Part shown: in pieces, positions 1-64,000 of the stretch | Position numbering within the stretch: position 1 is the stretch's first letter | Layout: each line of letters opens with the position of its first letter | Origin: Escherichia phage vB_EcoM_SA21RB | Length of the DNA: 64,000 nucleotides | Sequence record: OL960580 | Reading direction: 5' to 3' (one strand) | Notes under the pieces: generated by a model | The model's input: only the letters and a program-made list of their open reading frames with translations | Databases searched by the model: none | What the model was told of the DNA's origin: nothing | Position numbers and translations under genes: made by a program

Positions 1-630
<630 letters not shown>

Positions 631-649
<19 letters not shown>

Positions 650-1119
650 TCAGTGATAAAGTTATTTAAATTTTGAGTATATTTCTTTTCATCAAAAATC
701 TTTTGCTGCCTACGTAAACGCCATGGCATTTCAATGAACACGCACCATATTCCTGATAGTACTGCTGCTGTAAAAATATTAACAAGTATGATTAAAAGAA
801 TCCAATCTCCCGTTCTGCCTACTGGACTTTCTCCAAAGAAGCAAAATACAAATGATGTCACAGGAAAACTAATGATATACCACAGAATAACCTTCTTATC
901 TGTGAACCAATCAGCGTTCGTTAATTTAGCGCGACCATTATGAATACACACGAATTTATCATCTGTTGCAGTAGATGGCTTAACTGGTTGATATCCCATT
1001 CTAAACTCCCTAATCAGCAAATTTTTCATATCTTCGGAACAGCCGCTCCAGTCAACTCTATCGACTGAAATGCCATCGTCCCCATCATCTAAATCATACC
1101 AGCGAGTTTTTAAAATCAT
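631..1119 (-). CDS. hypothetical membrane protein, two predicted TM helices, C-terminal FITECRK motif (position of T4 e.2)
   Basis: ORF track; hydrophobic segments; stop overlaps downstream start. Confidence 0.6.
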
Positions 1120-1490
1120 TTGATTTTCCTACAATCACTCACAAACTCTTTCATTGATTCATTTTCAATATAAGACATGTAGTTATTATATTCTTTTAAT
1201 TGTATTTTGTAATCCTTTTTTCTTTGCCAATTTATTTTAAAATTATCATAATGAAAATATAAAATGATACTAAAGAATGAAAATAATGAAATTGCTATAG
1301 TATAATGAAGTTCACTCCAAACTTCTATTATATCTACTATACCGCTGACGTTACTGCGGATGTTTAAAATAATACAGTCAATCATTAATCCAATAAGACT
1401 ACCAGCAAGAGCTGCAGCCAACGCCACAGCAAAAATTAAAAATGACTCAGAAAAAGAATATTTGACTTTATTTAGTTTTGGCTTTTGCAT
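1116..1490 (-). CDS. hypothetical membrane protein, two predicted TM helices, C-terminal FVSDCRK motif (position of T4 e.3)
   Basis: ORF track; hydrophobic segments; ATGA overlap with next gene. Confidence 0.6.
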   Translation of the reverse strand: MQKPKLNKVKYSFSESFLIFAVALAAALAGSLIGLMIDCIILNIRSNVSGIVDIIEVWSELHYTIAISLFSFFSIILYFHYDNFKINWQRKKDYKIQLKEYNNYMSYIENESMKEFVSDCRKIK

Positions 1491-1864
1491 CGTGATTCCT
1501 TAACAAATTTCATAATTTCATTAAATTCATACATATTTAGTTTAAGCTGGTGTTCCTTTTTAATCTTTTTACACTGTGCTTTCCAATCACGTACGCGTTT
1601 ACGATAATGTCTTCCTTGATACCAGTATCCTACCCAATTTACAGGTACTAATAAAAGTGGAACTATTAATGGAAGAATTAGCATTAATACAAGTATTTCG
1701 CCAGAATCAATATCAGTCATAACATCTAAAACACCTCCAATAATCAATAGAATTACAAATGATATGAGTATAACAGGACCTATTAATACATCAGTAGAAA
1801 TTATCTGACGCTTTAATTCATACTTCAACGGTTTACTTGGAAGGTATAGTGATGGTTTTGACAT
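1472..1864 (-). CDS. hypothetical membrane protein, two predicted TM helices, C-terminal FVKESR motif (position of T4 e.4)
   Basis: ORF track (1472..1885); the track start is a TTG; ATG at 1864 preceded by AAGGAA SD is the likelier start. Confidence 0.55.
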   Translation of the reverse strand: MSKPSLYLPSKPLKYELKRQIISTDVLIGPVILISFVILLIIGGVLDVMTDIDSGEILVLMLILPLIVPLLLVPVNWVGYWYQGRHYRKRVRDWKAQCKKIKKEHQLKLNMYEFNEIMKFVKESRCKSQN

Positions 1865-2441
1865 ATTCTCTGCATTCCTTAACAAATTTTTCTAATAATA
1901 AATCGCTTTCAAAATTGGGATTTTCTACGAATTTATCAAAAAGATCATCAACAATAGTTAAGATATTCTTTTTACTAAGAATACGTTTATTTTCATGCTT
2001 CGTTTCAGAATCAACTATAAGAGTAAAGAAATATTTCTTGCCCTGAAATTTTACAGTAGTATCAATATAAAATAAATTTGACTTTTGTAAATTACGTTTA
2101 AACCATGCGTCACTTAAACTATAAACACCGAGATAATCATAATCGTCGTTTAAATAACAGACCGTCCATTCAGGGGAAACGAAATCAGTAAATTCAACGT
2201 CAAAATCGCATGTTAATAAATGAATTGATTCAATACTGTTAATAAGTATTCCAGGACGTATTAAAGACTTTTTACCTCTGGAAAATCTTCCATAAAGACT
2301 TTCATCAGTTTCATATGAAGAACCCCAATAATAATTACGTCCTTCTGCCATACGTTTAAGAGCATTTAGTAATTGGTCTGGAACATCAACTTGTCTTTGG
2401 AATTCTTCAAACATTGAATTGAAATCACTTTGCATTTTCAT
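1833..2441 (-). CDS. hypothetical soluble protein with C-terminal FVKECR motif (position of T4 e.5)
   Basis: ORF track; overlaps downstream gene start. Confidence 0.6.
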   Translation of the reverse strand: MKMQSDFNSMFEEFQRQVDVPDQLLNALKRMAEGRNYYWGSSYETDESLYGRFSRGKKSLIRPGILINSIESIHLLTCDFDVEFTDFVSPEWTVCYLNDDYDYLGVYSLSDAWFKRNLQKSNLFYIDTTVKFQGKKYFFTLIVDSETKHENKRILSKKNILTIVDDLFDKFVENPNFESDLLLEKFVKECREYVKTITIPSK

Positions 2442-2482
2442 TCCTATTTACTCCAAGTAATAGGGGCCGAAGCCCCTTATCA

Positions 2483-3076
2483 TTATTTCAGAGAATTAAT
2501 ATATTCCTGAACATCGGCAGAGGTAGTTTCAACCCCAGAAATATTGCCATTAAAGGTTTCAACTCGGGCAAGAGTATCTTCAATATCAACCTTAGTCAGC
2601 GCTGCAATTTCAACTACATCATCAGCAGTACTAATTCCGAGGGCATTCGCAGCACGAGTTTCACGGATATATTCCAATTTAACTGCAAGTTCTTGGCGAG
2701 CATCATCTAACTCAACTACTTTCTTGGCGATTTCAATTCGCATTTCAGCATAACCATCAGCTTTAGTAGTCAACTGCTCAGCTGTTCGACGATATAGTAA
2801 ACCAAGTTTAGCATGCATTGTTACATCTTGACCTTCAGAAAGAAGTTTACGAATTTCACGCTCTTTTGATTCGGCTTGTCGATTCTTTTCGATAACAAGT
2901 TCACGAATACGTTTTTCTTCATTAATAGATTTAACAGAAGCAGTTTTTAGATCTTTAATTTTATCAAGCAGTTTTGCTGCTGCAGCAGTATACTGTTCTT
3001 CAACAGATAGATTTTTAGCCATAGCAGAACCAAGTTTAGTGCGAATAAACTCAACAATTTTCTTCAGTGTGTTCAT
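2483..3076 (-). CDS. hypothetical coiled-coil protein (position of T4 e.6)
   Basis: ORF track; heptad-rich K/E/A/L composition. Confidence 0.6.
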
Positions 3077-3151
3077 AGTATTTCCTTAGGTTAATTGAGA
3101 TTTAAAATCCGTTGGAGTATTATATCTTGTTCTCCGAGGGGTGTAAACACG

Positions 3152-3550
3152 CTATTTCATTTTTGCGAGACAGATTTCATTGGCTTCCCATTGAGCTTGC
3201 TTAATAATAGCTTTGGATACAGGAACCTTTTGACCATAAGTTTTTGATGTTGAGAGAACAATATATTTGTTTGCCTCATTATGCCAACCCCATGATTTTT
3301 CGCCATGAGTACCTTTAACTACAGCTGACACCTCAACAGAACAACCATCAGCTCCAATCTTGGTATCCACAATCCATTCATTTCTCTCGGCAGCTTCATT
3401 TTCCGACCTCATTTTTTCTTCATACACGGCGGCCCAATCAGTTTTTGTCAAGCTTAAACTAAGAGCTTTCTCTAATTCTTTGGCAGCTTTTTGTTGTTCG
3501 GGTGTTAATGAATTATATAACTCTCGCATTTCTTTATCTTCAATATTCAT
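3152..3550 (-). CDS. hypothetical protein (position of T4 e.7)
   Basis: ORF track; GAGGAGAA SD upstream of ATG. Confidence 0.6.
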   Translation of the reverse strand: MNIEDKEMRELYNSLTPEQQKAAKELEKALSLSLTKTDWAAVYEEKMRSENEAAERNEWIVDTKIGADGCSVEVSAVVKGTHGEKSWGWHNEANKYIVLSTSKTYGQKVPVSKAIIKQAQWEANEICLAKMK

Positions 3551-3567
3551 TATGTTCTCCTCAAGTT

Positions 3568-3599
3568 ACAGGCTCATAATATCTCAATCATGAGCCTGT
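3568..3599 (-). promoter_or_regulatory. 10-bp stem hairpin (ACAGGCTCAT / ATGAGCCTGT) between e.8-like stop and e.7-like SD; possible attenuator or RNase processing site
   Basis: Perfect inverted repeat with 12-nt loop read directly from sequence. Confidence 0.4.
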
Positions 3600-3605
3600 G
3601 TAAAC

Positions 3606-3881
3606 TTATTTCATATTATTGAAATATTCTTCTGCGATTTCGTCGTTATCATGGTAAACTTTAGAAGACAGTTTAACATAACCTTCAGCAGTGAACATGT
3701 TAATCACAACTTTTACAGTATACCACTGACCGTCTTCATTACCCATTACTGCGTAAGTTTCAAACATCGGATGGTCAGGACCGATAACTTTAATATCATT
3801 CACTGTACGACCGAAATCTTCTGAAACGCATTTCATAAAGAAGTTGAACAGTTCGCCGTAATTATCCATTTCATTCTCCAA
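3606..3881 (-). CDS. hypothetical protein (position of T4 e.8)
   Basis: ORF track; preceded by early-type promoter. Confidence 0.6.
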   Translation of the reverse strand: MENEMDNYGELFNFFMKCVSEDFGRTVNDIKVIGPDHPMFETYAVMGNEDGQWYTVKVVINMFTAEGYVKLSSKVYHDNDEIAEEYFNNMK

Positions 3882-3912
3882 GTTGTTTTCTGTATCAGTA
3901 GTTGATAGTTGT

Positions 3913-3942
3913 ATAGTACCATGGAAGAACAGGGATGTAAAC
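3913..3942 (-). promoter_or_regulatory. T4 early-type promoter (-35 GTTTAC, 18-nt spacer, -10 TACTAT) with A/T-rich upstream element
   Basis: Minus-strand GTTTAC-N18-TACTAT; near-identical module recurs at 8177-8206 and 8543-8572. Confidence 0.55.
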
Positions 3943-4075
3943 CGTTTTGTGAAAAATTTTTTAAAAAGTTTTAGAGAATTCTAGGGAGGGAAGGGGCAAT
4001 TAAAGGATAGGATAATATATTATAAAGGGTAGAAACTAAATGATGCCTAGAGAGGTCCAGAAAGGTCTAGATGCC

Positions 4076-4100
4076 AAAAAGCCCTATCATTTAGATAGGG
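4076..4100 (-). terminator. rho-independent terminator downstream of internal protein gene
   Basis: Stem CCCTATC/GATAGGG with loop, followed on minus strand by a U-run. Confidence 0.55.
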
Positions 4101-4108
4101 ATTTAAAA

Positions 4109-4672
4109 TTATTTATCTAGTTTAGTTATTATAGCTTCTGCGGCAGCTTTTAGCTTAGATGCGGTGTTAATACGATTTTTAATTTCAGTATACGCATCGC
4201 CAAGAACATCAAGGCTATCAGAATAAACACTTACACTATTGCGTTCGCTATTTGAAATAGAACCTTTAGTTTTACGATCAAAATCGGTGTACACGTCTTG
4301 AAGATCACGGGCTGCCTTCTTTGCATCATCCAATGCGTCAAGAGCTTTATTCAAAGCATTAACGTATTTTTTAGTGTCAAACATATTCTTAGAAATTTTA
4401 ACAGGTGCGCGTTCAGGAGTAGCTAATGTAGATTTAGGAACCTGAGCGCCAGATGCCAATTTCTTAGAAATTTTGAAAAACGCTTTATTGAATTTATTTT
4501 CTTGACTCATCGTAAAAGAACTATTATCGATGTTGTACATTTCAATAGCTTTAGCTTTCCACTTAAGAAAATCGCCGCGGTCTTTTGGGTCCAAGTGGAA
4601 GAATACTTTAGTAAGATCTGCTTCAGATGGTAATTTTGCTGCTTCGGTTAAAAATTCGGCATAGGTTTTCAT
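4109..4672 (-). CDS. capsid internal protein with N-terminal capsid targeting sequence (IPIII-like)
   Basis: ORF track; N-terminus MKTYAEFLTE matches the T4 internal-protein leader cleaved by gp21 after L-x-E; AAGGA SD. Confidence 0.6.
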   Translation of the reverse strand: MKTYAEFLTEAAKLPSEADLTKVFFHLDPKDRGDFLKWKAKAIEMYNIDNSSFTMSQENKFNKAFFKISKKLASGAQVPKSTLATPERAPVKISKNMFDTKKYVNALNKALDALDDAKKAARDLQDVYTDFDRKTKGSISNSERNSVSVYSDSLDVLGDAYTEIKNRINTASKLKAAAEAIITKLDK

Positions 4673-4760
4673 TTAAAATCCTTGAAATAATTTATCAGTT
4701 GGTTATTAATTATTTATTACTTTGTTATTATCCGTAACAGCATTCTCTATGTGATTCAAA

Positions 4761-4788
4761 CTAAAAAGCCCAACCTTTCGGTTGGGGC
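4761..4788 (-). terminator. hairpin terminator (GCCCAACC-TTTC-GGTTGGGGC); near-identical copy at 5321-5347
   Basis: Inverted repeat followed by U-run on minus strand. Confidence 0.5.
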
Positions 4789-4796
4789 TAAGAATG

Positions 4797-5270
4797 TTAT
4801 TTGATTTGTTTAGCAGACCAAATGCGGTCTTTGATGATTTTTTGAATGTCTTCAACATACTCTAGGTCATGAGCATGTGGGTTATCTTTGAAACTATAGG
4901 CACGGGCTAACTTTTGGCCTTCGGTTTTGATTACTAAAAGCTCTTTAAGGATAGCTTCATACTTAGCGATAATTCCTTTAACAATATTTTTTTCTTGTGT
5001 AGCTTTAGGATCTGCTTTAGGAGCAGGTTTACCCGAAGCCTTTGCAAAAGCAGCACCAGTAGCAACTAAACTTTTCCAGGCCATACTAACCGCATTTCCC
5101 GTAAATCCTTCTGCTTTCATGTCGCGAGCAAATTGGAATCGTGATTCGTCAGAAGCATCTTTATAGGAATATTTACCTGCTGCAATGGCTGCTTTTGCGA
5201 CAGCTTGAATTTCGGTGCTAGATGCTTCATTTAACACCGCTTCATTTAAAAATTGAGCATATGATTTCAT
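4797..5270 (-). CDS. capsid internal protein with capsid targeting sequence, Ala/Lys-rich basic cargo
   Basis: ORF track; N-terminus MKSYAQFLNE (leader-like); late promoter and AGGAAA SD upstream. Confidence 0.55.
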   Translation of the reverse strand: MKSYAQFLNEAVLNEASSTEIQAVAKAAIAAGKYSYKDASDESRFQFARDMKAEGFTGNAVSMAWKSLVATGAAFAKASGKPAPKADPKATQEKNIVKGIIAKYEAILKELLVIKTEGQKLARAYSFKDNPHAHDLEYVEDIQKIIKDRIWSAKQIK

Positions 5271-5310
5271 CTTATTTCCTGTTTTAATTCGTAGATTTAA
5301 TATACTACTA

Positions 5311-5318
5311 TATTTATA
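5311..5318 (-). promoter_or_regulatory. T4 late promoter TATAAATA upstream of internal protein gene
   Basis: Exact reverse-complement TATAAATA about 40 nt upstream of ATG at 5270. Confidence 0.55.
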
Positions 5319-5320
5319 CT

Positions 5321-5347
5321 AAAAAGCCCCAACCTTTCGGTTGGGGC
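5321..5347 (-). terminator. rho-independent terminator at 3-prime end of the tRNA/stable RNA operon
   Basis: 9-bp GC-rich stem GCCCCAACC/GGTTGGGGC, TTTC loop, U-run on minus strand. Confidence 0.6.
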
Positions 5348-5350
5348 TAA

Positions 5351-5664
5351 GCCTTGCGGCAACCTTGTCGGGGTTCCACCTGCTAAGGCAAGTGTTTGTA
5401 CGAAACGCCGGGATTCGAACCCGGTTATTAAGCAGTTGACGCTACTTAATATTTTTAAAAGGCCATATCTCGACCATATCCGAACGTTCCGTCAAAAACG
5501 CTACTCGGCTTACGGCAAAGATATTTCCTCGAATCGATAATTCGGTGCGCCGTTTCTGCTGTGGTGTAAGGGGATATTAATAAATCGTAAAGATTTATTA
5601 AGACCAGTCCTTACGCAGGGAACATCAGTCCGACGACTTACCGGTAGCGACCCGGTTTCTTGTT
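5351..5664 (-). ncRNA. structured stable-RNA region downstream of tRNA-Arg, containing a tRNA-like domain; probable counterpart of T4 stable RNAs C and D
   Basis: No ORF; tRNA-like T-arm CCGGG-TTCGAAT-CCCGG with pairing acceptor arms CGGAACG/CGTTTCG plus several further hairpins; boundaries not determined. Confidence 0.35.
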
Positions 5665-5740
5665 TGGTCGAGGCAGTAGGGATCGAACCTACGACCTAGG
5701 ACTTAGAAGGTCCTTGCTCTTCCTTCTGAGCTATGCCCCG
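5665..5740 (-). tRNA. tRNA-Arg (anticodon UCU)
   Basis: Manual cloverleaf: acceptor CGGGGCA/TGCCTCG, anticodon loop CTTCTAA, T-loop TTCGATC, CCA encoded. Confidence 0.8.
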
Positions 5741-5744
5741 TAAT

Positions 5745-5820
5745 TGGGGTGACCGATGGGAGTCGAACCCATGACTACGAGAATCACAATCTCGAGTTCT
5801 ACCAACTGAACTACGGCCAC
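5745..5820 (-). tRNA. tRNA-His (anticodon GUG)
   Basis: Manual cloverleaf: acceptor GTGGCCG/CGGTCAC, anticodon loop TTGTGAT, T-loop TTCGACT, CCA encoded; no encoded G-1. Confidence 0.6.
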
Positions 5821-5934
5821 ATTAATACCTACTCCAACAATCAAGATGTCTTCACACGAAATTAAGAGAAGAGTGATCAGTTCAACCCCGATAATCGCGT
5901 CAAGTAGATATTAATGTGACAGTTGTCACAAATT

Positions 5935-6009
5935 TGGCGGACGTGATAGGATTCGAACCTATAACCAATCGCTTAACAGGCGATCGCTCTGCCATTGAGC
6001 TACACATCC
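5935..6009 (-). tRNA. tRNA-Asn (anticodon GUU)
   Basis: Manual cloverleaf: acceptor GGATGTG/CACGTCC, anticodon loop CTGTTAA, T-loop TTCGAAT, CCA encoded. Confidence 0.7.
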
Positions 6010-6013
6010 AAAT

Positions 6014-6100
6014 TGGTGGGGAGTGATGGAGTCGAACCACCCGAGTCGCAATGACAATGGATTTACAGTCCACACCGCTACCTCTACGGGATAACTCCCC
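6014..6100 (-). tRNA. tRNA-Tyr (anticodon GUA), class II with long variable arm
   Basis: Manual fold: acceptor GGGGAGT/ACTCCCC, anticodon loop CTGTAAA, T-loop TTCGACT, 87 nt, CCA encoded. Confidence 0.65.
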
Positions 6101-6113
6101 TTAATTCTTAATT

Positions 6114-6188
6114 TGGTGGCCCTGGGTGGAATTGAACCACCATCTGGCGATTATGAGTCGCTTGCTTGAACCTTCCAGCTACAGGGCC
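6114..6188 (-). tRNA. tRNA with anticodon CAU; by position the T4 tRNA-Ile (lysidine type) homolog, Met not excluded
   Basis: Manual cloverleaf: acceptor GGCCCTG/CAGGGCC, anticodon loop CTCATAA, T-loop TTCAATT, CCA encoded. Confidence 0.7.
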
Positions 6189-6189
6189 T

Positions 6190-6265
6190 TGGTGCTGATT
6201 GACGGAATCGAACCGCCGACCTTCTCATTACAAGTGAGTTGCTCTACCTACTGAGCTAAATCAGC
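6190..6265 (-). tRNA. tRNA-Thr (anticodon UGU)
   Basis: Manual cloverleaf: acceptor GCTGATT/AATCAGC, anticodon loop CTTGTAA, T-loop TTCGATT, CCA encoded. Confidence 0.8.
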
Positions 6266-6270
6266 AAAAC

Positions 6271-6360
6271 TGGCGGAGGCGATAGGATTTGAACCTATGA
6301 GTCGCCGGAGCGACTGCCGGTTTTCAAGACCGGTGCATTAAACCACTCTGCCACGCCTCC
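6271..6360 (-). tRNA. tRNA-Ser (anticodon UGA), class II
   Basis: Manual fold: acceptor GGAGGCG/CGCCTCC, anticodon loop CTTGAAA, long variable arm, T-loop TTCAAAT, 90 nt. Confidence 0.8.
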
Positions 6361-6362
6361 AG

Positions 6363-6436
6363 TCTCCATACAAGGATTTGAACCTTGGACCTCCTGATCC
6401 CAAATCAGGCGCTCTACCAAACTGAGCTACACGGAG
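6363..6436 (-). tRNA. tRNA-Pro (anticodon UGG), CCA not encoded
   Basis: Manual cloverleaf: acceptor CTCCGTG/TATGGAG, anticodon loop TTTGGGA, T-loop TTCAAAT; 2 nt from tRNA-Ser, consistent with a dimeric precursor. Confidence 0.75.
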
Positions 6437-6446
6437 TAAATTAAAT

Positions 6447-6520
<74 letters not shown>

Positions 6521-6525
6521 AAATT

Positions 6526-6612
6526 TGGTGCGAGAAGTGGGACTCGAACCCACAAGGAAATCATTCCGCAGCATTTTAAGTGCTGTGCCTTTACCAATTT
6601 GACCATTCTCGC
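6526..6612 (-). tRNA. tRNA-Leu (anticodon UAA), class II
   Basis: Manual fold: acceptor GCGAGAA/TTCTCGC, anticodon loop CTTAAAA, long variable arm, T-loop TTCGAGT, CCA encoded. Confidence 0.8.
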
Positions 6613-6613
6613 G

Positions 6614-6686
6614 CTGGGAATAAAGGACTCGAACCTTTGCATCCTGGAATCAAAATCCAGTGCCTTACCAACTTGGCTAATTCCCA
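6614..6686 (-). tRNA. tRNA-Gln (anticodon UUG), CCA not encoded, 1 nt from tRNA-Leu
   Basis: Manual cloverleaf: acceptor TGGGAAT/ATTCCCA (U1-A72), anticodon loop TTTTGAT, T-loop TTCGAGT. Confidence 0.8.
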
Positions 6687-6772
6687 ATTATTAACAAAGG
6701 CTCTCTAACAAGAACCCTTGATGATATAGGGTATTAATCAGTGCGGTATGAGTTAATAATAACAAATAATTC

Positions 6773-7288
6773 TTAAAGCAAATTAAACATCTTAACGGTC
6801 GGCAAAACAATTTCTTCTTCTATATAAGAGTATTTAACACTCTCAACTACACGCAAAAAATCATAATCATAATATTCAGAAGCACTGCCTAAAATATTAA
6901 TAAGTCCTTCAAGCACTTTATTACCATTCACAAAGAATAAGTCAAATACACGTTCTTCGTCTTCTTCGGATTTATTACCAAGGTCAACTTCTATATCAAA
7001 GACCTTTTTAATGAATTCTGGATAAAGCTGGTCTGAGAACAGTCCTTCAACCAAGTATTCATAGATAAAAAGCGATTGCTCGCTGAACAAACCATTACCG
7101 CAATAACGTTCAACTTTTGTGCTAGAATGTCTGCTTTTAAACTTCTTTAAAAGATATTGGAATTGTAAGATTTCATGCTCTTCTACGCCAAACAGTGTTT
7201 TAGTTTTATAGTTGTCACCATCATTTTCCCAGGTAGTGACATCAATTACGTAACCCTGCGGAATTGTAGTACCTAAACAAATATTCAT
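6773..7288 (-). CDS. hypothetical strongly acidic protein, early region
   Basis: ORF track; about 20 percent Asp/Glu; no recognisable motif. Confidence 0.5.
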   Translation of the reverse strand: MNICLGTTIPQGYVIDVTTWENDGDNYKTKTLFGVEEHEILQFQYLLKKFKSRHSSTKVERYCGNGLFSEQSLFIYEYLVEGLFSDQLYPEFIKKVFDIEVDLGNKSEEDEERVFDLFFVNGNKVLEGLINILGSASEYYDYDFLRVVESVKYSYIEEEIVLPTVKMFNLL

Positions 7289-7578
7289 TTGCTCACCATA
7301 TTAATGTAAGTATATTCAATACATTCAAGACCCAAAGGATTCTTGAAAATATCATATTCAAGAGGACCTTTTTCTGTTTCAATAAAGAAATCAAAATTTA
7401 CTGTGTTAAATTTACGGTCTTCCTTCACCAATTTAACTTGAGAAGATGAACGGTCAATGTAAACCTTTTCAACTTCAAAACATGTTAAAATGCCATAATC
7501 ATCAATCAAGGCTTTAGCCGCGTCTTGATCATATTTATATCCATTTTCAATTGACGATACTTTAGCATAAAGAATCAT
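7285..7578 (-). CDS. hypothetical acidic protein
   Basis: ORF track; ATGA overlap with upstream gene. Confidence 0.5.
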   Translation of the reverse strand: MILYAKVSSIENGYKYDQDAAKALIDDYGILTCFEVEKVYIDRSSSQVKLVKEDRKFNTVNFDFFIETEKGPLEYDIFKNPLGLECIEYTYINMVSK

Positions 7579-7580
7579 TA

Positions 7581-7961
7581 TCAGCCTTCATCAACAATAG
7601 TATGAGTGTGGGCATTTACAATTTGCCACCAATCAAAGCGATTAGAACCATACATCGGTTTGTTTTCATTTTCTTTGATAATATCACGGAGTTCATCTTC
7701 GGTAGCGGCTTTCGCGATTAAATCAGCATATCCACCACGAGGATAATAATTATCACCTGCAAAAAGTAAAAAGTTCGGTTTAATATTATTGAACTCTTCA
7801 AGAGTAATAACTTTTCCTGTCGGTTGAACAATCTCTACATATTTATATCCTAATTTTTGAGCAGCATCTACTGCTTCAAGCAAAGTATCATGAGCCCATC
7901 CAATTTGACAACCTGGCTTTTCAGATGGATTAGCCTGATAATCCGCGTACACTTTATACAT
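7581..7961 (-). CDS. hypothetical protein
   Basis: ORF track (7581..8000); likelier start is ATG at 7961 (MYKVYADY) with GGTGA SD, 1 nt after the upstream stop. Confidence 0.5.
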   Translation of the reverse strand: MYKVYADYQANPSEKPGCQIGWAHDTLLEAVDAAQKLGYKYVEIVQPTGKVITLEEFNNIKPNFLLFAGDNYYPRGGYADLIAKAATEDELRDIIKENENKPMYGSNRFDWWQIVNAHTHTIVDEG

Positions 7962-7962
7962 T

Positions 7963-8148
7963 CTATTCACCTTTAGAAATTTTATCCATAACGATAGCAA
8001 TTAAACCAATTAAAAATGCTACTACAAGTGAAAAAACATTTTCTGCTGTAGTTAATAATCCGCATATAAATCCAACAAACATTGAAAAACTAAAAGCAGA
8101 AGCAGAAATTGCAATAGCAACATTTCGAATTAATTCACAACGTTTCAT
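7963..8148 (-). CDS. small hydrophobic membrane protein (61 aa)
   Basis: ORF track; two hydrophobic stretches; own early-type promoter upstream. Confidence 0.45.
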   Translation of the reverse strand: MKRCELIRNVAIAISASAFSFSMFVGFICGLLTTAENVFSLVVAFLIGLIAIVMDKISKGE

Positions 8149-8176
8149 TTTATTCTCCTCAGTAGTTGATAGGGTA

Positions 8177-8206
8177 ATAGTATCACAACTAAAACCCTAT
8201 GTAAAC
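8177..8206 (-). promoter_or_regulatory. T4 early-type promoter (GTTTAC-N18-TACTAT)
   Basis: Same module as 3913-3942 and 8543-8572, including the conserved flanking TTTCACAAAGTTGTTTAC. Confidence 0.55.
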
Positions 8207-8224
8207 AACTTTGTGAAATATTTA

Positions 8225-8512
8225 TTACAAAAGATTTTTAGCAATAATCTTGAGATGTGCCGCAGAAATGTGTTTAGCTTTAAACAACGCAGTTTCTTCA
8301 GCAGGAGAGATAACGATTGTAGCACCATCCTTTTTAGCAGACCACCCATCGCCTAGGTAAACAGTACCTTTGATTTCTTCGCCATCAACCAGACTAATCA
8401 TTGGTTTACCTTCTCGTCCTTTATTTGCTTTAATAACTTCAGAAGTAAGAGTAGCTTCGGTAATAGTAGAAACCGGGGTAGTTGTAGAAGTAAATTCTTT
8501 GAAAGTTTTCAT
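8225..8512 (-). CDS. ipI: internal protein I precursor (95 aa; 19-aa capsid targeting leader plus 76-aa mature IPI*), injected anti-restriction protein
   Basis: ORF track; leader MKTFKEFTSTTTPVSTITE ends in a gp21 I-x-E cleavage motif; 95/76 aa lengths and position next to 57B match T4 ipI. Confidence 0.8.
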   Translation of the reverse strand: MKTFKEFTSTTTPVSTITEATLTSEVIKANKGREGKPMISLVDGEEIKGTVYLGDGWSAKKDGATIVISPAEETALFKAKHISAAHLKIIAKNLL

Positions 8513-8542
8513 TTTATTTTCCTAATTAATTTTGATGAGATA

Positions 8543-8572
8543 ATAGTATCACTACCTCATCAACGTGTAAAC
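8543..8572 (-). promoter_or_regulatory. T4 early-type promoter upstream of ipI (GTTTAC-N18-TACTAT)
   Basis: Minus-strand -35/-10 elements about 30 nt upstream of ipI ATG. Confidence 0.55.
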
Positions 8573-8584
8573 AACTTTGTGAAA

Positions 8585-9281
<697 letters not shown>

Positions 9282-9282
<1 letters not shown>

Positions 9283-9995
9283 TATAGTACCTTTAGTGTA
9301 TTTTTAATTTTAGAAAAAAGTTCTTCAAGAGAACCATCGTTTGTAATTACTAAATCGCCATCACGAATTGGCAATCCAGCTTCTGTAATATGAGTATCAT
9401 TGGATTTTTGACCAGGACGAACTACATGAATTACTGTAGCACCCATCGCCCTAGCCGCATCCATTTCATGATCTTGACGAGTATCAGGAACGATATAATA
9501 ATCATAACCTGAGTTAAATTTATCAAGATAATCTAAAGCAAATAATTTTACCCAATACATGCGGTCGAAGTTATTAACAATCAAATCCGTACCTAGGGCT
9601 TGCATCAGACGACGGACTGACCATTGATCTTCAATATTATTTATAACGTCAGCAATCTTGTTAAATGCTACGAAATTAACTGCGTCATCAAAAACAAACA
9701 CACCTTTAATTGGGCTTTTACTATTAAGATAACAAAATGCTTGTTCCATAATCGTAATTACTTCTAATTTAGTCAGATTTAAATTAGTCTCACGATCATA
9801 GTCAATTCCTTCAAACTCTTTACGAGTTAAGCAAGGATAGTCAGTGTTTGCTGCAAATACGCCCCATGCATAAGCCAATGCATCTTTAATAGGACCAGCA
9901 AGTTGATATTTAACTGCAGAATAATTATTCATGATAAAATCTGCAGTAGTATCTTTTCCACTACGCTTTACACCACTTAAAAAGATTAGTTTCAT
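9282..9995 (-). CDS. 1: deoxynucleoside monophosphate kinase gp1
   Basis: ORF track; P-loop GVKRSGKDT; T4 gene order 57A-1-3-2-4. Confidence 0.9.
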
Positions 9996-10044
9996 ATGTT
10001 TCTCCTCAAATTTAGTTAAGATTATAACACATGAAACTGAAGCA

Positions 10045-10575
10045 TTAAACTTCTGCTATAATTTTGCCATCTTTTTCTACTTGAAAATACGTATAAGGAA
10101 TCGTTGCTGTACATACTAAAGCTGGGTCTGAATCTTCCGTGTAGCTAAATTCTACTTCAGACAGGTCAGAAACCCAGGGCTTATAAAAATTTATTGACAT
10201 CACGATTTCAGTTTTACTATTATCTAAAATGTAAAGCGTAATGTATTCGGGACCAGTTTTTTGGGCAGTATTTTCGCCTGTAAGATAGTTGCTAGTTCCT
10301 AGCATCCATTCATACATTCCTATCCACGACTTAAGCTCTTCATCAACTATAAATCTCACGATGAGTGGGTCGTACTCAAATGTAACTCCTGGACGCTGTG
10401 CTCGGCCTAGTCCAAACGGCCCAGTCACGGTATCAGTAACAGGTATCCTAATTCCTGGAATAGGAACTGACTGAGCATTTAAAGTAAAAGCAGATGTAGT
10501 ATTACTATGCGGTATTGATACTACAAAGTTAGTTGTATTTGCTTGGTTAAAAATTTGTTGCAGAGCTTGCGACAT
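10045..10575 (-). CDS. 3: tail completion and sheath stabilizer protein gp3
   Basis: ORF track (10045..10656); start reassigned to the internal ATG giving MSQALQQIFNQANTTNF... (176 aa) as in T4 gp3. Confidence 0.85.
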   Translation of the reverse strand: MSQALQQIFNQANTTNFVVSIPHSNTTSAFTLNAQSVPIPGIRIPVTDTVTGPFGLGRAQRPGVTFEYDPLIVRFIVDEELKSWIGMYEWMLGTSNYLTGENTAQKTGPEYITLYILDNSKTEIVMSINFYKPWVSDLSEVEFSYTEDSDPALVCTATIPYTYFQVEKDGKIIAEV

Positions 10576-10681
10576 ATATTCCTCATAATGCTTTATAACT
10601 GTTGGTGGTATAATGGGTCTAAGTCCCTTCCATTCAATTCCAATTAGAACAAACAATAGAAAAGAATGGAAGATAATAGAA

Positions 10682-11506
10682 TTAGATATTTGACCAGACT
10701 TTGTTTGCAGAGAAACGTTTTCCTTTTGAAACGAACTGCTGAAGTGGCATTAACACAACGTTCGCCCAGTCTTTCGGGGCGATTTCAACAAGGCTACCCA
10801 TAATATTACCGGGTATATATGCCTTAATCATTTGGTCTGCACCCCTAAATCCTTTCACTTGACTCCAATCAATTTTTAATTTCGTTTTATTAGTAATAGT
10901 AGGTGTATTCGAATATTGCTTTAAAAGCTCTTCTAGAAATTGCTGACGAGCTTTAGGTGGAATATAGTGCAAGTTTAATCCGTACATTAAATTATGCTTA
11001 CCTAAACCAAGGTAAATTATCAAAGGAAATTTATCCCAGTAAGGAAGAGTTTCCTTGTGTTTAGCATCATAAGCAAAAGCATATATTCGTCCCGGCTGCG
11101 GGCGAACAACTTTATGTCCTTTTACTTGCTTAATAGTTTCAGCAAACCACTTTCTGGTTTTATTATTAATTGCTGCACCTTCATTACGAATTTTATCACG
11201 CAATGTTTGCCTGAATGAATTTATCATAAGCAGTTGTCTTTCTTGCTTATTAAGTTTATTCATTGGTTTTGATTCAAGCTTTTGAATCTTTTCAGCTGTT
11301 TTAATTCCTGAAGCATATTTTGACATTGCTGAAGTAAACGTAGAGTATTTGATTCCTCTTTCTTCAGCAAATTGCTTTCCTGTCATTCCTTTTGCTTTGG
11401 CCTTTCTGTATTCAAGACCTATCTGAATCCATTTCTTTTCGTTTAATGATTGCTTAACCTTTGGAACTTGGGGAGTGCTTTCATTAATTATTTGAAAAAT
11501 AGCCAT
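10682..11506 (-). CDS. 2: DNA end protector protein gp2
   Basis: ORF track, 274 aa; position and length as T4 gp2. Confidence 0.85.
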
Positions 11507-11958
11507 TATGCCCCCTTAAAGCCAAGAGCTCGTAATCCATCTTCTGTTAGAATTCTAAATTTTATTCCACGCTTTTCAGCTAAAGCTTGCGCTGCTTTCC
11601 ATTTGTCAGTATTAACGGAATATGTATAAATTTCATTCATAAATCTTTTCTTCGCTGCAGTTGTTAGATGTGCTGGTTTAACTGGTGGTTGTGTTTCTTT
11701 TTTAGGTTTTATTTCAATAAAAAATTCTTGTCCAGAAGAATCTTTCATCCAAATATCCATGAAGTATCTACGTTTTTTCCCTTCTGCATTACAAAAATAA
11801 GGAATTACTGCTGTTTCACTACCCCATGCAATAATTTCTGGATTTTTATCTAACCATTCAAAAAAGAATTTTTCCCAATTTGATCTATACGTAATTTTTT
11901 TAGGGTCACCTCTATATTTTGATATATTTTTAGGAACCCATTTTCCAGAATATGCCAT
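11506..11958 (-). CDS. 4: head completion protein gp4
   Basis: ORF track, 150 aa; position between 2 and 53. Confidence 0.85.
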
Positions 11959-11969
11959 TGGATTCTCCT

Positions 11970-11977
11970 TATAAATA
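11970..11977 (+). promoter_or_regulatory. T4 late promoter TATAAATA for gene 53
   Basis: Exact motif about 30 nt upstream of ATG at 12006. Confidence 0.6.
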
Positions 11978-11984
11978 GATAATA

Positions 11985-11992
11985 TATTTATA
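11985..11992 (-). promoter_or_regulatory. T4 late promoter TATAAATA (minus strand) for gene 4; divergent pair with the gene 53 promoter
   Basis: Exact reverse-complement motif upstream of ATG at 11958. Confidence 0.5.
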
Positions 11993-12005
11993 AACAGGAG
12001 GGCCC

Positions 12006-12596
12006 ATGCTCTTTACATTTTTTGATCCGATTGAATATGCGGCCAAAACGGTGAATAAAAACGCGCCGACTATTCCTATGACAGATATTTTTAGAAACTA
12101 TAAAGACTATTTCAAACGTGCTCTTGCGGGATATCGCTTACGTACTTATTACATTAAAGGTTCACCACGCCCGGAAGAATTAGCAAATGCTATATATGGA
12201 AATCCGCAGTTGTATTGGGTTTTATTGATGTGTAATGATAATTATGATCCGTATTATGGATGGATTACTTCGCAAGAAGCTGCTTATCAAGCATCTATAC
12301 AAAAATACAAAAACGTAGGTGGAGACCAAATAGTATATCATGTGAATGAAAACGGTGAAAAATTTTATAATTTAATATCATACGATGATAATCCATATGT
12401 TTGGTATGACAAAGGCGATAAAGCTAGAAAATATCCTCAATATGAAGGAGCACTTGCTGCGGTCGATACGTATGAAGCTGCTGTTCTTGAAAATGAAAAA
12501 CTTCGTCAAATAAAAATAATAGCAAAATCAGACATCAATTCATTTATGAACGACCTTATACGTATAATGGAGAAATCTTATGGAAATGATAAGTAA
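12006..12596 (+). CDS. 53: baseplate wedge protein gp53
   Basis: ORF track, 196 aa; immediately precedes gene 5. Confidence 0.85.
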   Translation: MLFTFFDPIEYAAKTVNKNAPTIPMTDIFRNYKDYFKRALAGYRLRTYYIKGSPRPEELANAIYGNPQLYWVLLMCNDNYDPYYGWITSQEAAYQASIQKYKNVGGDQIVYHVNENGEKFYNLISYDDNPYVWYDKGDKARKYPQYEGALAAVDTYEAAVLENEKLRQIKIIAKSDINSFMNDLIRIMEKSYGNDK

Positions 12597-14307
12597 TAAC
12601 CTTAATTGGTTTGTTGGTGTTGTTGAAGATAGAATGGACCCATTAAAATTAGGTCGTGTTCGTGTTCGTGTAGTTGGTCTGCATCCACCTCAAAGAGCAC
12701 AAGGCGACGTAATGGGTATTCCAACTGATAAATTACCATGGATGTCAGTTATTCAACCTATAACTTCTGCAGCAATGTCTGGAATTGGAGGCTCCGTTAC
12801 TGGTCCGGTAGAAGGAACTAGAGTTTATGGTCATTTTTTAGACAAATGGAAAACTAACGGAATTGTCCTTGGCACTTATGGTGGAATAGTTCGCGAAAAA
12901 CCGAATAGACTTGAAGGATTTTCTGACCCGACTGGACAGTATCCTAGACGTCTAGGAAATGATACTAACGTATTAAACCAAGGCGGAGAAGTAGGATATG
13001 ATTCGTCTTCTAATATTATCCAAGATAGCAATCTAGATACTGCGATAAATCCTGATGATAGACCGCTATCAGAGATTCCAACTGATGATAATCCAAATAT
13101 GTCAATGGCTGAAATGCTTCGCCGTGATGAAGGATTAAGACTAAAAGTTTATTGGGATACTGAAGGATATCCGACAATTGGCATTGGTCATCTTATCATG
13201 AAGCAGCCAGTTCGTGATATGACTCAAATTAATAAAGTTTTATCAAAACAAGTTGGTCGTGAAATTACCGGAAATCCAGGTTCTATTACAATGGAAGAAG
13301 CGGTAACTTTATTTGAACGTGATTTAGCTGATATGCAACGTGACATTAAATCACATTCTAAAGTTGGCCCAGTTTGGCAAGCAGTTAATCGTTCTCGTCA
13401 AATGGCATTAGAAAATATGGCATTTCAGATGGGTGTTGGCGGTGTAGCTAAATTTAACACAATGTTAACTGCTATGTTAGCCGGAGATTGGGAAAAAGCA
13501 TATAAAGCTGGTCGTGATTCACTGTGGTATCAACAAACAAAAGGCCGTGCATCCCGTGTTACCATGATTATTCTTACGGGAAATTTGGAATCATACGGTG
13601 TTGAAGTGAAAACCCCAGCTAGGTCTCTATCAGCAATGGCTGCTACTGTAGCAAAGTCTTCTGATCCAGCTGACCCTCCTATTCCGAATGATTCGAGAAT
13701 TTTATTTAAAGAACCTGTTTCTTCATATAAAGGTGAATATCCGTATGTTCACACAATGGAAACTGAAAGCGGTCATATTCAGGAATTTGATGATACCCCG
13801 GGACAAGAACGATACAGATTAGTTCATCCGACTGGAACATATGAGGAAGTATCACCGTCAGGAAGAAGAACAAGAAAAACTGTTGATAATTTGTATGATA
13901 TAACAAATGCTGATGGTAATTTTTTGGTAGCTGGCGATAAAAAGACTAACGTCGGTGGATCAGAAATTTATTACAACATGGATAATCGTCTTCACCAAAT
14001 AGATGGAAGCAATACAATATTTGTACGTGGCGATGAAACTAAGACGGTTGAAGGTAATGGAACTATCCTAGTCAAAGGTAATGTTACTATTGTAGTTGAA
14101 GGTAATGCTGACATTACAGTTAAAGGAGATGCTACCACTTTAGTTGAAGGAAATCAGACTAATACAGTAAATGGAAATCTTTCTTGGAAAGTTGCTGGGA
14201 CAGTTGATTGGGACGTTGGTGGTGATTGGACAGAAAAAATGGCATCTATGAGTTCTATTTCATCTGGTCAATACACAATTGATGGATCGAGGATTGACAT
14301 TGGCTAA
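12580..14307 (+). CDS. 5: baseplate central spike with lysozyme domain, gp5
   Basis: 575 aa; MEMISNNLNWFVGVVED... N-terminus, T4-lysozyme-like domain (EGLRLKVYWDTEGYPTIGIGH) and C-terminal VxGxxxxx beta-helix repeats. Confidence 0.95.
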   Translation: MEMISNNLNWFVGVVEDRMDPLKLGRVRVRVVGLHPPQRAQGDVMGIPTDKLPWMSVIQPITSAAMSGIGGSVTGPVEGTRVYGHFLDKWKTNGIVLGTYGGIVREKPNRLEGFSDPTGQYPRRLGNDTNVLNQGGEVGYDSSSNIIQDSNLDTAINPDDRPLSEIPTDDNPNMSMAEMLRRDEGLRLKVYWDTEGYPTIGIGHLIMKQPVRDMTQINKVLSKQVGREITGNPGSITMEEAVTLFERDLADMQRDIKSHSKVGPVWQAVNRSRQMALENMAFQMGVGGVAKFNTMLTAMLAGDWEKAYKAGRDSLWYQQTKGRASRVTMIILTGNLESYGVEVKTPARSLSAMAATVAKSSDPADPPIPNDSRILFKEPVSSYKGEYPYVHTMETESGHIQEFDDTPGQERYRLVHPTGTYEEVSPSGRRTRKTVDNLYDITNADGNFLVAGDKKTNVGGSEIYYNMDNRLHQIDGSNTIFVRGDETKTVEGNGTILVKGNVTIVVEGNADITVKGDATTLVEGNQTNTVNGNLSWKVAGTVDWDVGGDWTEKMASMSSISSGQYTIDGSRIDIG

Positions 14308-14836
14308 TATACTTCCAATGAGCGCTGATTTAGGAGAATCCATGGAAGGTTCTTCTATCGACGTCACCTTTACAGCTCAATTAGAAACAGGTGAAACGTT
14401 AGTATCTATAAATATAACTAGTTACGAAGAAACTCCTGGGGTTTTAGTAGAAGAAAATCGTTTATATGGAACGTATGAATCTGTATTTGGATTTGGAAAT
14501 GATGCGCTGAAATATCGTTTAGATAATGAATTTAAAACTGCTGCTTCATGGGAAGACCTTCCAACTGATTCTAATACTCAGTTATATTTATGGAAAGCTC
14601 CTCAAAACCTCCAGAAGACATTCACTTACGAAGTAACATTAATATATGACTACCAAGAACAAGGTGAATCTGGAGGTTCTGGCAGTAATTCTAGGTCATC
14701 TTCTGATACTACTGAACCGACGAATCCCCCAGCTCCAATAAGAAAAACTCTTGTTAAAAATTATACAAAAACTATAGTTGGAAATTGGAGTCGTTGGGCT
14801 AATAAATTGAGAAGCTACGTGTATGAGAGGCCATAA
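14279..14836 (+). CDS. hypothetical protein in the position of T4 5.1
   Basis: ORF track; overlaps gp5 3-prime end. Confidence 0.6.
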
Positions 14837-15130
14837 ATGTCAGGATTAAGTTATGATAAGTGTGTTACTGCCGGCCATGAAGCATGGCCTCCAACAGTTG
14901 TGAATGCTACACAAAGTAAAGTATTCACTGGAGGAATTGCTGTTCTCGTAGCAGGTGATCCAATTACAGAACATACAGAAATTAAAAAGCCATATGAAAC
15001 ACATGGCGGAGTGACACAACCTAGAACTTCTAAGGTATATGTCACTGGAAAGAAAGCTGTTCAAATGGCTGATCCAATATCATGCGGTGATACTGTGGCT
15101 CAGGCATCATCTAAAGTATTCATTAAATAG
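14837..15130 (+). CDS. 5.4: PAAR-repeat spike tip protein gp5.4
   Basis: 97-aa ORF between 5 and 6, size and position of T4 gp5.4. Confidence 0.8.
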
Positions 15131-15138
15131 GATTTAAA

Positions 15139-17121
15139 ATGGCAAATACCCCTGTAAATTATCAATTAACAAGAACAGCAAATGCTATTCCCGAGATATT
15201 CGTCGGGGGTACATTTGCTGAAATAAAACAAAACCTCATTGAATGGCTTAATGGTCAAAATGAATTTTTGGATTATGATTTTGAAGGCTCAAGATTAAAC
15301 GTTCTGTGCGACCTTTTGGCTTATAATACATTGTACATTCAGCAGTTTGGTAATGCTGCCTTGTATGAAAGCTTTATGCGTACTGCTAATTTGCGTAGTT
15401 CAGTAGTTCAAGCTGCACAAGATAATGGATATTTACCTACTTCAAAATCAGCTGCTCAAACTGAAATTATGCTAACTTGTACAGATGCATTGAATAGAAA
15501 TTACATTACTATTCCTCGCGGTACTCGCTTTTTAGCATATGCAAAAGATACTTCCGTTAATCCTTACAACTTTGTATCTACCGAAGATGTTATTGCTATT
15601 CGCGATAAAAATAACCAATATTTTCCGCGTTTAAAATTAGCCCAGGGGCGTATAGTAAGAACTGAAATCATTTACGATAAATTAACACCTATTATCATTT
15701 ATGACAAAAATATAGATAGAAACCAAGTTAAATTATACGTTGATGGAGCAGAATGGATTAACTGGACAAGAAAGTCAATGGTTCATGCTGGTTCTACATC
15801 AACAATTTACTACATGCGTGAAACTATTGATGGAAATACTGAGTTTTATTTTGGTGAAGGTGAGATTTCTGTTAATGCGGCAGAAGGAGCATTGACTGCT
15901 AATTATATTGGAGGTCTTAAACCTACCCAGAACTCTACGATTGTTATTGAGTACATCAGTACTAACGGTGCAGATGCGAATGGCGCAGTCGGATTTTCAT
16001 ATGCAGATACATTAACAAATATAACTGTCATCAATATTAATGAAAATCCAAACGATGACCCAGATTTTGTTGGGGCAGATGGCGGCGGTGATCCAGAAGA
16101 TATTGAGCGTATTCGCGAATTGGGTACTATTAAACGCGAAACCCAGCAGCGATGCGTAACTGCAACTGACTATGATACATTCGTTTCAGAGAGATTTGGT
16201 TCTATTATTCAAGCAGTTCAGACGTTCACTGATTCTACTAAACCTGGTTATGCATTTATTGCTGCTAAACCTAAATCAGGTCTGTATTTAACTACCGTAC
16301 AGCGCGAAGATATTAAAAATTATCTCAAAGACTATAATTTAGCTCCTATTACACCATCAATTATTTCTCCTAATTATCTTTTTATTAAGACTAATTTAAA
16401 AGTCACATATGCTTTAAATAAGCTGCAAGAATCCGAACAGTGGCTCGAAGGTCAAATAATTGATAAAATTGATCGTTATTATACAGAAGATGTAGAAATT
16501 TTTAACTCATCTTTCGCTAAATCTAAGATGTTGACATATGTAGATGATGCAGATCATTCTATCATTGGTTCATCAGCGACAATTCAAATTGTTCGTGAAG
16601 TACAAAACTTCTATAAAACGCCTGAAGCGGGTATTAAATACAATAATCAAATAAAAGATCGTTCTATGGAATCTAATACGTTTTCATTTAATTCTGGACG
16701 AAAGGTTGTAAATCCTGATACTGGTTTAGAAGAAGATGTATTATATGACGTCCGCATAGTATCAACAGACCGAGATTCTAAAGGAATTGGTAAAGTTATT
16801 ATTGGTCCATTTGCTTCTGGCGATGTTACAGAAAATGAAAACATTCAGCCATATACAGGCAACGATTTTAACAAATTAGCAAATTCTGATGGACGCGACA
16901 AATACTATGTTATCGGTGAAATAAATTATCCAGCTGATGTGATTTATTGGAATATCGCTAAAATTAATTTAACATCTGAAAAATTTGAAGTTCAGACTAT
17001 CGAATTATATTCTGACCCAACCGATGATGTTATCTTTACTCGCGATGGTTCACTGATTGTATTTGAAAATGACTTACGTCCACAATACTTAACTATCGAT
17101 TTGGAGCCTATATCACAATGA
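15139..17121 (+). CDS. 6: baseplate wedge protein gp6
   Basis: ORF track, 660 aa; T4 gene order. Confidence 0.9.
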   Translation: MANTPVNYQLTRTANAIPEIFVGGTFAEIKQNLIEWLNGQNEFLDYDFEGSRLNVLCDLLAYNTLYIQQFGNAALYESFMRTANLRSSVVQAAQDNGYLPTSKSAAQTEIMLTCTDALNRNYITIPRGTRFLAYAKDTSVNPYNFVSTEDVIAIRDKNNQYFPRLKLAQGRIVRTEIIYDKLTPIIIYDKNIDRNQVKLYVDGAEWINWTRKSMVHAGSTSTIYYMRETIDGNTEFYFGEGEISVNAAEGALTANYIGGLKPTQNSTIVIEYISTNGADANGAVGFSYADTLTNITVININENPNDDPDFVGADGGGDPEDIERIRELGTIKRETQQRCVTATDYDTFVSERFGSIIQAVQTFTDSTKPGYAFIAAKPKSGLYLTTVQREDIKNYLKDYNLAPITPSIISPNYLFIKTNLKVTYALNKLQESEQWLEGQIIDKIDRYYTEDVEIFNSSFAKSKMLTYVDDADHSIIGSSATIQIVREVQNFYKTPEAGIKYNNQIKDRSMESNTFSFNSGRKVVNPDTGLEEDVLYDVRIVSTDRDSKGIGKVIIGPFASGDVTENENIQPYTGNDFNKLANSDGRDKYYVIGEINYPADVIYWNIAKINLTSEKFEVQTIELYSDPTDDVIFTRDGSLIVFENDLRPQYLTIDLEPISQ

Positions 17122-20100
17122 CAGTAAAAGCACCTTCAGTCACTAGTCTCAGAATTTCCAAGTTATCCGCAAATCAGGTGCAAGTACGCTGGGATGACGT
17201 TGGTGCTAATTTCTACTATTTTGTAGAAATCGCTGAGACAAAAACAAACTCGGGGGAAAATCTCCCGAGTAATCAATACAGATGGATTAACTTAGGATAT
17301 ACTGCAAATAACAGCTTCTTTTTTGATGATGCTGACCCGTTGACATCATACGTTATTAGAGTAGCTACAGCTGCACAAGATTTTGAACAGTCTGATTGGA
17401 TTTATACCGAAGAGTTTGAAACTTTTGCTACAAATGCTTATACATTTCAAAACATGATTGAAATGCAATTAGCCAATAAATTCATTCAGGAAAAATTTAC
17501 TCTTAATAATTCTGATTATGTCAATTTTAATAATGACACTATAATGGCTGCATTGATGAATGAATCATTTCAATTCAGCCCATCATATGTTGATGTTTCA
17601 TCAATAAGTAATTTTATTATTGGTGAAAATGAGTATCATGAAATACAAGGTTCTATTCAGCAAGTATGTAAGGATATTAACCGAGTTTATTTGATGGAAT
17701 CAGAAGGGATTTTATACCTTTTTGAGCGCTATCAGCCTGTAGTTAAAGTATCCAATGATAAAGGACAAACTTGGAAAGCTGTAAAGCTCTTCAATGACCG
17801 TGTAGGATATCCTTTATCTAAGACAGTATATTACCAATCTGCGAACACAACATACGTTCTAGGATATGATAAGATTTTCTATGGCCGCAAATCGACTGAT
17901 GTTAGATGGTCAGCTGATGATGTCAGATTTAGTTCTCAGGATATAACATTTGCTAAACTTGGCGACCAATTACATTTAGGATTTGATGTAGAAATTTTTG
18001 CCACCTACGCAACTTTGCCAGCGAATGTATATCGCATTGCAGAAGCTATTACTTGCACCGATGATTACATTTACGTTGTCGCCAGAGACAAAGTTAGATA
18101 CATAAAAACTAGTAATGCACCTATAGATTCTGATCCATTATCTCCAACATATTCGGAAAGGCTTTTTGAACCTGATACAATGACTATAACCGGAAATCCT
18201 AAAGCAGTATGCTATAAAATGGATTCTATCGGTGATAAAGTTTTTGCTCTTATTATTGGTGAAGTTGAAACATTAAATGCTAATCCTAGAACATCAAAAA
18301 TAATTGATTCTGCTGATAAAGGAATATATGTTTTAAATCATGACACAAAAACATGGAAAAGAGTTTTTGGCAACACCGAAGAAGAAAGAAGACGTATTCA
18401 ACCAGGGTATGCGAATATGTCAACTGATGGTAAATTAGTTTCTCTATCATCGAGTAATTTTAAATTTTTAAGTGATAATGTTGTTAATGACCCTGAAACT
18501 GTAGCAAAATATCAGTTAATCGGTGCTGTTAAATATGAATTTCCTCGTGAATGGTTAGCTGATAAGCATTATCATATGATGGCATTTATAGCAGATGAAA
18601 AGTCTGATTGGGAAACTTTTACTCCTCAGCCGATGAAATACTATGCAGAACCATTCTTTAACTGGTCTAAAAAATCTAACACGCGTTGTTGGATAAACAA
18701 CTCTGATAGGGTTGTAGTAGTTTATGCTGATTTAAAATACACTAAAGTTATAGAAAATATTCCGGAAACATCACCAGATAGATTAGTTCATGAATATTGG
18801 GATGATGGCGATTGTACTATAGTAATGCCAAATGTTAAATTCACTGGATTTAAAAAATATGCATCTGGGATGCTTTTCTATAAAGCCTCTGGTGAAATAA
18901 TTTCTTACTATGATTTTAACTATCGTGTTAGAGACACTGTCGAAATTATTTGGAAGCCAACTGGAGTATTTTTAAAAGCATTTTTACAAAACCAAGAGCA
19001 TGAAACCCCTTGGTCGCCTGAAGAAGAGCGTGGATTAGCTGACCCTGATTTAAGACCATTGATTGGCACAATGATGCCTGATTCTTATTTGTTACAGGAT
19101 TCGAATTTTGAGGCATTTTGCGAAGCATATATTCAGTATCTTTCTGATGGATATGGAACCCAGTATAATAATTTACGAAATTTAATTCGTAACAAATATC
19201 CACGAGAAGAGCATGCATGGGAATATTTGTGGTCAGAGATATATAAAAGAAACATTTATTTAAATGCTGACAAACGCGATGCTGTTGCAAGATTTTTCGA
19301 ATCACGTAGCTATGATTTTTATTCTACTAAAGGAATTGAAGCATCATACAAATTTCTTTTTAAAGTTCTTTATAATGAAGAGGTTGAAATTGAAATTGAA
19401 TCTGGGGCTGGTACTGAATATGATATAATCGTTCAATCTGATTCTTTGACTGAAGACTTAGTAGGACAAACGATTTATACAGCCACAGGAAGATGTAATG
19501 TTACTTATATAGAAAGAAGCTATTCTAATGGTAAATTGCAATGGACCGTAACTATTCATAATCTTTTGGGAAGATTGATTGCCGGTCAAGAAGTTAAAGC
19601 AGAAAGACTTCCTAGTTTTGAAGGCGAAATTATTCGTGGCGTTAAAGGAAAGGATTTGCTTCAAAACAATATAGACTATATTAATAGAAGTAGATCATAC
19701 TATGTAATGAAAATTAAATCCAATTTACCTTCTTCCCGCTGGAAATCTGACGTTATTCGTTTTGTTCATCCAGTAGGATTTGGATTTATAGCAATTACCC
19801 TTTTAACAATGTTTATTAATGTTGGTTTAACTCTTAAACATACAGAGACTATAATTAATAAATACAAAAACTATAAATGGGATTCTGGATTGCCTACTGA
19901 ATACGCTGATAGAGTAGCTAAATTAACTCCAACCGGTGAAATTGAGCATGATTCAGTAACAGGCGAAGCAATTTATGAGCCTGGCCCAATGGCTGGCGTA
20001 AAATATCCTCTTCCTGATGACTATAATGCTGAAAATAATAATTCAATATTTCAAGGTCAATTGCCGTCTGAACGACGTAAATTAATGAGTCCTTTATTTG

Positions 20101-20216
20101 ATGCATCTGGAACAACATTTGCACAATTTAGGGATTTAGTTAATAAACGTCTAAAAGATAATATAGGAAATCCAAGAGACCCTGAAAATCCAACACAGGT
20201 TAAAATAGATGAATGA
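17118..20216 (+). CDS. 7: baseplate wedge protein gp7
   Basis: ORF track, 1032 aa. Confidence 0.9.
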   Translation: MTVKAPSVTSLRISKLSANQVQVRWDDVGANFYYFVEIAETKTNSGENLPSNQYRWINLGYTANNSFFFDDADPLTSYVIRVATAAQDFEQSDWIYTEEFETFATNAYTFQNMIEMQLANKFIQEKFTLNNSDYVNFNNDTIMAALMNESFQFSPSYVDVSSISNFIIGENEYHEIQGSIQQVCKDINRVYLMESEGILYLFERYQPVVKVSNDKGQTWKAVKLFNDRVGYPLSKTVYYQSANTTYVLGYDKIFYGRKSTDVRWSADDVRFSSQDITFAKLGDQLHLGFDVEIFATYATLPANVYRIAEAITCTDDYIYVVARDKVRYIKTSNAPIDSDPLSPTYSERLFEPDTMTITGNPKAVCYKMDSIGDKVFALIIGEVETLNANPRTSKIIDSADKGIYVLNHDTKTWKRVFGNTEEERRRIQPGYANMSTDGKLVSLSSSNFKFLSDNVVNDPETVAKYQLIGAVKYEFPREWLADKHYHMMAFIADEKSDWETFTPQPMKYYAEPFFNWSKKSNTRCWINNSDRVVVVYADLKYTKVIENIPETSPDRLVHEYWDDGDCTIVMPNVKFTGFKKYASGMLFYKASGEIISYYDFNYRVRDTVEIIWKPTGVFLKAFLQNQEHETPWSPEEERGLADPDLRPLIGTMMPDSYLLQDSNFEAFCEAYIQYLSDGYGTQYNNLRNLIRNKYPREEHAWEYLWSEIYKRNIYLNADKRDAVARFFESRSYDFYSTKGIEASYKFLFKVLYNEEVEIEIESGAGTEYDIIVQSDSLTEDLVGQTIYTATGRCNVTYIERSYSNGKLQWTVTIHNLLGRLIAGQEVKAERLPSFEGEIIRGVKGKDLLQNNIDYINRSRSYYVMKIKSNLPSSRWKSDVIRFVHPVGFGFIAITLLTMFINVGLTLKHTETIINKYKNYKWDSGLPTEYADRVAKLTPTGEIEHDSVTGEAIYEPGPMAGVKYPLPDDYNAENNNSIFQGQLPSERRKLMSPLFDASGTTFAQFRDLVNKRLKDNIGNPRDPENPTQVKIDE

Positions 20217-21213
20217 TTCAAGTGTTATCTATCGTGCGATAGTTACTTCAAAATTTAGAACAGAAAAAATGTTGAATTTTTATAATTCAATTGGAAGTGG
20301 TCCGGATAAAAACACTATCTTTATCACATTTGGAAGATCAGAACCATGGTCATCAAATGAAAATGAGGCGGGCTTTGCCCCGCCTTATCCCACTGATTCT
20401 GTATTAGGTGTAACTGATATGTGGACACATATGATGGGAACAGTAAAGGTTCTTCCATCAATGCTTGATGCTGTTATTCCTCGCAGAGATTGGGGAGATA
20501 CTAGATATCCGGATCCATACACATTTAGAATTAACGATATTGTAGTGTGTAACTCAGCTCCTTACAATGCTACTGAATCAGGCGCAGGCTGGCTAGTATA
20601 TCGTTGTTTAGATGTTCCTGATACTGGAATGTGTTCAATAACATCTTTAACTGATAAGGATGAATGCCTCAAATTAGGTGGAAAATGGACTCCTTCTGCT
20701 AGGTCAATGACTCCTCCTGAAGGTCGAGGAGACGCGGAAGGAACAATCGAACCCGGCGACGGATATGTTTGGGAATATCTTTTTGAGATTCCGCCTGATG
20801 TATCTATAAATAGATGCACGAATGAATATATCGTGGTTCCTTGGCCTGAGGAATTAAAAGAAGACCCGGCTAGATGGGGGTATGAAGATAATCTCACTTG
20901 GCAACAAGATGATTTTGGATTAATTTACCGTGTTAAGGCAAATACTATCCGTTTTAAAGCATATTTAGATTCAGTTTATTTTCCTGAAGCTGCATTGCCG
21001 GGAAATAAAGGATTTAGACAAATATCAATAATCACGAATCCTCTTGAAGCTAAAGCTAATCCAAATGACCCAAACGTTAAAGCTGAAAAGGATTATTATG
21101 ATCCGGAAGATTTAATGAGGCATTCGGGCGAAATGATTTATATGGAAAATAGGCCACCTATTATCATGGCAATGGATCAAACAGAAGAAATCAATATTCT
21201 GTTTACATTTTAA
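20209..21213 (+). CDS. 8: baseplate wedge protein gp8
   Basis: ORF track, 334 aa. Confidence 0.9.
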   Translation: MNDSSVIYRAIVTSKFRTEKMLNFYNSIGSGPDKNTIFITFGRSEPWSSNENEAGFAPPYPTDSVLGVTDMWTHMMGTVKVLPSMLDAVIPRRDWGDTRYPDPYTFRINDIVVCNSAPYNATESGAGWLVYRCLDVPDTGMCSITSLTDKDECLKLGGKWTPSARSMTPPEGRGDAEGTIEPGDGYVWEYLFEIPPDVSINRCTNEYIVVPWPEELKEDPARWGYEDNLTWQQDDFGLIYRVKANTIRFKAYLDSVYFPEAALPGNKGFRQISIITNPLEAKANPNDPNVKAEKDYYDPEDLMRHSGEMIYMENRPPIIMAMDQTEEINILFTF

Positions 21214-21218
21214 CTTAA

Positions 21219-21244
21219 GGGAGCCCATGGGCTCCCTTTTTCTT
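21219..21244 (+). terminator. rho-independent terminator after gene 8
   Basis: Palindrome GGGAGCCCATGGGCTCCC followed by T-run. Confidence 0.6.
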
Positions 21245-21252
21245 TATAAATA
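21245..21252 (+). promoter_or_regulatory. T4 late promoter TATAAATA for gene 9
   Basis: Exact motif about 25 nt upstream of ATG at 21277. Confidence 0.6.
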
Positions 21253-21276
21253 CTATAAACTCATAAGGAAACCGCT

Positions 21277-22143
21277 ATGTTCATTCAAGAACCAAAGAAA
21301 TTGATTGATACCGGCGAAATTGGTAACGCTTCTACTGGTGATATCTTATTCGACGGTGGTAATAAAATTAATAGTGATTTTAACGCAATTTATAACGCGT
21401 TTGGCGATCAACGCAAAATGGCAGTAGCAAATGGCACTGGAGCAGATGGCCAAATTATCCATGCTACTGGATATTATCAAAAACACTCTATTACAGAGTA
21501 CGCAACTCCAGTAAAAGTTGGCACTAGGCATGATATTGATACCTCTACTGTAGGTGTTAAAGTTATCATTGAAAGAGGCGAACTCGGCGATTGTGTTGAA
21601 TTCATTAACTCAAATGGATCAATATCAGTTACTAATCCTTTAACAATTCAAGCTATTGATTCAATTAAAGGTGTTTCGGGTAATTTAGTAGTAACTAGTC
21701 CATATAGTAAAGTTACTTTACGCTGTATTTCATCTGATAATTCTACATCGGTTTGGAACTATTCTATTGAAAGTATGTTTGGGCAAAAGGAATCACCAGC
21801 TGAAGGTACATGGAATATTTCTACAACCGGATCAGTTGATATTCCACTATTTCATCGCACTGAATACAATATGGCTAAATTGTTAGTTACATGCCAATCA
21901 GTAGATGGAAGAAAAATTAAAACAGCAGAAATAAATATTCTTGTGGATACTGTTAATTCAGAGGTAATTTCTTCTGAATATGCTGTCATGCGAGTTGGTA
22001 ATGAAACCGAAGAAGACGAAATCGCTAATATTGCATTTAGTATTAAAGAAAATTATGTAACGGCGACTATAAGTTCTTCAACTGTCGGTATGAGAGCAGC
22101 AGTTAAAGTTATCGCTACGCAGAAAATCGGGGTGGCTCAATAA
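21277..22143 (+). CDS. 9: baseplate wedge protein gp9 (long tail fiber socket)
   Basis: ORF track, 288 aa. Confidence 0.9.
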   Translation: MFIQEPKKLIDTGEIGNASTGDILFDGGNKINSDFNAIYNAFGDQRKMAVANGTGADGQIIHATGYYQKHSITEYATPVKVGTRHDIDTSTVGVKVIIERGELGDCVEFINSNGSISVTNPLTIQAIDSIKGVSGNLVVTSPYSKVTLRCISSDNSTSVWNYSIESMFGQKESPAEGTWNISTTGSVDIPLFHRTEYNMAKLLVTCQSVDGRKIKTAEINILVDTVNSEVISSEYAVMRVGNETEEDEIANIAFSIKENYVTATISSSTVGMRAAVKVIATQKIGVAQ

Positions 22144-23951
22144 TGAAACAAAATATTAATATCGGTAATGTTGTAGATGATGGTACCGGTGACTACCTGC
22201 GTAAAGGTGGTATAAAAATAAATGAAAACTTTGATGAGCTTTATTATGAACTCGGTGATGGTGATGTTCCATATTCAGCCGGTGCCTGGAAAACTTATGA
22301 TGCTTCATCTGGCCAAACATTAAAAGCTGAGTGGGGGAAATCATACGCTATTAATACCTCTTCTGGAAGAGTAACTATAAATCTTCCAAAAGGAACTGTC
22401 AATGATTACAACAAGGTAATTAGAGCTAGAGACGTATTTGCTACATGGAACGTCAACCCAGTTACATTAGTAGCTGCTTCCGGCGATACGATTAAAGGGT
22501 CTGCAGTACCAGTTGAAATTAATGTTCAATTCAGCGATTTGGAATTAGTGTATTGCGCCCCAGGACGTTGGGAATATGTCAAAAATAAGCAAATTGACAA
22601 AATTACCAGTTCAGACATTAGTAATGTAGCTCGTAAAGAATTTTTAGTCGAAGTCCAAGGACAAACTGACTTTTTAGATGTTTTCCGTGGAACTAGTTAT
22701 AATGTAAATAACATCAGAGTAAAACATCGTGGTAACGAATTGTATTACGGTGATGTATTTAGTGAAAACAGCGATTTTGGCTCTCCGGGCGAAAACGAAG
22801 GTGAATTAGTTCCTCTTGATGGATTTAATATTCGATTAAGACAGCCTTGTAATATCGGTGATACTGTTCAAATTGAAACATTTATGGATGGCGTATCACA
22901 GTGGAGAAGTTCATATACAAGACGTCAAATTAGAGTGTTAGATTCAAAATTAACGTCAAAAACTTCTTTAGAAGGAAGCATTTACGTTACTGATTTATCA
23001 ACAATGAAATCAATTCCGTTTTCAGCTTTTGGATTAATTCCAGGTGAACCTATTAATCCTAATTCTCTTGAGGTCCGTTTTAATGGAATTTTACAAGAAT
23101 TGGCTGGAACAGTTGGAATGCCATTATTTCATTGCGTTGGTGCCGATTCAGACGATGAAGTAGAATGCTCTGTTTTAGGTGGAACTTGGGAACAGTCTCA
23201 TACCGACTATTCAGTTGAAACTGATGAAAACGGCATACCAGAAACATTGCACTTCGATAGAGTATTTGAGCATGGCGACATTATCAATATCACCTGGTTT
23301 AATAATGATTTAGGTACATTATTAACAAAAGATGAGATTATTGATGAAACTGATAATCTCTATGTATCGCAAGGACCAGGAGTAGATATTTCCGGTGATG
23401 TAAATTTAACAGACTTCGATAAAATTGGTTGGCCAAATGTAGAAGCAGTTCAATCCTATCAACGTGAATTTAATGCTGTTTCAAATATCTTTGATACGAT
23501 TTATCCTATTGGAACTATATATGAAAACGCTGTTAATCCAAATAACCCTGTTACATATATGGGATTCGGCTCATGGAAATTATTTGGGCAAGGAAAAGTT
23601 TTAGTTGGATGGAATGAAGATATTTCGGACCCTAACTTTGCTCTAAATAACAACGATTTAGATTCGGGTGGAAATCCTTCACATACTGCAGGCGGAACAG
23701 GTGGTTCTACTTCTGTTACATTGGAAAATGCTAATCTTCCTGCAACTGAGACAGATGAAGAAGTTCTAATAGTTGATGAAAATGGATCAGTCATTGTTGG
23801 TGGATGTCAATACGATCCAGATGAATCTGGTCCAGTTTACACGAAATACCGTGAAGCTAAAGCATCTACTAACTCTACCCACACTCCGCCAACATCAATA
23901 ACTAACATTCAACCATATATTACAGTTTATCGTTGGATAAGGATTGCATAA
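22143..23951 (+). CDS. 10: baseplate wedge protein gp10
   Basis: ORF track, 602 aa. Confidence 0.9.
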
Positions 23952-24610
23952 TGAGTTTACTTAATAATAAAGCGGGAGTTATTTCCCGCTTAGCCGATTT
24001 TCTTGGTTTTAGACCTAAAACTGGCGACATCGATGTAATGAATCGTCAATCAGTTGGGTCAGTGACAATTTCTCAATTAGCGAAAGGATTTTATGAACCT
24101 AACGTAGAATCAGCTATTAATGATGTTCATAATTTTTCTATAAAAGACGTTGGTACAATTATTACTAATAAAACTGGTGTTTCTCCTGAGGGTGTTTCTC
24201 AAACTGATTATTGGGCATTTTCAGGAACTGTGACAGATGATTCGCTTCCTCCTGGTTCTCCTGTTACTGTATTAGTATTTGGTCTTCCAGTTTCAGCAAC
24301 AACCGGAATGACAGCTATCGAGTTTGTTGCCAAAGTTCGTGTTGCGCTACAAGAAGCTATTGCGTCATTTACTGCTATCAACTCATATAAAGACCATCCA
24401 ACAGATGGTAGTAAATTAGAAGTTACTTATTTAGATAATCAGAAACATGTATTAAGCACATATTCCACATATGGAATAACTATTTCCCAAGAAATTATTT
24501 CAGAATCTAAGCCCGGATATGGCACATGGAATTTGCTTGGTGCACAAACTGTAACTTTAGATAATCAGCAAACTCCAATAGTACTTTATCATTTTGAGAG
24601 AACAGCATGA
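23951..24610 (+). CDS. 11: baseplate wedge protein gp11 (short tail fiber attachment)
   Basis: ORF track (23933..24610); start set to ATG overlapping gp10 stop (TAATG), giving [20 protein letters not shown]..., 219 aa. Confidence 0.9.
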
Positions 24611-26190
24611 GTAATAATACATATCAACACGTTTCTAATGAATCTCGTTATGTAAAATTTGATCCAACTGGTACAAATTTTCCGGCAGAGATTACTGATG
24701 TTCAGGCTGCTATAGCAGCCATTTCTCCTGCTGGTGTAAATGGGGTTCCTGATGCATCATCAACAACAAAGGGAATTTTATTTCTTGCCACTGAACAGGA
24801 AGTTATCGACGGAACTGATAATACCAAAGCAGTTACACCAGCAACGTTGGCAACAAGATTATCTTATCCAAACGCAACTGAAACTGTTTATGGATTAACA
24901 AGATATTCAACCAATGATGAAGCAATTGCCGGAGTTAATAATGAATCTTCTATAACTCCTGCTAAATTTACTGTTGCCCTTAATAATGCCTTTGAAACTC
25001 GTGTTTCAACTGAATCATCAAATGGAGTTATTAAAATTTCATCTCTACCGCAAGCATTAGCTGGCGCAGATGATACTACTGCAATGACTCCGTTAAAAAC
25101 ACAGCAGTTAGCTATTAAATTAATTGCGCAAATCGCTCCTTCTGAAACCACAGCTACCGAATCGGACCAAGGTGTTGTTCAATTGGCGACAGTAGCTCAA
25201 GTTCGTCAAGGAACCTTAAGAGAAGGCTATGCAATTTCTCCTTATACGCTAATGAATTCTACTGCTACTGAAGAATATAAAGGCGTAATTAAATTAGGAA
25301 CACAATCAGAAGTTAACTCGAATAATGCTTCTGTTGCGGTTACTGGCGCAACTCTTAATGGTCGTGGTTCTACAACGTCAATGAGAGGCGTAGTTAAATT
25401 AACTACAACCGCCGGCTCACAGAGTGGAGGCGATGCTTCATCAGCACTAGCTTGGAATGCTGACGTTATCCACCAAAGAGGTGGTCAAACGATTAATGGA
25501 ACACTTCGCATTAATAATACGCTCACAATAGCTTCAGGCGGAGCAAACATTACCGGAACAGTTAACATGACCGGTGGTTATATTCAAGGTAAGCGTGTTG
25601 TAACGCAGAATGAAATAGATAGAACTATTCCTGTCGGAGCTATTATGATGTGGGCGGCTGATAGCCTTCCTAGTGATGCTTGGCGCTTCTGTCATGGCGG
25701 AACTGTTTCAGCATCAGATTGTCCATTATATGCTTCTAGAATTGGAACAAGATACGGCGGAAGTTCATCAAATCCTGGATTACCTGATATGCGTGGCCTT
25801 TTTGTTCGCGGCTCTGGTCGTGGCTCTCACTTAACAAATCCAAATGTTAATGGTAATGACCAATTTGGTAAGCCTAGATTAGGTGTAGGTTGTACCGGTG
25901 GATATGTTGGCGAAGTACAAAAACAGCAGATGTCTTATCATAAACACGCTGGCGGATTTGGTGAGCATGATGATTCTGGAGCATTCGGTAATACCCGCAG
26001 ATCAAATTTTGTTGGTACACGTAAAGGACTTGACTGGGATAACCGTTCATATTTCACCAATGACGGATATGAAATTGACCCAGCATCACAACGAAATTCC
26101 AAATATACATTAAATCGTCCTGAATTAATTGGAAATGAAACACGTCCATGGAACATTTCTTTAAACTACATAATTAAGGTAAAAGAATGA
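24607..26190 (+). CDS. 12: short tail fiber protein gp12
   Basis: ORF track, 527 aa. Confidence 0.9.
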
Positions 26191-27650
26191 CAGATATTGT
26201 ACTGAATGACTTACCATTCGTTGACGGCCCTCCTGCAGAGGGCCAGAGCCGCATTTCCTGGATTAAAAACGGCGAAGAAATATTAGGAGCTGACACACAG
26301 TATGGAAGTGAAGGTTCAATGAATAGACCTACAGTTTCTGTACTAAGAAATGTTGAAGTTCTTGATAAAAACATTGGAATACTTAAAACATCTTTAGAAT
26401 CCGCGAATAGTGATATTAAAACAATTCAGGGCATCTTAGATGTATCTGGTGATATTGAAGCTTTGGCCCAAATAAGTATCAATAAAAATGATATTTCTGA
26501 CCTTAAAACGCTAACCAGTGAACATACAGAAATATTAAATGGGACTAATAGTACTGTTGACAGCATTCTTGCTGATATTGGTCCATTTAACTCCGAGGCC
26601 AACTCTGTATACAGAACGATCAGAAATGATTTACTGTGGATAAAGCGTGAACTTGGACAATACACAGGTCAAGATATTAATGGTCTTCCTGTTGTAGGAA
26701 ATCCTAGCACGGGAATGAAGCATCGCATTATTAATAATACTGATGTCATCACTTCACAGGGAATACGTTTAAGCGAATTAGAAACAAAATTTATTGAATC
26801 TGATGTAGGTTCTTTAACTATTGAAGTTGGTAATCTTCGTGAAGAGCTTGGACCGAAACCACCGTCATTTTCACAAAACATCTACAGTCGTTTAAATGAA
26901 ATTGACACTAAACAGACAACAGTTGAGTCTGACATTAGTGCTATTAAGACCTCAATAGGATATCCAGGAAATAATTCGATTATTACGAGTGTTAATACAA
27001 ACACTGATAATATTGCATCTATTAATTTAGAGCTAAATCAAAGTGGAGGTATTAAACAGCGTTTAACCGTTATTGAAACTTCTATTGGTTCAGATGATAT
27101 TCCTTCGAGTATTAAAGGCCAAATCAAAGATAATACAACTTCAATTGAAGCTCTAAATGGAATCGTCGGTGAAAACACTTCATCCGGTTTAAGAGCGAAT
27201 GTTTCGTGGTTAAACCAAATTGTTGGAACTGATTCTAGCGGTGGACAACCTTCTCCTCCTGGGTCTCTTTTAAACCGAGTTTCTACAATTGAAACTTCTG
27301 TTTCAAGCTTGAATAACGATGTTCAAAACCTACAAGTAGAGATTGGTAATAACAGCACAGGAATTAAAGGGCAAGTTGTAGCGTTAAATACTTTAGTAAA
27401 TGGAACTAATCCAAACGGTTCAACAGTCGAAGAACGTGGATTAACAAATTCAATAAAAGCTAACGAAACCAACATTGCATCAGTTACACAAGAAGTGAAT
27501 ACAGCCAAAGGTAGTATATCTTCTCTGCAAGGCGATGTTCAAGCTCTACAAGAAGCAGGTTATATTCCTGAAGCTCCAAAAGATGGTCAAGCTTACGTTC
27601 GTAAAGACGGCGAGTGGGTATTACTTTCTACCTTTTTATCACCAGCATAA
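26187..27650 (+). CDS. wac: fibritin (whisker antigen control) neck whiskers
   Basis: ORF track, 487 aa coiled-coil; C-terminal foldon [27 protein letters not shown]. Confidence 0.95.
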
Positions 27651-27653
27651 CAT

Positions 27654-27680
27654 GGGGCCGCAAGGCCCCAAAGGATTTTT
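27654..27680 (+). terminator. rho-independent terminator after wac
   Basis: GGGGCC-GCAA-GGCCCC hairpin followed by T-rich tract. Confidence 0.6.
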
Positions 27681-27682
27681 AA

Positions 27683-29384
<1,702 letters not shown>

Positions 29385-29425
29385 TAAATATTATAAACTA
29401 ATTAAAGCCCAGATTAGGAGAAATC

Positions 29426-32566
<3,141 letters not shown>

Positions 32567-32594
32567 TATTAAAGCATATTAAAGAGGATTAAAA

Positions 32595-34574
32595 ATGACT
32601 TTATTATCTCCGGGCATTGAGCTCAAAGAAACTACGGTTCAAAGCACCGTGGTTAATAACTCTACTGGTACAGCAGCTTTGGCCGGTAAATTCCAGTGGG
32701 GTCCTGCTTTTCAGATTAAACAGGTTACAAATGAAGTAGATTTAGTTAATACTTTTGGTCAACCAACCGCTGAAACTGCTGACTATTTTATGTCTGCGAT
32801 GAATTTCTTGCAGTACGGAAATGACTTACGAGTAGTTCGTGCTGTTGATAGAGATACCGCTAAAAACTCATCGCCAATTGCTGGTAATATTGAATACACA
32901 ATTTCTACCCCAGGTAGTAACTACGCGGTTGGAGATAAAATCACGGTCAAATATGTTTCAGATGATATTGAAACTGAAGGTAAAATTACTGAAGTAGACG
33001 CAGATGGAAAAATTAAGAAAATTAATATTCCTACTGCAAAAATTATCGCTAAAGCGAAAGAAGTAGGCGAATATCCAACACTAGGTTCTAACTGGACTGC
33101 GGAAATTTCTTCATCTTCCTCTGGTTTAGCTGCAGTAATAACTCTTGGAAAAATTATTACTGATTCTGGTATTTTATTAGCTGAAATTGAAAATGCTGAA
33201 GCTGCTATAACAGCTGTTGATTTTCAGGAAAATCTTAAAAAATATGGAATTCCAGGAGTAGTAGCTCTTTATCCAGGCGAATTAGGCGATAAAATCGAAA
33301 TCGAAATCGTATCTAAAGCTGACTATGCAAAAGGAGCTTCTGCATTACTCCCAATTTATCCGGGCGGTGGTACTCGTGCATCTACTGCTAAAGCAGTGTT
33401 TGGATATGGACCACAAACTGATTCACAGTACGCTATTATAGTTCGTCGCAATGATGCTATTGTTCAAAGCGTTGTTCTTTCAACGAAGCGTGGTGAAAAA
33501 GATATTTACGATAGTAACATCTATATTGATGACTTTTTCGCAAAAGGTGGTTCAGAATATATTTTCGCAACTGCACAAAACTGGCCAGAAGGCTTCTCTG
33601 GAATTTTAACTCTGTCTGGTGGATTATCGTCAAATGCTGAAGTAACAGCAGGAGATTTGATGGAAGCTTGGGACTTCTTTGCTGACCGCGAATCTGTTGA
33701 TGTTCAGTTGTTTATTGCGGGTTCTTGCGCCGGCGAATCTTTAGAAACAGCATCTACTGTCCAAAAACACGTCGTTTCAATTGGTGATGCTCGCCAAGAC
33801 TGCTTAGTATTATGCTCACCACCGCGCGAAACTGTAGTTGGAATTCCTGTAACTCGTGCTGTTGATAACTTAGTCAATTGGAGAACTGCAACAGGTTCAT
33901 ACACTGATAATAACTTTAATATCAGTTCAACCTATGCGGCAATTGATGGTAACTATAAGTATCAGTATGACAAATATAATGATGTGAATCGTTGGGTTCC
34001 ATTAGCAGCTGATATTGCTGGTTTATGCGCAAGAACTGATAACGTTTCTCATACTTGGATGTCTCCAGCTGGTTATAATCGTGGCCAAATTTTGAACGTT
34101 ATTAAACTGGCTATTGAAACTCGCCAAGCTCAGCGCGACCGTTTATACCAAGAAGCTATTAACCCGGTAACTGGCACAGGTGGCGATGGTTACGTATTGT
34201 ATGGTGATAAAACAGCTACTTCTGTTCCTTCTCCGTTTGATCGTATTAACGTTCGTCGTCTGTTTAATATGTTGAAAACGAATATCGGACGTAGTTCAAA
34301 ATATCGTTTGTTCGAATTAAACAACGCGTTTACTCGTTCATCATTCCGCACAGAAACTGCCCAGTACTTACAGGGAATTAAAGCTCTCGGTGGAATTTAT
34401 GAATATCGTGTAGTTTGCGATACAACAAATAACACTCCGTCAGTAATTGATAGAAATGAGTTTGTTGCAACATTCTACATCCAACCGGCTAGAAGCATTA
34501 ACTACATTACCTTGAACTTCGTAGCAACTGCTACTGGTGCAGATTTCGATGAGTTAACTGGTCTTGCAGGTTAA
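32595..34574 (+). CDS. 18: contractile tail sheath protein gp18
   Basis: ORF track, 659 aa. Confidence 0.95.
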   Translation: MTLLSPGIELKETTVQSTVVNNSTGTAALAGKFQWGPAFQIKQVTNEVDLVNTFGQPTAETADYFMSAMNFLQYGNDLRVVRAVDRDTAKNSSPIAGNIEYTISTPGSNYAVGDKITVKYVSDDIETEGKITEVDADGKIKKINIPTAKIIAKAKEVGEYPTLGSNWTAEISSSSSGLAAVITLGKIITDSGILLAEIENAEAAITAVDFQENLKKYGIPGVVALYPGELGDKIEIEIVSKADYAKGASALLPIYPGGGTRASTAKAVFGYGPQTDSQYAIIVRRNDAIVQSVVLSTKRGEKDIYDSNIYIDDFFAKGGSEYIFATAQNWPEGFSGILTLSGGLSSNAEVTAGDLMEAWDFFADRESVDVQLFIAGSCAGESLETASTVQKHVVSIGDARQDCLVLCSPPRETVVGIPVTRAVDNLVNWRTATGSYTDNNFNISSTYAAIDGNYKYQYDKYNDVNRWVPLAADIAGLCARTDNVSHTWMSPAGYNRGQILNVIKLAIETRQAQRDRLYQEAINPVTGTGGDGYVLYGDKTATSVPSPFDRINVRRLFNMLKTNIGRSSKYRLFELNNAFTRSSFRTETAQYLQGIKALGGIYEYRVVCDTTNNTPSVIDRNEFVATFYIQPARSINYITLNFVATATGADFDELTGLAG

Positions 34575-34609
34575 TACGGTGCATTCTAAAGGCCTGTTTC
34601 GGCAGGCCA

Positions 34610-34676
34610 TATAAATACACTATATCCTTAATTCTTTAATTCTATATGCCCTAGGTTAAACATAGGGATATAAATA
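34610..34676 (+). promoter_or_regulatory. two T4 late promoters (TATAAATA at 34610-34617 and 34669-34676) for gene 19
   Basis: Exact motifs upstream of ATG at 34691. Confidence 0.55.
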
Positions 34677-34690
34677 CTACAGAGGCTAAT

Positions 34691-35182
34691 ATGTTTGTAG
34701 ATGATGTAACACGAGCGTTTGAATCTGGTGATTTTGCTCGACCTAACTTGTTCCAAGTAGAAATTTCTTATCTTGGACAAAATTTTACGTTTCAATGTAA
34801 AGCCACTGCTTTACCAGCTGGTATTGTAGAAAAAATTCCAGTCGGATTTATGAACCGTAAAATTAACGTAGCAGGCGATCGTACATTCGATGACTGGACT
34901 ATTACAGTAATGAATGATGAGGCGCATGATGCACGCCAGAAGTTTGTTGACTGGCAAAGCATTGCTGCTGGGCAAGGAAACGAAATTACCGGTGGAAAAC
35001 CAGCAGAGTATAAAAAGAGCGCTATTGTACGCCAATATGCTCGTGACGCTAAAACTGTAACAAAAGAAGTCGAAATTAAAGGCCTGTGGCCTACTAACGT
35101 GGGTGAACTTCAATTAGATTGGGATTCAAACAATGAAATCCAAACCTTTGAAGTAACTCTCGCTCTCGATTATTGGGAATAA
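34691..35182 (+). CDS. 19: tail tube protein gp19
   Basis: ORF track, 163 aa. Confidence 0.95.
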   Translation: MFVDDVTRAFESGDFARPNLFQVEISYLGQNFTFQCKATALPAGIVEKIPVGFMNRKINVAGDRTFDDWTITVMNDEAHDARQKFVDWQSIAAGQGNEITGGKPAEYKKSAIVRQYARDAKTVTKEVEIKGLWPTNVGELQLDWDSNNEIQTFEVTLALDYWE

Positions 35183-35214
35183 AATGAATGGGGAGAAATC
35201 CCCATCCTGCTTAA

Positions 35215-36839
<1,625 letters not shown>

Positions 36840-36840
<1 letters not shown>

Positions 36841-37088
36841 TGGAAGGTTTAATTGAAGCTATTAAATCAAACGACCTCGTAGCCGCTCGTAAATTATTTG
36901 CTGAAGCCATGGCTGCAAGAACGATTGATTTAATTAAAGAAGAAAAAATCGCTATCGCTCGTAATTTCTTAATCGAAGGTGAAGAACCTGAAGATGAGGA
37001 TGATGACGAAGACGAAGATGGTGATGATAAAGACGACAAAAAAGACAAAGACTCTGACGAAGATGACGAAGACGAGGATGATGAATAA
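36840..37088 (+). CDS. 67: prohead core protein gp67 with poly-acidic C-terminal tail
   Basis: ORF track; small ORF between 20 and 68 with Asp/Glu-rich tail. Confidence 0.85.
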
Positions 37089-37513
37089 TGCTTCTGATCC
37101 CTGAAACTCATGAATTAGTTCTCGAGAATGTCGAAGCACTTATTCCTGAAGCACAGGGTCGCTTTGACGAATTGTCTTCTGCTTTAAATAAAGACGATAT
37201 AAATACAATTGTCGAGAATATGCTTGATGATGAAACTGATTTAGCAGTTGCATTAGCTTCTATTAATGAAAACATGCCGTTAAATGAATTCATTGTTAAG
37301 CACGTTTCAGCTCGTGGTGAAATTACACGTACTAAAGATCGCAAAACACGCGAACGTAATGCATTTCAAACCACTGGGCTGTCTAAAGCAAAACGTAGAC
37401 AAATTGCTCGTAAAGCTACCAAAACGAAGATTGCCAATCCAGCAGGTCAATCTCGTGCTCAGCGTAAGCGTAAAAAAGCTCTTAAACGCCGTAAAGCATT
37501 AGGATTAAGCTAA
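37088..37513 (+). CDS. 68: prohead core protein gp68
   Basis: ORF track, 141 aa. Confidence 0.85.
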
Positions 37514-38151
37514 TGAATGAACCCCAATTACTAATTGAAACTTGGGGTCAACCTGGCGAAATTATTGATGGTGTGCCAATGCTTGAATCCCACGATGGAA
37601 AAGACCTAGGTTTAAAACCGGGTTTATACATCGAAGGAATATTCATGCAAGCAGAAGTCGTCAATAGAAATAAACGTCTTTATCCAAAACGCATATTAGA
37701 AAAAGCGGTAAAAGACTATATCAATGAGCAAGTTTTAACTAAACAAGCTCTCGGAGAATTAAATCATCCTCCACGCGCTAATGTTGACCCGATGCAAGCC
37801 GCTATCATTATAGAAGATATGTGGTGGAAAGGAAATGACGTATACGGACGAGCTCGTGTTATTGAAGGTGACCACGGTCCTGGAGATAAATTAGCAGCTA
37901 ATATTCGTGCCGGATGGATTCCAGGAGTTTCTTCTCGTGGATTAGGTTCATTGACTGACACAAATAAAGGTTATCGTATCGTAAACGAAGGATTCAAATT
38001 AACTGTAGGTGTTGATGCAGTATGGGGTCCAAGTGCTCCAGATGCATGGGTAACTCCTAAGGAAATTACCGAATCACAGACGGCGGAAGCCGATACAAGT
38101 GCCGATGACGCCTATATGGCTCTCGCAGAGGCCATGAAAAAAGCGTTATAA
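37513..38151 (+). CDS. 21: prohead core protease gp21
   Basis: ORF track, 212 aa; precedes scaffold gene 22. Confidence 0.9.
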   Translation: MNEPQLLIETWGQPGEIIDGVPMLESHDGKDLGLKPGLYIEGIFMQAEVVNRNKRLYPKRILEKAVKDYINEQVLTKQALGELNHPPRANVDPMQAAIIIEDMWWKGNDVYGRARVIEGDHGPGDKLAANIRAGWIPGVSSRGLGSLTDTNKGYRIVNEGFKLTVGVDAVWGPSAPDAWVTPKEITESQTAEADTSADDAYMALAEAMKKAL

Positions 38152-38154
38152 ATA
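38147..38154 (+). promoter_or_regulatory. T4 late promoter TATAAATA for gene 22
   Basis: Exact motif upstream of ATG at 38182. Confidence 0.6.
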
Positions 38155-38181
38155 TTATTATCTAAACAACAGGACTACAAA

Positions 38182-38991
38182 ATGCTTAAAGAACAACTGA
38201 TTGCCGAAGCGCAGAAAATTGATGCTTCCGTTGCTCTTGATAGTATTTTCGAATCAGTTAATATTTCTCCGGAAGCAAAAGAAACTTTCGGCACTGTATT
38301 CGAAGCTACCGTCAAGCAGCACGCCGTTAAATTAGCTGAATCTCATATCGCTAAAATTGCTGAAAAAGCAGAAGAAGAAGTAGAAAAAAATAAAGAAGAA
38401 GCCGAAGAAAAAGCTGAGAAGAAAATCGCTGAGCAAGCTTCTAAATTCATCGACCATCTTGCGAAAGAATGGCTCGCTGAAAATAAATTAGCAGTTGATA
38501 AAGGCATCAAAGCCGAACTGTTTGAATCCATGCTTGGTGGATTAAAAGAGCTCTTTGTTGAACACAACGTTGTTGTTCCAGAAGAATCAGTTGATGTTGT
38601 AGCTGAAATGGAAGAAGAGCTGCAAGAACATAAAGAAGAATCAGCTCGTCTGTTCGAAGAACTCAATAAGCGTGACGCATATATCAATTATGTGCAGCGT
38701 GAAGTGGCATTGAGCGAAAGTACTAAAGATCTGACTGAGTCTCAAAAAGAAAAAGTCTCTGCTCTGGTCGAAGGTATGGATTATTCAGATGAATTCTCAA
38801 GTAAATTGAGTGCCATCGTAGAAATGGTGAAGAAGTCTAATAAAGATGAAAGCACTATTACTGAGGGTATAAATACTCCTGATACTGAAGCAGCCGGACT
38901 GAATTTCGTCACTGAAGCTGTAGAAGATAAAACTGCACCTGGTGCAGAAGATATTGTAAGTGTATATGCGAAAGTCGCATCTCGTTTCTAA
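38182..38991 (+). CDS. 22: prohead core scaffold protein gp22
   Basis: ORF track, 269 aa, acidic coiled-coil. Confidence 0.9.
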   Translation: MLKEQLIAEAQKIDASVALDSIFESVNISPEAKETFGTVFEATVKQHAVKLAESHIAKIAEKAEEEVEKNKEEAEEKAEKKIAEQASKFIDHLAKEWLAENKLAVDKGIKAELFESMLGGLKELFVEHNVVVPEESVDVVAEMEEELQEHKEESARLFEELNKRDAYINYVQREVALSESTKDLTESQKEKVSALVEGMDYSDEFSSKLSAIVEMVKKSNKDESTITEGINTPDTEAAGLNFVTEAVEDKTAPGAEDIVSVYAKVASRF

Positions 38992-39009
38992 TTTTAAAGG
39001 TTAACACAA

Positions 39010-40575
39010 ATGACTATCAAAACTAAAGCTGAACTTTTGAACAAATGGAAGCCATTACTGGAAGGTGAAGGTTTACCGGAAATTGCTAATAGCAAACAAG
39101 CGATTATCGCTAAAATCTTTGAAAACCAGGAAAAAGATTTCCAGACAGCTCCGGAATATAAAGACGAAAAAATTGCTCAGGCATTTGGTTCTTTCTTAAC
39201 AGAAGCTGAAATCGGTGGTGACCACGGTTACAATGCTACTAACATCGCTGCAGGTCAGACTTCTGGCGCAGTAACTCAGATTGGCCCGGCTGTTATGGGT
39301 ATGGTACGTCGTGCTATTCCTAACCTGATTGCTTTCGATATTTGCGGTGTTCAGCCGATGAGCAGCCCAACCGGTCAGGTATTCGCACTGCGCGCAGTAT
39401 ATGGTAAAGACCCAATCGCTGCCGATGCTAAAGAAGCATTCCACCCAATGTATGGTCCAGATGCAATGTTCTCTGGTCAGGGTGCTGCTAAGAAATTCCC
39501 AGCTCTGGCTGCTAGCACACAAACCGTTGTAGGTGATATCTATACTCACTTCTTCCAGGAAACTGGTACTGTGTATCTGCAAGCTTCCGCTGTAGTAACA
39601 ATCGATGCTAGTGCTACTGATGCAGCTAAATTAGATGCTGAAATTAAGAAACAAATGGAAGCTGGTGCACTGGTAGAAATCGCTGAAGGTATGGCTACTT
39701 CTATCGCTGAACTCCAGGAAGGTTTCAACGGTTCTACCGATAACCCATGGAATGAAATGGGCTTCCGTATCGATAAACAAGTTATCGAAGCTAAATCTCG
39801 TCAGCTGAAAGCTGCTTACTCTATCGAATTAGCACAAGACCTCCGCGCTGTTCACGGTATGGATGCTGATGCTGAACTGTCTGGTATTCTGGCTACCGAA
39901 ATCATGCTGGAAATCAACCGCGAAGTTGTTGATTGGATTAACTACTCAGCTCAGGTTGGTAAATCTGGTATGACCCTGACTCCGGGTTCTAAAGCTGGTG
40001 TATTTGACTTCCAGGATCCGATTGATATTCGTGGTGCTCGCTGGGCGGGTGAATCCTTTAAAGCTCTGTTGTTCCAGATTGACAAAGAAGCAGTTGAAAT
40101 TGCTCGTCAGACCGGTCGTGGTGAAGGTAACTTCATTATCGCTTCCCGTAACGTAGTTAACGTACTGGCTTCAGTTGATACTGGTATTTCTTATGCTGCA
40201 CAGGGTCTGGCTACCGGCTTTAACACTGATACTACCAAGTCAGTATTTGCTGGTGTTCTGGGTGGTAAATACCGTGTATATATCGATCAGTATGCTAAAC
40301 AGGATTATTTCACTGTAGGTTATAAAGGTCCGAACGAAATGGATGCTGGTATTTACTATGCTCCATATGTAGCTCTGACTCCGCTGCGTGGTTCCGATCC
40401 GAAGAACTTCCAACCAGTAATGGGATTCAAAACTCGTTACGGTATCGGTATCAACCCATTTGCAGAATCCGCTGCTCAGGCTCCGGCTTCTCGCATCCAG
40501 AGCGGTATGCCTTCTATTCTGAATAGCCTTGGTAAAAACGCTTACTTCCGCCGTGTATATGTTAAAGGTATCTAA
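39010..40575 (+). CDS. 23: major capsid protein gp23
   Basis: 521 aa; MTIKTKAELLNKWKPLLEGEGLPEIANSKQAIIAKIFENQ... essentially the T4 gp23 sequence. Confidence 0.97.
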   Translation: MTIKTKAELLNKWKPLLEGEGLPEIANSKQAIIAKIFENQEKDFQTAPEYKDEKIAQAFGSFLTEAEIGGDHGYNATNIAAGQTSGAVTQIGPAVMGMVRRAIPNLIAFDICGVQPMSSPTGQVFALRAVYGKDPIAADAKEAFHPMYGPDAMFSGQGAAKKFPALAASTQTVVGDIYTHFFQETGTVYLQASAVVTIDASATDAAKLDAEIKKQMEAGALVEIAEGMATSIAELQEGFNGSTDNPWNEMGFRIDKQVIEAKSRQLKAAYSIELAQDLRAVHGMDADAELSGILATEIMLEINREVVDWINYSAQVGKSGMTLTPGSKAGVFDFQDPIDIRGARWAGESFKALLFQIDKEAVEIARQTGRGEGNFIIASRNVVNVLASVDTGISYAAQGLATGFNTDTTKSVFAGVLGGKYRVYIDQYAKQDYFTVGYKGPNEMDAGIYYAPYVALTPLRGSDPKNFQPVMGFKTRYGIGINPFAESAAQAPASRIQSGMPSILNSLGKNAYFRRVYVKGI

Positions 40576-40588
40576 TCTTTGACGATTT

Positions 40589-40618
40589 AAGGGACCTTCG
40601 GGTCCCTTAGTTGTTTTT
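40589..40618 (+). terminator. strong rho-independent terminator after gene 23
   Basis: AAGGGACC-TTCG-GGTCCCTT hairpin followed by T-run. Confidence 0.7.
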
Positions 40619-40622
40619 ATGG

Positions 40623-40630
40623 TATAAATA
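40623..40630 (+). promoter_or_regulatory. T4 late promoter TATAAATA for gene 24
   Basis: Exact motif about 30 nt upstream of ATG at 40658. Confidence 0.6.
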
Positions 40631-40657
40631 AATCATATAAACCAAAAGGAAAGCGCA

Positions 40658-41941
40658 ATGGCTAAAATCAACGAACTTCTGCGCGAATCAACCACAACGA
40701 ATAGCAACTCAATCGGTCGCCCAAATCTCGTTGCTTTGACTCGCGCTACCACTAAATTAATATATTCTGACATTGTAGCAACGCAAAGAACTAATCAACC
40801 TGTTGCTGCTTTTTATGGTATCAAATACCTTAACCCAGATAACGAATTTACGTTTAAAACTGGTGCTACTTACGCTGGCGAAGCTGGATATGTAGACCGA
40901 GAACAAATCACAGAATTAACAGAAGAGTCTAAATTAACTCTCAATAAAGGCGATTTATTCAAATATAATAATATCGTTTATAAAGTATTAGAAGATACAC
41001 CATTTGCTACCATTGAAGAAAGCGATTTAGAACTAGCTCTTCAGATTGCAATTGTTCTTTTAAAGGTTCGTCTATTTTCTGACGCAGCGTCAACGAGCAA
41101 ATTTGAAAGCTCTGATAGCGAAATTGCTGATGCTAGATTCCAGATTAATAAATGGCAAACCGCAGTTAAATCTCGTAAACTTAAAACTGGCATTACAGTT
41201 GAATTAGCACAAGATTTAGAAGCAAATGGATTCGATGCTCCTAATTTCTTGGAAGATTTGCTTGCAACTGAAATGGCAGATGAAATCAATAAAGATATTC
41301 TGCAATCTTTGATTACAGTATCAAAACGCTATAAAGTTACAGGAATTACTGATACTGGATTCATTGATTTGAGTTATGCATCTGCACCTGAAGCTGGTCG
41401 TTCATTATACCGAATGGTATGTGAAATGGTTTCGCATATCCAAAAAGAATCAACTTATACTGCAACGTTCTGTGTTGCTTCAGCTCGTGCCGCTGCGATT
41501 CTTGCTGCATCAGGTTGGTTAAAACATAAACCAGAAGATGACAAATATCTTTCACAAAATGCCTACGGGTTCTTAGCTAATGGTTTACCGCTTTATTGCG
41601 ATACTAACAGCCCATTAGATTATGTAATCGTTGGTGTAGTAGAAAATATCGGTGAAAAAGAAATTGTTGGGTCAATTTTCTATGCTCCGTATACAGAAGG
41701 TCTTGACTTAGATGACCCTGAACATGTAGGTGCATTTAAAGTTGTAGTCGATCCAGAAAGTTTGCAGCCATCTATCGGTTTATTAGTTAGATATGCTTTA
41801 TCTGCAAATCCTTACACTGTAGCAAAAGATGAAAAAGAAGCAAGAATAATTGATGGTGGAGACATGGATAAAATGGCGGGTCGTTCAGATTTGTCTGTTT
41901 TATTAGGTGTTAAACTGCCAAAAATTATCGTTGATGAATAA
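40658..41941 (+). CDS. 24: capsid vertex protein gp24
   Basis: ORF track, 427 aa. Confidence 0.95.
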   Translation: MAKINELLRESTTTNSNSIGRPNLVALTRATTKLIYSDIVATQRTNQPVAAFYGIKYLNPDNEFTFKTGATYAGEAGYVDREQITELTEESKLTLNKGDLFKYNNIVYKVLEDTPFATIEESDLELALQIAIVLLKVRLFSDAASTSKFESSDSEIADARFQINKWQTAVKSRKLKTGITVELAQDLEANGFDAPNFLEDLLATEMADEINKDILQSLITVSKRYKVTGITDTGFIDLSYASAPEAGRSLYRMVCEMVSHIQKESTYTATFCVASARAAAILAASGWLKHKPEDDKYLSQNAYGFLANGLPLYCDTNSPLDYVIVGVVENIGEKEIVGSIFYAPYTEGLDLDDPEHVGAFKVVVDPESLQPSIGLLVRYALSANPYTVAKDEKEARIIDGGDMDKMAGRSDLSVLLGVKLPKIIVDE

Positions 41942-41944
41942 AAC

Positions 41945-41968
41945 AAAGGGACCGAAAGGTCCCTTTTT
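41945..41968. terminator. bidirectional rho-independent terminator between gene 24 and rnlB
   Basis: GGGACC-GAAA-GGTCCC hairpin flanked by A-run and T-run. Confidence 0.65.
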
Positions 41969-41970
41969 AT

Positions 41971-42975
41971 TTAACTTACCAATTCAATCCAAGCCGGACG
42001 AAGTACATCTTGTACCATTTTAACTAATTCCTTTTTAATCAAAGAAGGATTATCCGCTTGAGTTAGAGTAATACCTTCACGAGAAGTTTCTTCCAAAATA
42101 TCTTGAACAGTTAGTCCCATCACCTTTCCAAAATCCTTTGGACCAATTTCGCCAATTTTAGAAATAACGTTATTTACTCGGTTCAGTGTAACGTAGCAAG
42201 CTAAAATTCCCAGCAATTTATTATCAGCTTCTGACAACTCAACTTTAGCTTTAATAGGCTTATCAGACTTTTTCTTTTCGCTGAATTTAGAGTTCTTGCA
42301 TTTAATCGCTACGCGATTGCCATTAGGCATCCAAGAAGGATAACAAGGTTTTAATACATAACCTTCAGCGGTAAATACTTCGCCTTTTGCTTCGGCATTC
42401 CAAACGCATTTATTTGCATCAACTAATCCAGCGTGGTCTACCGTAAAATTATAATCCTGGACGACAGAATCTAAATCATTTGGCAATTTAATAAGTTCTT
42501 CAAATTTACCACGACCCAAAAGTGGAGCCATTTTAAATTTGAATGTATTACAGAATGATTCCATCATATAATCATCGACATAAGTCACATCACCACTTTC
42601 TGTAGTAACAATAATGTCAAATACATAAAAATCTTTATCGCCATAATCAACATTCTTCTGAATGCCAGGTCCAGCGAATTCGCCGAAAACTTGATAAGAT
42701 ACAACCGCTGAAGTTTCCATAATATCTTGTACTGCTTTAATGGAATCAGCGTAATTCTTTAGAATAATTTCATACCCAAAGAAATCTTCAGCAGGAAGAA
42801 TCGGTCCAGTACGTTTAGCACAAGTTGCTTTATCGCGTTCAATAATCAGTGAGAAATTTGTGCCATGAATCTTTTCACGAGCTACCCATTCGCCACCAGT
42901 CAATCCTAAACTGTAGAGTTTTTCAATGAATTTAGAATTGTAATGATTTTCAAGACTGCTATACTTTTTAAACAT
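41971..42975 (-). CDS. rnlB: RNA ligase 2 (RnlB)
   Basis: 334 aa; [43 protein letters not shown]... with ligase KxHG motif (KIHGTN). Confidence 0.95.
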
Positions 42976-42984
42976 AATTAATCC

Positions 42985-43263
42985 TCAAAATGTAATTTCT
43001 AACCAATCACCATCACGCTGATCACTATTGACTTTAAAGCTAAATCCTTCTTTTCTCAGCCAATCACCAATTTCTTCAGTAATCAATTTATCGCGAGCAG
43101 CACAATAATAACTAAAATATGTTTTACCTTGTTCAGCTGCTTTATTAGCAAGTTCCGAAAAATCTTTAATAAAACACTCTAGTTTAAACTGTTTACTTTT
43201 AAGTGCTTTTTCGCGTAATTGATTAGCAAAAGATTCATTTTCATAAAGATCATACTGTTCCAT
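42985..43263 (-). CDS. hypothetical protein (position of T4 24.2)
   Basis: ORF track. Confidence 0.55.
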   Translation of the reverse strand: MEQYDLYENESFANQLREKALKSKQFKLECFIKDFSELANKAAEQGKTYFSYYCAARDKLITEEIGDWLRKEGFSFKVNSDQRDGDWLEITF

Positions 43264-43465
43264 TTTTCACCTTTTTATTAATATGTCTTTTTCTATAGAC
43301 AACTTTTTCTCGAGTCTCAAATTTATTCTTAGCAGTCATAGCTCGAGCCCACAATACAGCCACTTCTTTCGCCTGCAAGTTCAATTCACGAGCAATTTCA
43401 ATGAATGACTTTCCAGACTCATGAAGAGTAAACACCACAACCTCAGTTCTCATAATCAATCTCAT
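43250..43465 (-). CDS. small basic protein with putative helix-turn-helix (position of T4 24.3)
   Basis: ORF track; segment SFIEIARELNLQAKEVAVLWARA resembles an HTH. Confidence 0.5.
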   Translation of the reverse strand: MRLIMRTEVVVFTLHESGKSFIEIARELNLQAKEVAVLWARAMTAKNKFETREKVVYRKRHINKKVKNGTV

Positions 43466-43532
43466 GTTATCGAGTTGATGCCATTATATACAACGTTTTC
43501 TGATTGTGTCTTGCGTGCTTTCAAAATGAAGA

Positions 43533-43548
43533 AAGGGGCCGAAGCCCC
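43533..43548 (-). terminator. rho-independent terminator after hoc
   Basis: AGGGGC-CGAA-GCCCCT hairpin followed by U-rich tract on minus strand. Confidence 0.55.
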
Positions 43549-43553
43549 TGAGA

Positions 43554-44684
43554 TTATGGATAGGTATAGATGATACCAGTTTCTAAAGCAGTTTTATGAA
43601 TGATGTATCCATTGCGCGATTCTTGAACATCAACTTCTGGATAGTCTTTCATCATCTTCTGAAGAGTGTAACGATGCAAGTAGTACTTACTATCTGGGTC
43701 GTCAGTTTTCCAATCTTTACCTTCTTCAGTCATTTTTTGGATTTCATCCATAACCCACCAACCGCACCAGATGTAAGCTGAAGTACGATGTGGAAGAGGA
43801 TGAACATAAGGCAATTCACCTTCTGGTTCCGGAGCAACTTTATCAGTTACCTGAACTTGACCTTCTGCTGTGATAGTTTTGCTATCATAATCAGTAGCGG
43901 TAACAGTTGCAGTAACTTCAATAGTTTGACTTCCAATAGATGATGTATCAACGGTGTATACATTAGTTGACCCTTCTACTGGAGAAGAATCTTTCTTCCA
44001 TGAATATTCAATTTGCGCTTCTTCTGGAGCATCAGTGACATTAGCAGTAAATGTAGCCGAAGCATCCTGCTGAACGTTAATAGAAGGAGGAGTCAATATA
44101 ACCTGTGGATTCATTGTCTTCTTATTAACTGTCAATGATACTTCATTAGAAGTAACTTCCTTTGCATCATAATCTGCCGCTGTTACTTGAGCTACGCATT
44201 TAATTCTTTTTACTCCACTTGTAGTTGGAGTATAGCTAAATGTAGCGGAAGTTGCTTCACTAACAGGAGAATCATCTACATGCCACTGATACGTAGCAGA
44301 TGCGCCTGATGGTTGAGAAGCTAAAGCAGCAGTAAATTCAACAGGAGTTCCAATCACTCCAGCAGCAGGACTATCAGGAGTTACAGCTAAGGTAGTTGTC
44401 TGTGTCTTATTTTGAACTGTGATAGTTGTAGTAGCTTCTGCTGTTTCAGCATCAGTATCTGGAACTGTGTTTGTTGCAACTACTTTAATAGTCTTTTGAC
44501 CAGCAGGTCCTTTTAATACATAATCAAAAGTTGCTGCTGATCCTTCTTGAGGAGCATTATCTACGCTCCAAGCATAGGTAATAGTTCCACCTCCAGTTTC
44601 ACCACTGGGTGTAGCAGTAAACTGCTGAGTCTGATCTATAACTCCAGTAGGTGTTTTAGGAGTTATATCAACTGTAAAAGCCAT
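43554..44684 (-). CDS. hoc: highly immunogenic outer capsid protein Hoc (Ig-like domains)
   Basis: ORF track, 376 aa; repeated Ig-like domain pattern; position as in T4. Confidence 0.9.
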   Translation of the reverse strand: MAFTVDITPKTPTGVIDQTQQFTATPSGETGGGTITYAWSVDNAPQEGSAATFDYVLKGPAGQKTIKVVATNTVPDTDAETAEATTTITVQNKTQTTTLAVTPDSPAAGVIGTPVEFTAALASQPSGASATYQWHVDDSPVSEATSATFSYTPTTSGVKRIKCVAQVTAADYDAKEVTSNEVSLTVNKKTMNPQVILTPPSINVQQDASATFTANVTDAPEEAQIEYSWKKDSSPVEGSTNVYTVDTSSIGSQTIEVTATVTATDYDSKTITAEGQVQVTDKVAPEPEGELPYVHPLPHRTSAYIWCGWWVMDEIQKMTEEGKDWKTDDPDSKYYLHRYTLQKMMKDYPEVDVQESRNGYIIHKTALETGIIYTYP

Positions 44685-44693
44685 AAGTTATCC

Positions 44694-45374
44694 TTATTTT
44701 AATGTCACGAAAGAAGAGTTGCGTGTTTCACGAATTAAAACTGATCCGTCACGGTTAATGTAATAGATTAAGCTAAATAAAGTTTGGTGTGCTGACGCGT
44801 GTTCAAAACTAGTTGGGTGAGATTTCCAATCCGGAGTTTCAGCAATCCATTGATAAATCCACCAAGGAACAGTACAGAATCCTGGATTTTTTCCAATCAG
44901 CTGAAGATTCGGACTAAAGTTTTCCGGAAGAGTAAATACAGACGGCTTTTCAGATTCAATAATCTCAGCTACGGCCTGCTCGAATTTTTCTTCAACAAAA
45001 GGAGTATCTTCAATCAAAACATCGGTATTTTCAGGAATTTTATCCTTTTCTACTACTTCAATTTTAATGTCAGATTTAACCGGAGAATCAATCAGAAGTG
45101 CTGCTTCTGGATTGACTTCTTCATCGTCATATTTTAATCCTTCTGCAGCATCAGCAGCATTAATTAAGTCTTTAATAGATAACCCATCAGTCTCTGGCAT
45201 AGGTTCACTAGCGAGCTTCTGGAGGGCTTCTTCAATATCAACAACGATATTATCAAAAGATTTATTCTTTTTGACCTTTATACCAAACTGTTCAGCATAT
45301 TCAGCTAATTTAGCTTTAGCTTCTTTATTATCATCAAGAGCCTTCAGCTCTGCAATATAATCTTTATCTATCAT
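44694..45374 (-). CDS. inh: inhibitor of prohead protease (Inh)
   Basis: ORF track, 226 aa; position between hoc and uvsW. Confidence 0.75.
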   Translation of the reverse strand: MIDKDYIAELKALDDNKEAKAKLAEYAEQFGIKVKKNKSFDNIVVDIEEALQKLASEPMPETDGLSIKDLINAADAAEGLKYDDEEVNPEAALLIDSPVKSDIKIEVVEKDKIPENTDVLIEDTPFVEEKFEQAVAEIIESEKPSVFTLPENFSPNLQLIGKNPGFCTVPWWIYQWIAETPDWKSHPTSFEHASAHQTLFSLIYYINRDGSVLIRETRNSSFVTLK

Positions 45375-45387
45375 AATATTTCCTCAG

Positions 45388-45395
45388 TATAAATA
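45388..45395 (+). promoter_or_regulatory. T4 late promoter TATAAATA for uvsW
   Basis: Exact motif about 30 nt upstream of ATG at 45425. Confidence 0.55.
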
Positions 45396-45424
45396 TAGAT
45401 ATATTTATTACATGGTATTTAGAC

Positions 45425-46936
45425 ATGACTGACATTAAAGTACATTTTTATGATTTTAGTCACGTGAGAATTGATTGTGAAGAAAGTACATTTCATGAAC
45501 TCCGTGATTTCTTTAGCTTTGAAGCTGATGGGTATCGTTTTAATCCGAAGTACAAATATGGCCACTGGGATGGACGAATCCGTCTTTTAGATTATAATCG
45601 CCTTCTTCCATTTGGTTTAGTCGGGCAAATTAAAAAGTTCTGTGATAACTTTGGCTATAAAGCCTGGATTGACCCGCAGATTAACGAAAAAGAAGAATTA
45701 TCAAGAAAAGATTTTGATGAATGGCTTTCTAAATTAGAAATCTATTCAGGAAATAAAAGAATTGAACCGCACTGGTATCAAAAAGATGCAGTGTTCGAAG
45801 GATTAGTTAATCGTCGTAGAATTCTTAATCTTCCAACATCCGCAGGTAAATCCTTAATTCAAGCTTTGCTTGCACGTTATTATTTGGAAAATTATGAAGG
45901 TAAAATTCTTATCATTGTTCCAACAACTGCTCTGACAACTCAGATGGCTGATGACTTTGTTGACTATCGTTTATTCAGTCATGCAATGATAAAGAAAATC
46001 GGTGGTGGAGCATCAAAAGATGATAAATATAAAAATGATGCACCGGTCGTTGTTGGTACATGGCAAACTGTAGTAAAACAACCGAAAGAATGGTTCTCAC
46101 AGTTTGGAATGATGATGAATGATGAATGCCATCTTGCTACAGGAAAAAGTATTTCATCTATCATATCAGGTTTAAATAACTGTATGTTTAAATTTGGTTT
46201 GTCCGGTTCATTGCGCGATGGCAAAGCTAATATCATGCAGTATGTTGGAATGTTTGGTGAAATATTTAAGCCAGTAACGACTTCTAAATTAATGGAAGAT
46301 GGACAAGTAACTGAGCTAAAAATTAATAGTATTTTTCTTCGCTATCCTGATGAGTTCACTACTAAATTAAAGGGAAAAACTTACCAAGAAGAAATAAAAA
46401 TTATTACTGGGCTCAGTAAAAGAAATAAATGGATCGCTAAATTAGCTATTAAACTTGCACAAAAAGATGAAAACGCTTTTGTCATGTTTAAACACGTATC
46501 GCACGGTAAAGCTATTTTCGATTTAATTAAAAATGAATACGATAAAGTTTATTACGTATCAGGGGAAGTTGATACCGAAACCCGCAATATAATGAAAACC
46601 TTAGCTGAAAATGGTAAAGGAATAATTATAGTAGCTAGTTATGGTGTATTTTCTACTGGTATTTCAGTTAAAAATCTGCATCACGTTGTTTTAGCGCACG
46701 GTGTTAAATCTAAAATTATTGTATTGCAAACAATCGGTCGTGTATTACGTAAGCATGGTTCTAAGACAATAGCAACCGTCTGGGACCTCATAGATGATTG
46801 TGGCGTTAAGCCAAAATCTGCTAATACGAAAAAGAAATATGTTCATTTGAACTATCTTTTAAAACACGGCATTGATCGTATTCAGCGCTACGCAGATGAA
46901 AAATTTAATTACGTAATGAAAACAGTTAATTTATAA
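45425..46936 (+). CDS. uvsW: UvsW recombination/repair helicase (SF2)
   Basis: ORF track, 503 aa; helicase motifs TSAGKS and DECH. Confidence 0.95.
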   Translation: MTDIKVHFYDFSHVRIDCEESTFHELRDFFSFEADGYRFNPKYKYGHWDGRIRLLDYNRLLPFGLVGQIKKFCDNFGYKAWIDPQINEKEELSRKDFDEWLSKLEIYSGNKRIEPHWYQKDAVFEGLVNRRRILNLPTSAGKSLIQALLARYYLENYEGKILIIVPTTALTTQMADDFVDYRLFSHAMIKKIGGGASKDDKYKNDAPVVVGTWQTVVKQPKEWFSQFGMMMNDECHLATGKSISSIISGLNNCMFKFGLSGSLRDGKANIMQYVGMFGEIFKPVTTSKLMEDGQVTELKINSIFLRYPDEFTTKLKGKTYQEEIKIITGLSKRNKWIAKLAIKLAQKDENAFVMFKHVSHGKAIFDLIKNEYDKVYYVSGEVDTETRNIMKTLAENGKGIIIVASYGVFSTGISVKNLHHVVLAHGVKSKIIVLQTIGRVLRKHGSKTIATVWDLIDDCGVKPKSANTKKKYVHLNYLLKHGIDRIQRYADEKFNYVMKTVNL

Positions 46937-46961
46937 GGGCTTCGGCCCTTTGGAGAAAAAG

Positions 46962-47192
46962 ATGTTACTAGAATTTAAACAATTTCTTTATGAAGCTTCT
47001 ATTGATGAATTTATGGGTAAAATTGCCTCTTGCCAAACATTAGAAGGTCTAGAAGAACTTGAAGCTTATTATAAGAAAAGAGTTAAAGAAACTGAATTAA
47101 AAGATACTGATGACATCTCTGTGAGAGATGCTTTGGCAGGAAAAAGAGCTGAATTAGAAGATTCAGACGATGAAGTAGAAGAAAGCTTTTAA
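46962..47192 (+). CDS. uvsW.1: UvsW.1 small acidic protein
   Basis: ORF track (46950..47192); start set to MLLEFKQFLYE giving 76 aa, immediately downstream of uvsW. Confidence 0.8.
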   Translation: MLLEFKQFLYEASIDEFMGKIASCQTLEGLEELEAYYKKRVKETELKDTDDISVRDALAGKRAELEDSDDEVEESF

Positions 47193-47248
47193 ATTAAAAA
47201 AGGCCCAACCAAAAAAGGAAGGGCCAAAACTATAGACTAAAGGTCACA

Positions 47249-47416
47249 CTATAGCAAAAGTTGTGTTTCATTTAATTGTTCTTCCGAACTTTCTGAAACT
47301 GGTAGTTCTTTAATGTAATTATAACAAGGCCCAGGATGTACAGGACCTTTGTCTGTTTCAACAACCAATGCAGAATCGATTGGAGTTTTACAGACAACAC
47401 AAATCTTATCTGACAT
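47249..47416 (-). CDS. small Cys-containing ORF (55 aa) between uvsW.1 and the uvsY-upstream ORF
   Basis: Hand-translated MSDKICVVCKTPIDSALVVETDKGPVHPGPCYNY...; below the ORF-track size cutoff; TATAAATA motif upstream. Confidence 0.4.
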   Translation of the reverse strand: MSDKICVVCKTPIDSALVVETDKGPVHPGPCYNYIKELPVSESSEEQLNETQLLL

Positions 47417-47444
47417 GATTGTCTCCTCTAAATTATATATATCT

Positions 47445-47452
47445 ATTTATAT
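47445..47452 (-). promoter_or_regulatory. T4 late promoter TATAAATA (minus strand)
   Basis: Exact reverse-complement motif upstream of the small ORF at 47416. Confidence 0.45.
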
Positions 47453-47671
47453 AACTCTCATATGCATATCAATGCCCATATCTTTAGAATAAAAATATTC
47501 ATCAAGATATCCGGCAAATTTTCCTTTAACATAAAGTACATCTTCACCGCATGGATGGTCGGCCAGGATACGAATATCCTGACGCTTGAGATTATACTTT
47601 TTCATTAAGAATTGAATTTCCGTTTCGAATTCTTCTTCATAATTAAAAGCATCATCAATGCTATATCTCAT
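47447..47671 (-). CDS. hypothetical protein (position of T4 uvsY.-2)
   Basis: ORF track; start overlaps uvsY stop. Confidence 0.6.
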   Translation of the reverse strand: MRYSIDDAFNYEEEFETEIQFLMKKYNLKRQDIRILADHPCGEDVLYVKGKFAGYLDEYFYSKDMGIDMHMRVI

Positions 47672-48084
47672 TATTTTCCAGCCTCAAATGCTCGCATGTC
47701 TTGAATATGCTTAATAGCAAATCCACGTGATTTTATAGCATCAAGAGCTCCGCTACAGAAATCTAATAAAATTCCCCAATATTGTAATGAAGTATCAACT
47801 TTTAAAACATCCTTATCAGCTGATAAAACTGTCTTCATTTCTGATTTCTCATAACGGTCCATACTAAATTCATCACCATCTCCTCGTCCCGAGTAGTAGT
47901 CTAATTTAGCTTTAAGAGCAACTTTTTTCTGTGCGTCAATTCTAAGCATTTCCTTTTTAATACTTGAATGCTTATTGAGCCATTTACTATATAACATCAC
48001 ATTATTAGCTGCTTCATACTGTAATTTAGTCGAATCTATAAACACATCTTTCTTCAATTCTTCTTGAAGATCTTCTAATTTCAT
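47671..48084 (-). CDS. uvsY: UvsY recombination mediator protein
   Basis: ORF track, 137 aa; position between gene 25 and uvsW. Confidence 0.9.
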   Translation of the reverse strand: MKLEDLQEELKKDVFIDSTKLQYEAANNVMLYSKWLNKHSSIKKEMLRIDAQKKVALKAKLDYYSGRGDGDEFSMDRYEKSEMKTVLSADKDVLKVDTSLQYWGILLDFCSGALDAIKSRGFAIKHIQDMRAFEAGK

Positions 48085-48150
48085 ATTGTTCTCTATTCAA
48101 TTGTTATTGGATGGACTTAGATTCATTATACCACGTTTATACGTGAAGCA

Positions 48151-48549
48151 TTATACTCTGTTACTGGAAGCCAGTTGCAATTTTATCTGCTCAATATCAT
48201 CAGGGTTATCGATGACCGAAAAGCGTATTTCTACTATCAGAGTGTAATCATCATAAACTGGTATTACATTAACTGCTAATTTATCAATACGTGGCTCGTA
48301 GTTTCTTACTGCGCTTTCAATGTTACGCTCAACAGTATCAGCAGTAAGAGGAGTCATATTCTCAAAAAGCTGATCAGATAAATCACATCCAAATTCTGGG
48401 TCAAATGGTCTCGACCCTTTTCTGGTTGTAATAATTCCCAAAAGGCTATTTTTAATTGACCTTAATCCAAGGGATCTAGAAACATCTTTGTCCCAATCCA
48501 TTTTCATTTCTGGGTCAATGTCAGAATAAAGTTTATTGATATTTGCCAT
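48151..48549 (-). CDS. 25: baseplate wedge protein gp25
   Basis: ORF track, 132 aa. Confidence 0.9.
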   Translation of the reverse strand: MANINKLYSDIDPEMKMDWDKDVSRSLGLRSIKNSLLGIITTRKGSRPFDPEFGCDLSDQLFENMTPLTADTVERNIESAVRNYEPRIDKLAVNVIPVYDDYTLIVEIRFSVIDNPDDIEQIKLQLASSNRV

Positions 48550-49175
48550 TACAATAGCTCAAAGAATTCTTTGAGTCCTCTTATTACATGAGCGTGAGAT
48601 TTTCCACACTCTGGACATTTAATTGGAACAGCCAAATAAACAGTAGGCTTTAAAAGCATATCTTTTATAGCTACAATATCTGACTCTGTGATGATAGAAT
48701 ATAAATCTTCCAACTCTTTTTCATTCAAGTCTTCAATTGGAATGCTTTCACCGTTAGCATGAATAGTTTCTATACATGATACTATCATGTGGGCTATATT
48801 TTTATCATCAAAAATTTTAGGGTAATGGAACTTAATTTTAATGTCACCCAGTGTATACCAGAGGTCTTCTGGCGCATCTATTTGCGTATGTAATAGATTT
48901 ATATGGGTTGGTATTTCAGTTCCACAGGTGCACTTCCAGGAGTTTTCGTGATTAACTTCTCCAAGAGAATGCGCCCATAAATGAATCAGCAGTAGTTCTG
49001 ATTCTTGGCGGTTTAAATCTTTTGCATTTGTGCATTCTTTGATTAGCTTTTTAACGATCTCTTCTACTGAACCGTTCTTTTTAGCAGTAATAAGTTCTAG
49101 ATATTCTTTAAGAGTAAATGCGCGACAATTGATTATTTTAGAACCAACTCTCACGTCAAATTTGTATTCATACAT
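48549..49175 (-). CDS. 26: baseplate hub protein gp26
   Basis: ORF track, 208 aa; divergent from gene 51. Confidence 0.85.
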
Positions 49176-49200
49176 ATTTAGCTCCTTTATTTATCATATT

Positions 49201-49208
49201 TATAAATA
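49201..49208 (+). promoter_or_regulatory. T4 late promoter TATAAATA for gene 51
   Basis: Exact motif upstream of ATG at 49226. Confidence 0.6.
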
Positions 49209-49225
49209 GAATAAAAGGAGCATCT

Positions 49226-49975
49226 ATGGCAAACATTATTCGTTGTAAATTACCAGATGGTGTTCATCGTTTTAAACCATTTACGGTAGAAGATTATCGA
49301 GATTTTTTGTTAGTTCGAAACGATATAGAACATCGGTCACCACAAGAACAAAAAGAAATAATTGCTGATTTAATTGCTGATTATTTTGGAGACTATCCGA
49401 AGACTTGGCAACCATTTATATTTTTGCAGGTATTTGTAGGGTCAATAGGTAAAACTAAAGTACCAGTCACATTCGTATGTCCAAAATGTAAAAAAGAAAA
49501 GACAGTTCCATTTGAAATATATCAAAAAGAATTAAAGGAACCTGTTTTTGATGTAGCTAATGTTAAAATTAAATTAAAGTTTCCTTCTGAGTTTTATGAA
49601 AATAAAGCAAAGATGATTACTGAAAATATTCATTCTGTTCAAGTAGATGAAATTTGGTATGATTGGAAGGAAATTAGCGAGTCCAGTCAAATAGAACTAG
49701 TTGACGCCATCGAGATAGAAACACTAGAAAAAATTCTCGATGCAATGAATCCTATTAATTTAACTCTACATATGTCATGCTGTAATAAGTACATTAAAAA
49801 ATACACTGATATAGTAAATGTGTTTAAGCTATTAGTTAACCCAGATGAAATATTTACTTTTTATCAAATCAATCACACGCTCGTAAAAAGTAATTATAGC
49901 TTAAATTCAATAATGAAAATGATTCCTGCCGAGCGCGGATTCGTATTAAAACTGATTGAGAAGGATAAACAATAA
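49226..49975 (+). CDS. 51: baseplate hub assembly catalyst gp51
   Basis: ORF track, 249 aa. Confidence 0.85.
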
Positions 49976-51150
49976 TGAGTATGTTGCAACGCCCAGGATA
50001 TCCAAATCTCAGCGTTAAATTATTTGATAGCTACGACGCTTGGAGTAATAATAGATTTGTTGAATTAGCTGCTACTATTACCACATTAACTATGCGGGAT
50101 TCTCTTTATGGCCGAAATGAAGGAATGCTGCAGTTTTATGATTCTAAAAATATCCATACAAAAATGGATGGAAATGAAATAATTCAGATTTCTGTAGCTA
50201 ATGCAAACGATATTAATAATGTTAAAACACGAATTTATGGATGTAAGCATTTTTCCGTGTCAGTAGATTCAAAAGGTGATAACATCATTGCTATTGAATT
50301 GGGAACTATTCATTCAATAGAAAACCTTAAATTCGGTAGACCATTTTTCCCTGATGCAGGTGAATCTATAAAAGAAATGCTTGGCGTCATTTATCAAGAC
50401 CGCACATTATTAACTCCAGCAATAAATGCTATAAATGCTTATGTTCCTGATATTCCATGGACTAGTACATTTGAAAATTATTTGTCCTATGTAAGAGAAG
50501 TTGGTCTAGCTGTAGGAAGCGACAAATTTGTATTTGTGTGGCAAGACATCATGGGAGTTAACATGATGGACTATGATATGATGATAAATCAAGAACCGTA
50601 TCCAATGATTGTTGGTGAGCCATCTTTAATAGGTCAATTCATCCAAGAATTAAAATATCCATTAGCATATGATTTCGTTTGGTTGACTAAATCAAATCCT
50701 CACAAACGTGACCCAATGAAAAACGCTACTATCTATGCGCATTCATTTTTAGATTCTTCATTGCCAATGATTACTACAGGAAAGGGCGAAAACTCTATTG
50801 TAGTGTCAAGGTCAGGTGCTTATTCTGAAATGACTTATAGGAATGGCTATGAAGAAGCTATTCGTCTTCAGACTATGGCGCAATATGATGGCTATGCTAA
50901 ATGTTCTACTGTCGGTAATTTTAACTTGACTCCTGGCGTTAAAATTATTTTTAATGATAGTAAAAACCAATTTAAAACAGAATTTTACGTTGATGAAGTT
51001 ATCCATGAATTATCCAATAATAATTCAGTAACTCATCTATATATGTTCACTAATGCAACGAAACTGGAAACAATAGACCCAGTTAAGGTTAAAAATGAAT
51101 TTAAATCTGATACTACCACTGAAGAAAGTAGTTCTTCCAATAAGCAATAA
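49975..51150 (+). CDS. 27: baseplate hub protein gp27
   Basis: ORF track, 391 aa. Confidence 0.9.
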
Positions 51151-51628
51151 AGAAGTTTCTATTCCTAAAATGGGTCTTAAACATTATAACATTTTAAAAG
51201 ATGTTAAAGGTCCTGATGAAAATTTAAAACTTCTTATTGATTCTATTTGTCCGAATTTATCACCGGCAGAAGTTGATTTCGTTTCTATTCATTTATTGGA
51301 ATTTAATGGAAAGATTAAATCTCGTAAAGAAATAGATGGTTATACTTATGACATTAATGATGTTTATGTATGCCAAAGATTAGAATTTCAATACCAAGGA
51401 AATACATTTTATTTTAGACCTCCTGGAAAATTTGAACAATTTTTAACGGTGAGCGATATGTTATCTAAATGCTTGCTTAAGGTCAACGATGAAGTTAAAG
51501 AAATTAATTTTCTTGAGATGCCAGCATTCGTTTTAAAATGGGCAAATGATATTTTTACAACTTTAGCAATTCCTGGCCCTAATGGTCCAATAACTGGAAT
51601 TGGCAATATTATTGGATTATTTGAATGA
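51095..51628 (+). CDS. 28: baseplate hub distal protein gp28
   Basis: ORF track, 177 aa; overlaps gp27 3-prime end. Confidence 0.85.
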
Positions 51629-53397
51629 AAAAGCCACAAGAAATGCAAACGATGCGTAGAAAAGTTATTTCAGATAATAAACCGACACAGGAAGCGGCTA
51701 AATCCGCTTCCAACACTTTATCTGGACTTAATGATATATCTACGAAATTGGATGATGCTCAAGCTGCTTCTGAATTAATTGCTCAAACTGTCGAAGAAAA
51801 ATCGAATGAAATAATTGGAGCAATTGACAATGTAGAAAGCGCAGTGAGTGATACTACTGCTGGTTCTGAGTTAATTGCTGAAACTGTCGAAATTGGCAAC
51901 AATATTAATAAAGAAATCGGTGAATCGCTCGGAAGCAAATTAGATAAATTAACAAGTTTACTAGAGCAAAAAATTCAGACAGCTGGAATTCAACAGACAG
52001 GAACCAGTTTAGCCACAGTTGAAAGCGCTATTCCTGTTAAAGTCGTTGAGGATGATACTGCTGAATCTGTGGGTCCTTTATTACCGGCTCCTGAAGCAGT
52101 TAATAACGATCCTGACGCTGATTTTTTCCCTACCCCTCAGCCAGTTGAACCTAAACAAGAATCGCCAGAAGAAAAACAGAAAAAAGACGCATTTAACTTA
52201 AAATTATCTCAAGCTTTAGATAAATTAACAAAGACTGTTGATTTCGGATTTAAGAAATCTATTTCAATTAGTGATAAAATATCAAGCATGTTATTTAAGT
52301 ACACCGTCAGTGCTGCTATTGAAGCTGCTAAAATGACTGCAATGATATTGGCTGTTGTTGTTGGAATAGACCTGTTGATGGTTCATTTTAAATACTGGTC
52401 AGATAAATTTTCAAAAGCCTGGGATTTATTTAATACTGACTTTACTAAATTCTCTAGCGAAACCGGAACTTGGGGTCCTTTATTACAGAGCATCTTTGAT
52501 TCTATTGATAAAATTAAACAACTTTGGGAAGCGGGAGATTGGGGTGGATTGACAGTAGCTATTGTTGAAGGGCTTGGAAAGGTTCTTTATAATTTAGGAG
52601 AACTTATTCAGCTTGGAATGGCTAAATTATCTGCAGCAATTCTTCGAGTCATTCCTGGTATGAAAGACACTGCAGATGAAGTAGAAGGAAGAGCACTAGA
52701 AAATTTCCAAAATTCTACTGGAGCATCTCTCAATAAAGAAGACCAAGAAAAAGTAGCAAATTATCAAGATAAACGAATGAATGGAGACCTTGGCCCAATA
52801 GCAGAAGGACTAGACAAAATCTCTAACTGGAAAACTCGTGCATCTAACTGGATTCGTGGTGTAGATAATAAAGAAGCACTGACTACTGACGAAGAACGTG
52901 CAGCAGAAGAAGAAAAATTAAAGCAGCTTTCACCTGAAGAAAGAAAAAATGCTTTAATGAAGGCCAATGAAGCTCGTGCCGCGATGATTCGTTTTGAAAA
53001 ATATGCTGATTCAGCTGATATGAGTAAAGACTCAACGGTTAAATCAGTTGAAGCTGCCTATGAAGACCTTAAAAAACGGATGGATGATCCGGATTTAAAT
53101 AATTCACCGGCAGTTAAAAAAGAACTTGCTGCTAGATTTTCTAAAATTGATGCTACTTATCAAGAGCTCAAGAAAAATCAGCCTAATGCCAAACCTGAAA
53201 CTTCGGCTAAATCACCGGAAGCGAAACAGGTTCAGGTGATTGAAAAGAACAAAGCACAGCAAGCTCCTGTTCAACAAGCATCTCCTTCAATCAATAATAC
53301 TAATAATGTTATTAAGAAAAATACTGTCGTTCATAATATGACACCCGTAACGAGTACGACTGCTCCTGGTGTATTTGATGCGACTGGAGTTAATTAA
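51625..53397 (+). CDS. 29: tail tape measure / baseplate hub protein gp29
   Basis: ORF track, 590 aa. Confidence 0.9.
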   Translation: MKKPQEMQTMRRKVISDNKPTQEAAKSASNTLSGLNDISTKLDDAQAASELIAQTVEEKSNEIIGAIDNVESAVSDTTAGSELIAETVEIGNNINKEIGESLGSKLDKLTSLLEQKIQTAGIQQTGTSLATVESAIPVKVVEDDTAESVGPLLPAPEAVNNDPDADFFPTPQPVEPKQESPEEKQKKDAFNLKLSQALDKLTKTVDFGFKKSISISDKISSMLFKYTVSAAIEAAKMTAMILAVVVGIDLLMVHFKYWSDKFSKAWDLFNTDFTKFSSETGTWGPLLQSIFDSIDKIKQLWEAGDWGGLTVAIVEGLGKVLYNLGELIQLGMAKLSAAILRVIPGMKDTADEVEGRALENFQNSTGASLNKEDQEKVANYQDKRMNGDLGPIAEGLDKISNWKTRASNWIRGVDNKEALTTDEERAAEEEKLKQLSPEERKNALMKANEARAAMIRFEKYADSADMSKDSTVKSVEAAYEDLKKRMDDPDLNNSPAVKKELAARFSKIDATYQELKKNQPNAKPETSAKSPEAKQVQVIEKNKAQQAPVQQASPSINNTNNVIKKNTVVHNMTPVTSTTAPGVFDATGVN

Positions 53398-53405
53398 GGA
53401 ATAAT

Positions 53406-54500
53406 ATGGCAATTGTTAAAGAAATAACTGCTGATTTAATTAAAAAATCCGGTGAGACAATTTCAGCCGGACAAAGCACTAAATCAGAAGTAGGAATTAA
53501 AACATACACAGCCCAGTTTCCAACTGGGCGTGCTAGTGGTAATGACACTACAGGGGACTTCCAGGTAACAGATCTATATAAGAATGGATTATTATTTACT
53601 GCATACAATATGTCATCTAGGGATTCTGGAAGTCTTAGATCAATGAGATCTAACTACTCTTCTTCATCTTCGAGTATTTTACGTACAGCCAGAAACACTA
53701 TCAGTAATACAGTATCAAAACTGTCAAATGGATTAATATCAGATAATAATTCAGGAACAATAAGTAAAGCCCCTGTTGCAAATATTCTTTTACCGAGATC
53801 TAAATCTGATGTTGATACATCATCACACAGATTTAATGATGTTCAAGAAAGTCTTATCAGCAGAGGCGGAGGTACTGCTACTGGTGTGTTAAGTAATATT
53901 GCTTCAACTGCAGTATTTGGGGCACTGGAAAGTATAACACAGGGTATAATGGCTGATAATAATGAACAGATTTATACTACAGCCAGAAGTATGTATGGTG
54001 GAGCTGAGAATAGAACTAAAGTGTTTACATGGGATTTGACTCCACGTTCAACAGAAGATTTAATGGCTATTATCAATATCTATCAATATTTTAACTATTT
54101 TTCTTATGGTGAAACAGGTAAATCTCAATATGCTGCTGAAATAAAGGGGTATTTAGATGATTGGTATCGTTCTACATTAATTGAACCTTTATCTCCGGAA
54201 GACGCAGCTAAAAATAAAACACTATTTGAGAAAATGACATCGAGTTTAACTAACGTTCTAGTAGTTTCAAACCCGACAATTTGGATGGTGAAAAACTTTG
54301 GTGCAACATCTAAGTTTGATGGAAAAACGGAAATATTCGGTCCATGCCAAATACAGAGCATCAGATTTGATAAAACGCCTAATGGTAACTTTAACGGATT
54401 AGCTATTGCTCCAAACCTCCCTAGTACATTTACTCTTGAGATTACTATGAGAGAAATTATCACGTTAAACCGTGCTTCTTTATATGCGGGGACTTTTTAA
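53406..54500 (+). CDS. 48: baseplate-tail tube junction protein gp48
   Basis: ORF track, 364 aa. Confidence 0.9.
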   Translation: MAIVKEITADLIKKSGETISAGQSTKSEVGIKTYTAQFPTGRASGNDTTGDFQVTDLYKNGLLFTAYNMSSRDSGSLRSMRSNYSSSSSSILRTARNTISNTVSKLSNGLISDNNSGTISKAPVANILLPRSKSDVDTSSHRFNDVQESLISRGGGTATGVLSNIASTAVFGALESITQGIMADNNEQIYTTARSMYGGAENRTKVFTWDLTPRSTEDLMAIINIYQYFNYFSYGETGKSQYAAEIKGYLDDWYRSTLIEPLSPEDAAKNKTLFEKMTSSLTNVLVVSNPTIWMVKNFGATSKFDGKTEIFGPCQIQSIRFDKTPNGNFNGLAIAPNLPSTFTLEITMREIITLNRASLYAGTF

Positions 54501-55465
54501 TGTATTCTTTAGAGGAATTTAATAATCAAGCAATAAACGCAGATTTCCAGCGTAATAATATGTTTAGCTGCGTTTTTGCGACAACTCCATCAACTAAAAG
54601 CTCTTCGTTGATAAGTTCAATTAGCAACTTTTCTTATAATAACTTGGGCCTAAATTCAGATTGGTTAGGATTGACTCAAGGCGATATTAATCAGGGAATT
54701 ACCACGCTAATTACTGCTGGCACACAAAAACTGATAAGAAAATCAGGGGTTAGTAAATATCTTATTGGTGCCATGAGTCAACGTACAGTTCAAAGTTTAT
54801 TGGGCTCATTTACAGTTGGTACATATTTAATTGACTTCTTTAATATGGCATATAACTCATCTGGGTTGATGATATACTCTGTAAAAATGCCAGAGAATAG
54901 ATTATCCTATGAAACTGACTGGAACTATAACTCTCCTAATATTCGTATAACTGGGAGAGAATTAGACCCTTTGGTTATTTCATTTAGAATGGATTCAGAA
55001 GCTTGTAACTATCGTGCAATGCAAGACTGGGTTAACGCTGTTCAAGACCCAGTAACTGGACTGCGTGCTTTGCCACAAGATGTCGAGGCAGATATTCAGG
55101 TTAATCTTCATTCTCGTAATGGATTGCCTCATACTGCGGTGATGTTCACCGGATGCATTCCAATATCAGTGAGCGCTCCTGAGTTATCATATGATGGAGA
55201 TAACCAAATAACTACATTTGATGTTACTTTTGCGTACAGAGTGATGCAGGCTGGAGCGGTTGATAGGCAAGCTGCGCTTGAATGGCTTGAATCTGCTGCT
55301 ATAAATGGTATTCAAAGCGTTCTCGGAAATAGTGGAGGTGTTACTGGACTATCTAATTCGCTTTCACGACTTAGTAGATTAGGAGGGACTGCTGGAAGCA
55401 TTTCAAACATTAATACTATGACAGGAATTGTTAATTCGCAGAGTAAAATATTAGGAGCAATATAA
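54500..55465 (+). CDS. 54: baseplate-tail tube initiator gp54
   Basis: ORF track, 321 aa. Confidence 0.9.
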   Translation: MYSLEEFNNQAINADFQRNNMFSCVFATTPSTKSSSLISSISNFSYNNLGLNSDWLGLTQGDINQGITTLITAGTQKLIRKSGVSKYLIGAMSQRTVQSLLGSFTVGTYLIDFFNMAYNSSGLMIYSVKMPENRLSYETDWNYNSPNIRITGRELDPLVISFRMDSEACNYRAMQDWVNAVQDPVTGLRALPQDVEADIQVNLHSRNGLPHTAVMFTGCIPISVSAPELSYDGDNQITTFDVTFAYRVMQAGAVDRQAALEWLESAAINGIQSVLGNSGGVTGLSNSLSRLSRLGGTAGSISNINTMTGIVNSQSKILGAI

Positions 55466-55469
55466 CAAT

Positions 55470-55498
55470 GGGGACCTTTCGGTCCCCATATTTTTATT
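55470..55498 (+). terminator. rho-independent terminator after gene 54
   Basis: GGGGACC-TTTC-GGTCCCC hairpin followed by T-rich tract. Confidence 0.65.
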
Positions 55499-55784
55499 TA
55501 CGGAATGAAATGAAAGCAGAAACTGAAGCAACTAAACTGTCTTCAATATAAACTTCAATTTTTACCGGAGCTTCTGACTCGAATTTACCTGTTACTACAC
55601 CTTGGAAAATACTTTCAGTTTGTTCTGGCTTTGAAAAATTTTCAGAAGGAAAAATTCCGAACTTTTTATCTGTTCCAAAAATTTTGATAAATTCATCATA
55701 AACTGCTTCATTAAAAGCATTATCAGCAGGAATAACGCCTTCAACTACAAGTTCTTGACCTAAAAAGCGCAAAGAAGATTTCAT
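55494..55784 (-). CDS. hypothetical protein
   Basis: ORF track, 96 aa. Confidence 0.5.
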   Translation of the reverse strand: MKSSLRFLGQELVVEGVIPADNAFNEAVYDEFIKIFGTDKKFGIFPSENFSKPEQTESIFQGVVTGKFESEAPVKIEVYIEDSLVASVSAFISFRK

Positions 55785-55844
55785 TTTGTGTTCCTTATGT
55801 TATATCAGTAAGATTACTATAACACAACACGAGGGACTTGTAAA

Positions 55845-57902
55845 CTACATTTTGAACTTTTTAGACATTCCGTTAATGTTAACCAAAGAAGCTAAGATTT
55901 GAGAAACTTCGTTTTCCTCTTCTTTTGATTCTTCTACAAGGAATTGATTAAATCCAGCCATTGGACGAACTTCACCAGTTTCCATTAAATGGTCGCCATC
56001 ATATACTGATTCTTCTAATTGTTCAGAAGGAGGAACGATTGTACCTTCGATTAGATACTTATTATAAGCAGTTTCTTTCATAAAGTACGTACTTACTTTA
56101 TTAATCTTCAGTAAAATTCCACGCGGTAGAATAACTTCAGCTTCTGATGGAAATCCTGATAAATGACCTGGAACGATAACTTTGATTCGCTCAGCTCCTT
56201 TAATTACCATACCCACGCTAGTTTCAGCATCTTCATTAGCATATGTAGAATGACTACCCATATGCATCAAATCTTCTGCATCAACGGAACCTTCTCCTTC
56301 ACCAGAAAATACTGCGCCGGAATCATCTAGAGCCATATAGTTTTTACCATGCTCACCGAAGATATTTGGTTTAAGCGATGTGGATACGAAGTTCTTGAAA
56401 TAGAACATTTTATTTTCAATGTTATGACGCAAAGTTTTAAAGGTAACTTCTTGCCCACGATAAAGAGTAGTTCCTGGAGGAAGAACTGAACCTTTAGCAA
56501 ATGCAGAATCCAACGTCTCGATGTGTTTAATAGCTCGTTCCATATATTCTTCACGAGTAGAATCTGGTTTACCCAAGAGGAACGAGTTCATTTCAACATA
56601 TGAATCTGCACAATAATCTTCAATTACATCAGACTCAGCCTGAGTCAGTCCTTTTGGAGTTACTTCGGTGCTTGCGTATTCATATGCCTGAGCAGCAGAT
56701 TCATTAATCAATTTATAAATGCCATTCATGACAAATTGAATAATAGCTGTCTTTTCATCTGACGTAGCTTTAGAACCTTTAACTAAATCATTGATAATTT
56801 TCTTAATAACATCAAAGCTATTAGAAATATTAATATCAGCAAGATCGCTTAAAATTTTATCAGTTTTATAATCAAAGAATTCTTTATTCTTTAAATATTC
56901 TTGAGAACCTTGATATGTTATATCGCTCTGCAACTTGATGGATGGATCACGTAAACGTGCATGGGCTAATGCAATATGATTTCGGAAGTTTTCTAGTTCA
57001 TAATCGCTAGATTTAAAACGAGAAGCACTTCTCATACCACCGATAGCTCCTTTGCTGAAGTTTGAACCAATCTGAATAACGCCAGAGTTCATTGGTCCTT
57101 CTGCTTTATATACCGGAACTTTAGATTCAAACTCTTGATATTTCTTGGCAGCGAAGCTATCACCCTGAAGCGAAGCATCTACAGTAGAATATTGAGCTTG
57201 CGCTGCTAATCGACGACTAATTTTAGTTTTCTGAATAACAGCTTGATCCGTGCGCTTATCATTTTCTAAAGCAATAGAAGCAGCAACAGCAACAGCTTTA
57301 GGAACAGCATTACCTGTTTTAACATCTACATAAACATCACCAACCTTTGATTCAACTTTTGTGAATAACTCAGTTGAAATAGGAGGTACACCTGGAATGT
57401 CTTCTAAATTGGCATTTTTACGGTAAACCATAATATATGCATACTTTTTATCATAATCCCAGATTTCCTTTAAAAGAACATATCGACCTGCTCCTTTAGT
57501 ACGTACTAAACGGTCAGCAATAACTTGCATTTGACGAGCTGCGCCATTTGTTTTACTTTTTAGTACGCGGAATAGGCATGCGTCAATTTTATACTGTTTC
57601 ATTGTTTGAAGAGCAGTATCAAAAACCGCATTAATAACACCAATTGGATTTCCACCCAAGTTTTTAAGTTTAACTAATGATAGTTTCTCATTAACACCTA
57701 TCATTACGATATGCATCATTTTATCGCCTGGCTTAACGTTTTTATTTGTATCACCGCCAGAGGTGTATGTACAAAATCTAAATCCAGGAAGCACGCTTTC
57801 TTCGCCGGCTTGAATAGCAAAAATTTGAGGTATTTTATGCTTAGGATTTAAGTTAACAACCGGCGCCGAAGCGCCGTCAAATAATTCTGTAATAAGTTCC
57901 AT
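55845..57902 (-). CDS. Alt-family mono-ADP-ribosyltransferase paralog (685 aa)
   Basis: ORF track; N-terminus MELITELFD shared with adjacent Alt gene; C-terminal R (LYRG), STS (FVSTSL) and E-x-E (EAEVILPRG) motifs. Confidence 0.7.
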   Translation of the reverse strand: MELITELFDGASAPVVNLNPKHKIPQIFAIQAGEESVLPGFRFCTYTSGGDTNKNVKPGDKMMHIVMIGVNEKLSLVKLKNLGGNPIGVINAVFDTALQTMKQYKIDACLFRVLKSKTNGAARQMQVIADRLVRTKGAGRYVLLKEIWDYDKKYAYIMVYRKNANLEDIPGVPPISTELFTKVESKVGDVYVDVKTGNAVPKAVAVAASIALENDKRTDQAVIQKTKISRRLAAQAQYSTVDASLQGDSFAAKKYQEFESKVPVYKAEGPMNSGVIQIGSNFSKGAIGGMRSASRFKSSDYELENFRNHIALAHARLRDPSIKLQSDITYQGSQEYLKNKEFFDYKTDKILSDLADINISNSFDVIKKIINDLVKGSKATSDEKTAIIQFVMNGIYKLINESAAQAYEYASTEVTPKGLTQAESDVIEDYCADSYVEMNSFLLGKPDSTREEYMERAIKHIETLDSAFAKGSVLPPGTTLYRGQEVTFKTLRHNIENKMFYFKNFVSTSLKPNIFGEHGKNYMALDDSGAVFSGEGEGSVDAEDLMHMGSHSTYANEDAETSVGMVIKGAERIKVIVPGHLSGFPSEAEVILPRGILLKINKVSTYFMKETAYNKYLIEGTIVPPSEQLEESVYDGDHLMETGEVRPMAGFNQFLVEESKEEENEVSQILASLVNINGMSKKFKM

Positions 57903-57905
57903 GAT

Positions 57906-59999
57906 TTATCCTTGAACGAACTTGTAAGGCATGTTTGTAATATCTATGCAAGACGCAATAATTCCAAGAGATGATTCTACTTTTTGTTTAACATTTGATG
58001 AAACAAATGATGCAAAGTCAACTCTGTCTTCTATTTCAATATCACCTGTCATTGCAACTACTTCACCAGTTTCCATTAGACGGTCACCGTCATAAATTAC
58101 TGATTCGGTGAGTTCTTCCGTAGTCATAACTTCAGCTTGAATGAGTTTTGTATTATTAGATGTTGTTCCGTCATTATTAGAAGCATCAGTTATTTTATTA
58201 ACTTTGACCATCAATCCGCGTGGTAGAATAACTTCAGCTTCTGTTGCTATTCCGAGACTTCCTGGATATACAACATTAACTTTATGTGCGCCGTCAATTG
58301 CCCATCCTATTTGAACTTTAACGTATTCAGGATTTTCTTTATACGCTCTTATTTCGTTTGGATTAATAGTTATTCCTTCTTCATTTTTATCAACTGTCAA
58401 TTCATTACGAGCTTCTGGTTCTAAAAGACCAATACCAGCATGTGTAATTCCAAAACGTCCAAAAATGATAGGAGTTAAAGAAGTAGATACAAAATTTCTG
58501 AAATAGAACACTTTATTTTTAACTAGTGCTTCGTATATAGGAGCAGTCATACTTTGTGCACGATAAACTGTAATGCCTTCCGGTATACGGTCACCATTTT
58601 CAAAAGCTGAATCTAAGTTATTTATAGCAGATTCAATTTCTTTTTCACTCATTACATCATATCGTTCTGGATTGTAGCGTCCTAAAAGAAGATTATTGAT
58701 GTCAGTATATCCTGAACCACAATACTCTCTAATGCCGCGCTTTTGTGATGGAGTATATTTAGAACCATCACGGGCAATAGTAATATCAATCATTGGACCT
58801 GCACCAATTCCAGAAAAGCTATAAATCATTCGTTTGAGGAATTTAGTTTTTGCTGCGTTCCAGGAATTTTTAGTTATTTCTTCCCAGACTTCATCTGGCT
58901 GTCCTTTACGGGTTTTATTATGTTTATCAAGCCAAGTATCTTTATATTCTTCAAAGAATTTATTAATAGCTGCTGCATACTTCTCTAAACATTTTATTGA
59001 AGTAGTTGGTTCATTTTTGATCGCGTTAAAAATTACATCTTTAATTTTTTCAGAAACTTCATTAACCTCACTTTTTGAAAAGAATTTATAATCATAGTGA
59101 AGTTCATCTGCAGTTCCTTCAGCAATAATTTTTGCTGCCTTAGTTTTAGAAGCCAATGAATTAATTCCAAGTTTCATTTCTTCTGCTTCAGGAATTAAAG
59201 GAGCGGTAGCAGGTTTATTGAAATTAGCTGCGGTAGATTCATACTTCTGGAATAATTCACTTTCAAATCTAGAAGATTCCAATGACTGACTTTGTGCAAT
59301 TGCTCTACGGGAAATTTTAACTTTAACGATTACAGCTTGGTCAGAACGTTTATCATTTTCTTGCGCAATAGATGCAGCAATTGCCTCATTTTTAGTTACT
59401 TGAGCTCCAGTATCTTTATTGATATAAACATCACCGACCTTCGATTCAACTTTAGTAAAGAGCTCGGTGCTAATTTCCGGAATTCCTGGAATGTCTTCTA
59501 GTGATACATTTTTGCGATGTATAAGAATATATGCATACTTTTTATCGTAATCCCAGAGTTCCTTAAGAAGGACGTATCTGCCACCCGAACGACTACGGAT
59601 AAGTCTATCAGCAATAACTTGAATTTGTCGAGCTTGACCAGCAGTTTTAGACTTAAGAATACGGAGCATACAGGCATCAATTTTATACTGACGCATCGTC
59701 TGCATTGCAACAGTAAAAACTGAATTGATGTAATTAATTGGGCTTGGACCGAGACCTTTCAATTTAGCAATTGAACCTTTAGCAGTTAATGTAAAAGGAA
59801 CAATATGCATCATTTTATCGCCCATTTTTAAATCGCGATTAGTATCACCTCCAGATGTATAGGTACATAAACGAAAGCCTGGTTGTTCAATTGCGTCATC
59901 AACATGAACTGAAAAAATTTGCGGTATTTTCTTCTTTGGATTTAAGTTTGTAATCGGAAGAGTAGTATCTTCGTCAAATAATTCTGTAATAAGTTCCAT
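57906..59999 (-). CDS. alt: Alt ADP-ribosyltransferase (capsid-packaged, injected), 697 aa
   Basis: ORF track (57906..60002, MM start); second ATG favoured by SD spacing; motifs VYRAQ, FVSTSL, EAEVILPRG; TATAAATA upstream; the alt assignment to this copy rather than its neighbour is tentative. Confidence 0.7.
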   Translation of the reverse strand: MELITELFDEDTTLPITNLNPKKKIPQIFSVHVDDAIEQPGFRLCTYTSGGDTNRDLKMGDKMMHIVPFTLTAKGSIAKLKGLGPSPINYINSVFTVAMQTMRQYKIDACMLRILKSKTAGQARQIQVIADRLIRSRSGGRYVLLKELWDYDKKYAYILIHRKNVSLEDIPGIPEISTELFTKVESKVGDVYINKDTGAQVTKNEAIAASIAQENDKRSDQAVIVKVKISRRAIAQSQSLESSRFESELFQKYESTAANFNKPATAPLIPEAEEMKLGINSLASKTKAAKIIAEGTADELHYDYKFFSKSEVNEVSEKIKDVIFNAIKNEPTTSIKCLEKYAAAINKFFEEYKDTWLDKHNKTRKGQPDEVWEEITKNSWNAAKTKFLKRMIYSFSGIGAGPMIDITIARDGSKYTPSQKRGIREYCGSGYTDINNLLLGRYNPERYDVMSEKEIESAINNLDSAFENGDRIPEGITVYRAQSMTAPIYEALVKNKVFYFRNFVSTSLTPIIFGRFGITHAGIGLLEPEARNELTVDKNEEGITINPNEIRAYKENPEYVKVQIGWAIDGAHKVNVVYPGSLGIATEAEVILPRGLMVKVNKITDASNNDGTTSNNTKLIQAEVMTTEELTESVIYDGDRLMETGEVVAMTGDIEIEDRVDFASFVSSNVKQKVESSLGIIASCIDITNMPYKFVQG

Positions 60000-60022
60000 C
60001 ATAGCCTCTCTAGTGTTTATTC

Positions 60023-60030
60023 TATTTATA
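60023..60030 (-). promoter_or_regulatory. T4 late promoter TATAAATA upstream of alt
   Basis: Exact reverse-complement motif about 25 nt upstream of alt ATG. Confidence 0.55.
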
Positions 60031-60035
60031 AAATT

Positions 60036-60053
60036 AAAGGCCCGAAGGCCTTT
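60036..60053 (-). terminator. hairpin AAAGGCC-CGAA-GGCCTTT at the 3-prime end of the ORF upstream of alt
   Basis: Perfect inverted repeat with tetraloop followed by T-rich tract on minus strand. Confidence 0.45.
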
Positions 60054-60240
60054 AGTAATCTAGTGGTAAGAGAGTACGATATATTTCAAACTTTGGTCCT
60101 TTTTCATAGGCATCAAATGTTTCTGTAAATTTATTATAAGCATATGCATCTACAAATTCGAGAATGACTTGTGATACAGAAGTAGAAACATCTCCACCTT
60201 CTTTTTGAGCAATGACAATTGTTTCTAAGTAAGCTTTCAT
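60052..60240 (-). CDS. hypothetical protein (62 aa) between ligase and alt
   Basis: ORF track; start overlaps ligase stop. Confidence 0.5.
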   Translation of the reverse strand: MKAYLETIVIAQKEGGDVSTSVSQVILEFVDAYAYNKFTETFDAYEKGPKFEIYRTLLPLDY

Positions 60241-61700
60241 AGACCAGTTACCTCATGAAAATCACCAAATACATCCTCGAATGTATTAGCTTTAGTTTTA
60301 TCTTCGCGTAAACGAATCGCAATCGGAAGAAATAATTTAACGTAATCAGTGCGGCCATCAGATTTTAACCAACCATTGCATTCGCACTCTAGAATTTTTC
60401 CAATATAATAATTTTGGTTTTCCATAATGCGAGTACGGTCAAGTTCATGTGATTTTACACCGGCTTTATCTTTTAAGCCTGAACCAGCATTTACTTTAAT
60501 TTTTCCACATTCTGATTCAAGAATAAATCCACCGGCTTTAGTAGGGTCTTTACGGTGAGGATAAATTCCTACAATTTTTAAATCAACATCAATTACTTCT
60601 TTAAATTTATAGAGATTTTTTGAACGAGCATTTTCCCACAATCCATCGGTATTTTTGAGAATAATACCTTCAAGACCTTGGTCAATATATTTTTTATAAA
60701 TTACCTTAGCTTCATCTAGGTTATTTACTACCTGGTTTTCAATTAAAATTACTTTATCATATCCTGATGTCATTTGTTCTAGTTTAGAAAAACGTACATC
60801 ATATTTTAAACGAAACGCCGGAAGACCGTATATTTCTACCAACGGGACATAATCCCAGACCTGAAACTTCATACATTGAGCTTCTTTTTCAGAAATGGTT
60901 CCTTTTAAGGATTTATTGGCGATTCCATTAGAAGTAGTACGAGATTCCGCTACTTCGGCGAATTCTTTAGCTTTACTAATTTCAGGATAAGCATCAAAAA
61001 GAAAATCTAGGCCTTCTGGTTCCTTTTTAACTTGCTCATGGTATACCAATTCGCCATCAATTAACACACCTTCTGGATGAATCTGGCGGGCTTCAGCAGT
61101 CATTTTGATTAACTCTTCCTTAAGAAGATCTAATCCTAGATATTCATTACCAGCTCGTGATAAAAGACGAACATCATCTAATTCATCGCCTCGGACTTCA
61201 GCAAAACACCGAGCTCCATCTGCTTTTAACTGCGCAAAGGCTGGAAACTTGATATTCTTACTAATGCCTTTTTCATCATAAGAACTTGCCAGCATTTGAG
61301 GTTGTTCAGGAATTAAACCTGGCCAAACTTTATTTGCAATAGATACTGAAGCACCGCATTCAAGGTCTCGCATCATAACTCGACGCAAAACTTCAACATC
61401 ATCCTTTTTACCATCGGTGATATATCCAATTAATTCCTCAATTGCCGCATTTCCAGTCAATTTCCGAGTAGCTAACGTGAATTCAATGAAGTCAAGCATA
61501 TCGGTAATAGTCAGCATTCCAAAACTCTGGGTAGCAATACCAGGTTTAGGCCATTTCTTGATATAATACTGTAACCCACGAGAATAAGTTAGACGATATA
61601 CTCGTTTAAGCAATTCATTATCTTTATTCTTTTCAAGAATTGCTTGCTTCTGCTTAGTTGATCCAATAGATGCTATTTCATTCAGAATTTTAAGAATCAT
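60237..61700 (-). CDS. 30: ATP-dependent DNA ligase gp30
   Basis: 487 aa; MILKILNEIASIGSTKQKQAILEKNKDNELLKRVYRLTY... with ligase KxDG motif (KADGAR). Confidence 0.97.
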   Translation of the reverse strand: MILKILNEIASIGSTKQKQAILEKNKDNELLKRVYRLTYSRGLQYYIKKWPKPGIATQSFGMLTITDMLDFIEFTLATRKLTGNAAIEELIGYITDGKKDDVEVLRRVMMRDLECGASVSIANKVWPGLIPEQPQMLASSYDEKGISKNIKFPAFAQLKADGARCFAEVRGDELDDVRLLSRAGNEYLGLDLLKEELIKMTAEARQIHPEGVLIDGELVYHEQVKKEPEGLDFLFDAYPEISKAKEFAEVAESRTTSNGIANKSLKGTISEKEAQCMKFQVWDYVPLVEIYGLPAFRLKYDVRFSKLEQMTSGYDKVILIENQVVNNLDEAKVIYKKYIDQGLEGIILKNTDGLWENARSKNLYKFKEVIDVDLKIVGIYPHRKDPTKAGGFILESECGKIKVNAGSGLKDKAGVKSHELDRTRIMENQNYYIGKILECECNGWLKSDGRTDYVKLFLPIAIRLREDKTKANTFEDVFGDFHEVTGL

Positions 61701-61966
61701 TGTTCATCCTTCAGAGTTTGATTTACAGCTCTATTATAAATCAATTCATCATTAAGCTCAGTCAAAGACTTATGATATGTAGTTCTAACTTTATTTCCTT
61801 GCATCCAGTGCTTGATATAAATGAAACCTTGCTCTACGCATTTTTTAAAAATTCGTTCGTCTTTTTGAGCTCGGAATTCTGGATTGCATCTAAAAAATTG
61901 ATTTACGTGACCGTAATCACGCGTAGTATTACCTTCATTTTCATAAATAGTGTGAACGACAAACAT
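61697..61966 (-). CDS. hypothetical protein (position of T4 30.1)
   Basis: ORF track. Confidence 0.55.
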   Translation of the reverse strand: MFVVHTIYENEGNTTRDYGHVNQFFRCNPEFRAQKDERIFKKCVEQGFIYIKHWMQGNKVRTTYHKSLTELNDELIYNRAVNQTLKDEQ

Positions 61967-62805
61967 TAGAATGCTCCTTGGAAAATATTATCACCACAAG
62001 TAGGTCTATTATACAAATACTCTATTCCACCAGGTTTAATATAGTTCCATGTCTGAAACGGATGTGTCTGATATGGATGATATAGATGATTATAAGGATT
62101 AACTCCAGGTGTTCTCCAGGTAGTGTTCCAACGAAAAGAATCATTTTTAATCATCTTTTCAATTATATTTTTTATAGCTTTTTCGCTATCAAAACTTTCT
62201 TTATTTTCCTTTGGTGAAAAAAGCTTATTTTCTACATCATTCCATGTATAAACTCGCTGCGCAGTTTTTGGAATATTGTCACGCTCTCCTCGAGCCATCC
62301 AATAAACTGGAACATTTAATATTTCACTCGCGTGGTCGCAGTGGTGAGCGAGATCGTCAATATAACAAATTACGTTATATTTCTCTTTTGCCTTTTTGAA
62401 TAACTCTTCTTTTGAAGAATCATGACCACACATCATTACTTCTGAGAAGGCACCAGGAAAAAGAGCATTCAAATTAAATTGACGATTCAGCAGAGCGTCA
62501 ATAGAATCACCCAATGCTGTAACAGCTACAAAATTATAATCTTCTTTTAATTTGTTAATTACACACAGGGCATCTTTATATGGAGACAAGTAACGAATAA
62601 AATCTGAACGATTGTATTTTTCAATTAACTTGACGCCAAGTTCTTCATCACAATTAAAGAGTTTACCTGGAGAAATAAATTTCTCATCTTGGATCATTTT
62701 TAAAATATGTTCTAATGGAAGATTATATTTCTGGGCAAAATAAGGAAGGCCTGATTGCCAGCTTAAACATACACCATCAATATCAGTCAAAATAGTTGGC
62801 TTCAT
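61966..62805 (-). CDS. HAD-superfamily hydrolase-like protein (position of T4 30.2)
   Basis: ORF track; N-terminal motif ILTDIDGV (DxD, HAD motif I). Confidence 0.5.
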   Translation of the reverse strand: MKPTILTDIDGVCLSWQSGLPYFAQKYNLPLEHILKMIQDEKFISPGKLFNCDEELGVKLIEKYNRSDFIRYLSPYKDALCVINKLKEDYNFVAVTALGDSIDALLNRQFNLNALFPGAFSEVMMCGHDSSKEELFKKAKEKYNVICYIDDLAHHCDHASEILNVPVYWMARGERDNIPKTAQRVYTWNDVENKLFSPKENKESFDSEKAIKNIIEKMIKNDSFRWNTTWRTPGVNPYNHLYHPYQTHPFQTWNYIKPGGIEYLYNRPTCGDNIFQGAF

Positions 62806-63260
62806 AGAGAGTCTCTTAATAGGTTTAACACATCAATAAATTCAGCTTCGGTTAGTATTGTATCATCTTTTGTTAGACCACTAGCCATGCTGTGCTTCAA
62901 AACTTTTCCTTTCGAGGCTTGTAATGCATCGCGAAAGCCCTTATTTTGGATCGCTGCTTCAAAATATGCATTTGTGTATAATTCTTTCCACGCCGGGGAG
63001 TATCTTGAAAACGGAACTCCAAGCCAAAAGAGGGTCCCACGGTCCTGAGCTCTAGCATAAGACCTTCCAGCTTGTTGGGCGGCAAGCCCGGATAACCCAA
63101 ATATACGTCTTTGCTGTTCAACATTTTTCACCTTACACCCTTGGAGAAATCCTTCGAGACCTCCAAATTGGATACCATCCATAACAAAAGGCCATTGGGC
63201 GAAATTACTTAATGCACATGATGGCCATCTAAAATTGCTTCTAATCTCTAATTCAGACAT
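62802..63260 (-). CDS. NADAR (YbiA-like) domain protein (position of T4 30.3)
   Basis: ORF track; ALSNFAQWPFVMDGIQF...LEGFLQGCK resembles the E. coli YbiA core FSNFAAWPIKVDGKTW...SEHYFQAQK. Confidence 0.5.
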   Translation of the reverse strand: MSELEIRSNFRWPSCALSNFAQWPFVMDGIQFGGLEGFLQGCKVKNVEQQRRIFGLSGLAAQQAGRSYARAQDRGTLFWLGVPFSRYSPAWKELYTNAYFEAAIQNKGFRDALQASKGKVLKHSMASGLTKDDTILTEAEFIDVLNLLRDSL

Positions 63261-63468
63261 CTTTAATACTTATAATTTCAATATCAGCCCAATGACCATA
63301 ACTTGGTAAACGGTCTTCAATAGATAATCCGCCATCATATTTAAGCATTTTAATTGTCATAATATATGGCTCTAAATGGTCTTCAGTGAGCGGAGAGACA
63401 TCAGTCACACGATAAGTAACTTCAACCATTTCCGTGCCCAGTAATTTCTGGATTAATTTCTTAAACAT
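63253..63468 (-). CDS. hypothetical protein
   Basis: ORF track, 71 aa; translationally coupled. Confidence 0.5.
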   Translation of the reverse strand: MFKKLIQKLLGTEMVEVTYRVTDVSPLTEDHLEPYIMTIKMLKYDGGLSIEDRLPSYGHWADIEIISIKDV

Positions 63469-63472
63469 TTTA

Positions 63473-63760
63473 TTAAAATCTCATCTGAAAACCGTGTGAT
63501 TTAACATTACCGCCGCCGATATCAGAAATGTTAATTTCGCGCGCGATTGAAGGGTCAATGTCAATTTCACGATTGAGTTTAGTGATAGCTAAAGTATCGC
63601 GGCCATTTACAGTACGGAACTCTAAAGGGCAGACTACATTAACATAGTTTTTAATCGATTCACTGGTAGGCTGCAAATGAGCAGGAAGGTCTTTAGGTGC
63701 CTTTGAGAAAACCACTTCACAGAAATTTTTGCGGGTATCAAAATAAGTAGTCATAAACAT
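63473..63760 (-). CDS. hypothetical protein
   Basis: ORF track, 95 aa; GAGGAAA SD. Confidence 0.5.
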   Translation of the reverse strand: MFMTTYFDTRKNFCEVVFSKAPKDLPAHLQPTSESIKNYVNVVCPLEFRTVNGRDTLAITKLNREIDIDPSIAREINISDIGGGNVKSHGFQMRF

Positions 63761-63797
63761 AGTATTTTCCTCAGTAAGGGGCCAAAGCCCCTCATTT

Positions 63798-64000
63798 TAT
63801 TTTAAATATCAAATTCGTTAAGAACTACATCAAAGATCGCTTCAAGATGCTCAGGTTTAGCTCGGTTGCTCAGGATGTGACGAATCCAAGTTTTAACCAG
63901 AAGCTTACGATTAACGCCATTCCAGCAAGGATGAGTCCCCAAATCGCGTTGACGAAAATCATCATCTAATGCGATTTTAAAAGAAGAACCTTCTTTCGTG
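63798..64000 (-). CDS. hypothetical protein, C-terminal part only; gene starts beyond window end
   Basis: Open minus-strand frame running in from window end and terminating ...FDVVLNEFDI-stop at 63798. Confidence 0.4.

Follow-up and report, generated by a model that had tools for sequence, protein, structure and literature searches.

Overlapping genes e.2 to e.5 of a T4-like phage share a C-terminal tail motif encoded at their junctions

The window analysed here, a 64-kb stretch of Escherichia phage vB_EcoM_SA21RB (OL960580), carries on its minus strand at positions 631-2441 the orthologues of the T4 genes e.2, e.3, e.4 and e.5, with nudE and the lysozyme gene e lying downstream. The order is that of T4 (e.6, e.5, e.4, e.3, e.2, nudE, e), as judged from the T4 annotation, FJ1, T2 and the open reading frames of the window, and no intergenic space separates the genes from e.5 through to nudE. 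The e.5 orthologue (1833-2441, minus strand) encodes 202 amino acids, or possibly 200 if the ATG at 2435 is used. It matches PHROG 2607 (E=2.6e-108), sits in the position of T4 e.5, and has orthologues in the RB69 group that are 46% identical. It is followed on the same strand by e.4 (1472-1864; 130 amino acids from the ATG at 1864; PHROG 2604, E=6.3e-71), whose homologues carry the precomputed Pfam label PF26873, and by e.3 (1116-1490; 124 amino acids; PHROG 2330, E=1.6e-61), a name given in the PP01 and RB69 records. The last of the four is e.2 (631-1119, minus strand; PHROG 2203, E=3.7e-79), for whose homologues the precomputed label is PF26896; it is intact in this window at 162 amino acids, and T4's own e.2 is frameshifted and thereby shortened to 102. 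All four PHROG profile matches run end to end, and the window proteins are 83-100% identical to their counterparts in many Tequatrovirus genomes. The nudE gene (194-634, minus strand), a Nudix hydrolase according to Pfam NUDIX (E=3.8e-13) and the T4 annotation, begins with an ATG that overlaps the e.2 stop (ATGA).

These genes are already known as hypothetical genes. Their T4 counterparts (NP_049738-NP_049741) likewise lie between e.6 and nudE on the map and are annotated as "conserved hypothetical, predicted membrane protein". In T4, the RNAs of e.2-e.5 fall in the early class, and each of the four proteins has been given a proteome time class (PMC9697503, supplement). Upstream of e.6 lies a sigma-70-like promoter (TTTACA-17-TATAAT, 11/12; 3119-3147, minus strand), a match to consensus only, and this predicted site is the likeliest source of an early transcript through the block. 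A G+C-rich hairpin (2462-2477, no strand assigned) between e.6 and e.5 marks the upstream edge of the overlapping e.5-to-nudE genes. The promoter- and terminator-like sites that were detected all lie away from the junctions.

By hydropathy analysis (Kyte-Doolittle, 19-residue windows), e.2, e.3 and e.4 have two hydrophobic segments apiece, and e.5 has none. Those of e.4 span approximately residues 25-47 and 57-82, and those of e.3 approximately residues 15-43 and 61-79. A basic stretch follows in each case (WRLRRQQK in e.2, NWQRKKDYK in e.3 and GRHYRKRVRDWK in e.4), just as an earlier note on this DNA had described for three of the four reading frames. Accordingly predicted topologies make e.2, e.3 and e.4 small two-helix inner-membrane proteins and e.5 a soluble one. 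Because the basic juxtamembrane stretch comes after two transmembrane helices, both ends of e.2, e.3 and e.4 are probably cytoplasmic, and beyond the basic stretch a helix some 30 residues long would extend in the cytoplasm. The e.2 protein has a conserved N-terminal domain (about 75 extra amino acids) ahead of its two transmembrane helices, long cytoplasmic helix and tail. Its AlphaFold2 model (pLDDT 74) places TM1 at residues 71-96 and then a single continuous helix at 103-161, with the tail at its end; the AlphaFold2 model of e.5, made from a single sequence, is poor (pLDDT 41). When the e.2 model was compared with viral structures by Foldseek, the only matches were members of its own family and, at E ~1e-3, two small proteins without a name.

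Imm, Sp, RI, RIII and Ac are small, early, non-essential inner-membrane accessory proteins of T-even phages with known roles, and e.2-e.4 resemble them in being small, early, non-essential membrane proteins of such a phage. No sequence relation to these proteins emerged from local Pfam, NCBIfam, PADLOC and PDB searches, and a scan of T4 indicates that, unlike e.2-e.5, they do not carry the tail motif described below. Likewise, no anti-defence, superinfection-exclusion or lysis-control family scored above its curated cut-off in Pfam, NCBIfam or PADLOC, and the PDB gave nothing at E<0.2.

All four e.2-e.5 proteins carry the motif F-[VI]-x-[ED]-[CS]-R in their tails. The pattern F[VIL]x[ED][CS]R has exactly 4 matches in a six-frame translation of the window, all of them at the C termini of these proteins; mononucleotide shuffles lead one to expect 0.79 matches overall and 0.02 near the stop of a long open reading frame, a comparison that is post hoc in that the motif was derived from the same four tails. 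The motif reads FITECR in e.2 (643-660), FVSDCR in e.3 (1128-1145), FVKESR in e.4 (1490-1507) and FVKECR in e.5 (1869-1886), always on the minus strand. The e.3 protein ends EFVSDCRKIK (tail ...MKEFVSDCRKIK), e.4 ends KFVKESRCKSQN (tail ...IMKFVKESRCKSQN) and e.5 ends KFVKECREYVKTITIPSK (tail ...LEKFVKECREYVKTITIPSK). The earlier note was correct that four consecutive minus-strand reading frames share this feature, but its description of the tail as the end of every frame needs amending, as the e.5 motif sits 11 residues before the stop. The e.4 tail has its Cys after the Arg (ESRC). In the motif itself e.4 has S or I in place of C, and the adjacent Cys is dictated by the overlapping start codon of e.3, the ATG of which lies inside the R-C codons CGA TGC. 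The e.4 start codon lies inside the TAT GTC codons that follow the e.5 motif.

In a scan of T4 in which the window served in place of T4 72-119 kb, the Cys form of the motif was found in e.2-e.5 only. A fifth bearer is RB69ORF133c, a two-TM protein ending ENFIKECRGK. Of the 20 stretches that a metagenome search for FIKECRK-TGA produced, nearly all were chance matches in very short open reading frames, and none was a new bearer outside T4-like phages; IMG/VR yielded few loci, 6 with e.4 and 5 with the motif pattern. Databases hold e.2-e.5 as four unrelated families and record no common tail. The literature, searched by gene name, locus tag and accession, yielded no dedicated study of these genes, no earlier description of the shared tail and no description of junction-mediated gene loss.

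ATGA-type stop/start overlaps with translational coupling are common in T4 early regions. The e.2-e.5 junctions resemble such ordinary coupled overlaps in that stop and start overlap and the downstream Shine-Dalgarno sequence lies inside the 3′ end of the upstream gene. Consecutive genes overlap by 4 nt (e.3/e.2), 4 nt (e.2/nudE), 19 nt (e.4/e.3) and 32 nt (e.5/e.4); only the first two junctions are of the ATGA type, and not all of them as had been claimed. The distance from AGGAAA or AAGGAA to the following ATG is 5-7 nt at three junctions; at e.5/e.4 it is about 10 nt, a spacing that is poor for a Shine-Dalgarno sequence. Two pairs of junction repeats exist. Repeat A is 18 nt long with 15/18 bases identical, and the 19-nt consensus offered previously is one A too long. 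Its copies are TGCAGGAAATTAAAATGA (631-648, minus strand; e.2 tail, Shine-Dalgarno-like sequence and nudE start) and TGTAGGAAAATCAAATGA (1116-1133, minus strand; e.3 tail, Shine-Dalgarno-like sequence and e.2 start), and no sequence besides these two matches TGYAGGAAAWTHAAATGA exactly. Repeat B, AAATTTGTTAAGGAAT, is exact at both of its sites, 1495-1510 (minus strand; e.4 tail and Shine-Dalgarno-like sequence for e.3) and 1874-1889 (minus strand; e.5 tail and Shine-Dalgarno-like sequence for e.4), and 0.27 matches would be expected at two or fewer mismatches. The Shine-Dalgarno-like sequences ahead of each ATG support the proposal that the junctions act as conserved translation-initiation regions. 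Ordinary ATGA junctions have no common peptide motif, whereas four consecutive junctions share one here, and it reaches 8-10 codons upstream of the Shine-Dalgarno sequence.

The similarity among these proteins does not extend to their bodies. Among e.2, e.3, e.4 and RB69ORF133c, all that is significant falls in the last 10-18 residues. Smith-Waterman z-scores between genes are 4-6 and fall to 2.5 or less once 14 residues are trimmed. In hhalign the best matches align the tails with one another in register (P=2e-6 to 6e-4), and after trimming the values are P=0.015 or worse, except for a weak resemblance between residues 1-44 of e.3 and e.4 (P=0.003). Neither method finds anything significant outside the tail for e.2 versus e.3 or e.4, or for ORF133c versus any of the others. 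As judged from these alignments, the single tandemly duplicated membrane-protein family envisaged in the earlier note is not demonstrated, and one of the four members, e.5, is predicted to be soluble.

It is still conceivable that e.2, e.3, e.4 and perhaps RB69ORF133c arose from one two-TM gene by tandem duplication, their bodies having diverged beyond recognition and the tail being the most constrained remnant. The four have in common two TM helices, a basic stretch, a helix of about 30 residues and the tail, but e.2 has an additional N-terminal domain and e.5 has no TM segment. The e.3 and e.4 proteins both begin M-x-K-P-x-L, which accompanies their weak N-terminal alignment and z-scores of 4-5 at full length, and e.3 weakly matches the PHROG of e.4 (E=0.008). 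The e.5/e.4 and e.4/e.3 junctions are alike over about 45 nt, including the first codons of the next gene, and a natural in-frame e.4::e.2 chimera is present on 5 contigs. However, descent of this kind would leave the lack of significant similarity outside the tail in e.2 and ORF133c to be accounted for, and duplicating a membrane-protein gene cannot explain the same tail on soluble e.5. Moreover, Pfam and PHROG hold the genes in separate families. We regard true paralogy as possible but unlikely. What the proteins have in common is probably a C-terminal module, the end of an amphipathic helix with the form Phi-x-x-F-[IV]-x-[ED]-C-R-[KE], and not a common body.

Comparison of the junctions across T4-like genomes supports the suggestion that they have acted as recombination points. 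The e.2 gene is exactly absent from T2, PP01, Ozark, ZN18, UFV-AREG1 and others, amounting to at least 38 of the top 60 records. In these phages the crossover lies inside the repeated TGYAGGAAA junction (repeat A), and the resulting hybrid e.3 tail is e.3-type up to GATTG and then e.2-type CAGGAAATTAAAATGAAAAC; the BLAST segments have 22 nt in common here. Parsimony favors deletion of e.2 over its insertion. The chimera of e.4 and e.2 is found in UFV05/06, joined in frame at TCCTGT. For repeat B, we noticed no genome that had lost e.4 precisely through the two AAATTTGTTAAGGAAT copies, and the record counts of e.3, e.4 and e.5 are nearly equal. Phage T4_ev151, considered as a laboratory e.2 deletion of T4, is only 94-95% identical to T4 in this region and is instead another natural e.2-less phage.

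T4-type phages are known to carry PeSL (promoter-early plus stem-loop) cassettes, which flank small accessory genes in hyperplastic regions and provide the homology by which recombination can take out or bring in one gene at a time without harm to its neighbours (Arbiol et al. 2010, PMC2839356; Comeau et al. 2014, PMC4122927). The e.2-e.5 junctions are similar in that they too are short repeated expression signals beside small accessory genes, with the enclosed gene precisely gained or lost. However, a PeSL is intergenic and comprises a promoter, a stem-loop and a Shine-Dalgarno sequence, whereas the repeat described here is coding, has neither promoter nor stem-loop, encodes a conserved tail and joins overlapping genes.

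Given this precedent for cassette-mediated shuffling (PMC2839356), one might suppose that a junction of 25-45 nt (tail end, Shine-Dalgarno sequence and start) was spread and homogenised by recombination or gene conversion and grafted, PeSL-like, onto genes landing here, with conservation of the peptide being secondary. Such copying would suit the e.5 and e.4 tails, which are identical over 16 nt in Tequatrovirus and only about 11/16 in the RB69 group, as well as the CRK[LI]K ending that e.2 and e.3 share in Tequatrovirus only (relatives elsewhere end CRK). It would also suit the precise loss of e.2 at the cassette and the presence of the tail on the non-homologous e.5. Yet the e.2 tail is kept in Dhakavirus and Kanagawavirus, genera that have no second copy at the locus to convert from, and the metagenome scan revealed no bearers outside T4-like phages. 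In addition, the tail codons change synonymously across lineages (TTT/TTC, ATC/ATT, TGC/TGT, AGG/AGA/CGT/CGA), which points to constraint on amino acids and not to the copying of DNA. We therefore doubt that a mobile cassette is the primary explanation.

The tail is the region of lowest column entropy in both e.2 and e.4. Among e.2 relatives at 25-37% identity, F154, I155, C158 and R159 are invariant and the TM helices are not conserved, and the hydrophobic spacing i, i+3, i+4, i+7 is retained in 15/15 tails. Could this pattern arise without any role for the peptide, from nucleotides that serve as Shine-Dalgarno sequence, spacer and next start? Every tail does overlap the initiation region of the next gene, codons for K, E and R are inherently Shine-Dalgarno-like, and a terminal K (AAA TGA) is frequent at T4 ATGA junctions (17/46). 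In e.4, it is the ATG of e.3 that imposes the Cys, and an unrelated HigB-like toxin from a metagenome ends AFIKECRK with the ATGA start of the next gene. However, F-[IV], which is conserved, and the hydrophobic residue at the third position before it are upstream of the Shine-Dalgarno sequence. The Arg persists as its codon switches among AGG, AGA, CGT and CGA and as the Shine-Dalgarno sequence relocates, which in Dhakavirus has moved from the R-K codons to the E-E codons. Furthermore, 46 other ATGA junctions in T4 and the window have diverse tails that lack the motif, with the terminal K alone enriched. Because F, I/V, C and R outlast codon changes and divergence, and because the 46 other junctions differ, the tail residues do not appear to be simply forced by the ribosome-binding site, and we find it quite improbable that the tail is a mere by-product of that site. 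The earlier note had named similarity confined to such forced residues as the outcome that would count against it; the similarity is indeed confined to the tail, but not to residues of that kind. An RNA-based explanation of the junctions was rejected, since they show no structure beyond that of shuffles (z -1.0 to +1.7), conserved or otherwise, and no Rfam match.

The best explanation, in which we have moderate confidence, is that the e.2-e.5 orthologues are united by a C-terminal module that does three jobs, as peptide, translation signal and recombination substrate. As a peptide, the tail would be kept by selection on the protein, most likely as a shared docking or oligomerisation helix, and might allow soluble e.5 to assemble with the membrane proteins, or all of them to bind the same partner. 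As a translation signal, its purine-rich codons (AAR GAR TGY AGR AAR) are arranged such that they would supply the Shine-Dalgarno sequence of the next gene, and with the start codon a few bases downstream or overlapping the stop, the genes would be translationally coupled. As a recombination substrate, genome comparison shows that, since one junction after another repeats the same 16-22 nt, exchange between them removes a gene cleanly, with an intact tail and start site left behind; such exchange also homogenises the junctions within a lineage. The tail is at times lost by frameshift, as in 97-aa forms of e.3, T4's truncated e.2 and the truncated e.5 of ZN18; therefore, the genes are dispensable and the tail is not indispensable.

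The C-terminal tail of FtsZ (IPAFLRK) is a docking peptide that binds FtsA and ZipA, and the e.2-e.5 tail is comparable in having a hydrophobic Phi-x-x-F-Phi followed by basic residues. It is tempting to go further and speculate, although we consider the full picture improbable, that the tail is the docking peptide of three or four membrane anchors and soluble e.5, which would come together in one inner-membrane complex or else compete for the same partner, perhaps a protein of the host. The DNA encoding the tail would then be a portable start-site and recombination cassette, the coding counterpart of PeSLs, for adding, losing and fusing genes in frame.

This is not a new kind of system. Nevertheless, T4 has been studied for decades and about half of its genes, e.2-e.5 among them, have no known function, and a tail common to a soluble protein and several membrane proteins is a concrete handle for experiments. 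The junctions represent a second route, besides PeSLs, for the clean gain, loss and fusion of accessory genes in T-even phages, one in which the repeat is coding and doubles as the next start site. Recombination at these junctions also explains how the classic phages differ at this locus, where T2 has no e.2 and T4 has a broken one.

The window comes from the genome of a Tequatrovirus (T4-like phage). A search with its first 3.6 kb hits 696 phage records, and in 439 of them a single match extends over 80% or more of the query. On the minus strand, in transcription order, lie e.6 (2483-3076), a G+C-rich hairpin (2462-2477), e.5 (1833-2441), e.4 (1472-1864), e.3 (1116-1490), e.2 (631-1119), nudE (194-634), and the start of the lysozyme gene e, an order that agrees with the T4 annotation. 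The window has an intact e.2 gene (162 aa); in T4 itself, a frameshift shortens the product to 102 aa. The ORFs e.2 to e.5 each have an end-to-end match to their own PHROG (E values of 1e-61 to 1e-108). In T4, their RNAs are of the early class, and a proteome study assigned all four proteins to time classes (PMC9697503 supplement); these are therefore real, expressed genes. They are already known as hypothetical genes that form separate families in Pfam and PHROG, and local searches of Pfam, NCBIfam, PADLOC, and PDB gave no functional lead. An e.5 structure predicted from one sequence alone was of too low quality for use. NCBI applies the name 'sulfurtransferase' to several e.3 and e.4 homologues (P0020, P0023, P0043, P0046, P0047, P0063, P0111, P0129, and P0130), mostly from assemblies of Shigella, Salmonella, and E. 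coli in which phage contigs are evidently present, and the sequences of these homologues offer no support for that name.

The four proteins share a C-terminal tail, F-[VI]-x-[ED]-[CS]-R, whose versions (FITECR in e.2, FVSDCR in e.3, FVKESR in e.4, and FVKECR in e.5) are as the earlier note gave them. Searching all six reading frames of the 64 kb window yields four matches to F[VIL]x[ED][CS]R, all at the e.2 to e.5 C-termini. Shuffles yield 0.79 matches overall and 0.02 close to the end of a long ORF; the comparison is post hoc, given that the pattern was built from these tails. When T4 1-72,000 and 119,000-168,903 were scanned, with the window standing in between, the Cys form was found only in e.2 to e.5. 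The observation is real and non-random. Two hydrophobic segments and then a basic stretch are present in e.2, e.3, and e.4, as had been described, and e.5 has none. Other details required correction: the e.5 motif is not at the very end but 11 residues before the stop, and the Cys of the e.4 tail follows the Arg, in codons (CGA TGC) that contain the e.3 start codon. Both junction repeats exist, at 631-648 and 1116-1133 (18 nt rather than the reported 19) and at 1495-1510 and 1874-1889. Coupling of the ATGA type, proposed for every junction, holds at two; e.4 and e.3 overlap by 19 nt, and e.5 and e.4 by 32 nt. The nudE start is ambiguous, with two candidate ATGs at 634-649 (minus strand). The T4 record uses the upstream ATG, formed where the Glu and Cys codons of the e.2 tail meet (GAATGC; 151 aa), and other records use the ATGA start (146 aa), which has an AGGAAA Shine-Dalgarno-like sequence 7 nt upstream.

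The proposal that these genes are a tandemly duplicated family is weakened by the alignments. Relative to shuffles, pairwise Smith-Waterman scores are weak for e.3/e.4 (z=5) and e.2/e.3 (z=4) and null for other pairs. We enlarged the set with e.3, e.4, and e.5 orthologues from the RB69 group, e.2 from Dhakavirus and Kanagawavirus, and distant e.2 representatives (25-37% identity). Every significant cross-gene alignment then placed the tails in register (hhalign P=2e-6 to 6e-4). A fifth tail bearer, RB69ORF133c (L016 5009-5314; also L003 7211-7516 and L011 5644-5949), is a 101-aa protein of Mosigvirus only, with two TM helices and the ending LENFIKECRGK. After removal of the last 14 residues (22 in e.5), no cross-gene similarity remained among e.2 to e.5 and RB69ORF133c, aside from weak matches between the e.3 and e.4 N-termini (residues 1-44, P=0.003) and between the basic stretches of e.2 and e.4 (P=0.015). 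Whole-gene paralogy of e.3 and e.4 is possible. Because the significant alignments are confined to the tails and are lost upon trimming, the shared element is a C-terminal module of 10-18 residues that is also carried by a soluble protein.

Several related observations were made in other genomes. RB69ORF133c lies about 2 kb downstream of e.3 and directly before a 228-aa gene, and the next ATG is one base past its stop. ORF-135 of Edwardsiella phage PEi26 (L005 2053-2481; 142 aa) has two TM helices and an e.2-like RLRRQNR stretch without the tail; it scores z=4.7 against Dhakavirus e.2 (z=3.1 with the tail trimmed), and the e.2 membrane core may have a tail-less relative in this protein. In metagenomic sequences (L025 2307-2330 and L036 6250-6273), a protein judged by eye to be HigB/RelE-like ends in AEAFIKECRK and overlaps the ATGA start of a 111-aa downstream gene. 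The heptapeptide and junction are the same and the body is unrelated, and this match is probably due to chance because the scan selected for that very pattern. A second array with a common C-terminus follows e.3 directly in the RB69 group (L003 4790-5584; L016 2857-3652). Its three tandem proteins (101, 90, and 65 aa) carry G-W-V-[SA]-S-S-x-x-C directly before the stop (WVSSSALC, WVASSHTC, and WVSSSYSC). The first is split in RB69 itself, and the window lacks the array. Elsewhere in the window, two adjacent minus-strand genes (4109-4672 and 4797-5270), each preceded by a terminator-like hairpin, encode proteins of 187 and 157 aa that start with MKTYAEFLTEAAK and MKSYAQFLNEAV, N-termini that we take to resemble the one with which T4 internal head proteins are targeted to the capsid.

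The earlier note also raised the alternative that the similarity is confined to residues forced by the overlapping ribosome-binding site. The similarity is indeed confined to the tail, but four lines of evidence argue that its residues are not forced. First, F154, I155, C158, and R159 are invariant in the e.2 family down to 25% identity (the N-terminal domain is also partly invariant, and the TM helices are unconserved), and column entropy is lowest in the tail (0.38 bits versus 0.75-1.13 in e.2; 0.06 versus 0.29-1.09 in e.4). Second, codons vary while residues are kept (TTT/TTC; ATC/ATT/GTT/GTG; TGC/TGT; AGG/AGA/CGT/CGA), and in Dhakavirus the Shine-Dalgarno-like sequence has shifted from the R-K to the E-E codons. 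Third, conservation reaches upstream of the Shine-Dalgarno sequence, to a hydrophobic residue three positions ahead of the Phe. Fourth, at 46 other ATGA junctions of T4 and the window, the upstream tails are diverse and terminal Lys alone is enriched. The i, i+3, i+4, i+7 spacing of an amphipathic helix occurs in all 15 tails examined, and an AlphaFold2 model of e.2 (pLDDT 74) predicts one continuous helix at residues 103-161, comprising TM2 and a cytoplasmic extension that ends in the tail. Tail codons also supply AGGAAA or AAGGAA 5-7 nt ahead of three of the four start codons, so this stretch serves a double purpose. By comparison with shuffles, junction RNAs show no excess structure (z of -1.0 to +1.7), and Rfam has no match there.

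The suggestion that junctions serve as recombination points is supported by exact gene absence and by an in-frame fusion. Phages Ozark and ZN18 precisely lack e.2, and their e.3 tail is a hybrid, e.3-type through GATTG and then e.2-type starting at CAGGAAATTAAAATGAAAAC, which places the crossover in the shared TGYAGGAAA. A 301-nt probe of this hybrid junction gives one uninterrupted match in at least 38 of the best 60 records, including T2, PP01, UFV-AREG1, T4_ev151, and T4_ev240, whereas in e.2-bearing genomes it matches in two pieces spanning about 785 nt. The alignment of T2 with T4 falls into two segments at the junction, with 22 nt of T2 included in both. Counts of tblastn records at 60% identity or more (447 for e.2 versus 498-503 for e.3, e.4, and e.5) indicate that about one in ten Tequatrovirus genomes is without e.2. 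Genomes lacking e.2 carry several different e.3 variants that are also present in e.2-bearing genomes, which hints at e.2 loss in repeated events. UFV05 and UFV06 encode an e.4::e.2 chimera in which the two genes are fused in frame within the first TM helix, at the microhomology TCCTGT. There are two signs of exchange between junctions. The CRK[LI]K ending of both e.2 and e.3 is exclusive to Tequatrovirus (relatives elsewhere end in CRK), and in the RB69 group the e.5 and e.4 tail DNAs share only about 11 of 16 nt, compared with 16 of 16 in Tequatrovirus.

Other rearrangements were also seen. On short ENA contigs, P0097 (97 aa) joins the e.4 N-terminus, to GPVILIS, to HTH_11-like sequence, and P0203 (83 aa) joins unrelated N-terminal sequence to the e.2 tail; these could mark both edges of foreign DNA inserted between e.4 and e.2, or be chimeras created by assembly. 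In ZN18, a Yersinia phage (L009 / L014), e.5 is frameshifted and its reading frame stops after 147 codons. In an RB69-group contig (L011 / L019), an internal deletion leaves a 33-codon e.3 remnant that keeps the tail.

Thus, e.2 to e.5 form an overlapping block in which the common C-terminal helix end is under amino-acid constraint, the tail DNA contains the start signals of the next gene, and genes are lost precisely or fused in frame at the repeated junctions. We infer that the gene overlaps couple translation and that the tail most likely acts in docking or oligomerisation, uniting e.5 with the membrane proteins or bringing them to one partner. For recombination, the nearest described concept is the PeSL cassettes of T4-type phages, which are intergenic promoter and stem-loop units (PMC2839356, PMC4122927). 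In both cases, repeated expression signals guide the clean gain or loss of single accessory genes. Unlike PeSLs, the e.2 to e.5 junction repeats are coding, lack promoters, and overlap two genes, and the defining PeSL features were absent from these junctions in a promoter/hairpin site scan and in RNA folding against shuffles. We found no description of the shared tail or of junction-mediated e.2 loss in the literature, and we regard this as a feature of modest novelty in genes that are well known yet uncharacterised. It represents a coding variant of cassette-mediated gene shuffling rather than a new kind of system, and it opens four T4 genes of uncharacterised function to experimental testing.

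Follow-up and report, generated by a model that had tools for sequence, protein, structure and literature searches.

Internal proteins of the T-even phages are delivered before any phage gene is expressed. Those of T4, Ip1, Ip2 and Ip3, each inhibit a different type IV restriction enzyme of the GmrSD type; inhibition by Ip2 and Ip3 was shown in 2025, and the authors of that work expect the same of the other internal proteins (PMC12373910). The 10-residue N-terminal leader of T4 is by itself enough to package foreign proteins (PMC9026906), and mutagenesis of the IPIII leader, MKTYQEFIAE, has assigned targeting mainly to residues 4 and 7 and processing to residues 8 and 10 (Mullaney and Black 1996, via PMC9026906). 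In addition to IPI, IPII and IPIII, the T-even phages have polymorphic internal proteins, Ip4–Ip7 among others (Repoila et al. 1994, cited in PMC12373910). The recognised ip loci are 57B-trna.4 and denV/vs.8-e, and ipI, ipII, ipIII, ip4, ip5, ip6 and ip7 are all preceded by GTTTAC-N17-TAnnAT, an early-type promoter that is overlapped by a palindrome. With respect to gene arrangement, a comparable described system is that of the PeSL cassettes, in which conserved G+C-rich stem-loop terminators (GGGG...CCCC) lie on either side of small accessory ORFs, exactly at the indel break-points between close relatives (Arbiol et al. 2010, PMC2839356; Comeau et al. 2014, PMC4122927). Here we describe two neighbouring T-even genes, encoding proteins of 157 and 187 amino acids, which we regard as probable additional, unnamed members of the internal-protein class, targeted by the leader, injected, and most likely disarming a host defence.

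Two open reading frames with a T4-type leader

The window, by which we mean the whole 64-kb stretch of phage DNA analysed, belongs to a Tequatrovirus (T4-like) genome, and its part from 3900 to 5500 shares 98% identity with Shigella phage SH-2, Citrobacter phage CrRp10 and Escherichia phage G50. All of the genes surrounding the two ORFs are on the minus strand. In the 5′-to-3′ direction of that strand, the order is an IPI orthologue (8225–8512; Pfam IPI_T4, E = 7e-54 over residues 20–95; phrog_4363, internal virion protein), accessory ORFs, eleven tRNA genes (6686 to 5665), a homologue of the T4 stable RNAs rnaD and rnaC (5348–5660; closely similar to T4 rnaD-rnaC wherever the sequences overlap), a hairpin designated B, the 157-aa ORF (4797–5270), hairpin A, the 187-aa ORF (4109–4672), hairpin C and a homologue of e.8 (3881 to 3606). 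An Rfam search over 4000–6800 matched the tRNAs alone. In the T4 annotation, the ~285 bp from e.8 to rnaC are a gene-free interval.

An earlier note on this DNA had claimed that the two ORFs begin with a T4-type capsid-targeting leader ending in L-x-E, and this claim was borne out by a scan for the N-terminus MK[ST][YF]xxF among all ORFs on both strands of the window that start with Met and encode 40 aa or more (n = 562). Three of the 562 had it: the 157-aa ORF, the 187-aa ORF and the IPI orthologue, the last of which serves as an internal positive control for the scan. The N-termini are MKTYAEFLTEA for the 187-aa ORF and MKSYAQFLNEA for the 157-aa ORF, and both keep Y4, F7, L8 (Ile in T4) and E10, followed by Ala. 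The predicted site for the prohead protease gp21, (L/I)-x-E followed by a small residue, lies at leader positions 8–10, as L-T-E^A in the 187-aa protein (MKTYAEFLTE^AAKLP...; the caret marks the predicted cleavage) and as L-N-E^A in the 157-aa protein (MKSYAQFLNE^AVLNE^ASS...), which has a second L-N-E^A at residues 13–15. Relatives of the 157-aa protein from Klebsiella and Yersinia phages keep the aromatic residue 7, Phe 4, Leu 3 and Glu 1 (counted back from the cleaved Glu as 1), with different nucleotides. The leader on the 157-aa and 187-aa ORFs is not a product of chance.

The 157-aa family is represented in 511 phage records, from Tequatrovirus and Mosigvirus, with remoter relatives in the T4-like phages of Klebsiella and Yersinia that keep the N-terminal domain alone and have the C-terminal half replaced. 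The 187-aa family (164 phage records) is nearly invariant and lineage-restricted; it has divergent relatives in RB69ORF149c and in a 22%-identical protein of phage fHe-Yen9-01. The two genes are adjacent in 127 records. Among the records listed, the proteins are annotated as hypothetical, phage protein or unknown function (hypothetical in the case of the 187-aa protein). RB51ORF140 (gene name RB32ORF132c), an orthologue of the 157-aa protein with 96.8% identity, and RB69ORF149c, a 146-aa protein that is 88% identical to the 187-aa protein, are both annotated as hypothetical/uncharacterised, the leader being unmentioned.

One member of the 157-aa family has been recorded in a virion preparation. 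Phage fD1 (HE956711) encodes, as g140, a homologue with 98% identity to the 157-aa protein; LC-MS/MS classed it as phage-particle-associated at the strict threshold, and it is listed as having no T4 homologue (Skurnik et al. 2021, PMC8309999, Table S3). Because DenV, lysozyme e, NudE and 672 host proteins were likewise scored as particle-associated in this low-stringency preparation, the detection is weak evidence for a capsid-internal location; it demonstrates that the protein is expressed and co-purifies with the particles, but not that it lies within the capsid. Literature searches yielded nothing usable on the 187-aa protein in virion proteomes of phages that carry its gene, or on Ip8-10 and RB32ORF132c.

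We weighed the alternative that the leader-like N-terminus is a common translation-initiation or recombination module and that the proteins are cytoplasmic late in infection and never encapsidated. The position of the genes outside the known ip loci, their different upstream regulatory sequence, the unspecific nature of the fD1 proteome and the negative outcome of the literature searches for the 187-aa protein in virions are all compatible with such a module. It would not readily account, however, for the conservation of amino acids, in spite of differing codons, at precisely the four positions to which function has been mapped, or for the occurrence of the leader on no other ORF in the 64 kb except IPI; the sufficiency of the T4 leader for packaging (PMC9026906) also argues against it. 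We consider a cytoplasmic destination quite improbable, and it is likely that the 157-aa and 187-aa products are capsid-targeted internal proteins.

Relation to the known internal proteins

We aligned the two proteins with T4 IPII and IPIII and with other T-even internal proteins, as the earlier note had proposed. BLASTP against T4 IPII/IPIII and T2 Ip4 aligned the leader only, together with a weak 37-residue stretch of IPII (E = 0.001), a match driven by the leader. When the leaders were removed, BLASTP gave no match of either ORF to IPI, IPII, IPIII, Ip4, Ip5, Ip6 or Ip7, nor between the two ORFs, and in this respect their mature sequences are unlike the described T-even internal proteins. 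Direct comparison of the 157-aa with the 187-aa protein, by BLASTP and by profile–profile alignment, was likewise confined to the leader (11–12 residues; 12 leader columns). On these comparisons, the two proteins are neither orthologues of IPII/IPIII nor duplicates of each other. T2 Ip4 is also 157 aa long, yet it is unrelated to the 157-aa protein described here.

In PHROGs, both proteins are assigned to phrog_2280 (‘unknown function’), matched over their full length. Paralogy, as this joint membership might imply, was rejected, as BLASTP, hhalign and leaderless BLASTP showed the leader alone to be common to the two; we attribute the grouping to the common leader and a similar layout of helix, linker and helical hairpin, rather than to demonstrable homology. 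The full-length phrog_2280 matches and the duplicated hairpin would be the grounds for viewing the two genes as IPII/IPIII-type paralogues that arose by tandem duplication of a gene-plus-terminator unit, as had been suggested in the earlier note. Such an origin is highly improbable and in effect refuted, since the two proteins have nothing in common beyond the leader, T4 IPII/IPIII are homologous to neither, each gene occurs alone in other phages, and the 187-aa gene ends in a different hairpin. What is duplicated is just the terminator, the two copies of which bracket the 157-aa gene.

The description of the 157-aa protein as basic and rich in Ala and Lys proved correct: its mature form has a predicted pI of 9.40, and the protein contains 18% Ala and 14% Lys. 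The 187-aa protein is likewise basic, with a predicted mature pI of 9.46 (T4 internal proteins, 9.0–9.65), and its mature form is also Ala/Lys-rich. AlphaFold predicted an all-helical fold for the 157-aa protein (pLDDT 71), in which a confident small helical N-domain (residues 18–71) is followed by a disordered Pro/Lys/Ala linker and, at the C-terminus, a helical hairpin. For the 187-aa protein, the model is of low confidence (pLDDT 60) and resembles that of the 157-aa protein in layout. Foldseek searches of the models against PDB and BFVD returned close homologues or matches with E > 0.8 only, sequence profiles against PDB gave nothing meaningful for either protein, and Pfam gave sub-threshold helical noise only for both. 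The predicted fold gives no hint of a target.

These properties bear on the possibility that the proteins are packaged by means of the leader but serve as dispensable basic core or DNA-condensing head fillers, or as charge neutralisers, a role that has long been assumed for IPII/IPIII, and have nothing to do with anti-defence. Basic, Ala/Lys-rich and predicted helical proteins with a flexible Pro/Lys linker would suit such a role, and the Foldseek and profile searches found no similarity to any known inhibitor. On the other hand, all three of the T4 internal proteins tested (3/3) turned out to be specific restriction inhibitors (PMC12373910), and the presence/absence polymorphism of the two genes, together with their allelic mosaicism, is a pattern typical of genes in an arms race, not of structural fillers. 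We therefore regard a filler role as unlikely.

Taken as a pair, the 157-aa and 187-aa proteins resemble T4 IPI/IPII/IPIII and the polymorphic Ip4–Ip7 in the key residues of the leader and the (L/I)-x-E^A site. Like the T-even internal proteins, they are small, basic, dispensable and variably present among close relatives, and their mature parts are mutually unrelated. Unlike the genes at the recognised ip loci, both are located at a third site, from the rnaC terminator to e.8. The T4 genes ipII and ipIII lie between denV and e, and the equivalent place would fall beyond the low end of the window. Location outside the two recognised loci counts against membership in the internal-protein class, as does the lack of the early-type promoter and palindrome; position at an ip locus is, at the same time, a positional habit of the known ip genes and no mechanistic requirement.

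Terminators, promoter motifs and cassette organisation

Hairpins A, B and C all have a G+C-rich stem, a short loop and at least five T residues on the transcribed strand, and are predicted rho-independent terminators. Hairpin B (5326–5347, or 5325–5348 as delimited in the terminator scan; minus strand) is the putative intrinsic terminator of the tRNA/rnaD/rnaC operon, as judged from its fold and terminator-like score, and the same hairpin follows rnaC in T4, T2, T6 and PST, where the site is empty. Hairpin A (4769–4786, minus strand), a near copy of hairpin B, would terminate transcription of the 157-aa gene. In both, the G+C-rich stem is followed by CTTTTT on the minus strand, and the fold energies on this strand are −20.6 kcal/mol (z −4.2) for hairpin B and −13.5 kcal/mol for hairpin A. 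The full repeat unit around hairpin B is 34 nt long (5318–5351; CTTAGCCCCAACCGAAAGGTTGGGGCTTTTTAGT on the minus strand), and that around hairpin A is 33 nt (4760–4792, minus strand), differing by one deleted base, a G missing from the 3′ arm. The two units are spaced by 558 bp and represent the only matches to the repeat in the 64-kb window (2 observed versus 0 expected). The GenBank record of RB51 carries, for the orthologue of the 157-aa gene, the note ‘flanked by 34 bp imperfect direct repeat’. The third hairpin, C (4082–4100, minus strand; CCCTATCTAAATGATAGGG plus CTTTTT), is the predicted terminator of the 187-aa gene; its stem is unrelated in sequence to those of A and B, and the T4-type backbone (GGCATCTAGACCTTTC...) resumes directly past its T-tract.

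The earlier note had placed a near-identical hairpin after each of the two genes. The repeat itself is real and the 157-aa gene is indeed followed by copy A, but the 187-aa gene is preceded by copy A and followed by the different hairpin at 4082–4100. The direction that had been given to the hairpins also requires correction: on the coding (minus) strand the order is B, the 157-aa gene, A, the 187-aa gene and C.

Each gene has a late-promoter-like motif upstream. On the minus strand, TATAAATA (5311–5318), an exact match to the T4 late-promoter consensus, is situated 48 nt upstream of the 157-aa ORF, directly past the T-tract of hairpin B. RB51, VEc20 and the homologue in Klebsiella phage M198 have this motif conserved in the same position; phage SF has AATAAATA. 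For the 187-aa ORF, AATAAATA occurs 46 nt upstream (4711–4718, minus strand) and matches the consensus in seven of its eight positions, departing from it at the first base. CT01 has GATAAATA at the corresponding position, and (A/G)ATAAATAATTAATAACC with its surrounding block is conserved in all six of the aligned loci that have the 187-aa gene (6/6). A scan for sigma-70 promoters gave 7 sites in the region, which is background (6.5 expected), and no strong early promoter of this type lies beside hairpin A or B. We infer from these sequences that TATAAATA and AATAAATA may act as promoters; alternatively, the 187-aa gene might be transcribed by read-through of hairpin A, the weaker of the two repeat copies. 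Late expression fits a component of the prohead. Unlike the canonical ip genes, the two genes have these late-type motifs upstream, and not the GTTTAC-N17-TAnnAT promoter with its palindrome.

We aligned the site in T4, T2, T6, PST, RB51, VEc20, SF, CT01 and G50, together with nine IMG/VR contigs. The empty site of T4, T2, T6 and PST consists of rnaC, the hairpin, TTTTT^GGTATCTAGGCC... and e.8 (the caret here marks the break-point). RB51, VEc20, SF and others have the 157-aa cassette only, in the arrangement hairpin, TTTTT^(A/G)GTATAAATA, gene, second hairpin copy, TTTTT^GGTATCTAGG..., and CT01 has a 187-type cassette only, in the arrangement hairpin, TTTTT^AGTTTGAATCAC..., gene, hairpin C, TTTTT^GGTATCTAGG.... 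Both cassettes are present in tandem in the window, G50 and the loci L012 and L013, and in a mixed locus, L017, the 187-aa cassette is found together with a 157-aa gene whose allele is of the Mosigvirus type. Every break-point in the aligned loci is at the end of a terminator T-tract (...GGGCTTTTT^), which argues that each gene is an independent module placed behind the preceding terminator. Judging by its sequence elements, each gene is a self-contained cassette with a late-promoter-like motif, a Shine–Dalgarno sequence, an ORF and its own putative intrinsic terminator. Since the terminator of the 157-aa module is a near copy of the resident rnaC terminator, the two constitute a direct repeat that could mediate insertion or deletion. 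More generally, short homology for gain, loss and recombination of cassettes among T-even phages would come from the terminator hairpins and, in the case of the 157-aa gene, from the rnaC terminator repeated directly over 34 bp.

Because the arrangement of tRNA genes, hairpin, TATAAATA and a homologue of the 157-aa family recurs in a T4-like phage of Klebsiella, this family may be old at the rnaC–e.8 site. Recombination between the repeats may then have removed it from T4, T2 and T6, with gain by the other phages as the alternative direction of the event. The organisation resembles that of the PeSL cassettes (PMC2839356, PMC4122927) in the G+C-rich stem-loop terminators around small accessory ORFs, in the exact coincidence of stem-loops with indel break-points, and in that the direct repeats could excise the gene. 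Where PeSL cassettes have a strong sigma-70-like early promoter and an AT-rich element upstream of it, the promoter motif here is of the late type, and one of the repeats is the resident terminator of a tRNA/stable-RNA operon.

Proposed role of the two proteins

In the scheme that we favour, each protein would be made late in infection and, as extrapolated from established T4 biology, its 10-residue N-terminal leader would take it into the prohead core. The prohead protease gp21 would then remove the leader after Glu10 and, in the 157-aa protein, perhaps also cleave after Glu15. The trimmed protein would be carried in the head and injected with the DNA, again by extension from T4. Once injected, it would most likely disarm a host defence, for example a type IV restriction enzyme of the GmrSD type, by analogy with Ip1–3. 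The 2025 results on Ip2 and Ip3 (PMC12373910) have made an effector role of this kind more plausible. Taken as a separate claim, an anti-restriction activity of the 157-aa and 187-aa products is tentative, with chances that we put somewhat below even. Observations that weigh against this scheme include the lack of any fold or sequence similarity that points to a target and the departure of the 187-aa promoter motif from the consensus at its first base.

A broader and more speculative proposal, which we think has a minor though real chance of being correct, is that T-even phages have, between the rnaC terminator and e.8, a third hotspot for injected proteins, served by ‘late’ terminator–promoter cassettes that would be the late-gene counterpart of PeSL. 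Its two occupants might then inhibit defences not yet linked to any internal protein, such as other subtypes of GmrSD/BrxU or a system of another class.

The T-even phages have been known since 1994 to have polymorphic internal proteins with a leader, and the direct repeat was known from the RB51 GenBank record. Within annotations and the searchable literature, the leader on both genes, the third site outside the ip loci, and the terminator-bounded cassettes with late-type promoter motifs appear to be unrecorded. Since the T4 internal proteins are specific inhibitors of GmrSD-type enzymes and are delivered ahead of phage gene expression, uncharacterised leader-bearing proteins are ready candidates for new anti-defence factors. 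The 157-aa and 187-aa genes are widespread in sequenced therapeutic and environmental Tequatrovirus isolates (511 and 164 records), and their recognition as probable internal-protein genes may help to explain differences in host range between near-identical phages. The terminator-to-terminator break-points provide a simple example of single-gene module swapping in T-even phages.

Leader duplication and domain organization in the 157-aa family

The leader region of the 157-aa ORF (window 5270 to 4797, minus strand) contains a tandem duplication of five codons, FLNEA-VLNEA (residues 8–17; window 5226–5255, minus strand), underlain by the DNA repeat TTAAATGAAGC. As a product of this duplication, the ORF has two protease-type L-N-E|A sites, whereas its VEc20 and SF homologues have one.

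Klebsiella and Yersinia T4-like phages have homologues (L007 2495–3028; L019 2501–3037) that, in an alignment of the 157-aa family, retain the leader together with the N-terminal domain (residues ~15–90, including the AGKYSYKD motif), and whose C-terminal half is wholly unlike that of the window protein. This retention of the N-terminal part with replacement of the C-terminal half indicates that domains have been shuffled among family members.

Two IMG/VR phage genomes (L015 221–719; L018 2–500) carry, ~1.8 kb upstream of their 157-family gene, two more short leader-bearing ORFs (74 aa, MKTYQEFITEAKRHEDE..., and 90 aa, MKSYQEFITESILNEE...). These are putative additional variants of the T-even internal proteins (Ip).

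Upstream signals of the internal protein genes

We compared the 110 nt upstream of window ipI (8513–8622) with the 110 nt upstream of ipI, ipII and ipIII of T4, ip4, ip5 and ip7 of T2, and ip6 of T6 (L001, L008 and L009). An early-type promoter motif, GTTTAC-N17-TAnnAT, was common to all the canonical ip genes compared and is overlapped by a palindrome of ~10 bp, the two forming a PeSL-like composite. Unlike these genes, the 157-aa and 187-aa cassettes lack this composite.

Variants of the 187-aa cassette

Two chimeric database proteins, P0024 and P0025, are related to the 187-aa ORF (window 4109–4672). In one, the 187-aa protein contributes its C-terminal half, which is fused to an N-terminus resembling that of the 132-aa ORF (window 3152–3550); in the other, its middle segment is fused to the NudE C-terminus. 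These junctions imply that, in other genomes or assemblies, deletions would have joined the 187-aa gene to genes lying 1–4 kb from it.

In one genome, L017, the hairpin 3′ of the 187-aa gene has an identical stem to window hairpin C (4082–4100), but its loop is reverse-complemented (ccctatcATTTAgataggg in L017 versus ccctatcTAAATgataggg in the window), suggesting inversion or strand-switching inside the hairpin.

The tRNA cluster

The window tRNA cluster (5665–6686) has 11 genes, as compared with 8 in T4 (L001 7174–8531), the extra genes being those for His, Asn and Tyr. A CAT-anticodon tRNA, called Met, occupies the position of the T4 tRNA-Ile. Missing from the window are segB and a 351-nt ORF similar to RB69ORF150c, which lies between tRNA-Arg and rnaD in G50, RB51 and T2.

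Follow-up and report, generated by a model that had tools for sequence, protein, structure and literature searches.

The locus and its identity with rnaC and rnaD of T4

The window analysed here is the whole stretch of 64,000 nucleotides from Escherichia phage vB_EcoM_SA21RB (OL960580), and all coordinates refer to it unless another locus is named. Eleven tRNA genes are clustered on its minus strand at 5665-6686 (T4 has eight tRNAs). The interval under study, 5351-5664, comprises 314 nt of the minus strand and lies between tRNA-Arg (5665-5740) and a strong intrinsic terminator. A preliminary description, made from the sequence alone, had reported that no ORF is located between tRNA-Arg and the terminator. 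This was borne out by the present analysis, in which no ORF of at least 60 aa overlapped 5351-5664 and the only overlapping ones were mechanical, TTG-started ORFs of 21-34 aa.

When the interval was used as a BLAST query, 808 phage records were matched, chiefly those of Escherichia and Shigella Tequatrovirus, with the top match being 99% identical. The aligned bases in RB7 (KM606997) are annotated as the ncRNAs rnaD ("species II RNA") and rnaC, directly downstream of tRNA-Arg. The order is identical in T4 (NC_000866), where rnaD and rnaC are annotated as "small, stable RNA; species 2/1 RNA". Window coordinates of the two genes were obtained by projecting the T4 and RB7 annotations through a three-way alignment (A1). 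By this projection, rnaD, the orthologue of T4 species 2 RNA, is about 120 nt long and occupies 5544-5663 on the minus strand, starting 2 nt past the CCA end of tRNA-Arg; its 3' end in the RB7 annotation is 1 nt further, at 5543. A spacer of 6 nt, GAAUUA (5538-5543, minus strand), separates it from rnaC, the orthologue of T4 species 1 RNA, a tRNA-shaped RNA of 139 nt at 5399-5537 on the same strand, which scored 163 bits with the covariance model R1 described below. Spacers like GAAUUA, rich in A/U and 5-6 nt long, lie between the CCA end of the preceding tRNA and rnaC in most other genera (AAUUAU in PG7). Compared with T4, rnaC is identical at 136 of 139 positions over its full length and rnaD at 105 of 121. 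Based on the BLAST matches, the T4 and RB7 annotations and these identities, rnaD and rnaC of this Tequatrovirus are very likely orthologous to the small stable RNAs of T4, species 2 (D) and species 1 (C), respectively, as the preliminary description had supposed.

As elements, rnaC and rnaD are already known, and the interval is a rediscovery of an annotated T4-family RNA pair. RNAs C and D of T4 have been known since the 1970s and are cut from the tRNA operon transcript. RNAC of T4 has been seen by northern blot, and RNAC and rnaD were both classed as late (PMC9697503). Their function was called unknown in a 2010 review (PMC3014915), in a 2022 omics study (PMC9697503) and again in a 2025 evolution study (PMC12685909), in agreement with what the preliminary description had said of it. 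Among the searchable papers, only statements of this kind were found on the function of rnaC and rnaD.

Both RNAs fold better than most shuffled sequences of their own. In comparisons with 200 shuffles, rnaC (5537-5399) gave z = -4.10, with 0 of 200 folding as well, and rnaD (5663-5543) gave z = -2.59, with 4 of 200 folding as well. Homologues of rnaC were recovered from about 750 phage records, and 727 of the 750 cover at least 80% of the query.

A side observation concerns the tRNA gene upstream of the pair. The tRNA-Arg(UCU) of the window (5665-5740) and that of T4 (L002 1674-1748) are strongly divergent, whereas the neighbouring rnaD and rnaC share 87-98% identity. The presence of a divergent tRNA-Arg beside a conserved ncRNA module implies that the tRNA gene has been replaced.

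Secondary structure of rnaC

The comparative analysis of rnaC covered 28 distinct homologous sequences, which represent at least 10 genera of Tevenvirinae, and the covariance model R1 was built from them. True homologues scored 97-164 bits with R1 versus 13-29 bits for ordinary tRNAs. RNAalifold, run unguided, returned five helices, and compensatory double changes were seen at 29 of their 42 pairs. With an explicit model that includes the pseudoknot, 93-94% of the cells were paired and 32-33 of the 49 pairs had changed on both sides, in the MAFFT and covariance-model alignments. None of 500 shuffles reached any of the observed measures, and partners slid by 1-3 columns paired in 35-48% of cells. 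A covariance model and a comparative alignment had been proposed as a check in the preliminary description, and by both the secondary structure of rnaC is conserved across the 28 T4-like homologues. As modelled from these alignments, rnaC is a tRNA-shaped RNA with a four-way junction resembling the cloverleaf.

The acceptor stem of rnaC has 7 bp, is formed by both ends of the RNA and stacks directly on the T-arm. Its 5' strand CGAUUCG (5530-5536, on the minus strand like all other parts of rnaC) pairs with the 3' strand CGUUUCG (5401-5407), which abuts the T-arm as in tRNA. Covariation is found at four of the seven pairs. At pair 3, 12 of the 28 sequences have A-U and 15 have G-C, pair 1 changes from C-G to A-U in PM2, and pairs 4 and 5, which are tandem U.U mismatches in 25 of the 28, are U-A/C-G in Tegunavirus and U-A/U-A in PM2. 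The 5' strand of this stem had earlier been assigned in part to a hairpin CGAAT/ATTCG. Both strings are present, but the hairpin straddles the rnaD/rnaC junction and is not conserved; its 3' arm is the acceptor 5' strand of rnaC, and its 5' arm varies (CAAAT in T4, AGAAT and CTAAT at other loci).

A different acceptor stem had been put forward in the preliminary description, according to which an internal tRNA-like domain at about 5491-5399 would be closed by the arms CGGAACG and CGTTTCG. These arms, at 5491-5485 and 5407-5401, can pair in the window and form a perfect 8 bp in PG7, where a pipeline called a 95-nt "tRNA-Met" on this pairing, and the Rfam tRNA-Sec model gives a sub-threshold match of 17.3 bits over 5400-5492. 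In the alignment of 22 homologues, however, one pair of the helix is open in 9 sequences and another in 5; a single double change is seen, and the 5' strand of the helix is already taken by the loop L3 and the covarying apical stem of P3. The resemblance to an acceptor is caused by the fact that CGUUU occurs twice in T4-type sequences; the repeat is absent in Melville-type ones. The arms are thus not a conserved helix and were rejected as an acceptor on the alignment, in which the same 3' strand covaries with the RNA's own 5' end at 5536-5530 (A-U to G-C, C-G to A-U and U.U to Watson-Crick). An internal tRNA-like domain of this sort is most improbable, and the acceptor stem formed from the two RNA ends is used in what follows.

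The D-stem-like helix P2 consists of 3 bp, AGG (5527-5529) with CCU (5462-5460), which are Watson-Crick in 28 of 28 sequences, with A-U swapped to U-A in PM2. Immediately 5' of the 3' strand of P2 lies an unpaired, conserved GG (5464, 5463). At the site of the tRNA D-loop there is P3 (5465-5524), a 60-nt hairpin of four segments with double changes in 16 of 18 pairs; its sequence is almost wholly different between T4-type and Melville-/Klebsiella-type RNAs, with the same helices retained. An A-rich linker precedes P4 (5426-5451), a 10-bp hairpin at the anticodon/variable-arm position, in which 9 of 10 pairs show double changes. The T-arm (5408-5424), recognised as canonical from the start, is evident both from direct sequence and from covariation. 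It has a 5-bp stem of CCGGG (5424-5420) and CCCGG (5412-5408) around the loop UUCGAAU (TTCGAAT in the DNA, 5419-5413); covariation is seen at two of the pairs (G-C/U-A, C-G/U-A), and pairing holds in 99-100% of the cells. The 3' tail U-A-C-A (5397-5400) comprises a discriminator-like U followed by NCA, the annotated mature end being A5399. This tail is UACA in 23 of the 28 homologues, UUCA in two (Tegunavirus) and a true UCCA in three (kv_tblp5, Marfa and PM2).

One homologue departs from this description. In Erwinia phage Virsaitis27 (L047 1125-1265) the T-loop is disrupted (UGCAUC, 6 nt) and CGCC replaces GGCC. This sequence could represent either a variant or an rnaC in decay.

Probable loop-loop pairing in rnaC

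The preliminary description had noted the lack of a standard anticodon arm, and an arm with a 5-bp stem and a 7-nt loop carrying U33 is indeed absent from rnaC. Its place is taken by the 10-bp P4, the 6-nt loop of which, CGUCAA (L4, 5436-5441), is complementary to the 6-nt apical loop of P3, UUGACG (L3, 5490-5495). The two loops pair in 99.4% of the cells and covary. They are otherwise nearly invariant, and two independent double changes were found across the homologues, one in Tegunavirus (UUGAUG/CAUCAA) and one in the Klebsiella/Marfavirus group (UUGGCG/CGCCAA); four of the six L3:L4 pairs are retained in PM2. By rough reasoning and not by computation, the chance of a matched change would be about 1/18 for one and about 1/324 for two.

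Since the loops are complementary and covary, L3 and L4 probably form, as far as can be judged from sequence comparison, an intramolecular kissing complex which would close rnaC and leave it without an anticodon-like loop. This is the simplest reading because the stems beneath both loops also strongly covary. Points against it are that the support from the loops themselves consists of the two independent double changes only, and that not all six pairs are kept in PM2.

Sequence downstream of rnaC and elsewhere in the cluster

The 3' trailer, from the end of rnaC to the terminator (5350-5398), is identical to T4 at 47 of 50 positions, almost matching the conservation of rnaC. Folding predicts a hairpin in it, CACUUGC-CUUA-GCAGGUG (5377-5394, minus strand), in which a G-C pair is changed to A-U in a metagenomic relative (locus L043). 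The intrinsic terminator of the tRNA/rnaD/rnaC unit (5320-5348, minus strand) was located by a terminator scan and by folding; it has a 10-bp stem with seven G-C pairs, a GAAA loop and a U-run, with the stem proper at 5348-5325 and the U-run after it.

Several further features were observed near the unit. The terminator hairpin CCCAACCGAAAGGTTGGG with its T-run is nearly duplicated, at 5325-5348 and at 4769-4786 (minus strand), the first copy following rnaC and the second the next gene downstream. A T4 late-promoter-like sequence, TATAAATA, is located at about 5310-5317 (minus strand), directly past the terminator and upstream of a 157-aa ORF (5270-4797), and is found at the same spot in several relatives. 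The spacer between tRNA-Asn and tRNA-His (5821-5934, minus strand, 114 nt) contains no ORF of at least 60 aa and has a fold z of -2.98; it occurs with 80-87% identity beside tRNA-His in T4-like phages of other host groups, among them those of Klebsiella and Raoultella (355 records). This spacer might be a further structured RNA, or it might serve as a processing or promoter element.

Distribution and conservation of rnaC

Homologues of rnaC are present in Mosigvirus (RB69), Gaprivervirus (VR7), Karamvirus (PG7, PS49 and Pet-CM3-4), Moonvirus (Moon and NM4.3), Winklervirus, Tegunavirus, Gelderlandvirus (Melville), Kanagawavirus, Mosugukvirus (PM2) and Marfavirus, and in other Klebsiella, Edwardsiella and Citrobacter phages. 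No Rfam family was assigned to 5351-5664 at gathering or permissive thresholds, and the sub-threshold matches were noise. Pattern scans of IMG/VR and the JGI metagenomes returned only lineages already found, plus false positives that were rejected by R1, and a scan of GTDB bacterial genomes gave 10 pattern matches, none of which scored with R1, so no host-encoded counterpart was found; these scans required exact patterns, and divergent relatives would be missed by them.

Two further candidates were set aside. A second match in Citrobacter phage Moon (L009 1074-1189, 29 bits) was recognised on inspection as an ordinary tRNA. A phage tRNA-Ser globally aligned to R1 reached 27.7 bits through the acceptor stem and T-arm alone, which is uninformative on origin.

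The rnaC locus is widely mis-annotated. In PG7 it appears as the 95-nt "tRNA-Met" mentioned above (L003 1554-1648). CDSs of a "hypothetical protein", supplied with ribosome-binding sites, were entered for it in Marfa, Klebsiella phage EI and numerous Tequatrovirus records.

The genomic context of rnaC bears on the question of whether the two RNAs act in cis, as 3' modules that shield the tRNA transcript from exonucleases or organise its processing, with the stable RNAs being by-products. Such a role would suit Tequatrovirus, in which the pair closes the tRNA cluster on its 3' side immediately ahead of the terminator and is followed by a trailer that is likewise structured and conserved. However, in Karamvirus, Gelderlandvirus, Winklervirus and others rnaC is internal, between tRNA genes and separated from them by A/U-rich spacers of about 5-8 nt (in PG7 the order is tRNA-Trp, AAUUAU, rnaC and then tRNA-Gly, 4 nt past the tail), and in VR7 and Kosakonia phage 305 it is retained without adjacent tRNAs. 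Moreover, a protective hairpin needs neither an elaborate conserved tertiary pairing nor an NCA tail. Action in cis is therefore quite unlikely.

It could also be argued that rnaC and rnaD are relics devoid of function, which would have arisen from tRNA genes by decay or would be spacer RNA that is stable by accident. The tRNA T-arm and acceptor stem retained by rnaC, the weak detection of real tRNAs by R1 (13-29 bits) and the laboratory tolerance of deletions, to which we return below, are compatible with such an origin. On the other hand, compensatory changes have preserved the non-tRNA helices P3 and P4 and the L3:L4 pairing in at least 10 genera, the conservation of rnaC exceeds that of the adjoining tRNA-Arg (about 98% identity between the window and T4, while the tRNA-Arg genes differ heavily), and rnaC has been kept in genomes that lost the neighbouring tRNAs. 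At the level of sequence, this conservation shows that rnaC is under purifying selection well beyond T4, including in genomes without neighbouring tRNAs. That the two RNAs are mere remnants is hardly credible.

Structure and variation of rnaD

Unlike rnaC, rnaD occurs only in phages of the Tequatrovirus, Mosigvirus and Gaprivervirus type (734 matching records), and in some of these, e.g., RB69, the rnaD-rnaC module follows an ORF instead of tRNA-Arg. Its 5' hairpin (5640-5656, minus strand) was identified by folding and covariation and consists of a 5-bp stem, ACCGG/CCGGU, with an invariant 7-nt loop, GUCGCUA. Among 17 sequences, the closing pair is A-U (9 sequences), G-C (6) or G-U (2). A plus-strand "terminator" called at the same positions (5640-5656) is spurious and corresponds to this hairpin.

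Downstream of it, a long bent hairpin (5545-5637, minus strand) is predicted, the folds of six variants sharing one architecture. Its basal helices (GUCGUCG/CGGCG-AC and CUG/CAG) are invariant and come without covariation support in the 17 sequences, in all of which about 45 nt at the 5' side and about 25 nt at the 3' side of rnaD are constant. The apical domain is variable. It includes the hairpin TTAATAAATC/GATTTATTAA, which the preliminary description had picked out and which is present in the minimum-free-energy fold of rnaD. Comparison of the window (5570-5615) with the loci L031, L006 and L041 revealed that the apical domain has two versions of unrelated sequence in otherwise near-identical phages; both versions fold to a hairpin. 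The occurrence of two unrelated apical versions in an invariant frame suggests a cassette-like replacement of the hairpin. The predicted folds and the sequence comparison support rnaD being a structured RNA with invariant flanks and an exchangeable apical domain. In some records rnaD is overlaid by an annotated ORF, RB69ORF150c or RB51ncORF141c.

The long constant stretches of rnaD (about 45 nt and 25 nt) exceed structural need, which would be expected if rnaC and rnaD were trans-acting small RNAs that regulate host or phage mRNAs by base pairing. The RNAs C and D have also been labelled "small regulatory RNAs", without functional data (PMC9697503). Nevertheless, the two conserved loops of rnaC covary as complements of each other and are hence engaged within the molecule. 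A scan for antisense targets of the two invariant rnaD segments, a weak test that covered the 64-kb window and not the host, returned rnaD itself or matches at chance level. Regulation by base pairing is unlikely on this evidence.

Possible biogenesis and function

The acceptor/T-arm minihelix is the minimal substrate of RNase P, and it is also a ligand of the CCA-adding and T-loop-modifying enzymes. Since the minihelix is a known RNase P substrate, a likely route for the formation of both RNAs would be one that begins with a transcript shared by the tRNAs, rnaD and rnaC. RNase P would cleave this transcript at the 5' end of the rnaC minihelix, which would also free the 3' side of rnaD, and 3' exonucleases would then trim the ends back to the helices. 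The location of rnaC among tRNA genes at tRNA-like distances (about 5-8 nt) and the true UCCA end in three phages both speak for tRNA-like processing.

As regards function, it is tentatively proposed that rnaC might be a non-decoding tRNA mimic, which would engage a tRNA-binding protein through its acceptor/T-arm half as modelled here. The protein so occupied or titrated could be a host tRNA-processing or tRNA-modifying enzyme, or a tRNA-directed defence factor. Against such a mimic, some tRNA-binding proteins may bind rnaC poorly on account of its tandem U.U mismatches and of a tail that reads UACA where a tRNA has CCA. T4 mutants in which the entire tRNA region is deleted grow on laboratory strains, and any function of rnaC and rnaD would then be conditional. 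In a 2025 evolution experiment, the same rnaD SNP appeared in all T4-like phage lines on semi-permissive E. coli (PMC12685909). The recurrence of this SNP hints at a host-specific role, and rnaD might act as a host-specific fitness factor.

Taken to its full extent, the proposal is that rnaC represents an uncatalogued RNA family, absent from Rfam and found in at least 10 enterobacterial Tevenvirinae genera, whose members would be closed, non-decoding tRNA mimics with the D-loop arm kissing the "anticodon" loop by 6 bp, and would serve as a decoy or inhibitor of a host tRNA-binding enzyme or of a tRNA-directed defence nuclease. This remains speculative. T4 is the best-studied phage, and few of its uncharacterised gene products have been known for as long as RNAs C and D; if the closed-mimic reading is true, the 50-year-old question of the role of T4 RNA C becomes testable. 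What the comparison has added to the known pair is a corrected fold, with the acceptor stem formed by the true RNA ends, a covarying loop-loop interaction, selection beyond T4 and the recognition of mis-annotated loci. The corrected model of rnaC and its covariance model offer concrete mutants for functional work and cleaner annotation. No prior description of the cloverleaf-plus-kissing-loop model was found, and it may be new.

Comparison with other RNA classes

The features that rnaC shares with canonical tRNA (RF00005) are a 7-bp acceptor stem made from both ends, the topology of a four-way junction, and an arm with the T-loop UUCGAAU abutting the acceptor 3' strand. Its tail, a discriminator-like base followed by NCA, or by CCA in three of the 28 homologues, resembles the tRNA end in part. 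The gene is likewise embedded among tRNA genes with tRNA-like spacers. In contrast to tRNA, however, rnaC lacks a 7-nt anticodon loop and a U8/N9 linker, its D-loop is a 60-nt hairpin, and most of its members carry tandem U.U mismatches in the acceptor stem. Neither a tRNA nor a tmRNA was found in 5351-5664 by ARAGORN, and RF00005 gave no match there at 29 bits or more, the best match within the clan being the one to tRNA-Sec already mentioned (17.3 bits, E = 1.6). The best non-self matches of R1 are class II tRNAs.

With the tRNA-like domain of tmRNA, rnaC has in common an acceptor/T-arm half that is without an anticodon arm and is joined to a large non-tRNA domain. It differs from tmRNA in size (139 nt versus about 360 nt) and in lacking the G3:U70 pair (pair 3:70 is A-U or G-C in rnaC), the tag reading frame and the pseudoknot ring.

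YrlA and the Y RNA-like RNAs, as well as the tRNA-like RNAs of gammaherpesvirus 68, are non-decoding, tRNA-like modules, some of them encoded by phages or viruses, that are processed by tRNA enzymes and are thought to act through protein binding. YrlA (RF02553) and the gammaherpesvirus-68 RNAs have this concept in common with rnaC, without any sequence relationship. No match to RF02553 was obtained over rnaC, and the sole match in this part of the window (17.7 bits, with a threshold of 69) fell on tRNA genes at 5715-5777. Furthermore, the ends of YrlA form the Ro-binding stem, whereas those of rnaC form the acceptor stem.

Compared with rnaC and rnaD of T4, the pair in the window phage is alike in strand, in lengths and in order (tRNA-Arg, rnaD, rnaC, terminator). 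Nothing essential is different between the two phages in this respect; the differences are in the sequence of the central hairpin of rnaD and in the set of tRNA genes upstream.

Follow-up and report, generated by a model that had tools for sequence, protein, structure and literature searches.

Three of the four minus-strand ORFs at 6773-8148 of the window (the whole 64,000-nt stretch of Escherichia phage vB_EcoM_SA21RB, OL960580, analyzed here) are, as homology and gene order place them, orthologs of T4 trna.4, trna.3 and trna.2, and the fourth, ORF171, represents a family that is, judged from sequence, old, large, phage-only and previously undescribed. The window belongs to a Tequatrovirus and the interval is an ordinary T-even accessory early region. 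Our preferred reading, to which we give a probability of about 55%, is that these are early accessory genes, dispensable to the phage and placed before its tRNA genes, with ORF171 as a candidate tRNA-linked or counter-defence factor. All four proteins would then be accessory host-interaction factors, typical of a hyperplastic locus rich in anti-defence genes. The locus is composed as follows:

5325-5348, minus strand: strong terminator-like hairpin (10 bp, 7 G-C pairs, T run)
5665-6686, minus strand: tRNA array of 11 genes (ARAGORN and Rfam), directly downstream of the four ORFs
6756-6782, minus strand: MotA-type middle promoter, TTTGCTTTA-12-TATTAT; overlaps the stop codon of ORF171 and lies shortly before the tRNA array
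6773-7288, minus strand: ORF171, 171 aa, without counterpart in the same T4 interval; phrog_2290, phage-only WENDxD family
7285-7578, minus strand: trna.2 ortholog (ORF97), 97 aa, moderately acidic
7581-7961, minus strand: trna.3 ortholog (ORF126), 126 aa, two alpha/beta domains, N-terminal half an alternative allele
7963-8148, minus strand: trna.4 ortholog (ORF61), 61 aa, two hydrophobic segments
8177-8206, minus strand: T4-type early promoter, GTTTACA-17-TGATACTAT, preceding the four genes
8225-8512, minus strand: ipI (internal protein I; Pfam IPI_T4, 7e-54), 100% identical to T4

The ORF check of the window recovered the four minus-strand ORFs (171, 97, 126 and 61 aa) at the coordinates of the first-pass annotation, tightly packed and with operon-like junctions (4-nt ATGA overlap, 2-nt gap and 1-nt gap). 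PHROG family matches were found for all of them (E-values from 1e-35 to 1e-68), with hundreds of phage homologs each, so they are real genes and not chance reading frames. The first-pass annotation could not assign any of the four, a view to be given up if each proved orthologous to a characterized T4 gene; three are plainly orthologous to T4 genes, although trna.2, trna.3 and trna.4 are named but uncharacterized. Searches of the four ORFs against Pfam, NCBIfam and PADLOC returned nothing, and PHROGs only families of "unknown function"; Pfam IPI_T4 matches only the neighboring ipI and the Acb1 profile only the neighboring 57B. By inspection, none of the four resembles a capsid-targeting N-terminus (MKT..EF...E type), and sequence searches of the PDB, both single-sequence and profile, found no relatives. 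Paralogy of Trna.2 with the ORF171 family or with Trna.3 was rejected (hhalign probabilities below 1%).

The early promoter at 8206-8177 reads GTTTACA-17-TACTAT with a TG just before. It is among seven sites of the T4-early pattern in the 64 kb, all of them on the minus strand, and an identical 20-nt upstream block is common to this promoter and its ipI twin at 8572-8543. Since the inter-gene junctions (1-2 nt, or overlapping) carry no promoter motif, it probably drives all four genes; generic sigma-70-like matches within the ORFs stayed at chance level. An early-type promoter at this site had been correctly recognized before, but as the 61-aa gene's own, whereas it probably serves the whole block. 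Early timing agrees with T4, in which trna.2 and trna.3 are early as RNA and protein and trna.4 as RNA (PMC9697503). The order on the transcribed strand is early promoter, trna.4, trna.3, trna.2, ORF171, MotA middle promoter, 11 tRNAs, rnaD/rnaC region and terminator. T4 homology picks up again exactly at the MotA promoter (6756-6782), which is the sole strict match within 5300-9400 and corresponds in position to a middle promoter cited for T4, located shortly before the tRNA genes (PMC2330249). Located downstream of a stretch that aligns with the rnaD/rnaC annotation of phage Aplg8, the hairpin at 5325-5348 probably ends the transcription unit, in accordance with the stop of T4 transcription after the species I RNA gene (PMC2330249). 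Downstream of the four genes, no convincing terminator was seen ahead of 5348-5325. From this, and from the 1985 work of Broida and Abelson, which reportedly supports early read-through into the T4 tRNAs, we infer that early transcripts starting at 8206-8177 may continue past the four genes and into the tRNAs. Against early read-through counts the T4 literature, in which the middle promoter is described as the primary source of tRNA transcripts.

The T4 proteins Trna.2, Trna.3 and Trna.4 (NP_049746, NP_049747 and NP_049748; UniProt P13324, P13323 and P13322) are encoded in the same order and at the same site, from ipI to the tRNA array. ORF61 is 100% identical to T4 Trna.4 over 61 aa (phrog_1692, E-value = 6e-35) and was found in 790 phage records, with at least 99% identity in 428 of them. 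It lies immediately downstream of ipI as the first gene behind the early promoter. Its GRAVY of 1.22 is the highest hydrophobicity among the ORFs of the window, and hydrophobic segments span approximately residues 10-35 and 31-58, with charged termini. The earlier description as a hydrophobic membrane peptide is thus borne out; a two-span membrane hairpin is likely, and Trna.4 would most likely work at the inner membrane. ORF126 begins at an ATG with an AGGTGA ribosome-binding site, whereas a TTG extension to 8000 has none. Although it is only 58% identical to T4 Trna.3, with another, diverged N-terminal half in this phage, it matches phrog_1411 over residues 1-126 (E-value = 2.5e-55), keeps synteny with T4 trna.3 and retains the invariant C-terminal motif NFLLFAGDNYYPxGGY...WWQIVNA; PF26894 is carried by its homologs. 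Finally, ORF97 keeps synteny with T4 trna.2 and aligns to its product over 91 of 97 aa with 95.6% identity (phrog_2023, E-value = 1.8e-48; homologs carry PF27001), its C-terminal residues differing from those of T4 because the downstream sequence diverges. The Trna.2 family does not extend beyond close relatives of T4 (identity of 71% or more). In transposon libraries of T4 and Bas37, trna.2, trna.3 and trna.4 are non-essential, in T4 on E. coli K-12. Beyond a DRT1 pull-down, omics timing and this transposon essentiality, no functional characterization of the three was found in the literature. For annotation, the three ORFs should be labeled trna.4, trna.3 and trna.2.

The ORF171 region takes up approximately 538 nt here as opposed to 31 nt in T4. 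No counterpart of ORF171 is present in the syntenic T4 interval (T4 positions 68-76 kb searched), nor in the annotated Bas37 interval; as far as this alignment goes, the T4 interval has lost the gene or never had it. ORF171 matches phrog_2290 end to end (residues 1-170, E-value = 1.5e-68), and 34 of 34 diverse relatives hit this PHROG too. With a cutoff of E<=1e-3 the family comprises 1,022 clusters, a number that falls to 525 when the cutoff is tightened to E<=1e-10, nearly all members being single-domain proteins of 120-200 aa. Known members are hypothetical proteins of T2, RB32, RB18, Klebsiella phage JD18 (JD18_126), Aeromonas phage AhFM11 and others, with identities to ORF171 of 98% (RB32), 88% (T2) and 34-36% (Klebsiella and Aeromonas). 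Ten positions (G12, W20, E21, N22, D23, D25, F50, G64, N65 and R146) are invariant in 153 representatives, whose median pI is 4.47, and ORF171 holds all invariant positions of the W-E-N-D-x-D...G-N...R signature. An AlphaFold2 model (pLDDT 88.8, pTM 0.83) predicts a soluble protein of alpha/beta type, its helices packed against a sheet of three strands, where W20, E21, N22, D23, D25, N65 and R146 map to a hairpin turn and the last strand. The model has no convincing relative in the PDB, and Foldseek against BFVD retrieved only uncharacterized phage proteins; neither a Pfam model nor literature was found for phrog_2290. A likeness of the motif region (DDGNYKT) to GFP-based sensors was rejected as coincidence, and a 7,571-aa repetitive protein in the profile search (P0086, 21 stretches) was discarded as a compositional artefact. 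A bacterial origin or toxin-immunity context was also rejected, as only three metagenome-bin contigs were found in 185,579 species genomes.

Genes of the phrog_2290 family are frequently close to tRNA genes, and in large phages they are often found inside tRNA arrays of their own strand. Among 80 IMG/VR loci, 38 have tRNAs within 6 kb, on the same strand in all. When homologs were clustered at 40% identity (average linkage on global alignment), 21 of the resulting 30 lineages had a tRNA within 6 kb, 17 within 3 kb and 12 within 1 kb, and some of the ORFs are separated from a tRNA by 15-65 nt or flanked by tRNAs on both sides. Flanking tRNA density is 0.355 per kb, and jumbo-phage contigs of 355-378 kb present the same proximity. 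The association is partial, since 42 of the 80 loci lack a tRNA inside the 6-kb limit, and in Xanthomonas phage BUDD none lies within 4 kb of the gene. Part of it, moreover, is gene order inherited among T4-like phages, as genes 1, 57A, 57B and 3 are nearby in 10 of 38 representative loci. In AhFM11 the gene is found in the corresponding position, with 57B on one side and the tRNAs on the other. Outside T4-like gene order, a tRNA was found within 3 kb in 8 of 28 representatives. Small accessory genes accumulate in tRNA islands generally, so finding ORF171 beside tRNA genes need not imply a common function. A conserved partner gene was rejected, the Pfam census of 125 neighboring ORFs at 15 loci being heterogeneous, and no recurrent neighbor was seen outside T4-like phages. 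T4 matures its eight tRNAs and grows normally with an interval that lacks ORF171, which makes the gene dispensable for basic tRNA biogenesis. Under our preferred reading, the invariant polar residues would most likely bind a universally conserved ligand or target linked to tRNA or translation supply; the protein may block a host tRNA-directed nuclease or, as another possibility, help in handling phage tRNAs. Only tentatively do we go further and tie the family as such to phage tRNA arrays, either as a decoy or inhibitor against tRNA-targeting defence nucleases or as a new tRNA-handling cofactor.

Several other explanations have to be weighed against accessory genes of this kind. ORF171 could be a small metal-dependent enzyme or cofactor, co-expressed with the phage tRNAs and involved in their maturation, repair or modification. 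Residues E21, N22, D23, D25, N65 and R146 at the hairpin turn resemble a metal or phosphate site, the gene sits between tRNA genes in many lineages, and some neighborhoods include tRNA enzymes (Thg1, class I aminoacyl-tRNA synthetase). These tRNA enzymes are however sporadic, at one locus each, no convincing fold or sequence likeness to a nuclease, transferase or RNA-binding protein was found, and the T4 interval manages without the gene; with such a strong net negative charge, direct RNA binding by this acidic protein is unlikely, and the enzyme itself appears doubtful to us. The acidity had instead led the first-pass annotation to propose DNA mimicry or host-factor inhibition for ORF171 and ORF97, both described as strongly acidic and ORF171 as having about 20 percent Asp/Glu; DNA-binding factors of the host, such as restriction enzymes or nucleases, would then be the targets. 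The acidity was overstated: Asp+Glu amount to 17.5% in both (ORF171: pI 4.50, net charge -14; ORF97: pI 4.67, net charge -5), a moderate value in an acidic proteome whose 77 ORFs have a median pI of 5.21 and a median Asp+Glu of 13.6%. Among the phage's own ORFs they rank at the 91st and 90th percentile for Asp+Glu, and net charge per residue is -0.08 for ORF171 (9th percentile) and an unremarkable -0.05 for ORF97 (26th percentile). Like T7 Ocr, ArdA and T4 Arn, both proteins are small, acidic, early and near anti-defence genes, yet they lack the very high charge of those mimics, with a charge density far below that generally known for Ocr and ArdA. No convincing sequence or fold likeness to Ocr, ArdA or Arn was detected. 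Moreover, ORF171 presents an invariant polar motif and not a patterned surface charge, and family-wide invariance of polar residues speaks for a site that recognizes a particular ligand or target, not for unspecific charge mimicry. ORF171 as a generic DNA mimic is thus unlikely, mimicry or inhibition of DNA-binding factors by the pair has in our view a low probability, and the DNA-mimic label is unsupported for annotation. Least probable of all is that the ORFs have no function and are simply carried along as passengers in a hyperplastic region, the tRNA proximity of ORF171 reflecting inherited gene order only. Every T4 ortholog is dispensable, ORF171 is missing from the syntenic T4 and annotated Bas37 intervals, and gene content at the locus is variable, all as passengers would have it; but deep conservation with invariant residues over more than 1,000 clusters, the confidently folded ORF171 model, the 100% conservation of Trna.4 and the tRNA proximity seen outside T4-like gene order in 8 of 28 representatives speak against it.

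The two remaining proposals concern single orthologs. Trna.4 could be a membrane effector acting in superinfection exclusion, as a toxin, or by inhibiting a membrane-bound protein of the host or of a defence system. Its two hydrophobic segments with charged termini, its place at the head of the unit after the early promoter and its conservation in those 428 records favor this. Small membrane proteins often escape proteomics, a bias with which the T4 data agree: the RNA of trna.4 is early and the protein was not detected (PMC9697503 supplement). Like T4 Imm and Sp, Trna.4 is small, early and of inner-membrane type with two hydrophobic segments, as far as its sequence tells, but no family-level similarity was detected in Pfam, NCBIfam, PHROGs or PADLOC. 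Apart from phrog_1692 no family was matched, named membrane, holin and superinfection-immunity families of Pfam and NCBIfam yielding only sub-threshold values (DUF7554 0.064, DUF2721 0.28, XapX 0.57) and no named family of these kinds in Pfam at E<=1. The gene is non-essential, and one conditional comparison gave no significant fitness change; we regard an effector role as rather improbable. Trna.2 in turn could engage the DRT1 defence as trigger, inhibitor or DNA-adduct binder. T4 Trna.2 was enriched in a DRT1 pull-down: compared with the reverse-transcriptase-dead control, wild-type DRT1 significantly enriched just two T4 proteins, Trna.2 and Inh (PMC13275509). ORF97 is 95.6% identical to the protein pulled down. 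However, the authors judged Trna.2 too narrowly distributed to explain DRT1 sensitivity and did not follow it up (PMC13275509), and the distribution of the family is indeed narrow, as given above. The enrichment could be indirect, and DRT1 immunity was itself studied with T4 infection (PMC13275509), which argues against an effective inhibitor. Engagement of DRT1 by ORF97 is hence a long shot, although the published pull-down makes Trna.2 a second directly testable lead.

For the accessory genes as we read them, the neighborhood is also informative. The first-pass annotation regarded the interval as a variable locus for early and anti-host genes, which agrees with an accessory interval flanked by the proven anti-defence genes ipI (Pfam IPI_T4, 7e-54) and 57B/Acb1 (Pfam Acb1, 3e-60), with gene content differing between phages. 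Among small acidic proteins, ImmD and ImmE5 are tRNA-mimicking immunity proteins that block tRNase colicins, and as a conceptual analog they would make sense of an acidic ORF171 beside tRNA genes. ORF171 differs from them in having no sequence or convincing fold match, and its family, unlike toxin-immunity pairs, is essentially missing from bacterial genomes. If ORF171 were linked to tRNA supply or to tRNA-targeting immunity, this would help to explain tRNA islands in large phages, and phage tRNA arrays as counter-defence modules would gain a protein component. The family is in any case a sharpened target, being large, virus-restricted and absent from Pfam, with invariant polar residues and a confident fold; that the gene is missing in the T4 reference interval may partly explain why it went unstudied. 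Members of the family occur in phages of very different hosts. In phage Bas37, a McrBC inhibitor occupies the neighboring ipI slot, and in Klebsiella phage JD18 a homolog of gp30.3 (AdfN) is located immediately after the phrog_2290 homolog.

The four minus-strand ORFs at 6773-8148 are well supported as real early accessory genes that are dispensable and lie immediately upstream of the tRNA array of this T-even phage, and it is equally well supported that the same locus houses proven anti-defense genes. Region 5500-9500 aligns to Tequatrovirus genomes with identities reaching 98%, the closest matches coming from Shigella phage Sf22 and Enterobacteria phage Aplg8. Minus-strand genes run in the order gene 1 (dNMP kinase), 57A, 57B, ipI, the four ORFs and 11 tRNA genes, with 57B (Pfam Acb1, 3e-60) and ipI (Pfam IPI_T4, 7e-54) both encoding proteins 100% identical to those of T4. 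Coordinates of the four ORFs are exactly those of the first-pass annotation:

6773-7288, minus strand, ORF171 (171 aa)
7285-7578, minus strand, ORF97 (97 aa)
7581-7961, minus strand, ORF126 (126 aa)
7963-8148, minus strand, ORF61 (61 aa)

These are genes rather than chance ORFs. Each matches a PHROG family (E-values from 1e-35 to 1e-68), and they show operon-like packing, overlapping by 4 nt at one junction and separated by 2 and 1 nt at the other two. The 126-aa reading of ORF126 is correct: an AGGTGA ribosome-binding site serves its ATG, none serves the TTG extension (139 aa), and T4 Trna.3 begins at the equivalent methionine. The RefSeq record of Aplg8 (NC_054902, locus L001) carries no CDS at 3048-3645 and 3940-4327, where ORF171 and trna.3 fall; its DNA is 98% identical to the window there, and the missing CDSs are an annotation gap.

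The first-pass annotation had left all four ORFs unassigned. Running the comparison it proposed with the T4 interval, we were able to assign three of them to the T4 Trna.4, Trna.2 and Trna.3 families (ORF61, ORF97 and ORF126, with 100, 95.6 and 58% identity, respectively), although the T4 namesakes are themselves functionally uncharacterized. ORF171 has no counterpart at T4 positions 68-76 kb and belongs to phrog_2290. The low value for Trna.3 stems from its N-terminal half, which occurs in two types among 21 homologs, while the C-terminal half, with the motif NFLLFAGDNYYPxGGY...WWQIVNA, is nearly invariant. According to the supplement of PMC9697503, T4 trna.2 and trna.3 yield early RNA and early protein, and trna.4 early RNA with the protein undetected. 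In the supplements of bioRxiv 10.1101/2025.11.20.689424, all three are non-essential in T4 transposon libraries, as are three Bas37 genes of matching size and position, which on those grounds are taken to be their counterparts; the one conditional comparison considered for each phage gave no significant change for these genes. Only two T4 proteins, Trna.2 among them, were enriched with wild-type DRT1 vs. a reverse-transcriptase-dead control (PMC13275509), a result that its authors left without follow-up and that is the only lead for Trna.2 and the sole functional hint in the literature on trna.2, trna.3 and trna.4. ORF61 is the most hydrophobic ORF of the window, with a short polar loop between its two hydrophobic segments, in agreement with its earlier description as a hydrophobic peptide; a probable membrane site of action, and nothing beyond, can be said for Trna.4. 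Profile searches against PDB sequences were empty for Trna.3 and Trna.2. Paralogy of Trna.2 with the ORF171 family or with Trna.3 was also considered and rejected, as they proved unrelated on comparison.

As annotation, this is an ordinary finding, three quarters resolved; the remaining interest lies in the ORF171 family, a large family confined to viruses, with no convincing structural relative, that the T4 reference interval lacks and that is enriched in tRNA arrays. In the DNA alignment, 31 unrelated nt of T4 stand in place of about 538 nt here, at window positions of roughly 7318-6781. Homologs occur in 573 cultured-phage records, with 88-98% identity in T2, RB32 and RB18, 28-44% in T4-like phages of Klebsiella, Enterobacter, Erwinia, Citrobacter and Aeromonas, and more distant members in Sinorhizobium and Xanthomonas phages. 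Copies with at least 80% identity number about 249 records for ORF171 vs. 654 for Trna.4, and therefore ORF171 is a variable gene among close T4 relatives. Aeromonas phage AhFM11 carries a homolog in the same slot, between its 57B homolog and the tRNAs, with no annotated neighbor matching Trna.2, Trna.3 or Trna.4; ORF171 has thus been at this locus for longer. Searching 1.84 billion representative proteins with a profile gave 1,022 clusters at E ≤ 1e-3 (525 at E ≤ 1e-10), nearly all with a single domain and a length of 120-200 aa. In practice the family is confined to phages, being found on just three contigs, all from metagenome bins, among 185,579 bacterial and archaeal species (one genome each). 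No Pfam model covers it in the local copy or the precomputed annotations, and each of 34 diverse members that were tested was placed in phrog_2290 ("unknown function"). Across 153 representatives, G12, W20, E21, N22, D23, D25, F50, G64, N65 and R146 are 95-100% conserved.

The AlphaFold2 model of ORF171 is confident (pLDDT 88.8, pTM 0.83) and comprises a beta hairpin (12-21, 25-35), five helices and a last strand (147-156). In it the invariant WENDxD sits at the hairpin turn, GN in a loop and R146 at the start of the last strand, and on this secondary-structure map the invariant residues would converge on one site. A BFVD search with the model returned uncharacterized phage proteins only, and the PDB-sequence profile search was empty.

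The genomic surroundings of the family were studied in 80 IMG/VR loci with flanks of up to 6 kb, contig ends permitting, all of them scanned with ARAGORN. tRNA genes were present in 38 loci (321 in total, all on the strand of the ORF171 homolog) and flanked it on both sides in 18; the other 42 loci have no nearby tRNA. After grouping the homologs at 40% identity to reduce redundancy, a tRNA was present within 6 kb in 21 of 30 groups, within 3 kb in 17 and within 1 kb in 12. In four loci (L055, L030, L083 and L022) the homolog sits tightly between tRNAs or has one at a distance of 15-65 nt. The pattern extends to jumbo-phage contigs of 355-378 kb (L021, L038, L040 and L062) and to the cultured Salmonella jumbo phage SE_PL; Xanthomonas phage BUDD has no tRNA within 4 kb of its homolog. 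Flank tRNA density is 0.355 per kb, several-fold above the expectation of roughly 0.07 per kb by our own arithmetic (11 tRNAs in a 167-kb genome). tRNA islands are hyperplastic regions, and inherited T4-like gene order accounts for part of the signal; genes 1, 57A, 57B and 3 lie near the homolog in 10 of 38 representatives, while 8 of the other 28 still have a tRNA within 3 kb. Outside the T4-like order, neighbors are heterogeneous, with no recurrent partner gene. Two of the viral contigs show further RNA genes: a tmRNA gene at 6396-6713 of L067 (139 kb), just downstream of the homolog and within a 14-tRNA array, and a CTA-anticodon (amber-reading) tRNA at 5907-5983 of L083 (116 kb), 15 nt upstream of the homolog.

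Regarding function, the first-pass annotation had described ORF171 and ORF97 as strongly acidic and possible DNA mimics. Asp+Glu is 17.5% in both (pI 4.50 and 4.67, respectively), against medians of 13.6% and pI 5.21 for 77 greedy-called ORFs of the window; their acidity holds, at about the 90th percentile of Asp+Glu, but "strongly" overstates it, with the net charge density of ORF97 at the 26th percentile only. The ORF171 family is acidic throughout (median pI 4.47, median net charge -14 in the 153 representatives). We rate a generic DNA mimic lower than the role proposed below, and tests for DNA mimics, internal proteins, PADLOC-listed systems and named membrane proteins identified none of the four ORFs. 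The polar residues of ORF171 are invariant in phages of enterobacterial, Aeromonas, Xanthomonas, Sinorhizobium and uncultured hosts, which speaks for a ligand or target that is itself universally conserved. Co-location with tRNAs points toward a tie to tRNA or translation supply, and the negative charge throughout the family is more in keeping with a decoy or inhibitor than with a protein that binds RNA directly. Considering these three features together, we favor, with low confidence, a role in which ORF171 would protect or service the phage tRNA supply.

The early-type promoter reported at 8177-8206 fits the T4 early consensus at 8206-8177 on the minus strand (GTTTACA, 17 nt, TGATACTAT). The T4-specific early pattern occurs seven times in 64 kb, always on the minus strand; a generic sigma-70 scan of the region gave 13 sites vs. 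10.9 expected, not above chance. The early promoters of trna.4 (8177-8240) and ipI (8543-8606), both on the minus strand, share an identical 20-nt upstream block ATTTCACAAAGTTGTTTACA and -10 region GTGATACTAT, and from their sequences look like a duplicated promoter cassette flanking ipI. The sole strict match to a MotA middle promoter in 5300-9400 lies at 6782-6756 on the minus strand (TTTGCTTTA, 12 nt, TATTAT); TGCTTTAAGAATT, spanning the final ORF171 codons, is the point where T4 homology restarts and doubles as the MotA box. It corresponds to the T4 middle promoter placed "just upstream of the tRNA gene cluster" in PMC2330249 (citing Broida and Abelson, 1985), whose transcript crosses the cluster and ends past species I RNA, and which is named in literature on T4 as the primary source of tRNA transcripts. 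Since no convincing terminator was found from 8177 down to 5348-5325, where there is a strong hairpin, early transcripts starting at the 8206 promoter could run through the four genes into the tRNAs, whose synthesis the MotA promoter would then boost later. Late-promoter-like TATAAATA motifs were also seen within trna.3 (7847, minus strand) and trna.2 (7539, minus strand), and a third at 5318, immediately past the terminator.

The view of this interval as a variable early accessory locus is borne out by gene content among close relatives, with ORF171 present or absent and alternative Trna.3 N-terminal halves. Phage R5505 (L002) has an extra 77-aa gene at 3597-3830, between trna.4 and ipI, which the window lacks; bas37_0260 of Bas37, matched to it by position, is reported as a McrBC inhibitor. 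In Bas37, a homing endonuclease also separates the trna.2-like gene from the tRNAs. In Klebsiella phage JD18 (L004), a gp30.3 homolog (3559-4008; Pfam Phage_30_3, 4.6e-56) directly follows the ORF171 homolog, as in loci L013, L015, L023 and L027; T4 gene 30.3 is reported to be adfN, encoding the anti-DarTG factor AdfN (HIDEN-SEQ preprint, 2025).

The window array (5665-6686) holds 11 tRNAs (Gln, Leu, Gly, Pro, Ser, Thr, Met, Tyr, Asn, His and Arg), whereas that of T4 has eight; segB and tRNA-Ile are absent from the window array. Its tRNA-Tyr just clears the Rfam threshold (30.2 bits vs. 29), and no RNA was detected in the 114-nt gap between tRNA-His and tRNA-Asn (5821-5934). Between array and terminator (5349-5664) there is no Rfam match at gathering thresholds; in the equivalent stretch, two small stable RNAs, rnaD and rnaC, are annotated in T4 and Aplg8, and Rfam apparently has no family for them. 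Two paralogous minus-strand ORFs, at 4109-4672 (187 aa) and 4797-5270 (157 aa), both phrog_2280 of unknown function, follow closely downstream of the terminator of the tRNA operon. Their N-termini, MKTYAEFLTEA and MKSYAQFLNEA, resemble the N-terminal capsid-targeting sequence of T4 internal proteins (cf. IPI, MKTFKEFTS), and the pair may represent additional injected internal proteins, hence candidate anti-restriction factors.

Follow-up and report, generated by a model that had tools for sequence, protein, structure and literature searches.

T4 Alt ADP-ribosylates host RNA polymerase alpha and other targets. To our knowledge, injected ADP-ribosylation has been studied solely in T4, a phage without a working alt.-2. 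The stretch of DNA analyzed here (the window, 64,000 nucleotides of the T2/T6-like Escherichia phage vB_EcoM_SA21RB, record OL960580) carries two adjacent alt genes, and the question it raises is whether such a phage delivers two transferases with different targets, as an earlier note on this sequence had suggested. We infer packaging, activity, and targets for the second product, Alt.-2, and consider it probable that it is a second head-packaged, injected arginine-specific transferase with targets of its own.

A tandem alt pair in a late operon

The ORF listing and the junction between the genes bore out two minus-strand ORFs only 3 nt apart. The first was listed as 57906..60002 (-), 698 aa, starting MMELITELFD; a second ATG at 59999 gives the 697-aa MELITELFD protein, as in T4 Alt. 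The locus comprises the following features:

60035..60054, minus strand: hairpin terminator 3' of alt.1, directly upstream of the alt promoter (TAAAGGCCTTCGGGCCTTTA, then a T-run)
60023..60030, minus strand: T4-type late promoter TATAAATA of alt and alt.-2 (exact match, 23 nt 5' of the ATG at 59999)
57906..59999, minus strand: alt, 697 aa, RB32/T2/T6-type allele
55845..57902, minus strand: alt.-2, 685 aa, second Alt-family ADP-ribosyltransferase
55816-55844: sigma-70-like promoter of alt.-3 (TTTACA-17-TATAGT)
55494..55784, minus strand: alt.-3, 96 aa, DUF5498 (PF17602, E = 5e-64), the final gene ahead of the terminator
55468..55489, both strands: bidirectional hairpin terminator of gene 54 (+) and alt.-3 (-), with a 9-bp stem and T-runs on each side

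The region is a late operon, running from the TATAAATA promoter through alt, the 3-nt spacer, and alt.-2 to alt.-3. The late promoter was found upstream of the first gene, where it had been proposed, and TATAAATA occurs 25 times in the window against 9.6 expected by chance. The alt/alt.-2 junction reads caaggaTAAatcATG, with 3 nt from stop to start; the AAGGA Shine-Dalgarno for alt.-2 sits within the 3' end of alt, and no terminator was found between alt and 55489. The gene order in the window (48, 54, alt.-3, alt.-2, alt, alt.1, 30) matches that of T4, RB32, T2, and T6, with alt and alt.-2 between gene 54 and gene 30 behind the late promoter, the arrangement that marks an alt family locus.

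As a genomic feature, the pair is ordinary and its importance modest. The novelty implied by the earlier note is unsupported, because T2, T6, RB32, and about 400 further records all contain the pair in conserved, annotated form; T4 does not. The tandem pair is already known and is the normal annotated state of most T4 relatives, T4 being the exception. Full-length Alt.-2 orthologues (at least 95% identity) were found in about 400 phage records, and Tequatrovirus records often carry the annotation ‘Alt-like RNA polymerase ADP-ribosyltransferase (x2)’, with pairs in the hundreds. The best DNA match was ECO07P1 (98.1%); the pair is shared with T2 and T6 at 98-99% protein identity and with RB32 at about 97% DNA identity. 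GenBank has annotated it from the RB32 and JS98 records onward, if not earlier, and a 2006 paper already mentioned the duplication of alt (PMC1524935). We found no paper in the literature describing the second enzyme.

Both proteins keep an intact catalytic domain

The two proteins are divided as follows:

59982..59999, minus strand: Alt N-terminal propeptide MELITE, ending at gp21 site ITE-6 (motif search; T4 Alt loses these six residues too, PMC5694885)
58113..59285, minus strand: Alt effector cassette (helical module 58764-59285, ART domain 58113-58763)
57909..58103, minus strand: 65-aa acidic propeptide at the Alt C-terminus, following LTE-632 (counterpart, by alignment, of LTE-619 in T4 Alt)
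57876..57902, minus strand: opening 27 nt of alt.-2, which encode MELITELFD with its ITE-6 and match the start of alt (59973-59999) exactly
57198..57884, minus strand: aa 7-235 of Alt.-2, the N-terminal domain (Pfam PF26846 Tevenvirinae_ADPRT) and proposed delivery module
56658..57197, minus strand: Alt.-2 central helical module, aa 236-415 (helical, pLDDT 80-92)
56019..56657, minus strand: Alt.-2 ART domain, aa 416-628 (Pfam stretch 416-620; fold matches)
55848..56009, minus strand: 54-aa acidic propeptide at the Alt.-2 C-terminus, following LEE-631 (E631 and Y-D-G-D...E-x-G-E are invariant columns)

Both proteins matched PF03496 ADPrib_exo_Tox well above the Pfam gathering cut-off of 23.4 bits, Alt with 129.2 bits (E = 1.7e-37) and Alt.-2 with 72.0 bits, and both covered positions 2-674 of the 674 of phrog_802 (E = 3e-272 and 9e-257, respectively). 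Against T4 Alt, the identity of Alt was 70% by BLASTP and 72% by global alignment; against Alt of T2 and T6, it was 98-99%. The R / S-T-S / E-x-E signature that had been read in both proteins was located at YRAQ (R480), FVSTS (S505-T506-S507), and EAEV (E587/E589) in Alt, and at YRGQ (R482), FVSTS (S507-T508-S509), and EAEV (E587-x-E589) in Alt.-2. Loss of catalytic residues in one copy was looked for by alignment, and all proved intact: in 24 sequences spanning the Alt, Alt.-2, and JS10 AltB types, R482, S507, S509, E587, and E589 of Alt.-2 are invariant and T508 is nearly so. The YR and ExE of both enzymes align with those of CDTa. We predict E587/E589 to be catalytic in Alt.-2; in T4 Alt, the ‘E577A’ mutant is inactive (PMC11404850).

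A Foldseek search with the AlphaFold model of Alt.-2 returned Vis as the top match (E = 1.8e-6), then Certhrax, CDTa, C3, VIP2, and iota toxin. As modeled, the catalytic domain is a C2/C3-like R-S-E ADP-ribosyltransferase fold, with an acidic, poorly modeled insert of about 35-40 residues from STS to ExE; pLDDT falls below 50 only in both propeptides and two short loops. Together with the Pfam and full-length PHROG 802 matches and the invariant catalytic residues, this upheld the proposed Alt-family identity. The fold does not reveal substrate choice, and RNAylation of proteins is known from another R-S-E enzyme, T4 ModB (bioRxiv 10.1101/2021.06.04.446905), so one may ask whether the reaction of Alt.-2 is other than the modification of protein arginine with plain NAD+, such as joining NAD-capped RNA to proteins or modifying nucleic acids. 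We regard this as very unlikely: arginine is indicated both by the E-x-E motif and by the top structural match, Vis, which is an NAD+-arginine transferase, and there is no positive evidence for the alternatives.

The coding sequence of alt.-2 is, by its substitution pattern, under strong purifying selection, with dN/dS of 0.022-0.046 among the window, RB32, T2, and T6 (0.02-0.055 for alt). That Alt.-2 is decaying or inactive and heading for loss as in T4, a fate to which the T4-type deletion in 91 records and the truncated products P0007, P0008, and P0010 might point, is barely credible given the roughly 400 records with a full-length orthologue at 95% identity or more, the catalytic residues, and the selection data (42-60 synonymous vs 4-9 non-synonymous differences per pair), which nearly refute it.

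Shared ends predict processing and delivery

T4 Alt is present at about 40 copies per capsid, is injected with the DNA, and is non-essential (PMC9026906). Its trimming by the T4 prohead protease gp21 at ITE-6 and LTE-619 removes a 63-aa C-propeptide and leaves 613 aa of 68.2 kDa (PMC5694885). A motif search for gp21 sites reproduced these published values exactly and placed sites at both ends of Alt and Alt.-2: ITE-6 in each, and an L-x-E about 55-65 residues from the C-terminus, followed by SV(I)YDGD. In Alt.-2 the latter is LEE-631, before SVYDGD, and E6 and E631 are invariant in the alignment; these predicted sites rest on short motifs (I/L-x-E) and give Alt.-2 expected trimmed ends at L7 and E631. 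The C-terminal propeptides are acidic in both proteins (pI 4.2 in Alt; pI 4.6, with pLDDT of about 35, in Alt.-2), and that of Alt keeps 97-100% nucleotide identity to T4 over most of its length. Mature Alt.-2 would be less basic than Alt (pI 7.3 vs 8.05-8.4); this, and the acidic insert beside its active site, count against the reading of Alt.-2 as a second injected transferase.

Both proteins start MELITELFD, as had been noted, and the 27-nt start sequence has two exact matches with none expected by chance; since the rest of the N-terminal domain is only 66% identical at the nucleotide level, 27/27 identity has P ~1.4e-5. The N-terminal domain that follows was seen in Alt-like proteins only, and its PF26846 assignment was precomputed on P0001 (99% identical) and on both L006 genes. 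A GNAT acetyltransferase fold was considered for this domain and rejected, with no clear structural or sequence match to GNAT enzymes.

In the proposed mechanism, Alt and Alt.-2 would enter the prohead core via their shared ends, be trimmed to about 69-70 kDa, and be injected together with the DNA; each would then ADP-ribosylate its own set of host proteins on arginine, RNA polymerase alpha and other known targets in the case of Alt. In the literature, we found no report of Alt.-2 being made, packaged, cleaved, injected, or active, and none of it in proteomics. Alt.-2 might alternatively go undelivered, as a late product acting in the producing cell or mainly a part of the prohead core, its activity then being irrelevant to the next infection. 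A frameshifted alt.-2 variant, which lacks the propeptide because its first 61 residues are missing, still shows a low dN/dS of 0.05-0.06 and could mean use without packaging, but a recent frameshift explains this equally well. With the 27 propeptide-coding nucleotides identical to those of alt, E6 and E631 invariant, and the N-terminal domain confined to Alt-like proteins, we think an undelivered Alt.-2 quite unlikely.

Diverged centers suggest different targets

Overall, Alt and Alt.-2 share 41% identity over their full length (BLASTP, E = 3e-158), distributed unevenly, as the earlier note had described: it falls from 68% over residues 1-235 to 17-18% over 236-470 and rises again to 37% for the catalytic domain and 43% for the C-terminal tail. 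The N-terminal domains of the Alt and Alt.-2 groups are plainly homologous (hhalign E = 5e-117), whereas the central module of Alt.-2 (aa 236-380) had no detectable homology to that of Alt (hhalign probability 0.4%, E = 0.14). In hhalign, homology picks up again only near aa 415, so that the non-homologous helical module extends from aa 236 to about aa 380-415 of Alt.-2, a length of roughly 145-180 residues. The active-site loops, including those before E-x-E, are also unlike. Their sequences mark alt and alt.-2 as two ancient paralogues of the T4 Alt ADP-ribosyltransferase.

Alt.-2 could still be a redundant back-up, packaged and injected like Alt and acting on essentially the same targets, kept for dosage or for robustness against blocking host factors. 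Architecture, catalytic motif, and operon are all common to the two, T4 grows well with Alt alone, and Alt itself can be dispensed with (PMC9026906). Yet one would not expect two functionally equivalent copies to have lasted at dN/dS of about 0.03 since before the Tequatrovirus/Dhakavirus split. In addition, Alt.-2 has an unrelated central module, and its ART domain is just 37% identical to that of Alt, with unlike loops before E-x-E; we therefore hold a back-up role to be unlikely. Two delivered enzymes with different targets would fit the kept gp21 motifs, the propeptide, the purifying selection, and the unrelated helical module, and two such enzymes are probably injected by T2, T6, and most wild relatives.

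The same modularity appears within alt. Between the window and T4 alleles, nucleotide identity drops from 97% to 42-73% over aa ~250-630, with third codon positions near saturation, and returns to 97-100% downstream of aa ~630. On this alignment, the Alt effector cassette is deeply diverged from the T4 allele, as by a cassette swap within alt. The shared ends would form a delivery module and the center an exchangeable effector cassette, of which Tequatrovirus has at least three deeply diverged forms (the T4-Alt, RB32/T2/T6-Alt, and Alt.-2 types). More tentatively, T-even phages may have at the alt locus a system of injected effectors that is both modular and polymorphic, in which a conserved delivery module, made up of the propeptide, the N-terminal domain, and the acidic C-propeptide, carries interchangeable helical-plus-ART cassettes, and Alt.-2 may have a distinct target, possibly a host defense or stress system. 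If this were true, half of the T-even ‘alteration’ chemistry would have escaped work on T4, the one model phage to have lost alt.-2.

T4 carries a relic of alt.-2

In line with the earlier note, T4 has a single gene of Alt size (682 aa). Beside it are two short remnant ORFs, alt.-1 and alt.-2 (NP_049810, NP_049809), which share the locus and the first 118 codons with alt.-2 of the window. Three sites in the window correspond to the lesions:

57739..57743, minus strand: A5 run, codons 54-55 of alt.-2; A4 in T4, splitting the gene into alt.-1 and alt.-2 (alignments)
57555..57563, minus strand: upstream 9-mer CTAAAAAGT, left end point of the T4 deletion
55856..55864, minus strand: downstream CTAAAAAGT copy, right end point of the T4 deletion, 1,699 bp away

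Read against the full-length gene, T4 alt.-1/alt.-2 is a relic of alt.-2 produced by a 1-nt loss in the A5 run and a 1,699-bp deletion between the CTAAAAAGT repeats. The comparison contradicts the T4 annotation, in which just the first part of alt was duplicated; these ORFs should be annotated as a deletion relic instead of a partial duplication. The T4-type junction was found in T4 and 90 other phage records, and a contig with the frameshift only, and no deletion, has a linked SNP in common with T4. The loss in T4 took two steps, the frameshift first and the 1.7-kb deletion across the 9-bp repeats second. Since frameshifted or truncated copies exist, alt.-2 would be dispensable on some hosts.

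Comparison with known systems

The Alt.-2 genes of RB32 (YP_803136), T6 (AXN58232), and T2 (BBF63359) agree with that of the window in gene lengths (2094 + 2058 nt for the pair), 3-nt spacer, and neighbors; RB32 alt.-2 differs by 4 amino acids, and between these pairs and the window's there is no difference of substance. T4 Alt (NP_049811) is the orthologue of the window's alt; it shares the R-S-ExE triad and the gp21 sites, and its gene lies in the same position behind the same late promoter. Over the first 240 residues and in the C-terminal propeptide the two proteins differ little or not at all, whereas the effector (aa ~250-630) is 41% identical in the helical part and 65% in the ART domain, with an insert 15 residues longer in the window.

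Farther away, the Dhakavirus phages JS98 and JS10 have a tandem AltA/AltB pair in the equivalent place, and AltB ends ...KFKM like Alt.-2. Alt best matches its JS98 orthologue AltA (48%, 644 bits) and Alt.-2 best matches its own, AltB (48%, 625 bits), although the N-terminal domains are closer to the same-genome paralogue (68%) than to the orthologue in the other genus (42-46%). AltB has S-A-S where the window has S-T-S, and a longer acidic insert.

With the C2/C3-like R-S-E toxins (Vis, C3, iota Ia, CDTa, VIP2, Certhrax), Alt.-2 has the ART fold and triad in common. Unlike them, it is without toxin delivery domains and has a phage-specific N-terminal domain, a helical module, two ends predicted to be removed by protease, and the ~35-40-residue insert from STS to ExE. 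In logic only, Alt.-2 can be likened to T4 Ip1, Ip2, and Ip3, which are non-essential, polymorphic, head-packaged, cleaved of an N-terminal targeting peptide, and injected, but are small, non-enzymatic, and unrelated in sequence. Each T4 Ip blocks one GmrSD variant (PMC12373910), and a distinct target of Alt.-2 would be comparable to the single variant that each Ip protein disarms.

The alt and alt.-2 genes form a tandem pair

The window derives from a T4-like phage of the genus Tequatrovirus and encodes two adjacent proteins, Alt (697 aa) and Alt.-2 (685 aa). The earlier note, made from the sequence alone, had described these as two tandem Alt-family ADP-ribosyltransferase genes. Our ORF listing returned the same coordinates for both, and the catalytic motifs quoted in the note are correct. 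Membership of the Alt family was likewise confirmed: a full-length alignment of the two proteins gives 41% identity (E = 3e-158), both pass the Pfam family PF03496, and both match PHROG 802 (“Alt-like RNA polymerase ADP-ribosyltransferase”) along its length. A search against NCBIfam gave no matches.

Features of the alt region (window coordinates)
60023-60030, minus strand: late promoter TATAAATA, 23 nt before the alt start and directly after the hairpin terminator that ends alt.1
57906-59999, minus strand: alt, from the ORF listing; the ORF itself begins a codon upstream, at 60002 (ATGATG)
55845-57902, minus strand: alt.-2, from the ORF listing
55816-55844, minus strand: sigma-70-like promoter of alt.-3's own
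55468-55489, both strands: bidirectional hairpin, the first terminator-like site downstream of alt on the minus strand

Shine-Dalgarno spacing and the T4 protein favour the second ATG as the probable start of alt. Only 3 nt separate the alt stop from the alt.-2 start (TAAatcATG), with an AAGGA inside the 3' end of alt. We saw no terminator-like site on the minus strand between the alt promoter and the hairpin at 55468-55489, so alt, alt.-2 and the downstream gene alt.-3 can potentially share a single late transcript. A second TATAAATA, at 58619-58626 (minus strand), falls within the alt coding sequence roughly 700 nt upstream of alt.-2; it spans the codons Ala-Ile-Asn-Asn (A-I-N-N), in a stretch where the gene is diverged from its T4 counterpart. 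We considered it as an internal late promoter for alt.-2 and rejected this reading, since chance alone would give about 10 of these sites in the window; in such AT-rich DNA the match is probably accidental.

The neighbours of the pair are small genes. Directly downstream of alt.-2 is alt.-3 (55494-55784, minus strand; 96 aa, DUF5498); T4 alt.-3 mutations that extend its C-terminus lead to escape from the CmdTAC defence through blocked CmdA degradation (PMC11618068). On the other side, alt.1 (60052-60240, minus strand) lies between alt and the DNA ligase gene and matches PF24647 (“Phage blade protein”, E = 1.9e-29); immediately after its stop comes the hairpin terminator upstream of the alt late promoter. 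Elsewhere in the window, at 5665-6686 (minus strand), we observed a cluster of 11 tRNA genes (Arg-tct, His-gtg, Asn-gtt, Tyr-gta, Met/Ile-cat, Thr-tgt, Ser-tga, Pro-tgg, Gly-tcc, Leu-taa and Gln-ttg). The reference T4 has 8, so that His, Asn and Tyr would be additional here.

Modular architecture and cassette exchange

Both proteins share one layout: a propeptide, an N-terminal alpha/beta domain (aa 7-235), a helical module, a catalytic domain and an acidic tail. Alt and Alt.-2 are 68% identical in the N-terminal domain, 37% in the catalytic domain and 43% in the acidic tail. When profiles of Alt-type and Alt.-2-type sequences were compared, the N-terminal domains matched at E = 5e-117 and the catalytic domains at E = 3.5e-43; over residues 236-380 homology was undetectable (probability 0.4%), resuming only at about residue 415. 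The two proteins also differ in the loop before E-x-E and in the long insert after S-T-S, elements that contribute to substrate choice in related toxins.

The cassette formed by the helical module and the catalytic domain also varies among alleles of alt. At the nucleotide level, identity between alt of the window and of T4 is 97% in codons 1-240 and returns to that level from about codon 660, whereas the middle stretch is only 42-73% identical, with third positions near saturation, and identity climbs back from about 80% to 90% across codons 600-660. This pattern shows an exchange of cassettes within alt itself. Of the two alleles, that of the window is found in 316 records and the T4 type in about 212. 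They combine freely with alt.-2: in phage OE5505, a complete alt.-2 accompanies a T4-type alt.

The N-terminal domain is apparently confined to the Alt family. Searching 1.84 billion representative proteins recovered 69 matches; in nearly all of them the protein measures 600-712 residues and begins with this domain. Seven of ten odd-sized carriers scored above the PF03496 cut-off, one (P0122) had a sub-threshold, truncated match, and two had no Pfam match. Two distant carriers, P0184 (541 aa) and P0183 (485 aa), lack a Pfam match to the ADP-ribosyltransferase domain: in P0183 the catalytic motif is degenerate (LYKN / TSCS / N-S-E in place of YR / STS / ExE), and P0184, alone among the ten, has an unrelated C-terminal part without visible R-S-E motifs. 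With almost all 69 matches Alt-like and only P0184 unrelated at its C-terminus, the case for the domain as a carrier of other effectors was too thin, and we rejected it. We also dropped a GNAT-like reading of the domain.

T4 as a derived state

Downstream of alt (682 aa), T4 (NC_000866) has the short ORFs alt.-1 (61 aa) and alt.-2 (67 aa), which the annotators of that record interpreted as an old, partial duplication covering the beginning of alt. Aligning the DNA revealed that this stretch is a fusion: 350 nt from the 5' end of the window's alt.-2 are joined to the final few codons of that gene and its 3' untranslated region. The joint falls at the 9-mer CTAAAAAGT, of which the intact alt.-2 has two copies (57555-57563 and 55856-55864) 1,699 bp apart, and the odd C-terminus of the T4 alt.-2 product, SLQVPRVVL, is translated 3' untranslated region. 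T4 also has one A fewer in the A5 run at 57739-57743, a loss that results in the alt.-1 stop and a restart at codon 62. We thus read T4 as the derived state relative to a full-length alt.-2.

A 53-kb metagenome contig from ENA (L006) bears on the order of events. It shares with T4 both the A4 run and the linked G-to-A change, with the remainder of the gene still present: its alt.-2 (2819-4875) is called as ORFs of 61 and 624 aa, and the 1.7-kb deletion is absent. Since the frameshift and the linked change occur here without the deletion, the frameshift likely came first and the deletion later. The product of this frameshifted copy belongs to a cluster of 36 member sequences (P0007), and the copy has a dN/dS of 0.05-0.06, roughly double the value for intact genes. 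The T4-type junction was found in 91 records, natural isolates as well as T4 stocks. Two more shortened alt.-2 products, P0008 (528 aa) and P0010 (415 aa, 14 contigs), point to additional independent disruptions or, alternatively, to gene-calling after sequencing errors.

Alt.-2 is under selection and has a conserved catalytic site

Comparing the window, RB32, T2 and T6 pairwise, we counted 42-60 synonymous and 4-9 non-synonymous differences per pair in alt.-2. The resulting dN/dS of 0.022-0.046 is as low as that of alt (0.022-0.055). R482, S507, S509, E587 and E589 are invariant in an alignment of 24 sequences of Alt, Alt.-2 and the JS10 AltB type. In the AlphaFold model of Alt.-2 (mean pLDDT 74.8), the top solved-structure matches of the catalytic domain are all R-S-E transferases (Foldseek, Vis, E = 1.8e-6). 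The E-x-E motif and the match to Vis, an NAD+-arginine transferase, support, given what is known of the family, arginine as the probable acceptor. Searching the PDB by sequence recovered no solved structure of Alt.

An inactive T4 Alt mutant has been reported as Alt E577A (PMC11404850). The NC_000866 translation of T4 Alt (5455-7503, minus strand, of our T4 locus L001) reads E574-M575-E576, with Val at residue 577, and its numbering agrees with the published LTE-619 site. The residue number in E577A appears to be shifted by one, either in that paper or in its construct.

Putative signals for delivery

Mass spectrometry of T4 Alt showed that six residues are removed after ITE-6 and 63 after LTE-619, leaving 68.2 kDa (PMC5694885), and the protein is present at about 40 copies per head (PMC9026906). 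Our motif search for cleavage sites, run on T4 Alt, reproduced the published numbers exactly. It located ITE-6 and LTE-632 in the window's Alt, and ITE-6 and LEE-631 in Alt.-2, whose mature form is thereby predicted to have 625 aa and 69.1 kDa. E6, E631 and the following YDGD..E.GE are invariant columns of the 24-sequence alignment, the disordered parts of the Alt.-2 model are its two ends, and both C-terminal tails are acidic (pI 4.2 in Alt, 4.6 in Alt.-2). The first 27 nt are identical in the two genes, the remaining N-terminal domain being 66% identical with saturated synonymous sites. Though short of proof, the cleavage motifs, invariant glutamates, disordered ends, acidic tails and 27-nt identity together argue that the head assembly machinery would handle Alt.-2 in the same way as Alt.

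Age of the duplication

Of the two JS98 proteins, AltA is the better match for Alt (48%, 644 bits, versus 32% for AltB) and AltB for Alt.-2 (48%, 625 bits, versus 32% for AltA). This pairing implies that the two kinds of cassette are older than the split between Tequatrovirus and Dhakavirus. The N-terminal domains (window 57198-57902 and 59295-59999, compared with JS98) display the opposite pattern to these effector parts: paralogues within a genus are 68% identical, whereas orthologues across genera reach 42-46%. This pattern fits old homogenisation (concerted evolution), or a delivery module that has co-evolved with the head in each genus; it also fits movement of cassettes between genera. 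Recent gene conversion between alt and alt.-2 is ruled out by third-position identity of about 50% throughout, save those first 27 nt.

Occurrence in known phages

Our literature search found no paper on the Alt.-2 protein, and nothing specific on virion proteomics with two Alts or on altA/altB. What the analysis adds is the two-step origin proposed for the T4 relic, the cassette structure of the locus, and the conserved protease sites and selection data, which argue for a second delivered enzyme.

The earlier note's observation was real and correctly read, but the two-gene arrangement is not new. Among 50,697 phage records, 544 match the 4.9-kb region (top match Escherichia phage ECO07P1, 98.1%), 343 of them covering at least 80% of it, and an Alt.-2 orthologue of at least 80% identity occurs in 402 (at least 95% in 396 of these). 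In RB32 alt.-2 is full-length and now carries the name “Alt-like RNA polymerase ADP-ribosyltransferase”; T2 and T6 have pairs of the same sizes as the window's (2094 + 2058 nt), with proteins 98-99% identical to those encoded here; and JS98, of the genus Dhakavirus, has altA and altB at the corresponding place. Nolan et al. 2006 already listed paralogous alt copies in RB49 and 44RR and named the T4 alt.-1 and alt.-2 ORFs (PMC1524935). The tandem pair is thus a known and common arrangement, the standard annotated pair of T2, T6, RB32 and most Tequatroviruses.
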